Shown: positions 1 through 64,000 of the stretch, in pieces
How the letters are laid out: each line of letters begins with the position of its first letter
How positions within the stretch are numbered: position 1 is the stretch's first letter
Source: Octopus vulgaris
Taxonomy: Eukaryota
Length of the DNA stretch: 64,000 bases
Assembly (NCBI GenBank): GCA_951406725.2
Contig: OX597841.1
Coordinates: 28,334,001 to 28,398,000, forward strand
Direction of reading: 5' to 3'
Program-made: the position numbers and the translations under genes
The notes under the pieces: generated by a model
Databases searched by the model: none
What the model saw: the letters and a program-made list of their open reading frames with translations, nothing else
Told to the model about the DNA's origin: nothing

Positions 1-403
1 ATACAATGATGGTGATGATGATGATGATGAGAATATAATACAAGGGTGCTGATAACGATGGTGAAGTGCCGGAGTTCAAAATCTAGGACCCTACAGTAAC
101 TAGGGCAGGTCAAACCTTCACACACACAAAGTTTTCAGGGTGGGCACAAGGTCAATAATTATTTTTTTACATTTTGGCGTTTGCTGGGGTTTTTTTTTCC
201 CCCTTGAGAACACACTCTTTGTGGTAAGGCGATTTGATGTCTATTTCTAGCGCATAGGAATCCACTTTAGTGGTCATTCCTCTTATTAATTATTGTAATA
301 TAATTTTTTAATTTTTGGGATTTTCTTTGAATATGCTAGACCACTGGTGTTTAAATTGATGTTAATTGATTGATATCAATTTCTACCCTCAGTATTTTAA
401 TTT

Positions 404-434
404 TAATATATATATATACATACATACATATGTG

Positions 435-466
<32 letters not shown>

Positions 467-469
467 TAA

Positions 470-500
<31 letters not shown>

Positions 501-678
501 CACATACATATATATAAATACATATAAATATATACATACACATACATATATATAAATACATATAAATATATACATATATATATATATATACATTTATATA
601 CATATATACACACACGTTTATATACATATATACACATATATACATACAAATATACACACACACACATATATATATACT

Positions 679-710
<32 letters not shown>

Positions 711-783
711 TACATACATACATACATATATATATATATACTTATATATATATATACATACACACATACATATATATATACAC

Positions 784-814
<31 letters not shown>

Positions 815-849
815 TATACATACACACATACATATATATATATATACAC

Positions 850-880
<31 letters not shown>

Positions 881-1050
881 TATATACATACATACACACA
901 TACATACATACATATATATATACATACACACATACATACATATATATATATAATACACACATACAAACATATATATATATACATACACACATACAAACAT
1001 ATATATATATATACACATACACACATACATACATATATATATATATGTAT

Positions 1051-1097
<47 letters not shown>

Positions 1098-1125
1098 TAT
1101 ATATACATACACACACACATACTTA
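404..1125. repeat. Compound (TA)/(CA)/(TACA) microsatellite
   Basis: Seen directly. Similar tracts at 3005-3345, 10083-10588, 31905-32830, 46817-46990 and 58170-59400. Confidence 0.95.
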
Positions 1126-1464
1126 TGCATATGTCTATACTTTATTTGTGGATTAACAACACCACCAATGCTTCCGTGTGAAGAGAATTTCCACAATTTC
1201 CAAGCAATGCAATAAAAATTGCTCTGAATGGCCTCCAAAACGGAGGCATTGCTAATCCACAAACAAAGCACATTCGTTAACCAAAACGCTAATGAGCATC
1301 CATGCCTATTCTTCCATACATACATAGACTAACAGACAGACAGATATAGATATAGATATACACACAGACACACACACACACACACACACAGATACTTAAT
1401 TCCACTTTCCCCAGTATCTGTTTTCGTGGCCTCATTCTGCTTCCGACCTTTGACCTTCAGCCAC

Positions 1465-1632
1465 TCAGAGACCGGGCATGATATAGGCTATGTTGTCCAG
1501 CATCTTGGAGAGAGTGGCACGAGGACATCCGTTGATCTCCGGAAGGGAGGACGTGAGGCAGACGAGCGGACTAAATGCACACAGCATGGAGTCGAGCAGC
1601 ACAGACAGGCTTCCTTGCACGGCGATAAGACC
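1465..1632 (-). CDS. HMGXB4: HMGXB4-like last coding exon ([55 protein letters not shown])
   Basis: ccacag acceptor and TGA stop at 1467-1465. The C-terminus [11 protein letters not shown] is the HMGXB4 family signature. Confidence 0.95.
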
Positions 1633-1974
1633 CTGTGGAAATAAAAAAAAATAAAAAGAGATAAGATGGATTATATGTGTATGTGTGTATATAAATATAT
1701 ATTTATCTATCTATCAATCTATCTTTCTACATATATATATATATATATGTAGAAGAATAGATTGATATATATATATTAAACTTTTAATACTTTTTGATAG
1801 TTTAAAAAAAAAATTTTTTTTAAATAAATAAATAAAATAATAATAAATATATATATATACTCTTTTTTACTCTTTTACTTGTTTCAGTCATTTGACTGCG
1901 GGCATGCTGGAGCATCACCTTTAGTCGAGCATCGGTTGTCAAGCAATGCTAGGGGGACAAACACAGACACACAA

Positions 1975-2025
<51 letters not shown>

Positions 2026-2627
2026 TACGACAGGCTTCTTTCAGTTTCCATCTACCAAATCCACTCACAAGGCATTGGTCGGCCCGGGGCTATAGCAGAA
2101 GACACTTGCCCAAGATACCATGTGGTTGGTTAGCAAGCTACTTACCACACAGCCACTCCTGCGCCTACATATATATATATTTAAAATTTATAAGTTTAAT
2201 TTATTAATTTAAATAATTTTTAAAAATTTTAACTTTAATTTAAATATTTTAATTAGATTTTTATATTTTATATTTTTTATATTTTTTAATTAATTTTATT
2301 TCTATGTATTGGCTTATGATTTTCACTGTTTGATTTGCCTAATAGTGGTTTTATCTCTAATTTAATATAATATATATATATATATATATATATACAAGAT
2401 AAGAAAATGGAGAAATACATCTAAATCAAATATCAATTACCAGATAATACTCAATCACATACTTTATTAAACCACCACATAAGAGACTGTAGGGTTAAAT
2501 ATATAAAGCAGAACAAATCAGTGTACATAAAGGAATGTACATAAAAAAGTGTACGTAAAAGAGTAATGTTGTGTATATATATATATATATATAAAGAGAA
2601 CAAGGTGTATGTTATGCCGCAATAATT

Positions 2628-2894
2628 TATGTATAAAAATATATATAAAAATACAAACTGGGACAAGAACGCAAAACATTTAGAAGATGATACAAAAAAC
2701 ACGGACGGGACATTCAAAGCTTTCAATCATCAGTCAAGAACCGGATCATCCTCGCAATTTCGGCTTGCGAGGATGATCTGGTTCTTGACTGAAGATTAGA
2801 GGCTTCGAATGACCCATCCGTTTTTTGTGTCATCTATTTGAATGTTTTGCGTTCTTGTCCCATTTTGTAATTTCATAAATATTTTTTATACATA
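2628..2894. repeat. Inverted repeat with ~130-bp arms and a 7-nt loop in the last HMGXB4 intron
   Basis: ...cagtcaagaaccggatcatcctcgcaa tttcggc ttgcgaggatgatctggttcttgactg... Confidence 0.88.
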
Positions 2895-3268
2895 TATATA
2901 TATTAAAATTATAAATTAGGGTATCTACGAGATACCACCATGCTGAAAATAGCAGCCATGATCTGACTCTAAAACAACCTTAAGTTTTCATATATAAGAG
3001 GAATGACCACACACACACAAACACACACACAAACATGCACACGCAAACACAAACACGCACACAAACTCACACACACACACACAAACACGCACACACAAAC
3101 ACAAACACGCACACAAACTCACACACACACACACAAACACGCACACACAAACACAAACATGCACACAAACTCACACACACACACACAAACACGCACACAA
3201 ACACAAACACGCACACAAACTCACACACACACACACAAACACGCACACAAACACACACACAAACAGAC

Positions 3269-3348
<80 letters not shown>

Positions 3349-3394
3349 CGAGGAAGTTTGATGAGACCATCAAGTCTCTCCGTCCGCCGCTTAC

Positions 3395-3487
3395 CTTGTG
3401 TTCCTGTAATCTCATTCCGATGATGCTGAGGGACTCTCCGAGCAGCTTCAGGTGGGCGGCAGCATCCACGGGTTCCACACCAAAACC
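3395..3487 (-). CDS. HMGXB4: HMGXB4-like coding exon 8 ([31 protein letters not shown])
   Basis: ccaaag acceptor and AAG|gtaag donor. Matches the conserved HMGXB4 D-x-AAHL-x-LLGESLS-x-IG-x-RLQE motif. Confidence 0.93.
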
Positions 3488-5434
3488 CTTTGGAAAACAA
3501 GAACAACAACAACAATAAGCATTATTTTTTTTAATCCTCTACTTGTTTCAGTCATCTGACTGTGGCCCTGCTGGAGCACCACCTTCAAGGGATGTTTTAG
3601 TCAAAGAAATCGACCCCCAGGACTTATTCTTTGTCAGCCTAGTACTAATTCTATCAGTCTCTTTTGCCAAACCACTAGGTTACAGGGATGTAAACACACC
3701 AACACCAGTGGTGGGAGGACGGCAAAGAGACAAATGTATACTCTTTACTCTTTTACTTGTTTCAGTCATTTAACTGTGGCCATGCTGGAGCACCGCCTTT
3801 AGTCGAGCAAATCGACCCCAGGACTTATTCTTTGGAAGCCTAGTACTTTTTCTATCAGTTACTTTTGCCGAACCGATAAGTTACGGGGACATAAACACAC
3901 CAGCATCAGTTGTCAAACAATGCCAGGGGGACAAACACAGACATAAAAACACATACACACACACATATATATATATATATACATTTGTATGACGGGCTTC
4001 TTTCAGTTTCCGTCACTCACATCCACTCACAAGGCTTTGGTCGGCCCGAGGCTATAGTAGAAGGCACTTGCCCAAGGTGCCACGCAGTGGGACTGAACCC
4101 GGAACCATGTGGTTGGTAAGCAAGCAACTTACCACACAGCCACTCCTGCGCTATGGGGATGTAAACATACCAACATCAGTTGTCAAGCGATGATGGGGGG
4201 ACAAACAAAGACACACAAATACATACATATATATATGTGTATGTATACAATGGGCTTCTTTCAGTTTCCGTCTACCAAATCCATTCACAGGGCTTTAATC
4301 GGCCCAAGGTGCCACGGTGCCATGCAGTGGGACTGAACCCAGAACCAAGCAGTAAACAATGTAAGTAGCAGGCATTACTTGTTTTTATCTGCCAAGTTTT
4401 TATCTGCTCAAGGATACGTGTTGCTCGGTCCAGGAATCGAAACCACAATCTTATGATCAGGAGTCCAACACCCTAACCAATAAGCCATGTGTCTCCATCA
4501 CCAGCAACAGCCGTTCAAGAATTTGGACCTGGAGATCTCCATTTCCAGCGACTTCGAGGGCCACCTCCCAGTGATATCAGGGGTGTCAACGAAGAGCCCT
4601 CGACTACAACAAGACAACCAAAGTTTTTTTTTTCTTCCCAAGGTCTGCGGTCTCCTGCCCCTAAGCCCTAGACCTATTTCTTTACTACCCACAAGGGGCT
4701 AAACACAGAGGAGACAAACAAGGACAGACAAACGGATTAAGTCGATTGTATCGACCCAAGTGCGTAACTGGTACTTGATTTATCGACCCCGAAAGGATGA
4801 AAGGCAAAGTCGACCTCGGCGGAATTTGAACTCAGAACATAACGGCAGACGAAATACCTATTTCTTTACTACCCACAAGGGGCTAAACAGAGAGGGGACA
4901 AACAAGGACAGACAAACAGATTAAGTCGATTACATCAACCCCAGTGCGTAACTGGTACTTTATTTATCGACCCCGAAAGGATGAAAGGCAAAGTCGACCC
5001 CAGCAGAATTTGAACTCAGAACGTAACGGCAAACGAAATACCTATTTCTTTACTACCCACAAGGGGCTAAACAGAGAGGGGACAAACAAGGACAGACAAA
5101 CGGATTAAATCGATTACATCGACCCTAGTGCGTAACTGGGACTTAATTTATCGACCCCGAATGGATGAAAGGCAAAGTCGACCTCGGCGGAAGTTGAACT
5201 CAGAACGTAGCGACGGACGAAATACCGCTAAACATTTCGCTAACGATTTTGCCCGCTCCCCTAAGCCCTAGACCATCACCTAATCACCCTTACCCATCTT
5301 GTTGCTTAACGACAACGACAACAACAATCACCAGCACCATTGCCACCTCTCTATAATAATTCCTAAAATAATAAGTCCTCGTCCAACCCATCCCCAGATG
5401 GAAAACTGGGTGTAGAAATCAAATGAACCCTTAC

Positions 5435-5638
5435 CTTATAAGGACTGGTGGCAGTATCATCTGTCGGTGTTTTGATAGTCTTCACCACTCCAGGAACAGG
5501 TGAACTCTTCAGAGTAGCAACTGGGGTCGTTGGAGGGCTGGCTACAGGAGGGACAGGTGCGGTCTTGCCATTGGTTTTACCAGTTCTTATCAGAGTCGAC
5601 CCTTTGCTGGCCGCTTTCTTTGCCTTCTGCTTCCAGGT
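5435..5638 (-). CDS. HMGXB4: HMGXB4-like coding exon 7 (TWKQKAKKAASKG...DDTATSPYK)
   Basis: tgtag acceptor and AAG|gtaag donor, 204 nt, phase 0-0. WKQKA completes the HMG box. Confidence 0.88.
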
Positions 5639-5667
5639 CTACATAAGAGGAGATAAAAGAGAGAATG

Positions 5668-5704
<37 letters not shown>

Positions 5705-5798
5705 GTTTAGCGTCCGTTTTCCATGCTGCCATGGGTTGGGCGGTTTGACTTGGGGGTCTGGGAAGCCAGGAGGCTGCACCAGCCTCCAATCTTAATAA

Positions 5799-7113
5799 TC
5801 TATATATATATAAAGCTTAAGTTGTCTCTGTGTATGGCAGGTTTGGTAGCCTTCAACTAACCGCATGGTTCTTGGTCTCAAGCATTTGTCTTATGAAGAA
5901 AGGCTGAAGACACTCGACCTTTATTCTCTAGAAAAACGACGACGCTGTGGTGATCTCATTCTTGCTCACAACATCATAAGTGGAAAGTATAACCTCTTGA
6001 AAGAGCTGTTCTTCACTCCTGCTCCAGAGCGTCGGCTGCAGGGTCATTCCGAAATGCTCTATCTGCGACAATTTCATCTCAATCGAAGGAGAAGGGCTTT
6101 CTCCATCCGGGTTGCGGATCCGTGGAATAAGCTGCCGGACGATATAGTGAAGATGCCGACGACCGCTCGGTTCAAAGTCTCTCTTGACCAGAAATGGCCT
6201 GAACTCTTTGCATGAACCCCACCCTGTACATAACTCCAACATCATAAGCGGAAAGTGTAACCTCTGGAAAGAGCTGTTCTTCACTCCTGCTCCAGAGCGT
6301 CAACTGCGGGGTCACTCTGAAAAGCTCTACCTGCGACGATTTCATCTCAATCGGAGAGGGGCTTTCTCCGTCCGGGTTGCGGATCCGTGGAATAAGCTGC
6401 CGGACGAGATAGTGAAGATGCCAACGACCACTTGGTTCAAAGTCTCTCTTGACCAGAAATGGCCTGAACTCTTTGCATGAACCCCACCCTGTACATAACT
6501 CCATGTCCCCCTACATGACCTTGCTTTTTGCTTTCTGAGCCAAAAAATTAACTTAACTTAACTTAACACTATCTCCTCCGAGACCCTGTGATGCAAGTTG
6601 ACCAAAATTGAGAGTATGATAGAAGAAGGCTTGCTCTTCATTCCGTAGAAGAAAAAAATCAAATCGGACCATGTTAACACCAAAAATTATTTACATCAAA
6701 AAGGTGCTTTTTTTCTATGAAAATCCCTATTTATTTACTATTTATAAAGCTGAAGTTGTCTGTGTATGGCAGGTTTGGTAGCCTTCAACTAACACTATCT
6801 CCTCCGAGACCCTGCGGCGCAAATTGACCAAAATTGAGAGTATGATAGAAGAAGGCTTGCTCTTCATTCCGTAGAAGATAAAATTCAAATTGGACCATGT
6901 TAACACCAAAAATTATTTACATCAAAAAGGTGCTTTTTTCTATGAAAATCCCTATTTTTTTACCATTGTTTTACTGCTGTGTCGTCATTTTTTTATGTAT
7001 TTCAACCAGAAAAATGTTCACTTAAAGAGAATAACAAACTACATAATGCAAACTTTTTACTTTTCAAAAATTCCAATTCTAAAGGGTCGAAACAAACCCG
7101 AGCAACATCGGGC
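5799..7113 (+). mobile_element. Helitron-like element (second family), interrupted by a LINE
   Basis: 5' TCtatatatatataaagc and 3' cccgagcaacatcggg hairpin (no CTAG seen). The same family occurs on the minus strand at 20050-20420 and 53240-56109. Confidence 0.65.
5862..6566 (+). mobile_element. CR1-type LINE 3' fragment, internally duplicated, with (AACTT)n tail, nested in a Helitron-like element
   Basis: LSYEERLKTLDLYSLEKRR..GDLI...AFSIRVADPWNKLP. The ~265-bp 3' part occurs twice. Confidence 0.88.
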
Positions 7114-7114
7114 C

Positions 7115-7150
<36 letters not shown>

Positions 7151-7411
7151 CCTTTCTACTCTAGGCACAAGGCCAGAAATTTTGGGGGAGGGGCCAGTCA
7201 ATTAGATCAATCCCAGTACGCAACCGATATGTTATTTATTGACCCTGAAAGGATGAAAGGCAAAGTGACCACAACAGCGCTTGAACTCAGAACGTAAAGA
7301 CGGACGAATACTGCTTAGCATTTTGCCGGGTGTGCTAATGATTCTGCCAGCTTGTCACCTTATTAATAATAACAACAACAATAATAATAATAATGATGAT
7401 ATTGGTCTCAC

Positions 7412-7476
7412 CAGTTTCTCTTTTTCAGACAGGCTTTGCCATATTTCTCCAAGTCTTCGACTAATTTGAGCAAAAT
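7412..7476 (-). CDS. HMGXB4: HMGXB4-like coding exon 6, HMG box (DFAQISRRLGEIWQSLSEKEKL)
   Basis: ccag acceptor (phase 1) and CTG|gtgag donor. Canonical HMG-box F-x-x-IS-x-x-LGE-x-W motif. Confidence 0.93.
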
Positions 7477-8811
7477 CTGGAAAAAAAGAATAACCATGAA
7501 TAAAAAAATAAAATCTATTAACCCTATAACATTTGAACCAGCCCAAATATCCAGCCATGCCCAGCCCAAATATTCTACATGTTTTATGTTGAAACTGTTT
7601 TCCAGGTAACCTCTGCTGTTTGATGAACATTGTCTAACATGAAGATGTGCAACATGTCAGAGCCACATCAAGAAGCCAGATGTGCTTTTGCAAGCATTAA
7701 AAAAATCCCCAAACCTATCATCCTCATCATCATTTAACATCCGTTTTCCATGCTAGCACGGGTTGGATGGTTCGACTGAGGTCTGGAAGCCAGGAGGCTA
7801 CACCAGGCTCCAGTCTGATCTGGCAGTGTTTCTACAGCTGGATGCCCTTCCTAACACCAACCATACCGTGAATGTAGTGGGTGCTTTTTAACGTACCACC
7901 GGCACAGGTGCCAGGGGAGGCTGGCAGTGGCCACGATCGGTTGGTGCTTTTTACGTGCCACCGGCACAGAAGCCAGTCAAGGCAGCGCTGGCATCGACCA
8001 CGTTCGGATGGTGCTTTTTACGTGCCACCGCTGCACAGTGCCAGGGGAGGCTGGCAGCGGCCACGATCGGTTGGTGCTTTTTACGTGCCACCGGCACAGA
8101 AGCCAGTCAAGGCAGCGCTGGCATCGACCACGTTCGGATGGTGCTTTTTACGTGCCAGGGGAGGCTGGCAGCGGCCACGATCGGTTGGTGCTTTTTACGT
8201 GCCACCGGCACAGAAGCCAGTCAAGGCAGCGCTGGCATCGACCACGTTCGGATGGTGCTTTTTACATGCCACCGGCACAGGTGCCAGGGAGGCTGGCAGC
8301 GGCCACGATCGGTTGGTGCTTCTTACGTGCCACCGGCACAGAAGCCAGTCAAGGTGGTGCTGGCATCAGCCACATTCGGATGCTTTTTACGTGCCATTGG
8401 CATGAGTATCACAACTACAATTTCCATTTGATATTTATTTTGATGTCGATGTACTTGACTCAATAGGTCTCCTCAAGCACAGCAGGTCGCCCTACGATCC
8501 AAGGTAAGCACAGCAGGTCATTCTGCAATCCAAGGTACTTTTGATGGGCTGGGGCTATGCAAAACTGGTGCAGGAAACTGTCAGTATACCCTTTAGTATT
8601 TAAACAGACTATAGTCTGGCCAAAATATTCTACATGTTTTATGTTCGAAGGGACCAGATTCAGCCTTTCACACTTTCCTAACAATGTCATTCTAAAATAG
8701 GTTGGTGCCATTCAATGATGTGGAACCCAAGGACGTAAGTAAAGAGGGAAGAAAAATGGAAGTAATGTGGGGTTGGTCATAACGGGATTAGACTGAAAGA
8801 TGGCAGCTTAC

Positions 8812-8899
8812 CGAGTTTAGGGTTTTCAGAGAGGACCTTGTTTCTGTAGCTGTTACACCAGAGCATGTAGGCAGTAAGGGCCCGGCGTTTCTTGGCAGG
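8812..8899 (-). CDS. HMGXB4: HMGXB4-like coding exon 5, N-terminal half of the HMG box (PAKKRRALTAYMLWCNSYRNKVLSENPKL)
   Basis: tttcag acceptor and G|gtaag donor. HMG-box helix 1 pattern (TAYMLW). Confidence 0.92.
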
Positions 8900-9392
8900 C
8901 TGAAAAATGAAAAAATTGTTTATTTATATATTTATACATACATTTATACATACATAATGGCGGTGCCCCAGCATGGCCACAGCTCATGAGCTGAAACTAG
9001 ATAAAATAGAAAAAAAAATACATACATACACACACACACACACATCTTTTATCTTTTACTTGTTTCTTTCAGGCTGTGGCCATGCTGGAGTAACACCTTG
9101 AAGAATTTTTAGTTGAATGCATTGGTCCCAGTACTTACATTTCTAAAGCTTGGTAGTTATTCTATTGGTCTCTTTTGCTGAACTGCTAAGTTACAAGGAT
9201 GTAAACACAACAGCACTGGTTGTCAAGCAATGGTGGTGGGCACACACACAAACACATATTTGATGGGATTCTTTCAGTTGCTTATTTCTTTATTACCCAC
9301 AAGGGGCTAAACATAGATGGGACAAACAAGGACAAACAAACGGATTAAGTCGATTACATCGACCCCAGTGCATAACTGGTACTTAATTTATC

Positions 9393-9625
9393 AAGGCGGC
9401 GAGCTGGCAGAAACGTTAGCATGCCAGGCGAAATGCTTAGCGGTATTTCGTCTGCCGTTACGTTGTGAGTTCAAATTCCGCCGAGGTCGACTTTACCTTT
9501 CATCCTTTCGGGGTCGATAAATTAAGTACCAGTTATGCACTGGGGTTGATGTAATCGACTTAATACCTATGTCTGTCCTTGTTTGTCCCCTCTGTGTTTA
9601 GCCCCTTGTGGGTAATAAAGAAATA
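9393..9625 (+). mobile_element. tRNA-derived SINE family B, inserted in an antisense copy of itself with a 15-bp TSD
   Basis: Head ggcggcgagctggcagaa, B box gagttcaaattcc, central cctttcatcctttcggggtcgataaattaagtacc. TSD ggtacttaatttatc at 9378 and 9626. Confidence 0.85.
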
Positions 9626-10172
9626 GGTACTTAATTTATCGACTCCAAAAGGATGAAAGGTAAAGTCGACCTCGGCAGAATTTGAACTCACAACGTAACA
9701 GCAGACGAAATGCTGCAAAGCATTTCGCCCGGCGTGCTAACGTTTCAGCCAGCTTGCCGGGATTCTTTAGTTTCTGCCAACCAAATCCATTTACAAGGAT
9801 TCAATTAAGACAACTACGGTGTCCGCCGCACTACCGTGCCCAATATTGTAAGAAACGAACCGAAGCTCGCGGTGTCGCCCACGTACACACATGGACGTAG
9901 CCGCGAGGCATTATATGTACATTCAGAAAATAAAATTTTTCTTTTCGTTATTTCTTATTTTGTGCTTCTATTAAGCCTCCAAATGTGTCAGATCATTTTC
10001 GTCCACCTTGTATAATCAACACTTATACACTTTTTGTATTCCAACTAGACACAAATTTGTCCAAATATATTCAGGACTTAAATGTGTGTGTGTGTGTTTG
10101 TTTGTGTTAGTGTGTGTGTGTTTATGTGTGTCTTTGTTTGTTTGTGTGTGTGTATTTGTGTGTATGTTTGTT

Positions 10173-10216
<44 letters not shown>

Positions 10217-10310
10217 TGTTAGTGTGTGTGTGTTTATGTGTGTCTTTGTTTGTTAGTGTGTGTGTGTTTGTGTGTCTTTGTTTGCGTGTGTGTGTGTTTG
10301 TTTGTTTGTT

Positions 10311-10353
<43 letters not shown>

Positions 10354-10382
10354 TTTTGTTTGTTTGTGTGTGTGTTTTTGTT

Positions 10383-10467
<85 letters not shown>

Positions 10468-10603
10468 TTTGTTTGTGTGTGTGTGTGTGTGTGTTTGTTT
10501 GTGTGTGTGTGTGTGTGTGTGTTTGTTTGTGTGTGTGTATTTGTGTGTCTGTGTGTTTGTTTGTGTGTGTGTCTGTGTGTGTGTGTGTAGTTAAAATTCC
10601 TAC

Positions 10604-10755
10604 CTTCGTAGCAGTGGGATCTTCTTTCTCCGACGACTTCTTAGATTTCTTGGATTTTTTATCAGAAGACTGTTTCGTTTTCGAGGGGGGACTTGCTAAT
10701 GCATTTTGATCTCCGGCTAAAGCAGCCCCGAGTGTTGGCATTAGAGCTGGAACTT
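10604..10755 (-). CDS. HMGXB4: HMGXB4-like coding exon 4 (EVPALMPTLGAALAG...KKSKKSKKSSEKEDPTATK)
   Basis: tacag acceptor (phase 1) and AAG|gtag donor (phase 0). 152 nt of non-repetitive sequence between two repeats. Confidence 0.8.
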
Positions 10756-10780
10756 CTGTACGCAAAAAGAGGAAAACACA

Positions 10781-12800
10781 ACATAATATAAATGCACATG
10801 CGCACACGCCGTCATCATTTCCACATCCACTTTTCCATGGTCTGACTGGGCCTGATGCAGCCTCCTGGCTTCCCAGACCCCAGTTGAACCGTCCAACCCA
10901 TGCTAGCATGGAAAGCAGATGTTAAACGATGATGATGATGATGATGATGATATTTTTGGCAAAACGTAACATAATATAAATGTACATGCGCACACGCCGT
11001 CATCATTTCCACATCCACTTTCCCATGGTCTGACTGGGCCTGGTGCAGCCTCCTGGCTTCCCAGACCCCAGTTGAACCATCCAACCCATGCTAGCATGGA
11101 AAGCAGATGTTAAATGATGATGATGATGATGATGATATTTTTGGCAAAACGTAACATAATATAAATGCACATGCGCACACGCCGTCATCATTTCCACATC
11201 CACTTTCCCATGGTCTGACTGGGCCTGGTGCAGCCTCCTGGCTTCCCAGACCCCAGTTGAACCATCCAACCCATGCTAGCATGGAAAGCAGATGTTAAAT
11301 GATGATGATGATGATGATGATATTTTTGGCAAAACGTAACATAATATAAATGCACATGCGCACACGCCGTCATCATTTCCACATCCACTTTCCCATGGTC
11401 TGACTGGGCCTGGTGCAGCCTCCTGGCTTCCCAGACCCCAGTTGAACCATCCAACCCATGCTAGCATGGAAAGCAGATGTTAAATGATGATGATGATGAT
11501 GATGATATTTTTGGCAAAACGTAACATAATATAAATGCACATGCGCACACGCCGTCATCATTTCCACATCCACTTTCCCATGGTCTGACTGGGCCTGGTG
11601 CAGCCTCCTGGCTTCCCAGACCCCAGTTGAACCATCCAACCCATGCTAGCATGGAAAGCAGATGTTAAATGATGATGATGATGATGATGATATTTTTGGC
11701 AAAAACGTAACATAATATAAATGTACATGCGCACACGCCGTCATCATTTCCACATCCACTTTCCCATGGTCTGACTGGGCCTGGTGCAGCCTCCTGGCTT
11801 CCCAGACCCCAGTTGAACCATCCAACCCATGCTAGCATGGAAAGCAGATGTTAAATGATGATGATGATGATGATGATATTTTTGGCAAAACGTAACATAA
11901 TATAAATGCACATGCGCACACGCCGTCATCATTTCCACATCCACTTTCCCATGGTCTGACTGGGCCTGGTGCAGCCTCCTGGCTTCCCAGACCCCAGTTG
12001 AACCATCCAACCCATGCTAGCATGGAAAGCAGATGTTGAATGATGATGATGATGATGATGATATTTTTGGCAAAACGTAACATAATATAAATGCACATGC
12101 GCACACGCCGTCATCATTTCCACATCCACTTTCCCATGGTCTGACTGGGCCTGGTGCAGCCTCCTGGCTTCCCAGACCCCAGTTGAACCATCCAACCCAT
12201 GCTAGCATGGAAAGCAGATGTTAAATGATGATGATGATGATGATGATATTTTTGGCAAAACGTAACATAATATAAATGCACATGCGCACACGCCGTCATC
12301 ATTTCCACATCCACTTTCCCATGGTCTGACTGGGCCTGGTGCAGCCTCCTGGCTTCCCAGACCCCAGTTGAACCGTCCCACCCATGCTAGCATGGAAAGC
12401 AGATGTTAAATGATGATGATGATGATGATGATATTTTTGGCAAAACGTAACATAATATAAATGCACATGCGCACACGCCGTCATCATTTCCACATCCACT
12501 TTCCCATGGTCTGACTGGGCCTGGTGCAGCCTCTGGCTTCCCAGACCCCAGTTGAACCGTCCCACCCATGCTAGCATGGAAAGCAGATGTTAAATGATGA
12601 TGATGATGATGATGATATTTTTGGCAAAACGTAACATAATATAAATGCACATGCGCACACGCCGTCATCATTTCCACATCCACTTTCCCATGGTCTGACT
12701 GGGCCTGGTGCAGCCCCCTGGCTTCCCAGACCCCAGCTGAACCGTCCAACCCATGCTAGCATGGAAAGCGGACGTGAAACGATGATGATGATGATGATAA
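10781..12800. repeat. Tandem array, 11 x ~185 bp (unique intron flank plus RTE-type tail)
   Basis: acataatataaatgcacatgcgcacacgccg recurs every ~185 bp. Confidence 0.95.
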
Positions 12801-13261
12801 TATCTTTGGCATTTTGTTTTATCTTTTACTTGTTTCAGACATTAGATTATGGCCATGCTGGGGCACTGCCTAATTTTTTTAGTCGAATAATTGAACCCAA
12901 TAATTACGTTTTTTAAGCCTGGTGCTTATTCTGTCCATCTCTTTTGCCGAACTGCTAAGTTACAAGGACGTAACACACCAACACTGCTTGCCAAACAGTG
13001 GTGTGGGACAAACACAAAAACACACACACACATATAACTATATATATATATATTCTCTTTCTCTTTTTCTCTTTTACTTGTTTCAGTCATTTGACTGCGG
13101 CCATGCTGGAGCACCGCCTTCAGTCGAGCAAATCGACCCCAGGACTTATTCTTTGTAAGCTCAGTACTTATTCTATCGGTCTCTTTTGCCGAACCGCTAA
13201 GTGACGGGGACGTAAACACACCAGGATCGGTTGTCAAGCAATGCTAGGGGGACAAACACAT

Positions 13262-13320
<59 letters not shown>

Positions 13321-13695
13321 TACGACAGGCTTCTTTCAGTTTCCGTCTACCAAATCTACTCACAAGGCATTGGTCGGCCCAGGGCTATAGCAGAAGACAC
13401 TTGTCCAAGGTGCCATGCAGTGTGACTGAACCCGGAACCATGTGGTTGGTTAGCAAGCTACTTACCACACAGCCACTCCTGCGCTATATTGTTCTATATA
13501 TATATATATATATAGAACAATGTGAATAAATAAGCCATGGCATTTGACAGAATAGTCTGAATGCTAAAGGGTTAATGTTTAAAGAAGCCAGATCCAGCCT
13601 CTCGTACCTGTCCTACAATGTCATTCTAAAAATAAGCAACCACATTATCAAAACCTTGAAGCTACAAGATAATGCATGATTAATTCAAAACATTG

Positions 13696-13773
<78 letters not shown>

Positions 13774-14792
13774 TCCGCTTTCCATGCTAGCATGGGTTGG
13801 ACGGTTTGACTGTGGGCTGGCGAACCAGATGGCTGCACCAGGCTCCAGTCTTGATCTGGCAGAGTTTCTACAGCTGGATGCCCTTCCTAACGCCAACCAC
13901 TCCGAGAGTGTAGTGGGTGCTTTTACATGCCACCAGCACGGGGGCCAGTCAGCCGGTACTGGCAACAACCTCACTCGAATTTTTTTTTTTTCACACATAC
14001 CAACGGCACAGGTGCCAGTAAGGCGATGCTGGCAACGATCCTGCTCGAATGGTGCCTCCTACATGCCACCGGCACGGAAGCCAGTTAGCCACTCTGGCAA
14101 CAATCACGCTCGGATGGTGCTCTTAGCACCCTACTAGCACGGGGCACAAGTGCCAGTAAGGTGAGGCTGGCAACGATCACACTCGAATGGTGCCTTTTAT
14201 GTGCCACCGGCACGGAAGCCAGTTAGCCGCTCTGTCAACAATCATGCTCGTATGGTGCTCATGCCCGTCATCGAATTTCACTTTGATTTTGATTTCAATT
14301 TCACTTGCCTCAACAGGTTTTCGCAAGCAGAGTTTAGTGTCCAAAGAAGGAAAAGGTACGCATAAGTGGGCTGCTTACACTCCTGGCACAGGCCACGAGG
14401 TTATGGTCTCATTTGGCTTGCCGGGTCTTCTCAAGCACAGCATATTTCCAAAGGTGTATGTATGTACATGCGTGCACACGCGATTGCTGTGAGCTTTTTT
14501 TACCTTTTTACTTTCTCCCCTTTGGGTTTTTTTCCCTTTATTTAACGGTCATTCTAATAGCTCTTTAGTTTGTCTTAATAACGGTCATTTACATAGTAAT
14601 TTCCCTTCGTTTAACCGTCATTTTCATAGCATTTTTTTTTATTGTCCTAACCACTGAGCCATTGCGCCCCCATAGTCCTAGATATACTATACCTGAATAA
14701 ATACAGGATAGTGACATCTATTGTCCTATATATACTCTCTGAATAAAGTCTGGATGATCATGGCTGGAACTTTTTTGATCAAAGGTCTGTTA

Positions 14793-15325
14793 GATCAGGA
14801 CTGACCAAGGGCTAAACAACAAGGAACGGCACATTTGATAATGTAGTCCAAGATACACTATGTCAGAATTAAAGGCATGATGGTTGCAGCTAGAACACAT
14901 TTTATCATTGGTCAACTGGATCAGGACTGACCGAGGGCTAAACAACAAGGAAAGGCACATTGGATAATGTACTCTTAGATACACTATATCAGAATTAAAG
15001 GCATGATGGTTGCAGTTAGAACACATTTTATCATAGGTCAACTGGAGCAGGACTGACCGAGGGCTAAACAACAAGGAAATGCACATTGGATAAGGTAGTC
15101 CAAGATATACTATGTCAGAATTGAAGGCATGATGGTTGCAGTTAGAACACATTTTATCATAGGTCAACTGGATCAGGACTGACCAAGGGCTAAACAACAA
15201 GGAAGGACACATTAGATAATGTACTCCTAGATACACTATGTCAGAATAAAAGATGATGTTGTATTTAGAACCTCTATGATTATAGAGGTCTGCTGGATCA
15301 GGGTTGACCTAGGGCTAAATAATAA
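14793..15325. repeat. Diverged tandem repeat, ~4.3 x 126 bp
   Basis: gatcaggactgacc.agggctaaacaacaagg at 14793, 14919, 15045, 15171 and a partial copy at 15296. Confidence 0.9.
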
Positions 15326-15337
15326 GAGCAACGAATA

Positions 15338-15833
15338 TCTTTATATATAAAAGTCAAGTTGTGTGTCTGTCTCCTACGATTTAGATTCCTAACTACTCCC
15401 ACATTTTGCGGAGCAGTTTAACCAAAACCAGGTATCTTATAGTCGTGATTCATATCGAGCCCTTCTGGGTATTAGCGCGCGTCTACGATGAGTCAACGAT
15501 TTAAAAAAAATTTACCATCATTTTTTTCCATTTTAAAGCATTTTTTCGCTATTATATAAGGGAACTAACTCTCTAAAAATGTCTACGATGAATCAACGAT
15601 TTAAAAAAAAAATTACCATCATTTTTTCCATTTTAATGCATTTTTTCGCTATTATATAAGGGAAGTAACTCTCTAAAAATATCTACGATGAGTCAATGAT
15701 TTAAAAAAAAATTTACCATAATTTTTTTTCCATTTTTAATGCATTTTTTTGCTATTTTTGGCTATAACTCTCTAAAAATGCTTATATAGTTATTTCCCTT
15801 ACAAACCCAAGCAACGCCGGGCGATACTGCTAG
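15338..15833 (+). mobile_element. Non-autonomous Helitron-like element with internal ~110-bp repeats
   Basis: 5' TCtttatatataaaag. 3' hairpin cccaagcaacgccggg followed by CTAG|t. No TSD. Confidence 0.75.
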
Positions 15834-15861
15834 TGTATATTAAAATAAAGTGTATACCCAC

Positions 15862-17842
15862 CATCTTTCTGTTTCGTTTTGGTCTGGTCAACGTCCACCT
15901 TGGCTTTCTTGCTGGAACTTTTGCCGCTACTTCCACCGGAGCTGGCACTGGTCCCCGAGCTGGACTTCTTAGATTTTGGGGTTGCTGCGTGCTTTGAACC
16001 GGAGCCATGCTGTTCTGCAATTACCAGGCTTGGTTCGTCGGTGAAGTCGTATTTACTGAGGTCAGTGGTGGTCTCTGCTTTCGCCTTGACCTTCACCGTC
16101 CCGGAGGCGTGACCTGGAGACTTTTGTGAGCCCCCGCCGCTCGTCGCCTTCACGGAGCCGGTCTGGCCGCCTTTGACCGCCGGCGTTGCCGTGGCAGCGC
16201 CGGCCTTTGCGGACGCGAGGGCAGCGCTGTTCTTCTTCTTCTTCACTTTCTTCGTCTTCTTTTCGGGCACGTCTAGCGACGATGACGATGACAGGAATAG
16301 GGATGTTGCCGACGATAAAGATGACATGGCTTTCTTTATTGGGGGAAGAAGGGATTGTGGCTTTGATGATGATGATGATGATGGTGACGAGGATGACGAT
16401 AATGCTGGTTGTTGTTGCTGTGGGGCTTGTGGCTGTGCTGATGATGATGATGTTGCTGCTGCCGCTGACGATGATGAGGAGGAAGACGATGGGGCTTTTG
16501 TCGATAAACCAGTGGATGACTTTGGGGTTGCTGAACTCTTTGTTGAGGAACCTTTCTGTTTACCACTCACAGGGGTCCCTCCTGTAGACTTGCTCTGAGC
16601 CGAGCTCCCTTTCGTGCTCACGGTCTTCTTAACAGTAATGATTTTCGTAGGGGGCAACGAAGCCTTTGGGACAGGGACAACTTTGATGTTGGAATCAACA
16701 GGCTTGACAAGGGTGCTGGTACTCGAAGGAGTGGTCGTCGAGGTGGTGGGGATAGGGATCGGTATGGTCTTTACCTCGGCAACAGATTTATCAATGGGCT
16801 TCACTTTCGGCAGCTCCTTTGTGTCGGGGATCACTTTTGTGCCGGGAATGGTCTTCGGGGCCGGCGTTGAGATCACGCGGGGGCTGGGGTTCAGTTTTGG
16901 GATGACTATCGACTTGGTGACTGCCACTTTCCTTGATCCCGTCGTGTTTGAAATGGGCACTGGTTTTGGAATAGGGATAACCTTTGGCACGGGTACAGGA
17001 ATTATGGAAGGGATTGTGGCGATGGAAGTCTTGCTGCTGCTTGATAGTGACTTCGCCTCAACGATGGTCTTCGGAATTGTTGGCACATGGTTATCTGAAG
17101 ATTTCTTCTTGTCACTTCCACTACTAGCAGTGCCACCACTGCTCAAAGACTTAACAGAACTTTTGTCCTTAGGGGACAGAATGAACTTCATCTTCAAACT
17201 GCCATCCTTCGAACCTCCGCTGTCTGAATGAACTGTTGTGGCTGTCTCCCCAGACAGTTTTGAACTCGCGGTGGAGCTTGTGTTTGAAGCACTCACAGCA
17301 CTGGATGCTGACGACAGCAAGGAACCCGATCCAACCATCAGTCGGAACTTCAGGTCCTGTTCGCCCTTCTTTCTCCCTGACTTGCCAGATGAAGTACTGG
17401 TGAGGGACTTCAAAAGAGAAATGTTGTCCGCTGCTTTTGACTTGGTTGATTTAGGGGTCTTTTTCACCAAGGAAATCTGCTCGCTCAGCAAGCTTGTGTC
17501 TGACTTATCTTTGCCCTTTGTCGAGGAGTGACCGACGCTGCTGCCCAGCAGCGATGTAGAGGCCGGCTGCATTGGTGAACTCAGCAGGAATTTGATGACG
17601 CTGCCCTTTGGAGAAGTTTCATCAGAGCTTTTCGGGGAGATCACAGAACCAGTTTGGCCAAGTTCTTTCGATTTGGAGGGTTTCAACTTTTTGGGACTGA
17701 CAGGGGATGTTGAAGGGGTACCTCCAAGCTGACTCTTTCCTTTCTTTAGGGGTTCCGTTGGCATTTTTTTGGTGGTGGTCTGCTTCTTCTCAATTTCTTC
17801 AAACTCCTCCATTTCTCGAAGTTTCGTCGATTTCTTCCTCAC
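15862..17842 (-). CDS. HMGXB4: HMGXB4-like coding exon 3, 1981 nt, S/K/P/T-rich low-complexity region
   Basis: Lies within the 677-aa ORF. tttcag|GTG acceptor and GAT G|gtgggt donor (phase 1). Contains GSLKMKFILSPKDK, resembling the vertebrate HMGXB4 LKMKLILSPKEK motif. Confidence 0.9.
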
Positions 17843-18199
17843 CTGAAACACAACATCAATCACTAATTAACAAAAGGTGACAATTAACGAAGGCCACTAG
17901 TAAGAAAAGGCAAAGGCTACCGATCAACAGAGGTCGAGGGCTACCAATCAAGGGAGGTCAAAGGTTACCAATCAAAGAAGGTCGAAGGTTACCAATTTTT
18001 GAAGGTCAGTAATACAAACAAAATGCAGAACATTATTACATGATATTAATACCCTGTCGTTGCATTTCTGCTGAATTACACTGTCTTTGCTTCAATAAAT
18101 TTTCGAAATAATAAAGAATTTAGTAAAATAACTGTCATTCTTAAGTTAGTATTTAGAATATAAATTAACTTCAAATATGTATACACATTCATACATACA

Positions 18200-18705
18200 T
18201 CTATATATATATATAAAACTGTAGTTGTGTGAGTGTCTGTCCCCTTCGATTTAGATTCCTAACTACTCCCACATTTTGCGGTGCAGTTTAACCAAATTCG
18301 GGTATCTTATAGTCGTGATTCATATCGAGCCCGTCTGGGTATTAGCGCGCGTCTACGATGAGTCTACGATTTTAGAAATTATTTAACATCATTTTTTATT
18401 CCATTTTAATGCATATTTTTTCGTGTGTCGATGGCGGCGGAGTTGGCGTCCATGGTCACACCTGCACCTGTTTGCTTCTCCCCCTTCTTCCCTCCCTCGT
18501 GAAGCTGTGGGGAAGGGAGTGTAAGGAAATCAACGTCGTAAAGCGTTGTCAAGGAGACCAGCGTTCTTTTAGAACAACGACTTCATGGCTTGAAGACACC
18601 AAAACAGAAATGGCTAAGAAAGCCCGAATTGGCATCTATAAGGGAAGTAACTCTCTAAAAATGCTTATATAGTTATTTCCCTTACAAACCCGAGCGATAC
18701 TGCTA

Positions 18706-18706
<1 letters not shown>
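18200..18706 (+). mobile_element. Second copy of the same Helitron-like family
   Basis: 5' TCtatatatatat and 3' gatactgCTAG|t. Shares the gatttagattcctaactactccc block with 15338-15833. Confidence 0.75.
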
Positions 18707-18767
<61 letters not shown>

Positions 18768-18771
18768 CTTT

Positions 18772-19052
18772 AAAATGTTTTAGCCCGAAGGCCACGGCCA
18801 TGCTAGGGCACCACCGCTGAATGAGCTAAACTAATATGTGAATCCACCTCTGATACGTGGCACTTGGTCAACAAGGGAGTTCGATGCCGCTGCCCGCATC
18901 TGTGTCTTCTGTCGTGAGGTAGGTTCATCTGGGACCCCCGACAAGAAGAGATCCAGTTTAGTTTAAAAGAAACCCACATCCACACCATGCAAGTCTCTCA
19001 GGCATTTAGGGAGCATGTTAAAGAGCTGTGGTCCTCTGAAACCCAAGCTGTA
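18772..19052 (-). mobile_element. CR1/L2-group LINE 3' end fragment
   Basis: SLGFRGPQLFNMLPKCLRDL, then (frameshifted) KLDLFLSGVPDEP...SNSL, then a short tail ggtggtgccctagcatggcc plus hairpin. Confidence 0.75.
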
Positions 19053-19132
19053 TACTATATTTTGTGAAATTTGATTTAGTATTTCTAAATTGAATTTTTC
19101 CCTGTAAGTTTGGAATAATATTCCCTCATATG

Positions 19133-19202
19133 GCCGGATAACTGAAGAGATGGTGGCGTGGATTTCCACCTCGGCATCCGAACCTCGGAGTTTTATCTTG
19201 GC
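19133..19202 (+). ncRNA. Degenerate type I hammerhead-like motif
   Basis: gccggataa CTGAAGA gatg..catcc GAAC ctcggag TT ttatcttggc. Stem I pairs, but GAAA reads GAAC. Confidence 0.45.
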
Positions 19203-19599
19203 TACCGAATAATTGTCACATATTACATTTACAGATAACTTCCTCTATTTACATAATATCGAGGTCTCTTTCTTTCTTTTGTTATCTTACGGTTTTTATC
19301 ATCATCATCATCATCATCGTTTAACGTCCGCTTTCCATGCTAGCATGGGTTGGACGGTTCAACTGGGGTCTGGCAAGCCCGAAGGCTGCACCAGGCCAGT
19401 CAGATCTGGCAGTGTTTCTACAGCTGGATGCCCTTCCTAACGCCAACCACTCCGAGAGTGTAGTGGGTGATTTTATGTGCCACCGACACAGGTGCCAGAC
19501 GAGGCTGGCAGACGGCCACGCTCGGATGGTGTTTTTTATGTGCCACCGACACAGGTGCCAGACGAGGCTGGTTGACGGCCACGCTCGGATGGTTTTTAT

Positions 19600-19646
<47 letters not shown>

Positions 19647-19847
19647 TATATATTTATACATATTATATATATTATATACATATATATATATATATATATA
19701 TCTATATAGCTATCGATACATATCTATATCTAGCTATCTTTTTCGCTACTTGGTAAAATTATTGATTGATTGATTAAGTAATTAACTAATTTACCCTTTT
19801 ATTATTAATATCTATATCTATATATACATATATATATATTATATATC

Positions 19848-19889
<42 letters not shown>

Positions 19890-21813
19890 ATATGTATGTA
19901 CATGTGTGTGTGTGTATATATATATATATAGATAGATAGGTATGTATGCATGCATATTCTATTAATTGTTTAAGTCATTTGACAGCGGCTATGCTGGAGC
20001 ATCGCCTTCAGTCGAACAAACTGACCCCAAAACTTATTCTTTGTAAGACTAGTATGAAGAGCAAGCCTTCTGCCATCATACTCTCAGTTTTGGTCACCTT
20101 GCGTCGCAGGGTCTCAGAGGAGATAGTGTTAGTTGAAGGCTACCAAACCTGCCATACACAGACAACTTCAGCTTTATAAATAGTAAATAAATAGGGATTT
20201 TCATAGAAAAAAATCACCTTTTTGATGTAAATAAATTTTGGTCTTAACATAGTCCAATTTGAATTTTATCTTCTACGGAATGAAGAGCAAGCCTTCTTCT
20301 ATCATACTCTCAATTTTGGTCACCTTGCGCCGCAGGGTCTCGGAGGAGATAGTGTTAGTTGAAGGCTACCAAACCAGCCATACAAACACACACACAAACA
20401 GACAACTTCAGCTTTATATGTACAGATTTTATTGTGTTGTTTCACATTAATATCAATCAACTACAAGGGTTTCAAACTGCTCAGCAATCATCATCATTAA
20501 GTGTCCGCCTTCCATGCTAGCATGGGGTGGACAGTTCAACTGGGGTCTGGGAAGCCAGAAGGCTGCACCAGGCTCCAGTCTGATCTGGCAGTGTTTCCAC
20601 GGCTGGATGCCCTTCCTAACACCAACCACTCCGTGAGTGTAGTGGGTGCTTTTTACGTGCCAGACGGGGCTGGCAACGGCCACGATCGGATGGTGCTTTT
20701 TACGTGCCACCGGAACTGGGGCCAGGTGAGGCTGGCAACGGCCACGATCGGATGGTGCTTTTTACGTGCCACCGGAACTGGGGCCAGGTGAGGCTGGCAA
20801 TGGCCACGATCGGATGGTGCTTTTTACGTACCACCGGCACAGAGGCCCGTCGGGGCAGCGCTGACAACGGCCATGTTCAGATGGTTCGCTTACGTGCCAC
20901 CGGCACTGGTATCACAGCTACAATTTCCATTCATGTTGATCGATTTCAATTTCAGCAATGATAGCAAATATATCCTGAACCAACAGAATGAGGACATTTT
21001 GCGTAATACTAAATCTCTAAATATTTTTGTATTGGGGTTTGTAAACACCCCGTGTGACTAACCATGTTCGGAAAGTTTGGGTGACTAACGAAGGGTTAAG
21101 AACAATATTATTGTTCTGAGGTTGCGCCTGTAATTGAAAAAAGTATTATAAAAGGAGAAAGGGGCTCTCTACCCCACTTTTTGACCAGGCTCCCGTGGCT
21201 TTTATGGGTTTTTCCACATCAGACCTTTCCTTTTTTCGAAGCGTCTCCTCTATTGGGAGTTTTTCGTTGTTAAAATTTTTGAATGTTAAACTGCTTTTTA
21301 CTTGTTTTTTTTTTTTTCAAAAACGGACAAAACCCTTTGTAACCTTTCATCCTGTTTTGTCCCTTTATGTTTTCCAATCATGTTTGTCAGCCCTTGTGGC
21401 CAATAAAAAGAATTAATTATTATTATTATTACTCTTTTACTTGTTTCAGTCATTTGACTGCGGCCATGCTGGAGCACCGCCTTTAGTCGAGCAACTCGAC
21501 CCCGGGACTTATTCTTTGTAAGCCCAGTACTTATTCTAGCGGTCTCTTTTTGCCGAACCGCTAAGTGACGGGGACCTAAACACACCAGCATCGGTTGTCA
21601 AGCAATGCTAGGGGGACAAACACAGACACACACACATATATACATATACATGACGGGCTTCTTTCAGTTTCCGTCTACCAAATCCACTCACAAGGCTTTG
21701 GTCGGCCCGAGGCTATAGTAGAAGACACTTGCCCAAGGTGCCACGCAGTGGGATTGAACCCGGAACCATGTGGTTGGTAAGCAAGCTACTTACCACACAG
21801 CCACTCCTGCGCC

Positions 21814-21852
<39 letters not shown>

Positions 21853-22019
21853 AAGAAGAGTGCCATTATCATCTAGTGAATGATATTTCGACATCTCGTG
21901 TGTCTTCAACTGGTTCAAAAAATATATTTGTCAATCTACTTCATTTTGGTTGATATAGAAAGGGTTGAGGTAACTCCTCCAGAAGATATAGAGTCAAAAT
22001 TAAAAGAAGAGTGCCATTC

Positions 22020-22406
22020 TGTCCCTTAGTGGCTGACGATATGTGCATCTCTGATCACGAGCAGAAGTAGTGGGGGAGCATCATAGCCATGTGTTGAGAG
22101 GGAATCTTTGGGGTTTGAATAATTCACCTCTGGAAACATGGGTGGTTCTTTCAACATCCTTAAACAACCCTTATTCAAGGACCTTTTGAGTGGGATGGGT
22201 TACTCAACCTGAAGAAAATTCTAACTGGGCCCCACCTGCAAGGTCATGTGCTGTTTACCTTGATATGAGATCACCATGTCGCGCACATATGGTTGTGATG
22301 CATGTGCCTGGTGTACCCTTATCAGACGGGTAGTCATGATGGGTATATTGGGCTTCGTATATTTTACCCCAGTGTCACTTTGATGGCATGAACTGCTCTC
22401 TCACTC

Positions 22407-22442
<36 letters not shown>

Positions 22443-22924
22443 CATCATCGTTTAGCATCCGCTTTCCATGCTAGCATGGGTTGGATGGTTCAACTGGGGT
22501 CTGGGAAGCCAGGAGGCTGCGCCAGGCCCAGTCTAATCTGGCAGTGTTTCTACAGCTGGATGCCCTTCCTAATGCCAACCACTCCGTGAGTGTAGTGGGT
22601 GCTTTTTACGTGCCACCTGCACAGGTGCCAGACAAAGCTGGCAAACGGCCACGATCAGATGGTGCTTTTTACGTGCCACCTGCACAGGGCCAGACGAGGC
22701 TGGCAACGGCCACAATTGGATAATAATAATAATGATAATTCTTTCTACTGTATGCACAAGGCCTGAAATTCGCAGGGAAGGGGTTAGTAGATTTTATCGA
22801 CCCCAGTATTCAACTGGTACTTATTTTATTGACCCCCGCCAAAAGGATGAAAGGCAAAGTCGACCTCAGCGGAACTGCCTTTGTCATAATTAAAAAAAAA
22901 AGTTGTAATAATAATAATATTAAT

Positions 22925-22964
<40 letters not shown>

Positions 22965-23700
22965 GCCCTGACGCAGTACCAGGCAGTGGCTCTCATCTTA
23001 ACTGATTGGAAGTGTTATCATGTACATTGCTTTGTCTTGGTATAAAAGATGGGCTACAGCAAATATTCTGCTCAATACCACAGATTTGCTTGTCAGTTGT
23101 TTGACCTTAACCAGTTGAGCATGTCCCTTGGTGGCTGACGATAAGTGCATCTCTGATCATGAGCGGAAGTAGTGGGGGAGCATCATAGCCATGTCGAGAG
23201 GGATTCTTTGGAGTTTGAATAATTCACCTCTGGAGACATGGGTGGTTCTTTCAACATCCTTAAACAACCCTTATTCAGGGACCTTTTGAGCGGGATGGGC
23301 TACTCAACCTGAAGAAAATTCTAACTGGGCCCCACCTGCAAGGTCATGTGCTGTTTATCTTGATATGAGATCATCATGTCACGCACATATGGTTGTGATG
23401 CATGTGCCTGGTGTACCCTTATCAGACGGGTAGTCATGATGGGTATACCGGGCTTCGTATATTTTACCCCAGTGTCACTTTGATGGCATGCACTGCTCTC
23501 TCACTCAATAATAATAATAATAATAATGATAATTCTTTCTACTGTACGCACAAGGCCTGGAATTCGCAGGGAAGGGGTTAGTAGATTTTATCGACCCCAG
23601 TATTCAACTGGTACTTATTTTATTGACCCCCGCCAAAAGGATGAAAGGCCAAGTCGACCTCAGCAGAACTGCCTTTGTCATAATTAAAAAAAAAAATAGT
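22020..23700. repeat. Local direct duplication (22020-22900 vs 23122-23700)
   Basis: Shared ~390-bp repeat, (AAT)n and ~170-bp downstream block. Only the first copy has an insertion, at 22441-22720. Confidence 0.85.
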
Positions 23701-23792
23701 TGTATATATAGTTAAAAAACAAAACAAAACAAAAGGTCACATACATATGTACCACCAGGAAGTGCAAGTAGATCTGGTGCTGTAGTGCTTAC

Positions 23793-23887
23793 CCTTCCAG
23801 ATTTGGTCAGTTCCGATTCCCGAGACGCTTCATCATCAATGTCCTCAAATTTTAACATCTTCTTCTTAATTTTTGCCATACGAGCCA
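23793..23887 (-). CDS. HMGXB4: HMGXB4-like coding exon 2 (VARMAKIKKKMLKFEDIDDEASRESELTKSGR)
   Basis: tttcag acceptor and AGG|gtaag donor (phase 0). Reads ...KSGR|VRKKS into the large exon. An in-frame ATG at 23879 is a possible alternative start. Confidence 0.8.
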
Positions 23888-23997
23888 CTGAAAGAGGTAA
23901 AAAAATAAAAATAAAAAAAAACTGTGGAGGAGTCTGAGAAATAAAAGATACAGAAATGATGAGGATGATAACAACAACAACAACAACAACAACAATC

Positions 23998-26900
23998 GGG
24001 GATCTTTTCGGTTTGAATGGTACTTTTTAACCCTTTAGTGTTCGCATTATTCTGCCAAAATTTATGCTTTTTCATCCACATTGTTTTGAACTAATCATGC
24101 ATTATCTTGTAGTGATGAGATTTTGATGAGGAAGCTGTTAATTTCTAAAACGATATTGTAGGGTTGGTGTGAGAGACCAGATCTGGCCAGTTTGCACATA
24201 AAACAGGCAGAAAGATGGGCTACAGCTTGGGGATCTTTTTGGTTTGAATGGTAGTTTTTAACCCTTTAGTGTTCGCATTATTCTGCCAAAATTTATACTT
24301 TTTCATCCACATTGTTTTGAACTAATCATGCATTATCTTGTAGTGATGAGATTTTGATGAGGTAGCTGTTAATTTCTAAAACGATATTGTAGGGTTGGTG
24401 TGAGAGACCAGATCTGGCCAGTTTGCACATAAAACAGGCAGAAAGATGGGCTACAGCTTGGGGATCTTTTTGGTTTGAATGGTAGTTTTTAACCCTTTAG
24501 TGTTCGCATTATTCTGCCAAAATTTATGCTTTTTCATCCACATTGTTTTGAACTAATCATGCATTATCTTGTAGTGATGAGATTTTGATGAGGAAGCTGT
24601 TAATTTCTAAAACGATATTGTAGGGTTGGTGTGAGAGACCAGATCTGGCCAGTTTGCACATAAAACAGGCAGAAAGATGGGCTACAGCTTGGGGATCTTT
24701 TTGGTTTGAATGGTAGTTTTTAACCCTTTAGTGTTCGCATTATTCTGCCAAAATTTATGCTTTTTCATCCACATTGTTTTGAACTAATCATGCATTATCT
24801 TGTAGTGATGAGATTTTGATGAGGTAGCTGTTAATTTCTAAAACGATATTGTAGGGTTGGTGTGAGAGACCAGATCTGGCCAGTTTGCACATAAAACAGG
24901 CAGAAAGATGGGCTACAGCTTGGGGATCTTTTTGGTTTGAATGGTACTTTTTAACCCTTTAGTGTTCGCATTATTCTGCCAAAATTTATGCTTTTTCATC
25001 CACATTGTTTTGAACTAATCATGCATTATCTTGTAGTGATGAGATTTTGATGAGGAAGCTGTTAATTTCTAAAACGATATTGTAGGGTTGGTGTGAGAGA
25101 CCAGATCTGGCCAGTTTGCACATAAAACAGGCAGAAAGATGGGCTACAGCTTGGGGATCTTTTTGGTTTGAATGGTAGTTTTTAACCCTTTAGTGTTCGC
25201 ATTATTCTGCCAAAATTTATGCTTTTTCATCCACATTGTTTTGAACTAATCATGCATTATCTTGTAGTGATGAGATTTTGATGAGGAAGCTGTTAATTTC
25301 TAAAACGATATTGTAGGGTTGGTGTGAGAGACCAGATCTGGCCAGTTTGCACATAAAACAGGCAGAAAGATGGGCTACAGCTTGGGGATCTTTTTGGTTT
25401 GAATGGTAGTTTTTAACCCTTTAGTGTTCGCATTATTCTGCCAAAATTTATGCTTTTTCATCCACATTGTTTTGAACTAATCATGCATTATCTTGTAGTG
25501 ATGAGATTTTGATGAGGAAGCTGTTAATTTCTAAAACGATATTGTAGGGTTGGTGTGAGAGACCAGATCTGGCCAGTTTGCACATAAAACAGGCAGAAAG
25601 ATGGGCTACAGCTTGGGGATCTTTTTGGTTTGAATGGTAGTTTTTAACCCTTTAGTGTTCGCATTATTCTGCCAAAATTTATACTTTTTCATCCACATTG
25701 TTTTGAACTAATCATGCATTATCTTGTAGTGATGAGATTTTGATGAGGTAGCTGTTAATTTCTAAAACGATATTGTAGGGTTGGTGTGAGAGACCAGATC
25801 TGGCCAGTTTGCACATAAAACAGGCAGAAAGATGGGCTACAGCTTGGGGATCTTTTTGGTTTGAATGGTAGTTTTTAACCCTTTAGTGTTCGCATTATTC
25901 TGCCAAAATTTATGCTTTTTCATCCACATTGTTTTGAACTAATCATGCATTATCTTGTAGTGATGAGATTTTGATGAGGAAGCTGTTAATTTCTAAAACG
26001 ATATTGTAGGGTTGGTGTGAGAGACCAGATCTGGCCAGTTTGCACATAAAACAGGCAGAAAGATGGGCTACAGCTTGGGGATCTTTTTGGTTTGAATGGT
26101 AGTTTTTAACCCTTTAGTGTTCGCATTATTCTGCCAAAATTTATGCTTTTTCATCCACATTGTTTTGAACTAATCATGCATTATCTTGTAGTGATGAGAT
26201 TTTGATGAGGTAGCTGTTAATTTCTAAAACGATATTGTAGGGTTGGTGTGAGAGACCAGATCTGGCCAGTTTGCACATAAAACAGGCAGAAAGATGGGCT
26301 ACAGCTTGGGGATCTTTTTGGTTTGAATGGTAGTTTTTAACCCTTTAGTGTTCGCATTATTCTGCCAAAATTTATGCTTTTTCATCCACATTGTTTTGAA
26401 CTAATCATGCATTATCTTGTAGTGATGAGATTTTGATGAGGAAGCTGTTAATTTCTAAAACGATATTGTAGGGTTGGTGTGAGAGACCAGATCTGGCCAG
26501 TTTGCACATAAAACAGGCAGAAAGATGGGCTACAGCTTGGGGATCTTTTTGGTTTGAATGGTAGTTTTTAACCCTTTAGTGTTCGCATTATTCTGCCAAA
26601 ATTTATGCTTTTTCATCCACATTGTTTTGAACTAATCATGCATTATCTTGTAGTGATGAGATTTTGATGAGGAAGCTGTTAATTTCTAAAACGATATTGT
26701 AGGGTTGGTGTGAGAGACCAGATCTGGCCAGTTTGCACATAAAACAGGCAGAAAGATGGGCTACAGCTTGGGGATCTTTTTGGTTTGAATGGTAGTTTTT
26801 AACCCTTTAGTGTTCGCATTATTCTGCCAAAATTTATGCTTTTTCATCCACATTGTTTTGAACTAATCATGCATTATCTTGTAGTGATGAGATTTTGATG

Positions 26901-27910
26901 AGGTAGCTGTTAATTTCTAAAACGATATTGTAGGGTTGGTGTGAGAGACCAGATCTGGCCAGTTTGCACATAAAACAGGCAGAAAGATGGGCTACAGCTT
27001 GGGGATCTTTTTGGTTTGAATGGTACTTTTTAACCCTTTAGTGTTCGCATTATTCTGCCAAAATTTATGCTTTTTCATCCACATTGTTTTGAACTAATCA
27101 TGCATTATCTTGTAGTGATGAGATTTTGATGAGGAAGCTGTTAATTTCTAAAACGATATTGTAGGGTTGGTGTGAGAGACCAGATCTGGCCAGTTTGCAC
27201 ATAAAACAGGCAGAAAGATGGGCTACAGCTTGGGGATCTTTTTGGTTTGAATGGTAGTTTTTAACCCTTTAGTGTTCGCATTATTCTGCCAAAATTTATG
27301 CTTTTTCATCCACATTGTTTTGAACTAATCATGCATTATCTTGTAGTGATGAGATTTTGATGAGGAAGCTGTTAATTTCTAAAACGATATTGTAGGGTTG
27401 GTGTGAGAGACCAGATCTGGCCAGTTTGCACATAAAACAGGCAGAAAGATGGGCTACAGCTTGGGGATCTTTTTGGTTTGAATGGTAGTTTTTAACCCTT
27501 TAGTGTTCGCATTATTCTGCCAAAATTTATGCTTTTTCATCCACATTGTTTTGAACTAATCATGCATTATCTTGTAGTGATGAGATTTTGATGAGGTAGC
27601 TGTTAATTTCTAAAACGATATTGTAGGGTTGGTGTGAGAGACCAGATCTGGCCAGTTTGCACATAAAACAGGCAGAAAGATGGGCTACAGCTTGGGGATC
27701 TTTTTGGTTTGAATGGTACTTTTTAACCCTTTAGTGTTCGCATTATTCTGCCAAAATTTATGCTTTTTCATCCACATTGTTTTGAACTAATCATGCATTA
27801 TCTTGTAGTGATGAGATTTTGATGAGGAAGCTGTTAATTTCTAAAACGATATTGTAGGGTTGGTGTGAGAGACCAGATCTGGCCAGTTTGCACATAAAAC
27901 AGGCAGAATA
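23998..27910. repeat. Near-perfect tandem array, 17 x 231 bp, in HMGXB4 intron 1
   Basis: ggggatc recurs every 231 bp from 23998 to 27694, with about three variable positions. Confidence 0.97.
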
Positions 27911-27951
27911 CTTTTGGCCGGATATGGCCGGTTTAAATACTAAAGGGTTAA
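27723..27951. mobile_element. piggyBac-like MITE (TTAA-flanked, CCCTTTAG...CTAAAGGG TIRs), complete only in the last array unit
   Basis: ttaaccctttagtgtt ... aatactaaagggttaa. Confidence 0.75.
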
Positions 27952-28629
27952 CATAATTTCTAGGTAACTAAAAAGTTTTAAACTTTGTATACTGGTAGAA
28001 TGTGTCAAAATAAAACATCTTTTTCTCTTGGTTTTATTGAGAAAATTCTATAGTTTGTAAGATATTCCGTCTGAAAATCCGAGCATTTCGGCAATTTTAG
28101 CCAATCGATTACCTCCATTCAACTAAAATCATTTGCTGCGTCTAAAACTGAGACAACATCCTGTAACTAACCTTCAACCTAACCCTAACTTTTTTTTTCT
28201 CTTAATTGTTAAATTAATTTAATTATTACACACACGCTTTCCGTACATGGAAAGCGTGTGTATAAAATTATAGAATTATTTTGTTTGTTAATTGTTTAAA
28301 TTATTTTCCATTGCTTTCGTTTTTTTTTTTACACGCATGACAAATTAATTTAACAATTAAGAGAAAAAAAAATTAGGGTTAGGGTTAGGTTGAGGGTTAG
28401 TTACAGGATATTGTCTCAGTTTTAGACACAGCAAATGATTTTAGCTCAAAAGAGAGCATAGGATTGGTTAGAATTTGAAAAATTAAACTACGTTAAACAA
28501 ACAAATTACAATTTTCTCAAGAAAGCCAAGTGTAAAAAAATGTTTTATTTTGACACATTCTACCTGTATACGAAGTTTTAAAGTGTTTAGTTAACTAGAA
28601 ATTGTCTGCCATTCAAAAGGAAAAGATCC
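27952..28629. mobile_element. Foldback MITE (host of the piggyBac-like insertion; left TIR at 23998)
   Basis: Long inverted arms around the centre cacacgctttcc-gtacat-ggaaagcgtgtg (~28231-28260). The terminus ctgccattcaaaaggaaaagatcc is complementary to ggatcttttc. Confidence 0.8.
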
Positions 28630-28804
28630 ACAATTGGTTGTAATATAAGCACAAGGACAACAAATTTTAGGGTTAAGGGTTGGGTTTAGTCGAGGCCATC
28701 AACCACAGTACTTGACTGGTCGTCATTGTCATTGTAGCGCCGACATTATCCACCTCATACATGACTGGTATTTTATTTTACTGACTCCAGTGAAATGAAA
28801 AACA

Positions 28805-30147
28805 GGGATCTTTTCCTTTCGAACGGCAGATGTCAACACAATTTCTAGTTAACTAAACACTTTTAAACTTTGTATACTGGTAGAATGTGTTTATAAAACA
28901 TCATTTTCTCTTGGCTTTATTGAGAAAATTCTATAGTTTGTAAGATATGGATCTTTTCCTTTTGAATGGCAGATGTCAACACAATTTCTAGTTAACTAAA
29001 CACTTTTAAACTTCGTATACTGGTAGAATGTGTTTATAAAACATCATTTTTTTCTTGGTTTTATTGAGAAAATTCTATAGCTTGTAAGATATTTCCACTT
29101 TAAAATCGAGCATTTCGGCAATTTTAACCAATCGATTACCTCCATTTAGGTAAACAACATTTGCTGCCTCTAAAACTGAGACAACATCCTGTGTGAAGAT
29201 AGAGATCTATTCCTTTTGAACGGCAGGTTTCAACACAATTTCTAGTCAACTAAACACTTTTAAACTTCGTATACTGGTAGAATGTGTTTATAAAACATCA
29301 TTTTTTTCTTGGTTTTATTGAGAAAATTCTATAGCTTGTAAGATATTTCCACTTTAAAATCGAGCATTTCGGCAATTTTAACTAATCGCTGCAGTCCATT
29401 TGGGGTGAAAACATTCCGTGCTGTATGAATATGTCCCTCCTTTAAGAAACAGATTGGGTTTATTTACATTTGCGAAGAAAAAAAGATACCCTTCCTCCAC
29501 CCATAACCAACGCTAACCCTAAAACAGATTGAAATGCAATAGATCGATACTAGGGTTATAATTATGGGTGACATTTTCCTTTGACACCGCTAGAAAAAAA
29601 TCGGCGATCTTTCGTCCCTAGTAGACCTTTCCGTCGATTTCCGTAAAATTTTTTTTTTTTTTTACATATGGGCTTGCGGGAACTTTTGAAGTAATATACA
29701 TACATATACACATACACCGAGTAAAAAATTTCAGTTATCTCTTTCTTTTACACATTACTCTGTCTCTTCAAACACACTAACAGAAGCACTTCACTTACAC
29801 AACATACTGTCTGTCTCCCACACACACACATGTACATCAATGCTTCCCATGCACGGTAACTTCAAAAGAACTTCCCTCGTCATACAATCGCTTTCTCTTA
29901 GTTTCTTTCGCTCTCATTACTTCAAAAGTTCCCGCAAGCCCATATGTAAAAAAAAAATTTTTTTTTACGGAAATCGACGGAAAGGTCTACTAGAGACGAA
30001 AGATTGCCCAGATTGAAATGCAATAGATCGATACTAGGGTTATAATTATGGGTGATATTTTCATTTGACACCGCTAGAAAAAAATCCCATTTTCCGTAGC
30101 GGTGTCATATATTGTGTTGAAAACTGCCGTTCAAACGGAAAAGATCC
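28805..30147. mobile_element. Related MITE with triplicated left end and a nested TIR element
   Basis: ggatcttttccttt..aa.ggcag starts at ~28806, 28949 and 29203. Right TIR ctgccgttcaaacggaaaagatcc. Confidence 0.75.
29603..30008. mobile_element. MITE with ~90-bp TIRs
   Basis: ggcgatctttcgtccctagtagacctttccgtcgatttccgtaaaa... is inverted at 29917-30008. Confidence 0.85.
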
Positions 30148-30452
30148 AAAAACAGAGATGATTTCGGCGGGATTTGAACACAGAACGTGAAAAGTTGGAA
30201 GAGACACCGCAAAACATTTCCCCACCGGACTGTAACGTTTGTGTCAGCCCGTCGCCTATAAATGATTCTCAATAAGGCACACAAAAAAAACAGCCCCCAG
30301 TTTCTAGTGCGGTACATTATTTTATCGATCTGCCACCACACAAAGGAGGAAATACGAAACTGCCGATAAATAAATACTGCAAAACGCTCGACCAACCTTT
30401 TTTTTTTTTTTTTTAAAACAACAATAATTTTGTTATATATTTCTTTACAATC

Positions 30453-31566
30453 CACAAGGGGCTAAACACAGAGGGGACAAACAAGGACAGACAAAGGGAT
30501 TAAGTCGATTACATCGACCCCAGTGCGTAACTGGTACTTATTTAATCGACCCCGAGAGGATGAAAGGCAAAGTCGACCTCGGTGGAATTTGAACTCAGAA
30601 CGTAACGACAGACGAAATACCTATTTCTTTACTACCCACAAGGGGCTAAACACAGAGGGGACAAACGGATTAAGTCTATTACATCGACCCCAGTGCGTAA
30701 CTGGTACTTATTTAATCGACCCCGAGAGGATGAAAGGCAAAGTCAACCTCGGTGGAATTTGAACTCAGAACGTAACAACAGACGAAATACCTATTTCTTT
30801 ACTACCCACAAGGGGCTAAACACAGAGGGGACAAACAAGGACAGACAAATGGATTAAGTCGATTACATCGACCCCCAGTGCGTAACTGGTACTTATTTAA
30901 TCGACCCCGAAAGGATGAAAGGCAAAGTCGACCTCGGCGGAATTTGAACTCAGAACGTAACGACAGACGAAATACCTATTTCTTACTACCCACAAGGGGC
31001 TAAACACAGAGGGGACAAACAAGGACAGACAAACGGATTAAGTCGATGACATCGACCCCAGTGCGTAACTGGTACTTATTTAATCGACCCCGAAAGGATG
31101 AAAGGCAAAGTCGACCTCGGTGGAATTTGAACTCAGAACGTAACGACAGACGAAATACCTATTTCTTTACTACCCACAGGGGGCTAAACACAGAGGGGAC
31201 AAACAAGGACAGACAAACGGATTAAGTCGATTACATCGACCCCAGTGCGTAACTGGTACTTATTTAATCGACCCCGAAAGGATGAAAACAAAGTCGACCT
31301 CGGTGGAATTTGAACTCAGAACGTAACGACAGACGAAATACCTATTTCTTTACTACCCACAAGGGGCTAAACACAGAGGGGACAAACAAGGACAGACAAA
31401 CGGATTAAGTCGATTACATCGACCCCAGTGCGTAACTGGTACTTATTTAATCGACCCCGAGAGGATGAAAGGCAAAGTCGACCTCGTGGAATTTGAACTC
31501 AGAACGTAACGACAGACGAAATACCGCTAAGCATTTCGCCCGGCGTGCTCACGTTTCTGCCAGCTC
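30453..31566 (-). repeat. Tandem array of six ~183-bp SINE-B units
   Basis: cacaaggggctaaacacagagggg recurs 6 times, with one head at the right end. Similar arrays at 4672-5255, 41535-42570 and 46055-46600. Confidence 0.9.
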
Positions 31567-31695
31567 GTAACAAGCACTGGGCCTAAAATTTGGCGGGAGG
31601 GGTAACGTTTTATTAAATCAACTGTGGTACTGATCCCAGGAGGAAAATAGGCGAAGCCGATCTCATTGAACAATAACAACAACAACAATAATAAT

Positions 31696-31731
<36 letters not shown>

Positions 31732-31921
31732 CGACCCCAGTACTTGACTGGTACTTTAGTGATCCTTAAAGAACGAAAGGCAAAGTTGAGCTCGGTGTGA
31801 TTTGAACTTAGAATGTAACGGGTCGGAAGAAATACCGTACCGCAAAGTATTTCGTCCGACGCTCTCATAGATGTGTCAATATTCATAAAAATAGGTCTAT
31901 ACACGTATACACACACACACG

Positions 31922-31970
<49 letters not shown>

Positions 31971-32114
31971 TGCATGTAATATATATCCATATGCACGTAT
32001 ACATAAAAATGCATATATATATATATATAATACACGAATATGTGAATGTACATATGTATAATACATATATATTTGTATGCATATACCAAATAACGTGCAC
32101 ATAAAAATATAATT

Positions 32115-32156
<42 letters not shown>

Positions 32157-32489
32157 TGAATTAGAGATAAAACCACTATTATGCAACTCAAACAGTGATA
32201 GACATAAACCAATACATAAATAACAAATAATATATATTTTTATAAAACATATAACTAGATCTCAAAAAGTATAAAAATGAATGATCAATATATAATAAAT
32301 ATATATATGTTCTATATATCTCTCTATATATAATATATATATGTATATGTTTCCATATATATATATAATATATATATGTTCTATATATATATATGTATAT
32401 GTTCTATGTATATGTTATGTATATGTATATATATGTTATATATATATATATATATGTATATGTTCTATATATATATATATATGTATATG

Positions 32490-32533
<44 letters not shown>

Positions 32534-32786
32534 GTTCTATATATATATATATGTATCTATATATATATATATATGTATATGTTCTATATATATATATATA
32601 TATAAAGATATATATGTATATGTTCTATATATATAGAACATATACATATATATATGTATATGTTTTATATATATATATATTATATACATACACACACATA
32701 TATATATATAATTTAACACATATCTGTAAATGCGTGTGTATATATGTGCGCATGTGTGTGTATATAAATATACATACATACATACA

Positions 32787-32829
<43 letters not shown>

Positions 32830-33200
32830 ACCTGACTATTTACGACGAGATACTGCTTAGCGCACTTATATCCCCGTCTTTGTTCGAGGATCGGACCAGA
32901 CCAGGATGCAAACCATCAGCGTCAAAAATCTCGCTTCCTCGCCGGTCACTTTAAAAACTTATCAGTCCACGGAGCGACAGAGGACATCGAAGCGTTGCAA
33001 ATCGTAAGCTTTTACCTTCGTCGGCCTTCAAGAATCTCTTCGTAAATTCATCTTCTTCTTCAGCTTCTCGCTTCCTTTTCACATTTTTCGGAGCGGCCAT
33101 TCTCGATTACGGAGGAGAGTTGTCGTTCGTGAAAAACCCGGGGGATGGGGTGGGGGGGTGGGGGGTGCTGTGAATTTTTACGGAAGCCCAAAACTGTTAA
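32830..33200 (-). promoter_or_regulatory. CpG-rich island around HMGXB4 exon 1 with a G-run cluster
   Basis: CpG-enriched unique DNA flanked by AT microsatellite and SINEs. G-tracts at 33140-33165. Confidence 0.45.
33016..33100 (-). CDS. HMGXB4: HMGXB4-like gene, coding exon 1 (MAAPKNVKRKREAEEEDEFTKRFLKADE)
   Basis: ATG at 33100 in a CpG-rich region, 85 nt, ends G|gtaaaag (phase 1). Joins in frame (G+TG=Val) to the acceptor at 23887. Assigned by phase and position, not homology. Confidence 0.7.
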
Positions 33201-33462
33201 AATTCGTTTTAATACTATTTTACTCTTTACTCTTTTCACTCTTTTTACTCTTTCACTTGTTTCAGTCATTTTTCGCTGTAGCCATGCTGGAGCACCGCCT
33301 TTTGTTTAGTCGAGCCACTCGACCCCGGGACTTATTCCTTTGTAAGCCCAGTACTTATTCTATCGGTCTCTTTTGCCGAACCGCTAAGTTACGGGGACGT
33401 AAACACACCAGCATCAGTTGTCAAGCAATGCTAGGGGGCCAAACACAGACACACAAACACAT

Positions 33463-33493
<31 letters not shown>

Positions 33494-33615
33494 CGACAGG
33501 CTTCTTTCAGTTTCCGTCTATCAAATCCACTCACAAGGCTTTGGTCGGCCACGCAGTGGGACTGAACTCGGAACCATGTGGTTGGTTAGCAAGCTACTTA
33601 CCACACAGCCACTCC

Positions 33616-34745
33616 AGTCATTTTTCGCTGTGGCCATGCTGGAGCACCGCCTTTTTTTTAGTCGAGCAAATTGACCCCCAGGACTTACTCTTTGTAAGCA
33701 TAGTACTTATTCTATCGGTCTCTTTTACTTGTTTCAGTCATTTGACTGTGGCCGTGCTGGAGCACCGACTTTAGTCGAGCAAATCGACCCCAGGACTGAT
33801 TCTTTCTTTTACTCTTTTACTTGTTTCAGTCATTTTCCGCTGTGGCCATGCTGGAGCACCGCCTTTTTTTTTAGTCGAGCAAATCGACCGCAGGACTTAT
33901 TCTTTGTAAGCCTAGTACTTATTCTGTCGGTCTCTTTTGCCGGTTACAGTCATTTTTCACTGTGGCCGTGCTGGAGCACCGCCTTTAGTCGAGCAAATCG
34001 ACCCCAGGACTTATTCTTTGTAAGCCTAGTACTTATTCTATAGGTCTCTTTTACTTGTTTCAGTCATTTGACTGTGGCCGTGCTGGAGCACCGCCTTTAG
34101 TCGAGCAAATCGACCCCAGGACTTATTCTTTGTAAGCCTAGTACTTACTCTATCGGTCTCTTTTGCCGGTTTCAGTCATTTTTCACTGTGGCCATGATGG
34201 AGCACACACCTTTAGTCGAGCAAATCGACCCCAGGACATATTCTTTGTAAGCCTAGTACTTACTCTATCGGTCTCTTTTGCCGGTTTCAGTCATTTTTCA
34301 CTGTGGCCATGCTGGAGCACCACCTTTAGTCGAGCAAATCGACCCCAGGACTTATTCTTTGTAAGCCTAGTACTTACTCTATCGGTCTCTTTTGCCGGTT
34401 TCAGTCATTTTTCACTGTGGCCATGCTGGAGCACCACCTTTAGTCGAGCAAATCGACCCCAGGACATATTCTTTGTAAGCCTAGTACTTACTCTATCGGT
34501 CTCTTTTGCCGGTTTCAGTCATTTTTCACTGTGGCCATGCTGGAGCACCACCTTTAGTCGAGCAAATCGACCCCAGGACATATTCTTTGTAAGCCTAGTA
34601 CTTACTCTATCGGTCTCTTTTGCCGGTTTCAGTCATTTTTCACTGTGGCCATGCTGGAGCACCGCCTTTTTTAAGTCGAGCAAATCGACCCAAATGGTTT
34701 ATTCTTTGTAAGCCTAGTACTTTTTCTATAGGTCTTTTTTTGCCG
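33616..34745 (-). repeat. Tandem array of ~118-bp SINE-A tails upstream of the HMGXB4 start
   Basis: About nine repeats of cagtcatt..tggccatgctggagcacc..gtcgagcaaatcgaccccaggac..ggtctcttt. Confidence 0.88.
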
Positions 34746-34860
34746 AACTGCTAAACACACCAGCATCGGTTGTCATGTTGGGGGGGGAGGGCGACAAACA
34801 CAGACATATGCATACATACACACACACACACACTCACACATATACATATATATATATATA

Positions 34861-35725
34861 GACCGAGACCTATGGAAGTATGCTGTGCGTGAGAAGACAC
34901 GGCAAGACTAGTGAAGCCATAATCCGTGGCCCCTACCTGGGACGTAGTCAGTCCACCTGTGCATACCTTCCTTCTTGTGACACTTGTGAAGACCTGTTGA
35001 GGCAAGTGAGAATCGAATCATATCAAATCAAATCGAACCAAATCAAAATAGATGAACATCAGTGGAATTTGTATCCTTGTGGTACCAGTGCCGGTGGCAC
35101 ATAGGAAAACCATCTGAACGTGACCGTAGCCAGTACCGCAATGACTGGCCTCCGTGCTGAGGGCACGTAACAAACACCATCCGAGCGTGGCCGTCCGCCA
35201 GCCTCGTCTGGCACCTGTGTCGGTGACACATAAGAAAACACCATCCGAGCGTGGCCGTCTGCCAGCCTCGTCTGGCACCTGTGTCGGTGGCACATAAAAA
35301 ACACCATCCGAGCGTGGCCGTCTGCCAGCCTCGTCTGGCACCTGTGTCGGTGGCACATAAAAAACACCATCCGAGCGTGGCCGTCTGCCAGCCTCGTCTG
35401 GCACCTGTGTCGGTGGCACATAAAAAACACCATCCGAGCGTGGCCGTCTGCCAGCCTCGTCTGGCACCTGTGTCGGTGGCACATAAAAACACCATCCGAG
35501 CGTGGCCGTCTGCCAGCCTCGTCTGGCACCTGTGTTGGTGGCACATAAAATCACCCACTACACTCTCGGAGTGGTTGGCGTTAGGAAGGGCATCCAGCTG
35601 TAGAAACACTGCCACATCTGACTGGCCTGGTGCAGCCTTCGGGCTTCCCAGACCCCAGTTGAACCGTCCAACCCATGCTAGCATGGAAAGCGGACGTTAA
35701 ACGAAGATGATGATGATGATGATGA
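34861..35725 (+). mobile_element. RTE-type LINE 3' end (DRDLWKYAVREKTRQD*) with long 3' UTR holding a ~60-bp VNTR and a (GAT)n tail
   Basis: DRxxW C-terminal motif, then VNTR, then ggttggcgttaggaagggcatccagctg and catggaaagcggacgttaaacgatgatg. Related fragments at 7720-8490, 13770-14455, 19300-19595, 20490-20960, 22440-22720, 41255-41535, 47476-49420 and 50620-51920. Confidence 0.7.
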
Positions 35726-35855
35726 TATATATATATATAATAAAATCTTGGAGAAGAGAAATAACGCATGCGTTCGGTCATATAATAATATAAATAAAAT
35801 ATATGCATATATACATACATATATGTACATACTTACATCTACATGTATATATACA

Positions 35856-35889
<34 letters not shown>

Positions 35890-36088
35890 TACAGGACACC
35901 ACAAATAAACGTAGAACACAACGAGAAACGAAAACATAAAATCAAACAAGGAAACGGACTTTTTTTAACAACGAAAAAACAGAGTACAAGACAAACAATA
36001 GAAGGAAAATTCCCCTTCATCAGCTGCCCCTGGTTCGACTCAATGCGTGTTTTGAAATATATATATGTATGTATATAAAGAATGCCAC

Positions 36089-36492
36089 AGGCGCAGGAGT
36101 GGCTGTGTGGTAAGTAGCTTGCTAACCAACCACATGGTTCCAGGTTCAGTCCCACTGCGTGGCATCTTGGGCAAGTGTCTTCTGCTATAGCCTCGGGCCG
36201 ACCAAAGCCTTGTGAGTGGATTTGGTAGACGGAAACTGAAAGAAGCCTGTCGTATATATGTGTGTATATATATATATGCGTGTGTGTGTGTTTGTGTGTC
36301 TGTGTTTGTCCCCCTAGCATTGCTTGACAACCGATGCTGGTGTGTTTACGTCCCCGTCACTTAGCGGTTCGGCAAAAAGAGACCGATAGAATAAGTACTG
36401 GGCTTACAAAGAATAAGTCCCGGGGTCGATTTGCTCGACTGAAGGCGGTGCTCCAGCATGGCCGCAGTCAAATGACTGAAACAAGTAAAAGA
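36089..36492 (+). mobile_element. tRNA-derived SINE family A, full-length representative
   Basis: A box tggctgtgtgg, B box ggttcagtccc, CORE-like ttgggcaagt, internal (TA/TG)n and tail ggcggtgctccagcatggccgcagtcaaatgactgaaac. Other copies at 1862-2167, 3745-4150, 13060-13485, 21432-21814, 33250-33615, 49980-50556 and 52275-52660 (minus), and 59899-60882 and 61282-61655 (plus). Confidence 0.88.
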
Positions 36493-36495
36493 GTA

Positions 36496-37320
36496 ACAGT
36501 ATTGAAATATGCAGACGACATCAAGCTGTACCTTGAAATCAAGAGGACAGATCCTGATGTCTACAACTCTTTCCTGCAATCAGACCTGGACACAATGCAG
36601 CAATGGATCACAGACTGGCAACTGAAACTGGCTGTGGACAAGTGTACCACCATGCATTTTTGGAGAAAAAACCCTGTGTCCACATACTTCCTCCACAACA
36701 CTGATATCAAGAAATCCTCTTGTGAGCGTTACCTAGGCATCACTGTCAGCAGTGATTTGCGTTGGACAAAGCATATCTCTAAAATTGTCAAGAAGGCCGA
36801 GGGTGTCTTGCCATCACTCAGCAAGACTTTTGTTAGCCGCTCTCCAGCCATCTATTTAAAGCTGTATACAGCTATGGTATGACCACACTTGGAATTCACA
36901 TCATCAGTTTGGAACCCCTATCTTGCTCAGAACATTGACCTCCTGGAATCTGTTCAGAGACGTGCAACCAAATGCATACCCTCCATCAGACACCTACCAT
37001 ACTCTGAGCGCCTTGTTTCCCTGGGCATGGATTCACTGAAGCTCCGGCGTCTGGCGATGGACTTGGTAAACACCCACAAAGTTATCAACCACCTCACCAA
37101 CAACAACACTGAACACCTTTTTGATCTCCATGTGTCTAATACACGTGGACATGCCTACAAAGTCAGAAAACAACACAGCTCCCATGACTTTCGGAAACAT
37201 TTTTTCACGCTCAGAGTTGCTGAAGCACGGAACAAACTACCTGCGTCAGTTGTTGACTGCCATGACACTGCATCCTTTAAGGCCCTCATGCTTTCCGAAA
37301 TCCACCAAAACTACACCTGA
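36496..37320 (+). mobile_element. 5'-truncated CR1/L2-group LINE: reverse transcriptase C-terminus, inactivated
   Basis: KYADDIKLY, LQSDLD, LGITVSSDLRW, LESVQRRATK, RGHAYK and FFTLRV motifs. In-frame TGA at 36880-36882. Confidence 0.92.
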
Positions 37321-37463
37321 TTGTCCCCCTTCCATACTCATACACATATATGTGTATGTATAAGAGTATGAGTATATGCACTCATATATATATGTAAATG
37401 ATTTTTTATGGGTATGTACCCACACTTATATGAGTATATATGTAATTTTGTTTATACTTTAGA

Positions 37464-37594
37464 ATCTCCGAAGAGACCTTAAGATATATATATTTGTAAA
37501 TGTCTCATTCTTAACTCCATATTGGCATACTATATATGGCTAATATGGGTAAAATGAGGCATATTTATCTGCATGGCCGAAACAGCTGTAAGAT
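37464..37594 (+). ncRNA. Degenerate hammerhead-like motif with long loop II
   Basis: atct CCGAAGA gacc..(~100 nt)..ggcc GAAA cagctg TA agat. Palindromic stem III and U4C core variant. Confidence 0.45.
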
Positions 37595-37802
37595 ATAGTG
37601 TATATTTATATTTATATCTATTTATATTTATTTATTTATATCCTCTTGTAATGATTGTACCTATTGTATCGTATTACTCATTCATGTACGCTGTTTTGTT
37701 TAACCTTAATGTTCTTATGTAGTGGTTCAATAAAGTATGTGATTGGGTATTATCTGATAGTTGATTAATGATTTAGATGTATTTCTCCATTTTCTGATTT
37801 TG

Positions 37803-37836
<34 letters not shown>

Positions 37837-38745
37837 TACATACATACATACATATATATACGATGGGCTTCTTTCAGTTTCCTTCTACCAAATCCACTCA
37901 CAAAGCTTTGGCTGGCCCAAGGCTAAAGCAGAAGACACTTGCCCAAGGTGCCATGCAGCGGGACTGAACTCGGAACCATGTGCTTGGTAAGCAAGCTACT
38001 TACCACACAGCCACTCCTACGTCTATAATAATAATAATATTTTTTAAGTTTAAATCTTGTAAATGGTTACCATGCATAGTCTAGTATCCAGCCCTCAATG
38101 GAAAAAGGTAAGGTTTGCTGTACACATGGGACTTGAACCCACACCTCTGTATATACAATGGGCTTCTTTCAGTCTCTGTATACCAATCCACTCATAAGGC
38201 TTTGGTCAGCCCGAGGCGAAAGTAGAAGGTGCCATGCAGTTGGACTGAACCTGGATTCCTGTGGTTTGGAAGCAAACTTCTGACCACCCTTAAATTTCTT
38301 GTAGTTGTAGTTTAGATGCAAACGAGCCCTGATCAGCAAATATCTATGATGAATGGCTTTCCATCCATGGCTATCTCATCTTTTTATTTTGTGATATCTA
38401 GAACGACAGGTGTGAATTTTCTTAAAATGGTCAGGTGATGATAATAACATAGCTCGGGAAGGACCCTTAATCCAAAGTCGGTATCTATTGTCAAAGGTCT
38501 TTGATGTTAATGGTTCAGAGGGTTCAGCTAGAATTTGAGAGGTACAAAGTCTGATTCTCTGCGGAGGTTGGCTGGTCCCTTTTTTCCATCTTCTAAAGGG
38601 TGTTTATCCAATTTTCTAAGCTGTCTTCATGGCCATCCAGCGTTCAAGAGGATTCCTTTATTTTCTGTAGAATACCAGCCAACTCCATTCTTCTAAGTTT
38701 CTTTACAAAATGTTCTCACATTCCAAAAGCTATTATTTAGCATCA

Positions 38746-40013
38746 TATTAGGTTGTCCATAAAGTTCGTACCGATTTTTAAAGGAAAGAAAAAGGTCAAG
38801 AAATACTTGCCATTACATTTTTCATCAACCAAATATGAACCATTTTGTTGCACAATGTGTCTCCATCTTTCCTTTAACTTCCCAGAATTGAGGTGGTTTC
38901 ATGGCAAACAATCCATCAAGGTATCTTTTTACGTCATCCAAGGTTTACCATTAAGATTATTCTGCAGAGACCTGAATAAGTGGAAATCCGAAGGAGCAAT
39001 ATCTGGTGAATATGGAGGGTGGGGGTAACACATCCCAGCCGAGCTGCAGCAATTTTTGTCTGGTTCCCAAAGCATCAAGTGCTGAAAATGAACTTTCTTA
39101 TCTTCCATTTTAAAGGGTTACAGAATTAACACAGATTATAGGAACACAAACCTTCTTCCACGAAAACATAGCTTAAACTGTGCTCTATGGACTCGACCAT
39201 GTTCTAAAATAAGTCGAAAGGTAAGCTACTATACATCGGCACGAACGTTTTTTACCATTAAGACTATTCTGCAGAGACCTGAATAAGTGGAAATCCAAAG
39301 GAGCAATATCTGGTGAATATGGAGGGTGGGGTAACACATCCCAGCCGAGCTGCAGCAATTTTTGTCTGGTTCCCAAAGCATCAAGTGCTGAAAATGAACT
39401 TTCTTATTTTCCATTTTAAAGGGTTACAGAATTAACACAGGTTATAGGAACACAAACCTTCTTCCATGAAAAGATAGCTTAAACTGTGCTCTAAATAGAG
39501 GTATAGTCAAATCCTATTTTATGAGTCTCCATCTTTCCTTTAACTTGAAAATACCCTCTTCCCAGAATTGAGGGGATTTCATGACAAACAATCCATCAAG
39601 GTATCTTTTTACGTCATCCAAGGAATTGAAATTTTTACCATTAAGACTATTCTGCAGAGACCTGAATAAGTGGAAATCCGAAGGAGCAATATCTGGTGAA
39701 TATGGAGGGTGGGGTAACACATCCCAGCCAAGCTGCAGCAATTTTTGTCTGGTTCCCAAAGCATCAAGTGCCGAAAATGAACTTTCTTATCTTCCATTTT
39801 AAAGGGTTACAGAATTAACACAGGTTATAGGAACACAAACCCTCTTCCATGAAAAGATAGCTTAAACTGTGCTCTAAATGGAGGTGTAGTCAAATCCTAT
39901 TTTATGGACTCAACCATGTTCTAAAATAAGTCAAAAGGTAAGGCTACTATAAATCGGCACAAACTTTCCAGACAACCCAATTTCCAGACAACAAACTTTC
40001 CAGACAACCCAAT
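38746..40013 (-). mobile_element. Internally deleted, rearranged mariner element (three partial tandem copies)
   Basis: TIRs tattaggttgtccataaagttcgtaccgattt and aaatcggcacaaactttccagacaacccaata. Transposase motif GWDVLPHPPYSPDIAPSDFHLFRSLQN lies next to the N-terminal MEDKKVHFRHLML. Confidence 0.9.
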
Positions 40014-41135
40014 ATCTTGAGAGAAAAGCAGAGCTAGATTAAACTGGGCTCTAAATGGAGGTGTTGTCAAATCTATTTTATGGATCAACCATGTTCTAAA
40101 ATAAGTCGAAAGGTAAGCTACTATAAATCGGCACAAACTTTCCAGACAACCCAATATCTTGAGAGAAAAGCAGAGCTAGATTAAACTGGCTCTAAATGGA
40201 GGTGTAGTCAAATCCTATTTTATGGACTCAACCATGTTCTAAAATAAGTCGAAAGGTAAGCTACTTATAAATCAGCACAAACTTTCCAGACAACCCAATA
40301 TCTTGAGAGAAAAGCAGAGCTAGATTAAACTGGGCTCTAAATGGAGGTGTAGTCAAATCCTATTTTATGGACTCAACCATGTTCTAAAATAAGTCGAAAG
40401 GTAAGCTACTATAAATCGGCACAAACTTTCCAGACAACCCAATATCTTGAGAGAAAAGCAGAGCTAGATTAAACTGGGCTCTAAATGGAGGTGTAGTCAA
40501 ATCCTATTTTATGGACTCAACCATGTTCTAAAATAAGTCGAAAGGTAAGCTACTATAAATCGGCACAAACTTTCCAGACAACCCAATATCTTGAGAGAAA
40601 AGCAAGCTAGATTAAACTGTGCTCTAAATGGAGGTGTAGTCAAATCCTATTTTATGGACTCAACCATGTTCTAAAATAAGTCGAAAGGTAAGCTACTATA
40701 AATCGGCACAAACTTTCCAGACAACCCAATATCTTGAGAGAAAAGCAAGCTAGATTAAACTGTGCTCTAAATGGAGGTGTAGTCAAATCCTATTTTATGG
40801 ACTCAACCATGTTCTAAAATAAGTCGAAAGGTAAGCTACTATAAATCGGCACGAACTTTCCAGACAACCCAATATCTTGAGAGAAAAGCAGAGCTAGATT
40901 AAACTGTGCTCTAAATGGAGGTGTAGTCAAATTCTATTTTATGGACTCAAGCATGTTCTAAAATAAGTCGAAAGGTAAGCTACTATAAATCGGCACAAAC
41001 TTTCCAGACAACCCAATATCTTGAGAGAAAAGCAAGCTAGATTAAACTGTGCTCTAAATGGAGGTGTAGTCAAATCCTATTTTATGGACTCAAGCATGTT
41101 CTAAAATAAGTCGAAAGGCAAGCTACTATAAATCG
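40014..41135. repeat. Tandem array of ~143-bp units (about 8), each a mariner terminus plus ~25 bp of flank
   Basis: Repeated ...aaatcggcacaaactttccagacaacccaata|tcttgagagaaaagcagagctagatt... Confidence 0.92.
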
Positions 41136-42878
41136 ACCGAGCTGCAGCAATTTATGTCTGGTTGCCAAAGCATCAAGGGCCGAAAATGAACTTTCTTATC
41201 TTCCATTTTAAAGGGTTACAGAATTAACACAGATTATAGGAACATAAATGATCTCATGACGCTGGACCTTTCAGACAAGAAGACAAGGGATCAAGATGCC
41301 TGGTACTTTGCTGTAGTCAGGAAGACATGTACTTCACAGCAGAAGTGTTCACGCTGCTCCCCCTGGGGAAGAGGATTGACCTGTAGGGGTCGCATGTCGG
41401 TGCCACGTGAAAAGCACTTCTACCAGTGTCACTTAAAAGTGCTCGTGCTGGTGCCACGTTAAGAGCATGCGGCACCGCGCTGTGAAATGGTTGGTGTTAG
41501 GAAGGGCATCCAACTGTAGAAATCATGCCAAATCAGGCGAGCTGGCAGAATCACTAGCATGCCAGGCAAAATTCTTAGCAGCATTTCATCTGCCTTTAAG
41601 TTCTGGGTTCAAATTCCACTGAGGTCGACTTTGCCTTTTATCCTTTCGGGGTCGATTAAATAAGTACCAGTTACGCACTGGGGTCAATGTAATCGACTTA
41701 ATCCGTTTGTCTGCCCTTGTTTGTCCCCTCTATGTTTAGCTCCTTGTGGGCAATAAAGAAATAAGAAACGTTAGCATGCTGGGCGAAATGCTTAGCGGTA
41801 TTTCGTCTGCTGTTATGTTCTGAGTTCAAATTCCGCCGAGGTCAACTTTGCCTTTCATCCTTTTGGGGTGGATTAAATAAGTACCAGTTACGCACTGGGG
41901 TCGATGTAATTGACTTAATCCATTTGTTTGTCCTTGTTGGTCTCCTCTGTGTTTAGCCCCTTGTGGGTAGTAAAGAAATATTATTTCGTCTGCTGTTATG
42001 TTCTGAGTTCAAATTCCGCCGGGGTCGACTTTGCTTTTCATTCTTTCGGGGTCAATTAAATAAGTACCAGTTATGCACTGGGGTCGATGTAATTGACTTA
42101 ATCTCTATGTCTGTTCTTGTTTGTCCCCTCTATGTTTAGCTCCTTGTGGGCAATAAAGAAATAAGAAACGTTAGCATGCTGGGCGAAATGCTTTGCGGTA
42201 TTTCGTCTGTTGTTACATTCTGAGTTCAAATTCCGCCGGGGTTGACTTTGCCTTTCATCCTTTTGGGGTGGATTAAATAAGTGCCAGTTATGCACTGGGG
42301 TCGATGTAATCAACTTAATCCGTCTGTCTGTCCTTATTTGTCCTCTCTGTGTTTAGCCCCTTGTGGGTAGTAAAGAAATAGATATTTCCTCTGCTGTTGT
42401 GTTCTGAGTTCAAATTCCACTGAGGTCGACTTTGCTTTTCACTCTTTCGGGGTCAATTAAATAAGTACCAGTTATGCACTGGGGTTGATGTAATCGACTT
42501 AATCTCTATGTCTGTCCTTGTTTGTCCCCTCTGTGTTTAGCCCACTGTGGACAATACAGAAATAAGAAACCATGCCAAATCAGACTAGAACTTGGTGCAA
42601 CTCTCTTGCTTGCCAGCTCCGGTCAGATCGTCCAACCCATGCCAGCATGGACAATGGACAATGACGATGATGATGATGATGATGACGATAATGATACATA
42701 CATACACCCATACACATGTACTATTTTATTGAAGTTGAAAAATATCTTCACAAACTGTGACTCAGGTTTACCTGACTATTCATCAGGTCGTTATGAGGAC
42801 CATCTAATTAGCTAGTTTTACAGACAGACACACACACACACACACATATATATATCGGACGTTAAACGATGATGATGA

Positions 42879-42941
<63 letters not shown>

Positions 42942-43024
42942 TGCATATAGATAACCAGTTAATTAGATGGCTTTATAGATAGACACACACAAATTGTTAG
43001 AAAGATACTTCACCGAAGATATAA

Positions 43025-43127
43025 AGACAGACAGACCGATAGATAGATAGATAGATAGAGAGATAGATAGATAGATAGATAGACATACAGACAGACAGAC
43101 AGATAGATAGATAAGTAGGTAGGTAGG

Positions 43128-43183
<56 letters not shown>

Positions 43184-43207
43184 TAGATAGATAAGTAGGT
43201 AGGTAGG

Positions 43208-43259
<52 letters not shown>

Positions 43260-43283
43260 TAGATAGATAAGTAGGTAGGTAGG

Positions 43284-43351
<68 letters not shown>

Positions 43352-43383
43352 TAGGTAGGTAGGTAGGTAGGTAGGTAGGTAGG

Positions 43384-43419
<36 letters not shown>

Positions 43420-43459
43420 CAGAGAGAGAGAGAGGTAGGTAGGTAGGTAGGTAGGTAGA

Positions 43460-43547
<88 letters not shown>

Positions 43548-43680
43548 TAGATAGATAGAGAGAGAGAGAGAAAGAGAGAGAGATAGGTAGGTAGGTAGGT
43601 AGATAGATAGATAGATAGATAGATAGATCTAACAATCTCTCTCTCTCTCTCTCTCTCTCCCTCTCTCTATCTATCTATCT
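43025..43680. repeat. (GATA)/(GACA)/(GGTA) tetranucleotide tract just upstream of the Rictor start
   Basis: Seen directly. Confidence 0.95.
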
Positions 43681-43822
43681 TCCTCGTCATCCAACTCTAT
43701 CTCGCTTGTTTGCGAGTTAGCCTAGACTATCTACCTGAATGTCTTTGACACGGATCAAGCGAAGAGATAACGCGGAGGAAATAATTGCTGGCGTCATATT
43801 GTCATTGAGCACCGTTAGTAAT
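43680..43822 (+). promoter_or_regulatory. Probable Rictor promoter/5' UTR (CpG-rich unique DNA)
   Basis: Non-repetitive CpG-enriched stretch before the ATG. aatATGGCGGC over the start resembles a YY1 site. Confidence 0.45.
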
Positions 43823-43880
43823 ATGGCGGCCTTTGCGGTACGCCACCCAAGTCGAGCTTTGAAAAACGGCAGGCTACGAG
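43823..43880 (+). CDS. RICTOR: Rictor coding exon 1 (MAAFAVRHPSRALKNGRLR)
   Basis: ATG in a CpG-rich region and G|gtaata donor (phase 1). Resembles the vertebrate N-terminus MAA...RSLKNLRVRG. Confidence 0.85.
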
Positions 43881-45135
43881 GTAATACCATCTCTTCACAC
43901 CATTTTCCTAATACTGTAGTTTCATTTACACATGCTTACGTCTATTTACGTTGTTCTTGTGTGTCTTCCACGCCCCTACGCTGCTTTAAATCCATGCTTA
44001 ATTAGATAGATGCTATTAAAATCCTATCTTGAAAATATGGTCCGTGTTTGTGAGACGTCGTAATATTGCGTGTGAGTGTATATATACACACATATACACC
44101 TATATATGTGTGTATATATGTATGTTAGTCCTTGTTTCTTATTCTGCTGTTTGTTTACTTACGACCCGTGTACTCTATCTTACACGCAAGCGCTCTATTT
44201 ATAATAATAATAGAGCAGGTTCTTTTTTTTTTATCTTGAGTTCAAAATATTATTAGGGTCGATTGTACTTCTCAGGCCTTCCGGGGTCGAATTGATAAAG
44301 TACTGGTGGGTGGGGGTTGAGGGAGTCGATTTAATCGACTGTGCCTCGATAATCCGTGGTGCTGTGTCAGTGTAAGAAATCGTTATTAATTAGTTATTTT
44401 ATTTAATTAATCGATTTGAGCGAGCACGCCCGTTTTACGTTCCGTGTTCAAATCGTCTGAAGGAGACGACTTTGCTTTACATCCTTCTGGGGTCGATAAA
44501 TTAAGTCCTAGTTAATAACTGAGGTGACATGATGGTAGTGGTGGTGGTGGTGGTGGTGTCTTAATTGACTGCGTCCCTTCCCCGCCTATCGAAATCCGTT
44601 ACCTTGTGACTTTTACTTTTCGGAATCATAATAAAACTCTCTAACATTGGCACAAGGCCAATAATAATTATTGTTGTGTCGGATAAAGTGCCTTGCAGTA
44701 TTTGTTACTGCTCTTTACGTTCTGAGTTCAAATCCCGCCGATGTCAGCTTTACCTTTCATCGTTTTGGGGTCGATGAAATAAAGTACCGGTTGAATACTA
44801 GGGCCGATGTAACCTACTGACCTTCCTCCCATTATTGCTAGCTTCGTGTCTAAATTAGCAACAACAACAATAATATTAGTTTCAAATTTTAACACAAGGC
44901 CAGCAATTTCGGGGGACTCGCTTGCATCAACCCCCATTATTCAACTGGTACTTGTTTTCTCGTCCCTGAAAGAATGAAAGGCAAAGTCGACTATAGGCAC
45001 AAGGCCCGAAATTTTTTGAGGGGGGAGGCGATTAGTCGATTACATCGACCCCAGGGTTTCACTGGTGGTTAAGGACAGACAAACGGATTAGGTCGATTAT
45101 CTCGACCCCAATGCATAACTGGTACTTATTTAATC

Positions 45136-45368
45136 AAGGCAGCGAGCTGGCAGAAACGTTAGCATGCCGGGCGAAATGCGTAGCCGTATTTCGTCTGCCG
45201 TTACGTTCTGAGTTCAAATTCCGCCGAGGTCGACTTTGCCTTTCATCCTTTCGGGGTCGATAAATTAAGTACCAGTTACGCACTGGGGCCGATGTAATCG
45301 ACTTAGTCCGTTTGTCTGTCCTTGTTTGTCCCCTCTGTGTTTAGCCCCTTGTGCGTAGTAAAGAAATA
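45136..45368 (+). mobile_element. SINE family B nested in an antisense SINE B with a 15-bp TSD
   Basis: TSD ggtacttatttaatc at 45121 and 45369. Confidence 0.85.
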
Positions 45369-46815
45369 GGTACTTATTTAATCGAGCCCGAAAGGATGAA
45401 AGGCAAAGTTGACCCTGGCAGAATTTGAACTCGGAACATAGCGGCAGACGAAATGCTGCTAAGCATTTTGCCCTGCGTGCTAATGAATCTTCTAACTTGA
45501 CACCTTAATAATAATAATAATAATAATAATAATCTTTTCTACAATTGGCAGAAGGCTTGAGATTTTGGGGGAGGGGACTTGTTGATTACACCAACTCCAG
45601 TGCATAACTGGTACTTGTTTCATTGACCCTGAAATGAGGAAAGGCAAAATACCACATACTTTATATATTCTTTCATTCTTTTACGTGTTTCAGTCATTTG
45701 ACTGTGGCCATGCTGGAGCACCGCCTTTAGTCAAACAAATCGACCCCAGGACTTATTCTTTGGAAGCCTAGTACTTATTCTATCGGTTTCTTTTTGCCAA
45801 ACCGCTAGGTTATGGGGACGTGAAAACACCAACATCGGTTGTGAAGCAATGTTGGGGAAACAGGGTCAGACAAACATACACACACATACATATATATGAC
45901 GGGCATTGTAGGTAGGTATGAGAGACTAGATCTGGCTATTTTGAACATAAAACATGTAGAATATTCGGGCTGGTTTAAATGCTAAAAGTTTAAGGCTATG
46001 GGCTGGCAGAAATATTACGGTACTGGACAAGATACTGAGTGGTATTTCCTCCAATAAGGTGGCAAGCTGGCAGAATCGTTAGCACGCTGGGTGAAATGCT
46101 TAGTGGTATTTCGTCTGCCGTTATGTTCTGAGTTCAAATTCTGCCGAGGTCGACTTTGCTTTTCATCCTTTCGGGGTCAATAAATTAAGTATCAGTTACA
46201 CACTGGGGTCGATGTAATCGACTTAATACCTATGTCTGTCCTTGTTTGTACCCTCTGTGTTTAGCCCCTTGTGGGTAGTAAAGAAATAGGTATTTCGTCT
46301 GCCGCTACGTTCTGAGTTCAAATTCCGCCGAGGTTGACTTTGCCTTTCATCCTTTCGGGGTCAATTAAATAAGTATCAGATACGCACTGAGGTTGATGTA
46401 ATCGACTTAATCCGTCTTTCTGTCTTTGTTTGGCCCCTCTGTGTGTAGCCCCTTGTGGGTAGTAAAGAAATAGGTATTTCGTCTGCCGCTACGTTCTGAG
46501 TTCAAATTCCGCTGAGGCCGACTTTGCCTTTCGTCCTTTCGGGGTCGATAAATTAAGTGCCAGTTACGCACTGGGGTCGATGTAATCGACTGAATCCGGT
46601 TGACTTTGCTTTTCATCCTTTCAGGGTCAATAAGATACATACCAGTCTCGAGCACTGGGGTCTATGTAATCAGCTGAGCCTTTCCCCCAAAATTGCTGGC
46701 TTGGTGTCAAAATTATACACACACATATATATATATATATACATATATATATATGATGGGACTGAACCTGCAACCGTGTGGTTGGAAATCAAGCTAATTA
46801 CACACCCATTCCTAC

Positions 46816-46950
<135 letters not shown>

Positions 46951-47061
46951 TTATATATGTATTTATATATCTATATATATATATATATGTGATCTCTTAA
47001 GCACCACCAGCTCAAATATTTTTTCCTCTGTCTTCCCTTCTTGGGATCTTTCCTTCTCCTT

Positions 47062-47096
47062 GTTTCCGACGAAGAGCTCCGCTCGAAACGTTAAAC
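47062..47096 (+). ncRNA. Minimal (Penelope-type) hammerhead-like motif
   Basis: gttt CCGACGA a gagc-tcc-gctc GAAA cg TT aaac. Palindromic AACGTT in place of stem III. Confidence 0.45.
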
Positions 47097-47887
47097 CCTC
47101 CTTCCCTTCTTTCCTGAGCGTCAATAATACTTTAATTGTTCCACGTCCTGCGTTGCTGTGTTTTTTTTCTCTTTTTTTCTGTGTGTTTTCTTGTTTGGAT
47201 TAACTTTATATAGATATATATATATATATTTGTGTGTCTATATATGTATGAATATCTGTTTGTCCCTCCTTTTCTCTTGATATGTCATAGATGTAAATGT
47301 GGGCTAACATTATGCAAAATACCCATTGGCATTTCGTCAAATTCCACTGACGTCGACTTTGCCTTTCGTCCTTTTGGGGTCAGTAAAATAAGTACCAGTT
47401 ATGTACTGGGGTTGATGGTAATCGGCTTATCCCATTCCTTGAAATTGCTGGCCTTGTGACAAAATTTGAAATTCTTGCCAGCCTTGCCTGGCCTCCGTGC
47501 CAGTGGCACATAAAATGCACCATCCGATCGTGGCTGTTTGCCAGCCTCGTCTGGCATCTGTGTCGATGGCACGTAAAAAGCACCCAACACTCACGGAGTG
47601 GTTGGTGTTAGGAAGGGCATCCAGCTGTAGAAACACCGCCAGATCAGACTGGAGTCTGGTGCAGCCTTCTGGTTTCCCAGACCCCAGTTGAACCGTCCAA
47701 CCCATGCTAGCATGGAAAACGGATGTTAAACGACGACGACGATGATGATGATCCCTACTTTTGTTGAAACCCACTGCATTTGTTTCAACTGATTTCAAAG
47801 CTCATAAAGCTCATAGAGAATCTAGTAAGCTGACTGTTATTGTCAAACTGAACGTGGCCATTGCCAGCGCCGCCCCGACTGGCCTCC

Positions 47888-48540
47888 ATGCCGGTGGCAC
47901 GTAAAAAGCACTATCTGAGTGTGGCCGTTCACCAGCCTCGTCTGGCACCTGTGCCGGTGGCACGTAAAAAGCACCATCCGAGTGTGGCCGTTCACCAGCC
48001 TCGTCTGGCACCTGTGCTGGTGGCACGTAAAAAGCACCATCCGAGTGTGGCCGTTCACCAGCCTCGTCTGGCACCTGTGCTGGTGGCACGTAAAAAGCAC
48101 CATCCGAGTGTGGCCGTTCACCAGCCTCGTCTGGCACCTGTGCTGGTGGCACGTAAAAAGCACCATCCGAGTGTGGCCGTTCACCAGCCTCGTCTGGCAC
48201 CTGTGCCGGTGGCACGTAAAAAGCACCATCCGAGTGTGGCCGTTCACCAGCCTCGTCTGGCACCTGTGCCGGTGGCACGTAAAAAGCACCATCCGAGTGT
48301 GGCCGTTCACCAGCCGCGTCTGGCACCTGTGCCGGTGGCACGTAAAAAGCACCATCCGAGTGTGGCCGTTCACCAGCCTCGTCTGGCACCTGTGCCGGTG
48401 GCACGTAAAAAGCACCATCCGAGTGTGGCCGTTCACCAGCCTCGTCTGGCACCTGTGCCGGTGGCACGTAAAAGCACCATCCGAGTGTGGCCGTTCACCA
48501 GCCTCGTCTGGCACCTGTGCCGGTGGCACGTAAAAAGCAC
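47888..48540. repeat. 60-bp VNTR (about 11 units) within the RTE-type 3' UTR
   Basis: gtgccggtggcacgtaaaaagcaccatccgagtgtggccgttcaccagcctcgtctggcacct repeated. Confidence 0.95.
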
Positions 48541-49439
48541 CCACTACACTCACGGAGTGGTTGGTGTTAGGAAGGGCATCCAGCTGTAGAAACACTGCCA
48601 GATCAGACTGGGCCTGGTGCAGCCTTCTGGCTTCCCAGACCCCAGTTGAACTGTCCAACCCATGCTAGCATGGAGAGCGGACGTTAAATGATGATGATGA
48701 TGATCCCTACTTTTGTTGAAACCCACTGCATTTGTTTCAACTGATTTTAAAGCTCATAGAGAATCTAGTAAGCTGAATTTTATTGTCAAACTGAACGTGA
48801 CCATTGCCAGCGCCGCCCCGACTGGCCTCCATGCCGGTGGCACGTAAAAAGCACCATCCGAGTGTGGCCGTTCACCAGCTTCGTCTGGCACCTGTGCCGG
48901 TGGCACGTAAAAAGCACCATCTGAGTGTGGCCGTTCACCAGCCTCATCTGGCACCTGTGCCGGTGGCACATAAAAAGCACCATCCGAGTGTGGCTGTTCA
49001 CCAGCCTCGTCTGGCACCTGTGCTGGTGGCACATAAAAAGCACCATCCGAGTGTGGCCGTTCGCCAGCCTCGTCTGGCACCTGTACCGGTGGCATGTAAA
49101 ATACACCCACTACACTCTCGGAGTGGTTGGCGTTAGGAAGGGCATCCAGCTGTAGAAACACTGCCAGATCAGACTGGAGCCTGGTGCAGCCTTCGGGCTT
49201 CCCAGACCCCGGTTGAACCGTCCAACCCATGCCAGCATGGAAATACACCCACTACACTCATGGAGTGGTTGGCGTTAGGAAGGGCATCCAGCTGTAGAAA
49301 CACTGCCAGATCAAGACTGGAGCCTGGTGCAGCCATCTGGCTTCCCAGACCCCAGTTGAACCGTCCAACCCATGCTAGCATGGAAAGCGGACGTTAAACG
49401 ATGACGATGATGATGATGATTATTATTTCTATCTTGCAG

Positions 49440-49487
49440 GTCGCCATGAAAGCGGCGAAGAAAATATTCGACTAGACTTATCCCGAG
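49440..49487 (+). CDS. RICTOR: Rictor coding exon 2 (GRHESGEENIRLDLSR)
   Basis: ttgcag acceptor and G|gtcagt donor, 48 nt. Matches GRNDSGEENVPLDLTR of vertebrate Rictor. Confidence 0.93.
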
Positions 49488-51168
49488 GTCAGTATATTTC
49501 CATTACTCTCTGTCCGCCCCTTGCCCATCTCTATATTTTTGGCCCCTTGTACTTCACTCATTCAAAATATCACCCATCCCCCCCCCAACACTCCTGAGCC
49601 AACCAAGGAGACCTCTACATGGTTGCTCAACCTGCTAGAAACAGCAGCCAATTCTCCCTCAGGTCACACCCTGATGTATGTTTATTGGTGAGTATGAACT
49701 AACAACGGCTGCCCCTGAATGGTAGCCGGAGCTGTTGGAAGAAATAGCAGCCAAATCTCCATCAAATTGCACCCTGCTGCCTTATATTGTTGCATCTTCT
49801 GCTCTTCTCTCCTATTCTGTCTCATATTTACCTTGTACCTGGACCTCACACCACCTTCTGTCTCTCTGTCTGTCAGCCTGTCTCTCTCTTTATGAGTTGC
49901 CAAGCCATGTAGTGACCCCTTCAGCGAGACACCTGCTCCTCTCACTCTATCATAATTTCTTATTCTTTTACTTTCTTTCTTTTACTTGTTCCAGTCATTT
50001 GACTGCGGCCATGCTGGAGCACCGCCTTTTAGTCGAGCAAATCGAACCCGGGACTTATTCTTTGTAAGCCCAGTACTTAATCTATCGGTCTCTTTTGCCG
50101 AACCGCTAAGTTACGGGGACGTAAACACACCAGCATCGGTTGTCAAGCAATGCTAGGGGGACAAACACAGCAGACACACAAACACACACATACATACATA
50201 CATATATATATATACATATATACGACAGGCTTCTTTCAGTTTCCGTCTACCAAATCCACTCACAAGGCATTGGTCGGCCCGGGGCTATAGTTGAAGACAC
50301 TTGCCCAAGATGCCACGCAGTGGGACTGAACCCGGGACCATGTGGTTGGTTAGCAAGCTACTTACCACACAGCCACTCCTATATACATATATACGACAGG
50401 CTTCTTTCAGTTTCCGTCTACCAAATCCACTCACAAGGCTTTGGTCGGCCCGGGGCTATAGCAGAAGACACTTGCCCAAGATGCCACGCAGTGGGACTGA
50501 ACCCGGGACCATGTGGTTGGTTAGCAAGCTACTTACCACACAGCCACTCCTACGCCTATCTCTCCATTCTATGCCTCGCTTACTTGAGGTGGGTGGGGTC
50601 CTCATCTTGTGGGTACTTGGTGACCTCACCAGTGCTGGTGCCTGGCAAAAAGCACCCAGTAAAGGGAATCCAGTCATAAAGACCCTGCCAAAGCAGACAC
50701 AGAATCTGGTTGAACTTTGTAGGTTGTCTGTTTTTGTCAAACTGTCCAACCCATGCCAGCATGGCAAAGAGGATGTTAAATGATGATGATGATTGTGCCG
50801 GTGGCACGTAAAAAGCACCAATCGAGCGTGATTGTTACCAGCGCCGCCTTACTGGCACGTGAAAAAACATTCGAGCGAGGTTGTTGCCAGTGCCGCTGGA
50901 CTGGCTCCTGTACAGGTGGCACGTAAAAAACACCATCTGAGCGCGGCCGTTGCCAGTACCACCTGAATGGCCCTCATGCCAGTGGCACATAAAAGTACCC
51001 ACTACACTCTTGGAGTGGTTGGCGTTATGAAGGGCATCCAGCTGTAGAAACTCTGCCAGATCAAGACTGGAGCCTGGTGCAGCCATCTGGTTCGCCAGAC
51101 CTCAGTCAATTTGTCCAACCCATGCTAGCATGGAAAGCGGATGTTAAACGATGATGATGATATATGTA

Positions 51169-51228
<60 letters not shown>

Positions 51229-52011
51229 TACATTTATATGAAAAGCACCAACCAGTCATAGCCGATGCCAATACTTCATGACTAGCTCTTGTGCTGGTGG
51301 CATGTAAAAAGCACCATCTGAACATGATCGAAGCCAGACCTGCTTGACTGGCATTTGTGCCAGTGGTATGTAAAACGCACCCACGACACTCTCGGAGTGG
51401 TTGGCGTTAAGAAGGGCATCCGGCTGTAGAAACTGTCATATTAGATTGGAGCCTGGTGCAGCCATCTGGTTTGCCAGACCCCAATTAAACCGTCCAACCC
51501 ATGCTAGCATCGAAAGCAGACGTTAAACGATGATGATGATGATATATATATACACACACACATACATTTATATAAAAAGCACCATCCGAACGTGATCAAA
51601 GCCAGATCTGCTTGATTGGCACCTGTGAAGGTGGCGCATAAAAAGCACCCACTACACTCTTGGAGTGGTTGGCGTTAGGAAGGGCATCCAGCTGTAGAAA
51701 TTCTGCCAGATCAGATTGGAGCCTGGTGCAGCCATCAGGTTCACCAGACCTCAGTCAAATTGTCTAACCCATGCCGGCATGGAAAGCGGACCTTAAACGA
51801 TGATGATGATGATGATGATGATGATATATATCATCTTCATCATTTAACGTCTGTTTTCCATGCTGGCATGGGTTGGACGGTTTGACTGTAACTGGTAAAT
51901 CAGAGGGCTGCACCAATGCAGTGCACCCCGCTCTCTCTCTCTCTCTCTCTCCTTAAACCTCAGTACTCAATCCCCACTAAACCTTACCCCTTCTCACCTT
52001 CTCTTTAACAG

Positions 52012-52171
52012 CCCCATCTGAGAATGTTAAGGAGGTTCTCAGCAATGTTGTCTGTCAGAACGGGATATCCAAGAATAAAAAACTTGGCTACCTCAACTTC
52101 TTTGTCAAGTTACTCAACAAACTTGGCCCATCGAAGAACCTTGGCTACACCATGGAAGAGATCCTTTGCTG
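52012..52171 (+). CDS. RICTOR: Rictor coding exon 3 (APSENVKEVLSNVVCQNGISKNKKLGYLNFFVKLLNKLGPSKNLGYTMEEILC)
   Basis: aacag acceptor and TG|gtaagt donor, 160 nt, phases 1-2. Aligns with PSDNLREILQNV...RKLGHLNNFTKLL. Confidence 0.93.
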
Positions 52172-52838
52172 GTAAGTTCACATTTTCATTGGCATTTGTT
52201 GTTGTTGCTGTTGTTAGGTTTCTTGATTCCTCGGGGAACATGGGGCCGCTTTATGGTTTCTGTAACAGGTATACTCTTTTACTCTTTTACTTGTTTCAGT
52301 CGTTTGACTGCGGCCATGCTGGAGCACCACCTTTAATCGAGCAACTCGACCCCAGTACTTATTCTATCGGTCTCTTTTGCTGAACCGCTAAGTAACGGGG
52401 ACATAAACACACCAGCATCGGTTGTCAAGCAATGCTAGGAGGACAAACACAGACACTCAAACACACACACGCATATATATACATATACACATATACGACG
52501 GGCTTCTTTCAGTTTCCGTCTACCAAATCCACTCACAAGGCTTTGGTCGGCCCGAGGCTATAGTAGAAGACACTTGCCCAAGGTGCCACGCAGTGGGACT
52601 GAACCCGGAACCATGTGGTTGGTAAACAAGCTACTTACCACACAGCCACTCCTGCGCCTATGTTGTTTTTTTTTACTAGACCGAGTTGTTAGCCCAAAGC
52701 TAAACCCCCATCCGAGAGGGCCAGTTGAGTATTCTTCATCTGGTCTCTACCCTTTGACCCATCTGGCATGGGTGGCCCTACCAGGAGACAAATCTCCTGC
52801 CAGCCTAGCTCTCATGGTCATGGAGACATACAATCCCT

Positions 52839-53183
52839 GTGTAGCAATATTGATATCCTCACTCTTTGAGAAAAACTTTAGAAATGATCTCGTTTGAGAT
52901 TACAACCATCTTTGGCTAGTTAACCCTGTTGTGCCCACTGATCTGATTGGTTAGCATTTAGCGCAGTCTGTCTCTCTACTTATTTCGCGCCAACCCTATC
53001 CGAAGGCCGTGATTAGTCAGTTTACACACTGGCGCGGAATAAGTAGCGAGACAGACCGCGATGGATACTAACCAATCAGATCAGTGGGCACAACAAGGTT
53101 AACTAGCCAAAGATGGTTGTAATCTCAAACGAGATCATTCTTAAAGTTTTTCTCAAAGAGTGAGGATATCAATATTGCTACAC
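52839..53183. mobile_element. Foldback/MITE with ~150-bp inverted arms in Rictor intron 3
   Basis: gtgtagcaatattgatatcctcactctttgagaaaaac... mirrors ...gtttttctcaaagagtgaggatatcaatattgctacac, with a ~37-nt spacer. Confidence 0.88.
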
Positions 53184-53239
53184 CTGCAACCAATGACAAG
53201 GTGGTACTCATCTGAAAGGCAGGTATTTGGGTCAATGGA

Positions 53240-56109
53240 ACTGCCATACACAGACAACTTCAGCAAAAAATAGGGATATTCATAGAAAAAAAAAGCACCT
53301 TTTTGATGTAAATAATTTTTGGTGTTAACATGGTCCGATTTGAATTTTATCTTCTACGGAATGAAGAGCAAGCCTTCTTCTATCATACTCTCAATTTTGG
53401 TCAACTTGCGCTGCAGGGTCTCGGAGGAGATAGTGTTAGTTGAAGGCTACCAAACCTGCCATACGCAGACAACTTTAGCAAAAAATAGGGATTTTCATAG
53501 AAAAAAAAGCACCTTTTTGATGTAAATAATTTTTGGTGTTAACATGGTCCGATTTGAATTTTATCTTCTACGGAATGAAGAGCAAGCCTTCTTCTATCAT
53601 ACTCTCAATTTTGGTCAACTTGCGCTGCAGGGTCTCGGAGGAGATAGTGTTAGCTGAAGGCTACCAAACCTGCCATACGCAGACAACTTCAGCAAAAAAT
53701 AGGGATTTTCATAGAAAAAAAAGCACCTTTTTGATGTAAATAATTTTTGGTGTTAACATGGATCGATTTGAATTTTTTCTTCTACGGAAGGAAGCGCAAG
53801 CCTTCTTCTATCATACTTTCAATTTTGGTCAACTTGTGCCACAGGGTCTTGGAGGAGATAGTTGAAGGCAACCAAACCTGCAATACACAGACAACTTCAG
53901 CAAAAAATAGGGATTTTCATAGAAAAAAAGCACCTTTTTGATGTAAATAGTTTTTGGTGTTAATATGTTCTGATTTGAATTTTTTCTTCTACGGAAGGAA
54001 GTGCAAGCCTTCTTCTAACATACTCTCAATTTTGGTCAACTTGCACCTCAGGGTCTCGGAGGAGATAGTGTTAGTTGAAGGCTACCAAAGCTGCCAAACA
54101 CAGACAACTTCAGCTTTATAAATAGTAAAAAATAGGGATTTTCATAGAAAAAAAGCACCTTTTTGATGTAAATAATTTTTGGCATTAACATGGTCCGATT
54201 TAAAATTTTTCTTCTACGGAAGGAAGCGCAAGCCTTCTTCTATCATACTCTCAATTTTGGTCAACTTGCACCACAGGGTCTCGGAGGAGATAGTGTTAGT
54301 TGAAGGCTACCAAACCTGCCATATGCAGACAACTTCAGCAAAAAATAGGGATTTTCATAGAAAAAAAAGCACCTTTTTGATGTAAATAATTTTTGGTGTT
54401 AACATAGATCGATTTGAATTTTTTCTTCTACGGAAGGAAGCGCAAGCCTTCTTCTATCATACTCTCAATTTTGGTCAACTTGCGCCGCATGGTCTCGGAG
54501 GAGATAGTGTTAGTTGAAGGCTACCAAACCTGCCCACACACAGACAACTTCAGCTTTATAAATAGTAAAAAATAGGGATTTTCATAGAAAAAAAGCACCT
54601 TTTTGATGTAAATAATTTTTGGCATTAACATGGTCCGATTTAAAATTTTTCTTCTACGGAAGGAAGCGCAAGCCTTCTTCTATCATACTCTCAATTTTGG
54701 TCAACTTGCACCACAGGGTCTCGGAGGAGATAGTGTTAGTTGAAGGCTACCAAACCTGCCATATGCAGACAACTTCAGCAAAAAATAGGGATTTTCATAG
54801 AAAAAAAGCACCTTTTTGATGTAAATAATTTTTGGTGTTAACATAGATCGATTTGAATTTTTTCTTCTACGGAAGGAAGCGCAAGCCTTCTTCTATCATA
54901 CTCTCAATTTTGGTCAACTTGCGCCGCATGGTCTCGGAGGAGATAGTGTTAGTTGAAGGCTACCAAACCTGCCCACACACAGACAACTTCAGCTTTATAA
55001 ATAGTAAAAAATAGGATTTTCATAGAAAAAAGCACCTTTTTGATGTAAATAATTTTTGGCATTAACATGGTCCGATTTAAAATTTTTCTTCTACGGAAGG
55101 AAGCGCAAGCCTTCTTCTATCATACTCTCAATTTTGGTCAACTTGCACCACAGGGTCTCGGAGGAGATAGTGTTAGTTGAAGGCTACCAAACCTGCCATA
55201 TGCAGACAACTTCAGCAAAAAATAGGGATTTTCATAGAAAAAAGCACCTTTTTGATGTAAATAATTTTTGGTGTTAACATAGATCGATTTGAATTTTTTC
55301 TTCTACGGAAGGAAGCGCAAGCCTTCTTCTATCATACTCTCAATTTTGGTCAACTTGCGCCGCATGGTCTCGGAGGAGATAGTGTTAGTTGAAGGCTACC
55401 AAACCTGCCCACACACAGACAACTTCAGCTTTATAAATAGTAAAAAATAGGGATTTTCATAGAAAAAAAAGCACCTTTTTGATGTAAATAATTTTTGGCA
55501 TTAACATGGTCCGATTTAAAATTTTTCTTCTACGGAAGGAAGCGCAAGCCTTCTTCTATCATACTCTCAATTTTGGTCAACTTGCACCACAGGGTCTCGG
55601 AGGAGATAGTGTTAGTTGAAGGCTACCAAACCTGCCATATGCAGACAACTTCAGCAAAAAATAGGGATTTTCATAGAAAAAAAGCACCTTTTTGATGTAA
55701 ATAATTTTTGGTGTTAACATAGATCGATTTGAATTTTTTCTTCTACGGAAGGAAGCGCAAGCCTTCTTCTATCATACTCTCAATTTTGGTCAACTTGCGC
55801 CGCATGGTCTCGGAGGAGATAGTGTTAGTTGAAGGCTACCAAATCTGCCCACACACAGACAACTTCAGCTTTATAAATAGTAAAAAATAGGGATTTTCAT
55901 AGAAAAAAGCACCTTTTTGATGTAAATAATTTTTGGCATTAACATGGTCCGATTTAAAATTTTTCTTCTACGGAAGGAAGCGCAAGCCTTCTTCTATCAT
56001 ACTCTCAATTTTGGTCAACTTGCGCCACAGGGTCTCGGAGGAGATAGTGTTAGTTGAAGGCTACCAAACCTGCCATACACAGGCAACTTCAGCTTTACAT
56101 ATATAGAGA
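53240..56109 (-). repeat. Helitron-derived satellite, about 13 units of ~213/227 bp with a dimeric (~439-bp) higher-order structure
   Basis: The unit is the reverse complement of 6745-6960. Long and short variants alternate from ~53900. The array ends at the element's 5' terminus (ctttacatatatagaga). Confidence 0.88.
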
Positions 56110-56339
56110 GATATTTTTGCAGTATTTCTTCTGCTCTCTCTTGATATTGTCTTCAATTATTTTCCACCTTTTTAAATTGTATTTTCATTTTTTCTAATTA
56201 TAATTATTTTTTTTTTGGTAATACATTTTAATAAATTTAAAACAAACTTGATAAAAAATAAATTATAATGTAAAAAAGTGGAAAAATCAGTATTGTTACG
56301 TCTATAAAATTAATATTCGTTTTTCATTTCGCTGATATT

Positions 56340-57710
56340 TTCTCTCCCACCTCTCTCTCTCTTTTTTTCTCTCTTGCCTCTCCCTCTCTCCCTCTCTCCT
56401 TCTCTCTCTTGCTGCTCTCTTTTCTTTACCTTTCTCTTTCTATTGTCTTTTCCTCTTTCTCTCTAATTCTTTCTTGCCCTGCCTGTCTCTCTCTCTTTCT
56501 TGCCCTTGCTCCTCTTGCTCTCTCTCTCTCTCTCTCGCCCCTTCTCTCATTCTCTTGTCTCTTTCTCTTGTTTCTGTCTCTCTTTTGTTCGTCTCTTTTC
56601 CTTGCCTCTTATTCTGTCCATCTCTTTCTCTCTTTCTCTTACTCTTTCTCTCTTTTCCTGTCTCTCTCTCTCCTTTCCTGTCTCTCTCTCTCTCATTCCT
56701 GTCTCTCTCTCTCTTGTTCCTATTTCTCTCTCTTTTTCCTATCTCTCTCTTGTTCCTGTCTGTCTGACTCTCTCTTGTCTATCTCTGTCTCTCTCTTGTT
56801 CCTGTCTGTTTGTCTCTCTTTCTCTCTCTCTCTTGTTCCTCTCTCTCCCTCTCATCCCTCTTTGTTCCTTGCTTCCTATTCTCTCCATTTCTCCCTATCA
56901 CCCTTGTCTCTCTCTCTCTCTATCTTGTCCCCATCTCTCCCTCTTTTGTCTCTCTCTTGCTCCTCCTTTTCTTGCCCACCCCACCCCCTCTCCCTCGCCT
57001 CTCACTCTCTCTGGTTTCTCTCCGTTTCCCCCTTCTCTCCCTTTATCACCCTCTCTCTCAACACTCTCACCCCCTCTCCCTCAATATTTCCATCCTCCGC
57101 CTCTCTCATCCTCATCTCTCTCTCATCCTCATCTCTCTCTCATCCTCATCTCTCTCTCTCATCCTCATCTCTCTCTCTCATCCTCATCTCTCTCTCTCAT
57201 CCTCATCTCTCTCTCTCATCCTCATCTCTCTCTCTCATCCTCATCTCTCTCTCATCCTCATCTCTCTCTCATCCTCATCTCTCTCTCATCCTCATCTCTC
57301 TCTCATCCTCATCTCTCTCTCATCCTCATCTCTCTCTCATCCTCATCTCTCTCTCATCCTCATCTCTCTCTCATCCTCATCTCTCTCTCATCCTCATCTC
57401 TCTCTCATCCTCATCTCTCTCTCTCATCCTCATCTCTCTCTCATCCTCATCTCTCTCTCTCATCCTCATCTCTCTCTCATCCTCATCTCTCTCTCATCCT
57501 CATCTCTCTCTCTCATCCTCATCTCTCTCTCATCCTCATCTCTCTCTCATCCTCATCTCTCTCTCTCATCCTCATCTCTCTCTCATCCTCATCTCTCTCT
57601 CATCCTCATCTCTCTCTCATCCTCATCTCTCTCTCTCATCCTCATCTCTCTCATCCTCATCTCTCTCTCATCCTCATCTCTCTCTCATCCTCATCTCTCT
57701 CTCTCTTTCT
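56340..57710. repeat. Pyrimidine tract and 17/19-bp (CTCATCCTCATCTCTCT)n minisatellite ending at the Rictor exon 4 acceptor
   Basis: Seen directly. A similar CT tract lies at 62765-63400. Confidence 0.95.
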
Positions 57711-57717
57711 TCTTCAG

Positions 57718-57849
57718 CCTGAAAGTTGGTCTCCTTCACGAAGCAAAAGAGGTACGTGCTGCCACCTTGAGGGTTATTCGCTACCTACTCACCGAGCAGA
57801 AGGTTCTAGATATTATTGTCAGTTTACACATTGACTACCTCATAGCAAG
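57718..57849 (+). CDS. RICTOR: Rictor coding exon 4 (CLKVGLLHEAKEVRAATLRVIRYLLTEQKVLDIIVSLHIDYLIAR)
   Basis: ttcag acceptor and AG|gtaagc donor, 132 nt. EAKEVRAA-x-LR...DYLIAR is a Rictor N-terminal ARM signature. Confidence 0.95.
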
Positions 57850-58168
57850 GTAAGCGACCACCACCTTCTATCTCTCTCTCTCTCTCTCAATCTTGACAAC
57901 AAATGGGATAGTCATGGGTGGAACCCCTCACCTCTTCGATCCCGGCTTTGCCGGATTAGAGCTGATGTAAGTTTAAATGATGACAGAGAAGGAAATGTTG
58001 GATAATGTAATCGCTGGCTGTGTGGGTAAGAAGCTTGGATCTCAACCTCATTGTCTTGGGTTCAATCCCACAGTGTGGTTGGTACCTTGGGGAGTATCCT
58101 CCGCTACAGCCCCAGGCCAGTCGAAGCCTTGCAAATGGATTTGGTAGACGGAAAGTGAAAGAAGCCTG

Positions 58169-58208
<40 letters not shown>

Positions 58209-58341
58209 ATATATATGTATATATATGTATATACTCCTTTACTTTTTATATGTATGTATATATATCATCATCATCATCAACGTTTAACGTCCGCTTTCCA
58301 TGCTAGCATGGGTTATATGTATATATATATATGTATGTATG

Positions 58342-58384
<43 letters not shown>

Positions 58385-58605
58385 GTATGTATATGTATAT
58401 ATATGTGTATGTATGTATGTATATATATATATATATGTATATATACACACATGTATGTATATATATGAGTATATATGTATGTGTATATATGTATGTATAT
58501 GTATATATGTATATATACATAAGTATGTATATATATGTATATATATAAATATATATATGTATATATATATGTATGTATATGCATATATATACATAAGTAT
58601 GTATA

Positions 58606-58656
<51 letters not shown>

Positions 58657-58741
58657 ATGTATATATATATGTATGTATGTATATGTATATATATATGTAT
58701 GTATGTATATGTATATATGTATGTATGTATATATATATATG

Positions 58742-58788
<47 letters not shown>

Positions 58789-58799
58789 TATATAGAAGG

Positions 58800-58850
58800 A
58801 GCTTCTACAGGACTAGAACTGTTTCATTCAAGAGAAATCTTCAGGAAGCT
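58800..58850 (-). ncRNA. Type I hammerhead ribozyme-like motif with intact core
   Basis: The minus strand reads agcttc CTGAAGA tttc-tctt-gaat GAAA cag-ttctagtc-ctg TA gaagct: 6-bp stem I, core boxes, stem III and a GUA triplet. Stem II is weak. Confidence 0.7.
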
Positions 58851-59175
58851 AGTTAACAAGAATTGTATTGGCATTTATACATTTAGGCAGGTTTAAAGGG
58901 GTGGTGGTGGGGGACTTTTTGGGGGTAGGCATAGCGCAAAAATATCATACTTGGGGGAGTGGTCAAGGAGTCAGTGGTAAATTAGATAAAAGAATAAATA
59001 AAAGAATAAAAAAATATATATAGAAGAATAGGGTTTTAGGTAAATAAGGAGATTCTCACTTATACCTATACACATATGTATACATATATACACACACACA
59101 CATATACATACACACATACATACACACACACACATATATATACATACACATATATATACATACACATATCTACAC

Positions 59176-59220
<45 letters not shown>

Positions 59221-59580
59221 TATGCATATACATATACACACACACATGTATATATACACACACGACCACACATACATATACACACAAAAAAATATATACA
59301 TACACACACATACACATACACACATACACACACATATCCACATACACACATGCGCACACAATACATATATGTATGTATATATATACATACATATATATAT
59401 ATCATATTGTATGTGTCTTCCACTGTGTGTATTTGTATTATTCTTCCAGTTTATCACACATCACATTGCTTTCTCACTCTCACTCACACTCTCTCACTCT
59501 CTCACTCGCTTTCACTCACTCTCACTCACACTCTCTCACTCTCACTCTCTCACTCGCTTTCACTCATCCCTCCACTCTAG

Positions 59581-59771
59581 ATGTCTGGACATCTGCCTGA
59601 GCAACGAGGTCGAACGCATCCATGCCATGAAACTGATCCGGAAGATAATCCAGCTGTTTCCCCACCAGGTGCCGCTGTCGATGCTCTACCCCATGGTGGC
59701 TATTGGCAGGGACGGCTCCTCCGAGAGGGATCGACTGAGGCGGGCTTGTCTTGCAACCATCTGTGAACTCG
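59581..59771 (+). CDS. RICTOR: Rictor coding exon 5 (CLDICLSNEVERIHAMKLIRK...ERDRLRRACLATICEL)
   Basis: ctctag acceptor and G|gtaagt donor, 191 nt. NEVER and ERDR-x-x-RAC-x-A-x-ICEL are conserved in Rictor. The gene continues past the window. Confidence 0.95.
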
Positions 59772-59898
59772 GTAAGTATTCCTACACTTGCTCTCTGTGT
59801 GTATGTGTGCGCATGTATATGTGTGTGTGTGTGTGTGCCCCAGCATGGCCACAGCTCGTGAGCTGAAACTAGATAAAGATAAAGATATATATATATAT

Positions 59899-60882
59899 AG
59901 GCGCAGGAGTGGCTGTGTGGTAAGTAGCTTGCTTACCAACCACATGGTTCCGGGTTCAGTCCCACTGCGCGGCACCTTGGGCAAGTGTCTTCTACTATAG
60001 CCTCGGGCCGACCAAAGCCTTGTGAGTGGATTTGGTAGACGGAAACTGAAAGAAGCCCGTCGTATATATGTATATATATATATATATATATAGGTGCAGG
60101 AGTGGCTGTGTGGTAAGTAGCTTGTTTACCAACCACATGGTTCCGGGTTCAGTCTCACTGCGTGGCACCTTGGGCAAGTGTCTTCTACTGTAGCCTCGGG
60201 CCGACCAAAGCCTTGTGAGTGGATTTGGTAGACGGAAACTGAAAGAAGCCCGTCGTATATATGTATATATATATATGTATAGGTGCAGGAGTGGCTGTGT
60301 GGTAAGTAGCTTGCTTACCAACCACATGGTTCCGGGTTCAGTCCCACTGCGTGGCACCTTGGGCAAGTGTATTCTACTATAGCCTCGGGCCGACCAAAGC
60401 CTTGTGAGTGGATTTGGTAGACGGAAACTGAAAGAAGCCCGTCGTATATATGTATATATATATATATATATATAGGTGCAGGAGTGGCTGTGTGGTAAGT
60501 AGCTTGCTTACCAACCACATGGTTCCGGGTTCAGTCCCACTGCGTGGCACCTTGGGCAAGTGGCTTCTACTATAGCCTCGGGCCGACCAAAGCCTTGTGA
60601 GTGGATTTGGTAGACGGAAACTGAAAGAAGCCCATCGTATATATGTATATATATATATATATGTGTGTGTGTGCGTGTATGTTTGTGTATCTGTGTTTGT
60701 CCCCCTAGCATTGCTTGACAACCGATGCTGGTGTGTTTATGTCCCCGTTACTTAGCAGTTCGGCAAAAGTGACCGATAGAATAAGTACTGGGCTTACAAA
60801 GAATAAGTCCCGGGTCGATTTGCTCGACTAAAGGCGGTGCTTCAGCATGGCCGCAGCCAAATGACTGAAACAAGTAAAAGAG
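59899..60882 (+). mobile_element. SINE family A with four tandem tRNA-like heads and one tail
   Basis: A ~190-bp head unit repeated 4 times, separated by (TA)n. Confidence 0.88.
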
Positions 60883-60931
60883 TATATATATATATGATAT
60901 ATATCATATATATATATATATATACATATAT

Positions 60932-60972
<41 letters not shown>

Positions 60973-61216
60973 GTGGAAGCGCAATGGCCCAGTTGTTAGG
61001 GCAGCGGACTCGCGGTTGGAGGATCGCGTTTCGATTCCCAGACCGGGCAGGGGGTGGTGATCCCTGCTGTACTCTTTCACCACTCTTTCTTCTGTTGGCC
61101 TGCTCGCTTAGCCAGCGGGGTGGCGTCATTCGAAGGCTAAAACAATGCGAAGCGTGTTGTGACCAGCGATGTGTAGCAACATCTGATGGTCTGGTTGGTC
61201 ACGTGATCACGTGATA
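60973..61216 (+). mobile_element. tRNA-derived SINE family C
   Basis: A box tggcccagttg and B-like box gtttcgattcc. Embedded in (TA)n and ends gtcacgtgatcacgtgat. Confidence 0.6.
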
Positions 61217-61674
61217 TATATATATACATATATATATCAGATTTTGTAAGTAGTAGATGTACGTGTGTGTGTGTGTTGGTGCAGGCATGGCTGAGTGGTA
61301 AGATACTTGCTTCTGAACCTCATGTTCCTGGGTTCAGTCCCACTGCATGGCACCTTGTGTCTTCTACTATAGCCCTGGACCAACCAAAGCCTTGTGAGTG
61401 GATTTGGTAGATGGAAACTGAAAGAAACCTGTTGCATGTGTGTGTGTGTTCATGTCTGTATCCTCCACCGTATGACAACCGGTGTTGGTTTGTTTACATC
61501 CCCATAACTTAGCAGTTTGGTAAAAAGAGGCAAAATATGTACCAGGGTTAAAATGTTTGAAAAATGAATTCTGGGGTCGATTTTGTTTGACTGAAAAAAT
61601 TCTTCAAGGCGGTGCCCCAGCATGGCCACAGTCTGATGACCGAAACGAGTAAAAGGTTAAAGATATCGTCGTGG

Positions 61675-62560
61675 TTACTGCCACTTTCACCACCACAACT
61701 ACCATTACTGCTTTCACTACCACCACCACCACTACCACAACCACCACCACCACCACAACCACCACCACCATTCTTGGTCATATGGTATAATATCACTACT
61801 ACTATTACCACCATGGTAATCACTACCACCACCACTACTACTACCACCACCACTACAATTACCACTACCACTACTATTACCACTACCACCACCACTACCA
61901 ATACCACCACCACCACTATCACCACCACACTCAGTCATGTGGTATTACTCTGCTACTACCACCATGGTAACCACCACCACCACCGTACTTGGTCATATGC
62001 TATAATATTACTATTACTATTACCACCATGGTAACCACACTACCACCACCACCACCACTACCAATATCACTACCACCATTACCACCACTACCACTTCCAT
62101 CATCACCACACTCAGTCATGTGGTATTACACTGCTACTACCACCACGGTAACCACCACCACCACTACTACCACTACCACCACCACCACTACCAATACCAC
62201 CACCACCACTACTACCACCACCACACTCAGTCATGTGGTATTACACTGCTACTACCACCACGGTAACCACCACCACCACTACTACCACTACCCACCACCA
62301 CCACCACTACCAATACCACCACCACCACTACTACCACCACCACACTCAGTCATGTGGTATTACACTGCTACTACCACCACGGTAACCACCACCACCACTA
62401 CTACCACTACCACCACCACTACCAATACCACCACCACCACACTCAGTCATGTGGTATTACACTGCTACTACCACCACGGTAACCACACTACCACCACCAC
62501 CATTACTACTACTACCATCACCACCACCACTACTGCCACCACCACCACCACCATCACCAT
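61675..62560. repeat. (CCA/CTA)n tract with an interspersed ~50-bp motif (cacactcagtcatgtggtattacactgctac)
   Basis: The motif recurs about 5 times in the trinucleotide matrix. Confidence 0.9.
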
Positions 62561-62610
62561 GTAATTTCCTATTGAAGTTTTCACTAGTTTTTCCTCCGCC
62601 CAAACATTAG

Positions 62611-62667
62611 GCACAAAAAAGACGGATGGACTGAGGCAAGTATGCCTTGCCACCTTATGTGAACTGG
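62611..62667 (+). other. Candidate Rictor cassette exon or pseudo-exon: diverged copy of the 3' end of exon 5 (GTKKTDGLRQVCLATLCEL)
   Basis: Pyrimidine tract then cattag acceptor, 57 nt, phase 1-1, G|gtaagt donor. Clear similarity to 59723-59777. Confidence 0.55.
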
Positions 62668-63746
62668 GTAAGTACCACCTCTCCACACCGATCCATCTCT
62701 TCACTCTAACACTCCGTTCCAACTCACTAACCTTACACTTTCTCCATTAACTCTCTTCCCCGCCCCTCTCTCTCTCTCTCTCTCTCTACATATCCATCTA
62801 TCTATCCATTCATCTATTTATCTCTCCATCTATCTAGGGATCTATCTATTTGTATCTCTCTCTCTCTCTCTCTCTATTAGTATCTTTCTTTTTGTCTCTC
62901 TCTCTCTCTCTCTATTTGTCTCTCTCTCTCTCTATTTGTCTCTCTTTCTATTTGTCTCTCTCTCTTTGTCTCTTTCTCTCTCTCTCTCTATTTGTCTCTC
63001 TCTCTCTTTGTCTCTCTCTCTCTCTCTATTTGTCTCTCTTTCTATTTGTCTCTCTTTCTATTTGTCTCTCTCTATTTGTCTCTCTCTATTTGTCTCTCTC
63101 TCTTTGTCTCTCTTTGTCTCTCTCTCTCTCTTTGTCTCTCTTTGTCTCTTTCTCTTTGTCTCTCTCTCTCTCTTTGTCTCTTTCTCTATTTGTTTCTCTC
63201 TCAATTTGTCTCTCTCTCTATTTGTCTCTCTTTCTATTTATCTCTCTCTATTTGTCTCTCTCTCTCTCTTTCTCTATTTGTCTCTCTCTCTATATTTGTC
63301 TCTTTCTCTCTTTGTCTCTCTCTCTCTCTTTATTTGTCTCTCTCTCTGTTTGTCTCTTTCTATTTGTCTCTCTCTCTTCTCTTACCTTCATCTTTTCCCG
63401 TCCATCTTCCATCTCTTTCTACATTGTCCTCTCCCTCCATCTCGCTCTTTCTCCCCCGCATCTCTCCTCTTTAACAAACAACTCACACAATTCTATCTAA
63501 CCATTAAAAAGAAATCTAATTCAAATTTATTACTCAGAGACACCATCTGCACAAAAGAGCTACATTTAAGTGCGTGCAAATGTGTTGAATGTTGTGAGAT
63601 TATTTAAAAATCAATGTTTTATAGGAATACAGTATTTCATTATGCAACCATAACATAATACAAAGTATATTAAATGCTTTATAAGCCAATACTGTGTTCT
63701 ACTGTGTTAGCAGTGCTATAACATCATTTGTTAAGGTTATCTTTTA

Positions 63747-64000
63747 TCTCTATGTATATAAATGGCAAAATGTCTGTGTGTGTGTCCTTTATACAAATCC
63801 ACAATTTTTCAGTTAGAGGGCTCGCACTTTCTATGGTCATTCAAAACCGTCCAAGGGTGGTTGTGCACATCTTTACATTTCCCCAGTCACCCCGCAAATC
63901 TCTCTATATATAAACGGCAAAATGTCTGTGTGTGTGTGTCCTTTATACAAATCCAGAATTTTTCAGTTAGAGGGCTCGGGTGGTTGTGCACATCTTTACA
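63747..64000 (+). mobile_element. Probable Helitron-like 5' ends, two tandem copies
   Basis: tctctat(g/a)tatataaa(t/c)ggcaaaatgtctgtgtgtgtgtcc at ~63747 and ~63901. Confidence 0.5.

Follow-up and report, generated by a model that had tools for sequence, protein, structure and literature searches.

A partial duplicate of Rictor exon 5 in Octopus vulgaris and its possible splicing as a minor in-frame cassette

Short local duplications have been described in vertebrates as doublets, a class with a mean length of 162 bp in which the copy lies less than 5 kb from its source (Pace et al. 2009, PMC2671141). Doublets may include part of an exon together with a splice site (4 partial exon/intron donors among 824 in human), and two whole-exon copies treated in the accessible part of that study showed no constraint. 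A second related class is tandem exon duplication with alternative splicing (Ivanov and Pervouchine 2022, PMC9013439; Martinez-Gomez et al. 2022, PMC9741552), in which, according to the accessible text of those papers, an exon has a homologue in the adjacent intron, on the same strand and in the same frame.

Here we describe a locus in the Rictor gene of Octopus vulgaris that resembles both classes. Like a doublet, it is a short copy with a single counterpart nearby (55 nt, 2.9 kb apart and so within 5 kb), but the doublets of Pace et al. are from vertebrates, whereas the octopus copy may be exonised in frame, and its ends are eroded, with repair hallmarks unreadable at 80% identity. Like the tandem duplicates, it is an exon homologue in the adjacent intron with the same strand and frame; unlike them, it consists of only the 3' quarter of the exon, has a new acceptor, and would follow its parent in the transcript rather than take its place.

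The partial copy and its setting in Rictor

The window that we analysed is a stretch of 64,000 nucleotides (G000:C28:28334001-28398000), and positions are given within it unless another stretch is named. It contains coding exons 1-5 of Rictor on the forward strand, and the remaining exons extend for approximately 90 kb past its end. Coding exons 1-3 are at 43823-43880, 49440-49487 and 52012-52171 (a span of 43823-52171), exon 4 is at 57718-57849, and exon 5, the parent of the copy, is at 59581-59771 (191 nt, 63 codons). Exon 6 starts beyond the window at L002:3930 (G000:C28:28401930). Exon 5 matches NCBI models named Octopus vulgaris and Octopus sinensis with 100% identity, and residues 132-194 of human Rictor with E = 2e-13. 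These residues are part of the human armadillo domain (residues 26-487), which contacts mTOR and holds the N-terminus of SIN1, according to the accessible text of PMC7673708.

Some other features of the gene were seen in passing. An in-frame ATG upstream of exon 1 (window 43739-43822) would add an N-terminal extension of 28 residues, which the RefSeq O. sinensis model uses, and there are two alternatives for the first exons of Rictor among squid or cuttlefish-type proteins. For residues 795-932 of P0007, a complete coleoid Rictor, we found no match in the sequence examined, and these residues (about 138) are absent from both O. vulgaris-named models as well. An assembly gap of 100 Ns lies within Rictor at L006:5582-5681.

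The detectable block of homology is at 62620-62674 on the forward strand and corresponds to the last 48 nt of exon 5 plus 7 nt of its donor (59724-59778), with 80% identity over 55 nt (blastn E = 3e-8). This bears out the sequence-only reading, which had called a diverged partial duplicate of Rictor exon 5 here. The local alignment score between copy and exon 5 is 53, compared to a maximum of 29 across 1511 other 141-nt windows on both strands, so the likeness is beyond chance. We found no homology past approximately 62620-62674, because the upstream similarity was reached by 300 of 300 shuffles and the downstream similarity by 271 of 300. Putative upstream remnants of exon 5 or its intron, in the form of 6-7-mers, were dropped, as 130-395 of 1000 shuffles match them. 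Exon 5 and the copy have one genomic match each, and on these grounds, and because the peptide occurs in a second species' model, we reject both a second Rictor paralogue and an echo in the assembly.

Between parent and copy, the spacer at 59885-62560 (no strand assigned) comprises a 193-bp repeat array, (TA)n and an (ACC)n-type satellite. The array, at 59885-60662, consists of a 193-bp dispersed repeat present four times in head-to-tail order, with 96% identity among the copies and (TA)n between them.

Across the 14 codons shared by copy and parent there are 10 nucleotide differences, distributed 2/2/6 by codon position, and no indels. They cause four amino-acid changes (A>V, I>L, R>G and R>Q); the earlier reading was right about the lack of indels in this core but listed only two changes, omitting R>G and R>Q. 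Among Rictor homologs (147 of 151 cover the region), the new V occurs in 21 and the new L in 103, whereas the G that replaces the first arginine occurs in 0 of 147 and the Q that replaces the second in 1 of 142. The same division is seen in 18 non-cephalopod molluscs, of which 10 use V and 5 use L at the A>V and I>L positions, while all 18 have R or K at both arginine positions.

Splice sites, transcripts and annotation

The copy can be read as a candidate cassette exon at 62611-62667 on the forward strand (57 nt, phase 1-1), whose 19 amino acids would repeat the loop and the last helix of exon 5. It has GT-AG ends, a length that is a multiple of three, no stop codon, and a weak acceptor. To score the sites we used a matrix made from Rictor's own splice sites (28 acceptors and 29 donors, leave-one-out, with two of the donor picks probably wrong), and because this matrix is small the following scores are a rough guide. 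The copied 5' splice site, GTAAGT at 62668-62673, scores 9.6 bits, which is near the median of real Rictor donors and compares with 9.0 bits for the donor of exon 5 itself. On the acceptor side, three weak candidates lie within 62576-62610 on the same strand, with AGs ending at 62577, 62587 and 62610 that would produce exons of 90, 80 and 57 nt and that score +1.2, -2.3 and -2.3 bits, respectively. All three fall under each of the 28 real Rictor acceptors, the lowest of which scores 1.3 bits, and the scores of the 57- and 80-nt acceptors are equalled or exceeded by 27% of all AGs in the gene. The acceptor of the copy is new, and is not derived from exon 5.

The AGs that had been placed at 62586-62587 and 62609-62610, the exon end at 62667 and the GTAAGT from 62668 were all recovered in our analysis, as was the arithmetic of a 57-nt phase 1-1 exon and an 80-nt phase 2-1 exon. 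The description of the splice sites as intact holds for the donor (9.6 bits) but not for the acceptor, which scores -2.3 bits and was not inherited. A further option had been overlooked, namely the 90-nt version at window 62578-62667, which is phase 1-1, in-frame and stop-free. Its acceptor, though weak, scores highest of the three, and a TAAT motif lies at 62562.

In four runs from four studies (X14, X4, X6 and X17), one contig per run spans exon 5, at depths of 9, 40, 8 and 41, and in all four the contig's loose ends coincide with the points where exon 4 ends and exon 6 starts. The kind of these runs is guessed or unknown, but the joins are nevertheless spliced. Since exons 4, 5 and 6 are joined in 4/4 contigs, the dominant transcript uses exon 5 and skips the copy; the copy is skipped in the assembled transcripts, and the skipping junction expected beside a cassette is present in every one of them. 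Because contigs drop rare variants, this sets no bound on minor or tissue-specific inclusion. Junction reads into the copy had been proposed as a check, and in the contigs that we examined, from 7 of 18 runs overall, we saw no junction of this type, only the joins from exon 4 to 5 to 6. Contigs on the copy itself were found in none of four runs (X14, X3, X7 and X5), where missing cover is no evidence of absence. The 24 runs retrieved were found with exon 5, and not the copy, as the query, and 0 of the 24 are on record as RNA.

The cassette does appear in one annotated protein. RefSeq XP_036371008.1 (P0002), a Rictor-like protein of O. sinensis, has a 19-residue stretch identical to the cassette where exons 5 and 6 meet, made with the same acceptor, so the copy is present in the assembly of a second species and the 57-nt reading is already public. 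This model is an automatic fragment of 648 aa, the last residues of which are unmatched in this stretch. According to the accessible part of a description of the RefSeq pipeline (PMC5737279, on the buffalo annotation), models are made from alignments after filtering of rare introns, and an HMM adds ends or fills small gaps; we consider it likely that the cassette in XP_036371008.1 has transcript support. O. sinensis split off 2.5 My ago (PMC10700109, accessible text), and the other exons of the model also match this genome fully over their exonic parts. The identity of the cassette between the two species is therefore uninformative on selection.

Of 116 further Rictor homologs, 111 have no insertion at the exon 5-6 joint, and the other five were unmeasurable. 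The insert is absent from two O. vulgaris-named models, two Argonauta proteins, and seven full-length proteins of squid or cuttlefish type; the two O. vulgaris-named models may derive from the genome analysed here, so they are not independent evidence. The RefSeq exon and the lack of any insertion in the 111 others make a lineage-restricted in-frame cassette plausible. The earlier proposal of a lineage-specific isoform is thus upheld insofar as the 57-nt cassette is encoded by the O. sinensis model, and is weakened by the RNA, which skips the copy (4/4), and by the weak acceptor.

Searches for further occurrences were negative within their scope. Four candidate short proteins yielded no match to the cassette, and no Rictor from O. 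bimaculoides or Amphioctopus was among the matches listed (the best 120 of 325 in one search). No title or abstract about this exon was among those listed for rictor with octopus and for Rictor isoforms or duplication, XP_036371008.1 was named in no paper, and the word 'rictor' does not occur in three text files and the PDF of the supplements to PMC9699675.

The O. sinensis model also contains a 51-nt symmetric exon (L003:649-699) between exons 7 and 8. It codes for 17 amino acids with a basic character, has a normal acceptor (6.6 bits), and is seen in this model only, of 13 cephalopod proteins aligned. We regard it as a candidate real alternative exon.

Competing readings of the copy

We tentatively favour the interpretation that the copy is an old local duplicate that is probably spliced only rarely, as a near-neutral minor 57-nt cassette that likely has little function. 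A local duplication of repair or slippage type would have put the last 48 nt of exon 5 and its donor into intron 5 tens of My ago, and subsequent repeat insertions may have moved the copy away from its parent to its present site 2.9 kb downstream. We can only infer the mechanism, because the junctions are eroded. Low-level inclusion of the cassette, which we consider likely, would rely on exon definition, with the copied donor pairing with a weak chance AG at 62609-62610, and could be near neutral because 57 nt leave the frame unchanged and 19 extra residues are predicted to be tolerated by the armadillo fold. Decay is indicated by the loss of both conserved arginines and by the 2/2/6 codon-position pattern, which fits a free copy diverging from a constrained parent. 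Weighing against little function are the changes compatible with the family profile, the V and L that other molluscs use, the donor, and a frame kept open over the estimated age. Weighing against any splicing are the lack of an RNA junction and the fragmentary state of the RefSeq model, from a pipeline that can fill gaps by HMM.

Using a rate of 0.0036 substitutions per site per My (PMC13282606, accessible text), we estimate the age of the copy at 97-135 My, with a lower 95% bound of 26-39 My, and no stop codon or indel has arisen since. We did not adopt the possibility that V and L are ancestral states predating the coleoid split: although the wide dS interval is compatible with it, all five coleoid rows shown have A, and most molluscs have I.

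It seems to us rather unlikely that the copy is instead a selected cassette, probably tissue- or stage-restricted, in which the copy replaces the last armadillo helix of exon 5 and the original is looped out. In favour of selection, the substitutions suit the family profile, the hydrophobic C-terminal half is almost unaltered, the acceptor is in register so that the product is an ungapped 19-residue repeat, and the exon is included in XP_036371008.1. The contigs (4/4 skipping), the weak acceptor and the loss of both arginines argue against it, and the cassette's identity in O. sinensis carries no weight either way.

Rates of change can be read in both directions. Comparing the copy with its parent gives a dN/dS ratio of 0.20 for 14 codons and 0.39 for 19 codons, where we would expect a value near 0.5 for a dead copy compared to a constrained parent. 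The free-omega estimate is 0.41 over the 14 codons, which favours selection, but omega is 0.79 over the 19 codons and a likelihood ratio test does not reject the dead-copy model (p = 0.21 and 0.67 for 14 and 19 codons). In simulations, the copy fits the family profile better than expected under neutral decay (p of about 0.02 for 14 codons, 0.011-0.074 for 16, and 0.001-0.011 for 19), although the statistic and the windows of 14-19 codons were picked after the data had been seen, only four to eight changes are involved, and our scan favours well-preserved copies. We take this as a real but modest hint of constraint. All 7 donor bases are kept, as also happens in 13-28% of matched neutral simulations.

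A predicted structure also counts in favour of this reading. We ran AlphaFold2 on P0002 with an alignment of 55 sequences, and read the helix swap from pLDDT and DSSP, not from 3D coordinates. With the insert, the flanking armadillo repeats have pLDDT above 90 on both sides, residues 214-229, which cover the new loop and the greater part of the original helix, fall below 50, and the copy is modelled as a helix at residues 231-246 (pLDDT 75-94), even though the alignment put most homolog residues on the original helix. In a control without the insert, the pLDDT of the helix is 83-96. The structure prediction called for in the sequence-only reading suggests that inclusion of the cassette would be tolerated, through either a helix swap or a loop-out. 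The best structural match of the model is human Rictor (PDB 7PE8_E; Z = 24.2, rmsd 10.3, 531 aligned), and the ESM Atlas gave generic ARM/HEAT look-alikes only.

The strongest form of this alternative would be an octopus-specific selected Rictor isoform, tens of My old, where the copied helix takes over the position of the original in the mTOR/SIN1-binding armadillo domain and tunes mTORC2 in some tissue; we think this unlikely. If selection were the true explanation, the locus would be a structural splice variant in a core domain of mTORC2, at a joint that is free of insertions in the 111 other Rictor proteins measured, and a clear example of how a new exon can arise from part of an old one.

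Similarly doubtful is the possibility that the copy is a dead, unspliced remnant and the RefSeq exon an artefact of gene prediction, drawn by coding-like sequence and a strong donor. The acceptor score is an ordinary one for an AG, the contigs skip the copy, the RefSeq model is fragmentary, other donor-end copies exist elsewhere in Rictor (see below), and both O. vulgaris-named NCBI models skip the copy, though they may derive from the genome analysed here and so are not independent. Against this, the exon is within a part of the RefSeq model that appears well transcribed, where filling of a gap would be unneeded, as we read the accessible account of the pipeline (PMC5737279); the same model picks the 51-nt exon with its normal acceptor, a choice that suggests transcript support; and the simulations hint at constraint. 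If the copy is either a dead remnant or the near-neutral leak that we favour, it is ordinary, being one of several donor-end duplicates in Rictor, and it cautions users of the O. sinensis RefSeq Rictor model that a non-dominant exon is included there.

The earlier suggestion of a mutually exclusive 80-nt version in place of exon 5 is unsupported and very unlikely to be right, for although this version has phases 2-1 like exon 5, is stop-free and similar in sequence, and would shift the frame if its 80 nt were added after exon 5, it is 111 nt shorter than exon 5 (80 vs 191 nt, where the criteria of Hatje et al. 2017 allow 60 nt in the accessible text of PMC5740500), it would delete 37 residues including N169, E172, R173, L179 and R181 (each at least 90% conserved among 55 sequences), its acceptor scores -2.3 bits, exon 4 is joined to exon 5 in 4/4 contigs, and the RefSeq model uses the other acceptor, leaving it with no RNA or annotation support.

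Donor-end duplicates elsewhere in Rictor

Two-copy spaced direct repeats of 30-120 nt are common in this region, with five in 214 kb, and the exon 5 pair is the most diverged of them. For three of the 30 Rictor exons, the 3' end and donor recur downstream, with the other two copies containing only approximately 14-30 exon bases; none of the 30 exons has a copy of its acceptor end.

Another Rictor exon is associated with a 46-nt direct repeat (L006:7783-7828 and L006:8707-8752, 91% identity) that consists of the end of the exon, its donor and 30 intron bases. These repeats flank a 900-nt satellite, which is the same layout as in the exon 5 pair, but younger. At L009:2588-3365, about 72.6 kb past the end of the window, there is a 37-bp minisatellite of 21 units derived from a late Rictor exon, namely from its 3' end and donor. 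Thirteen units in and around this minisatellite retain GAGGTAAGT, so this late exon has many competing donors.
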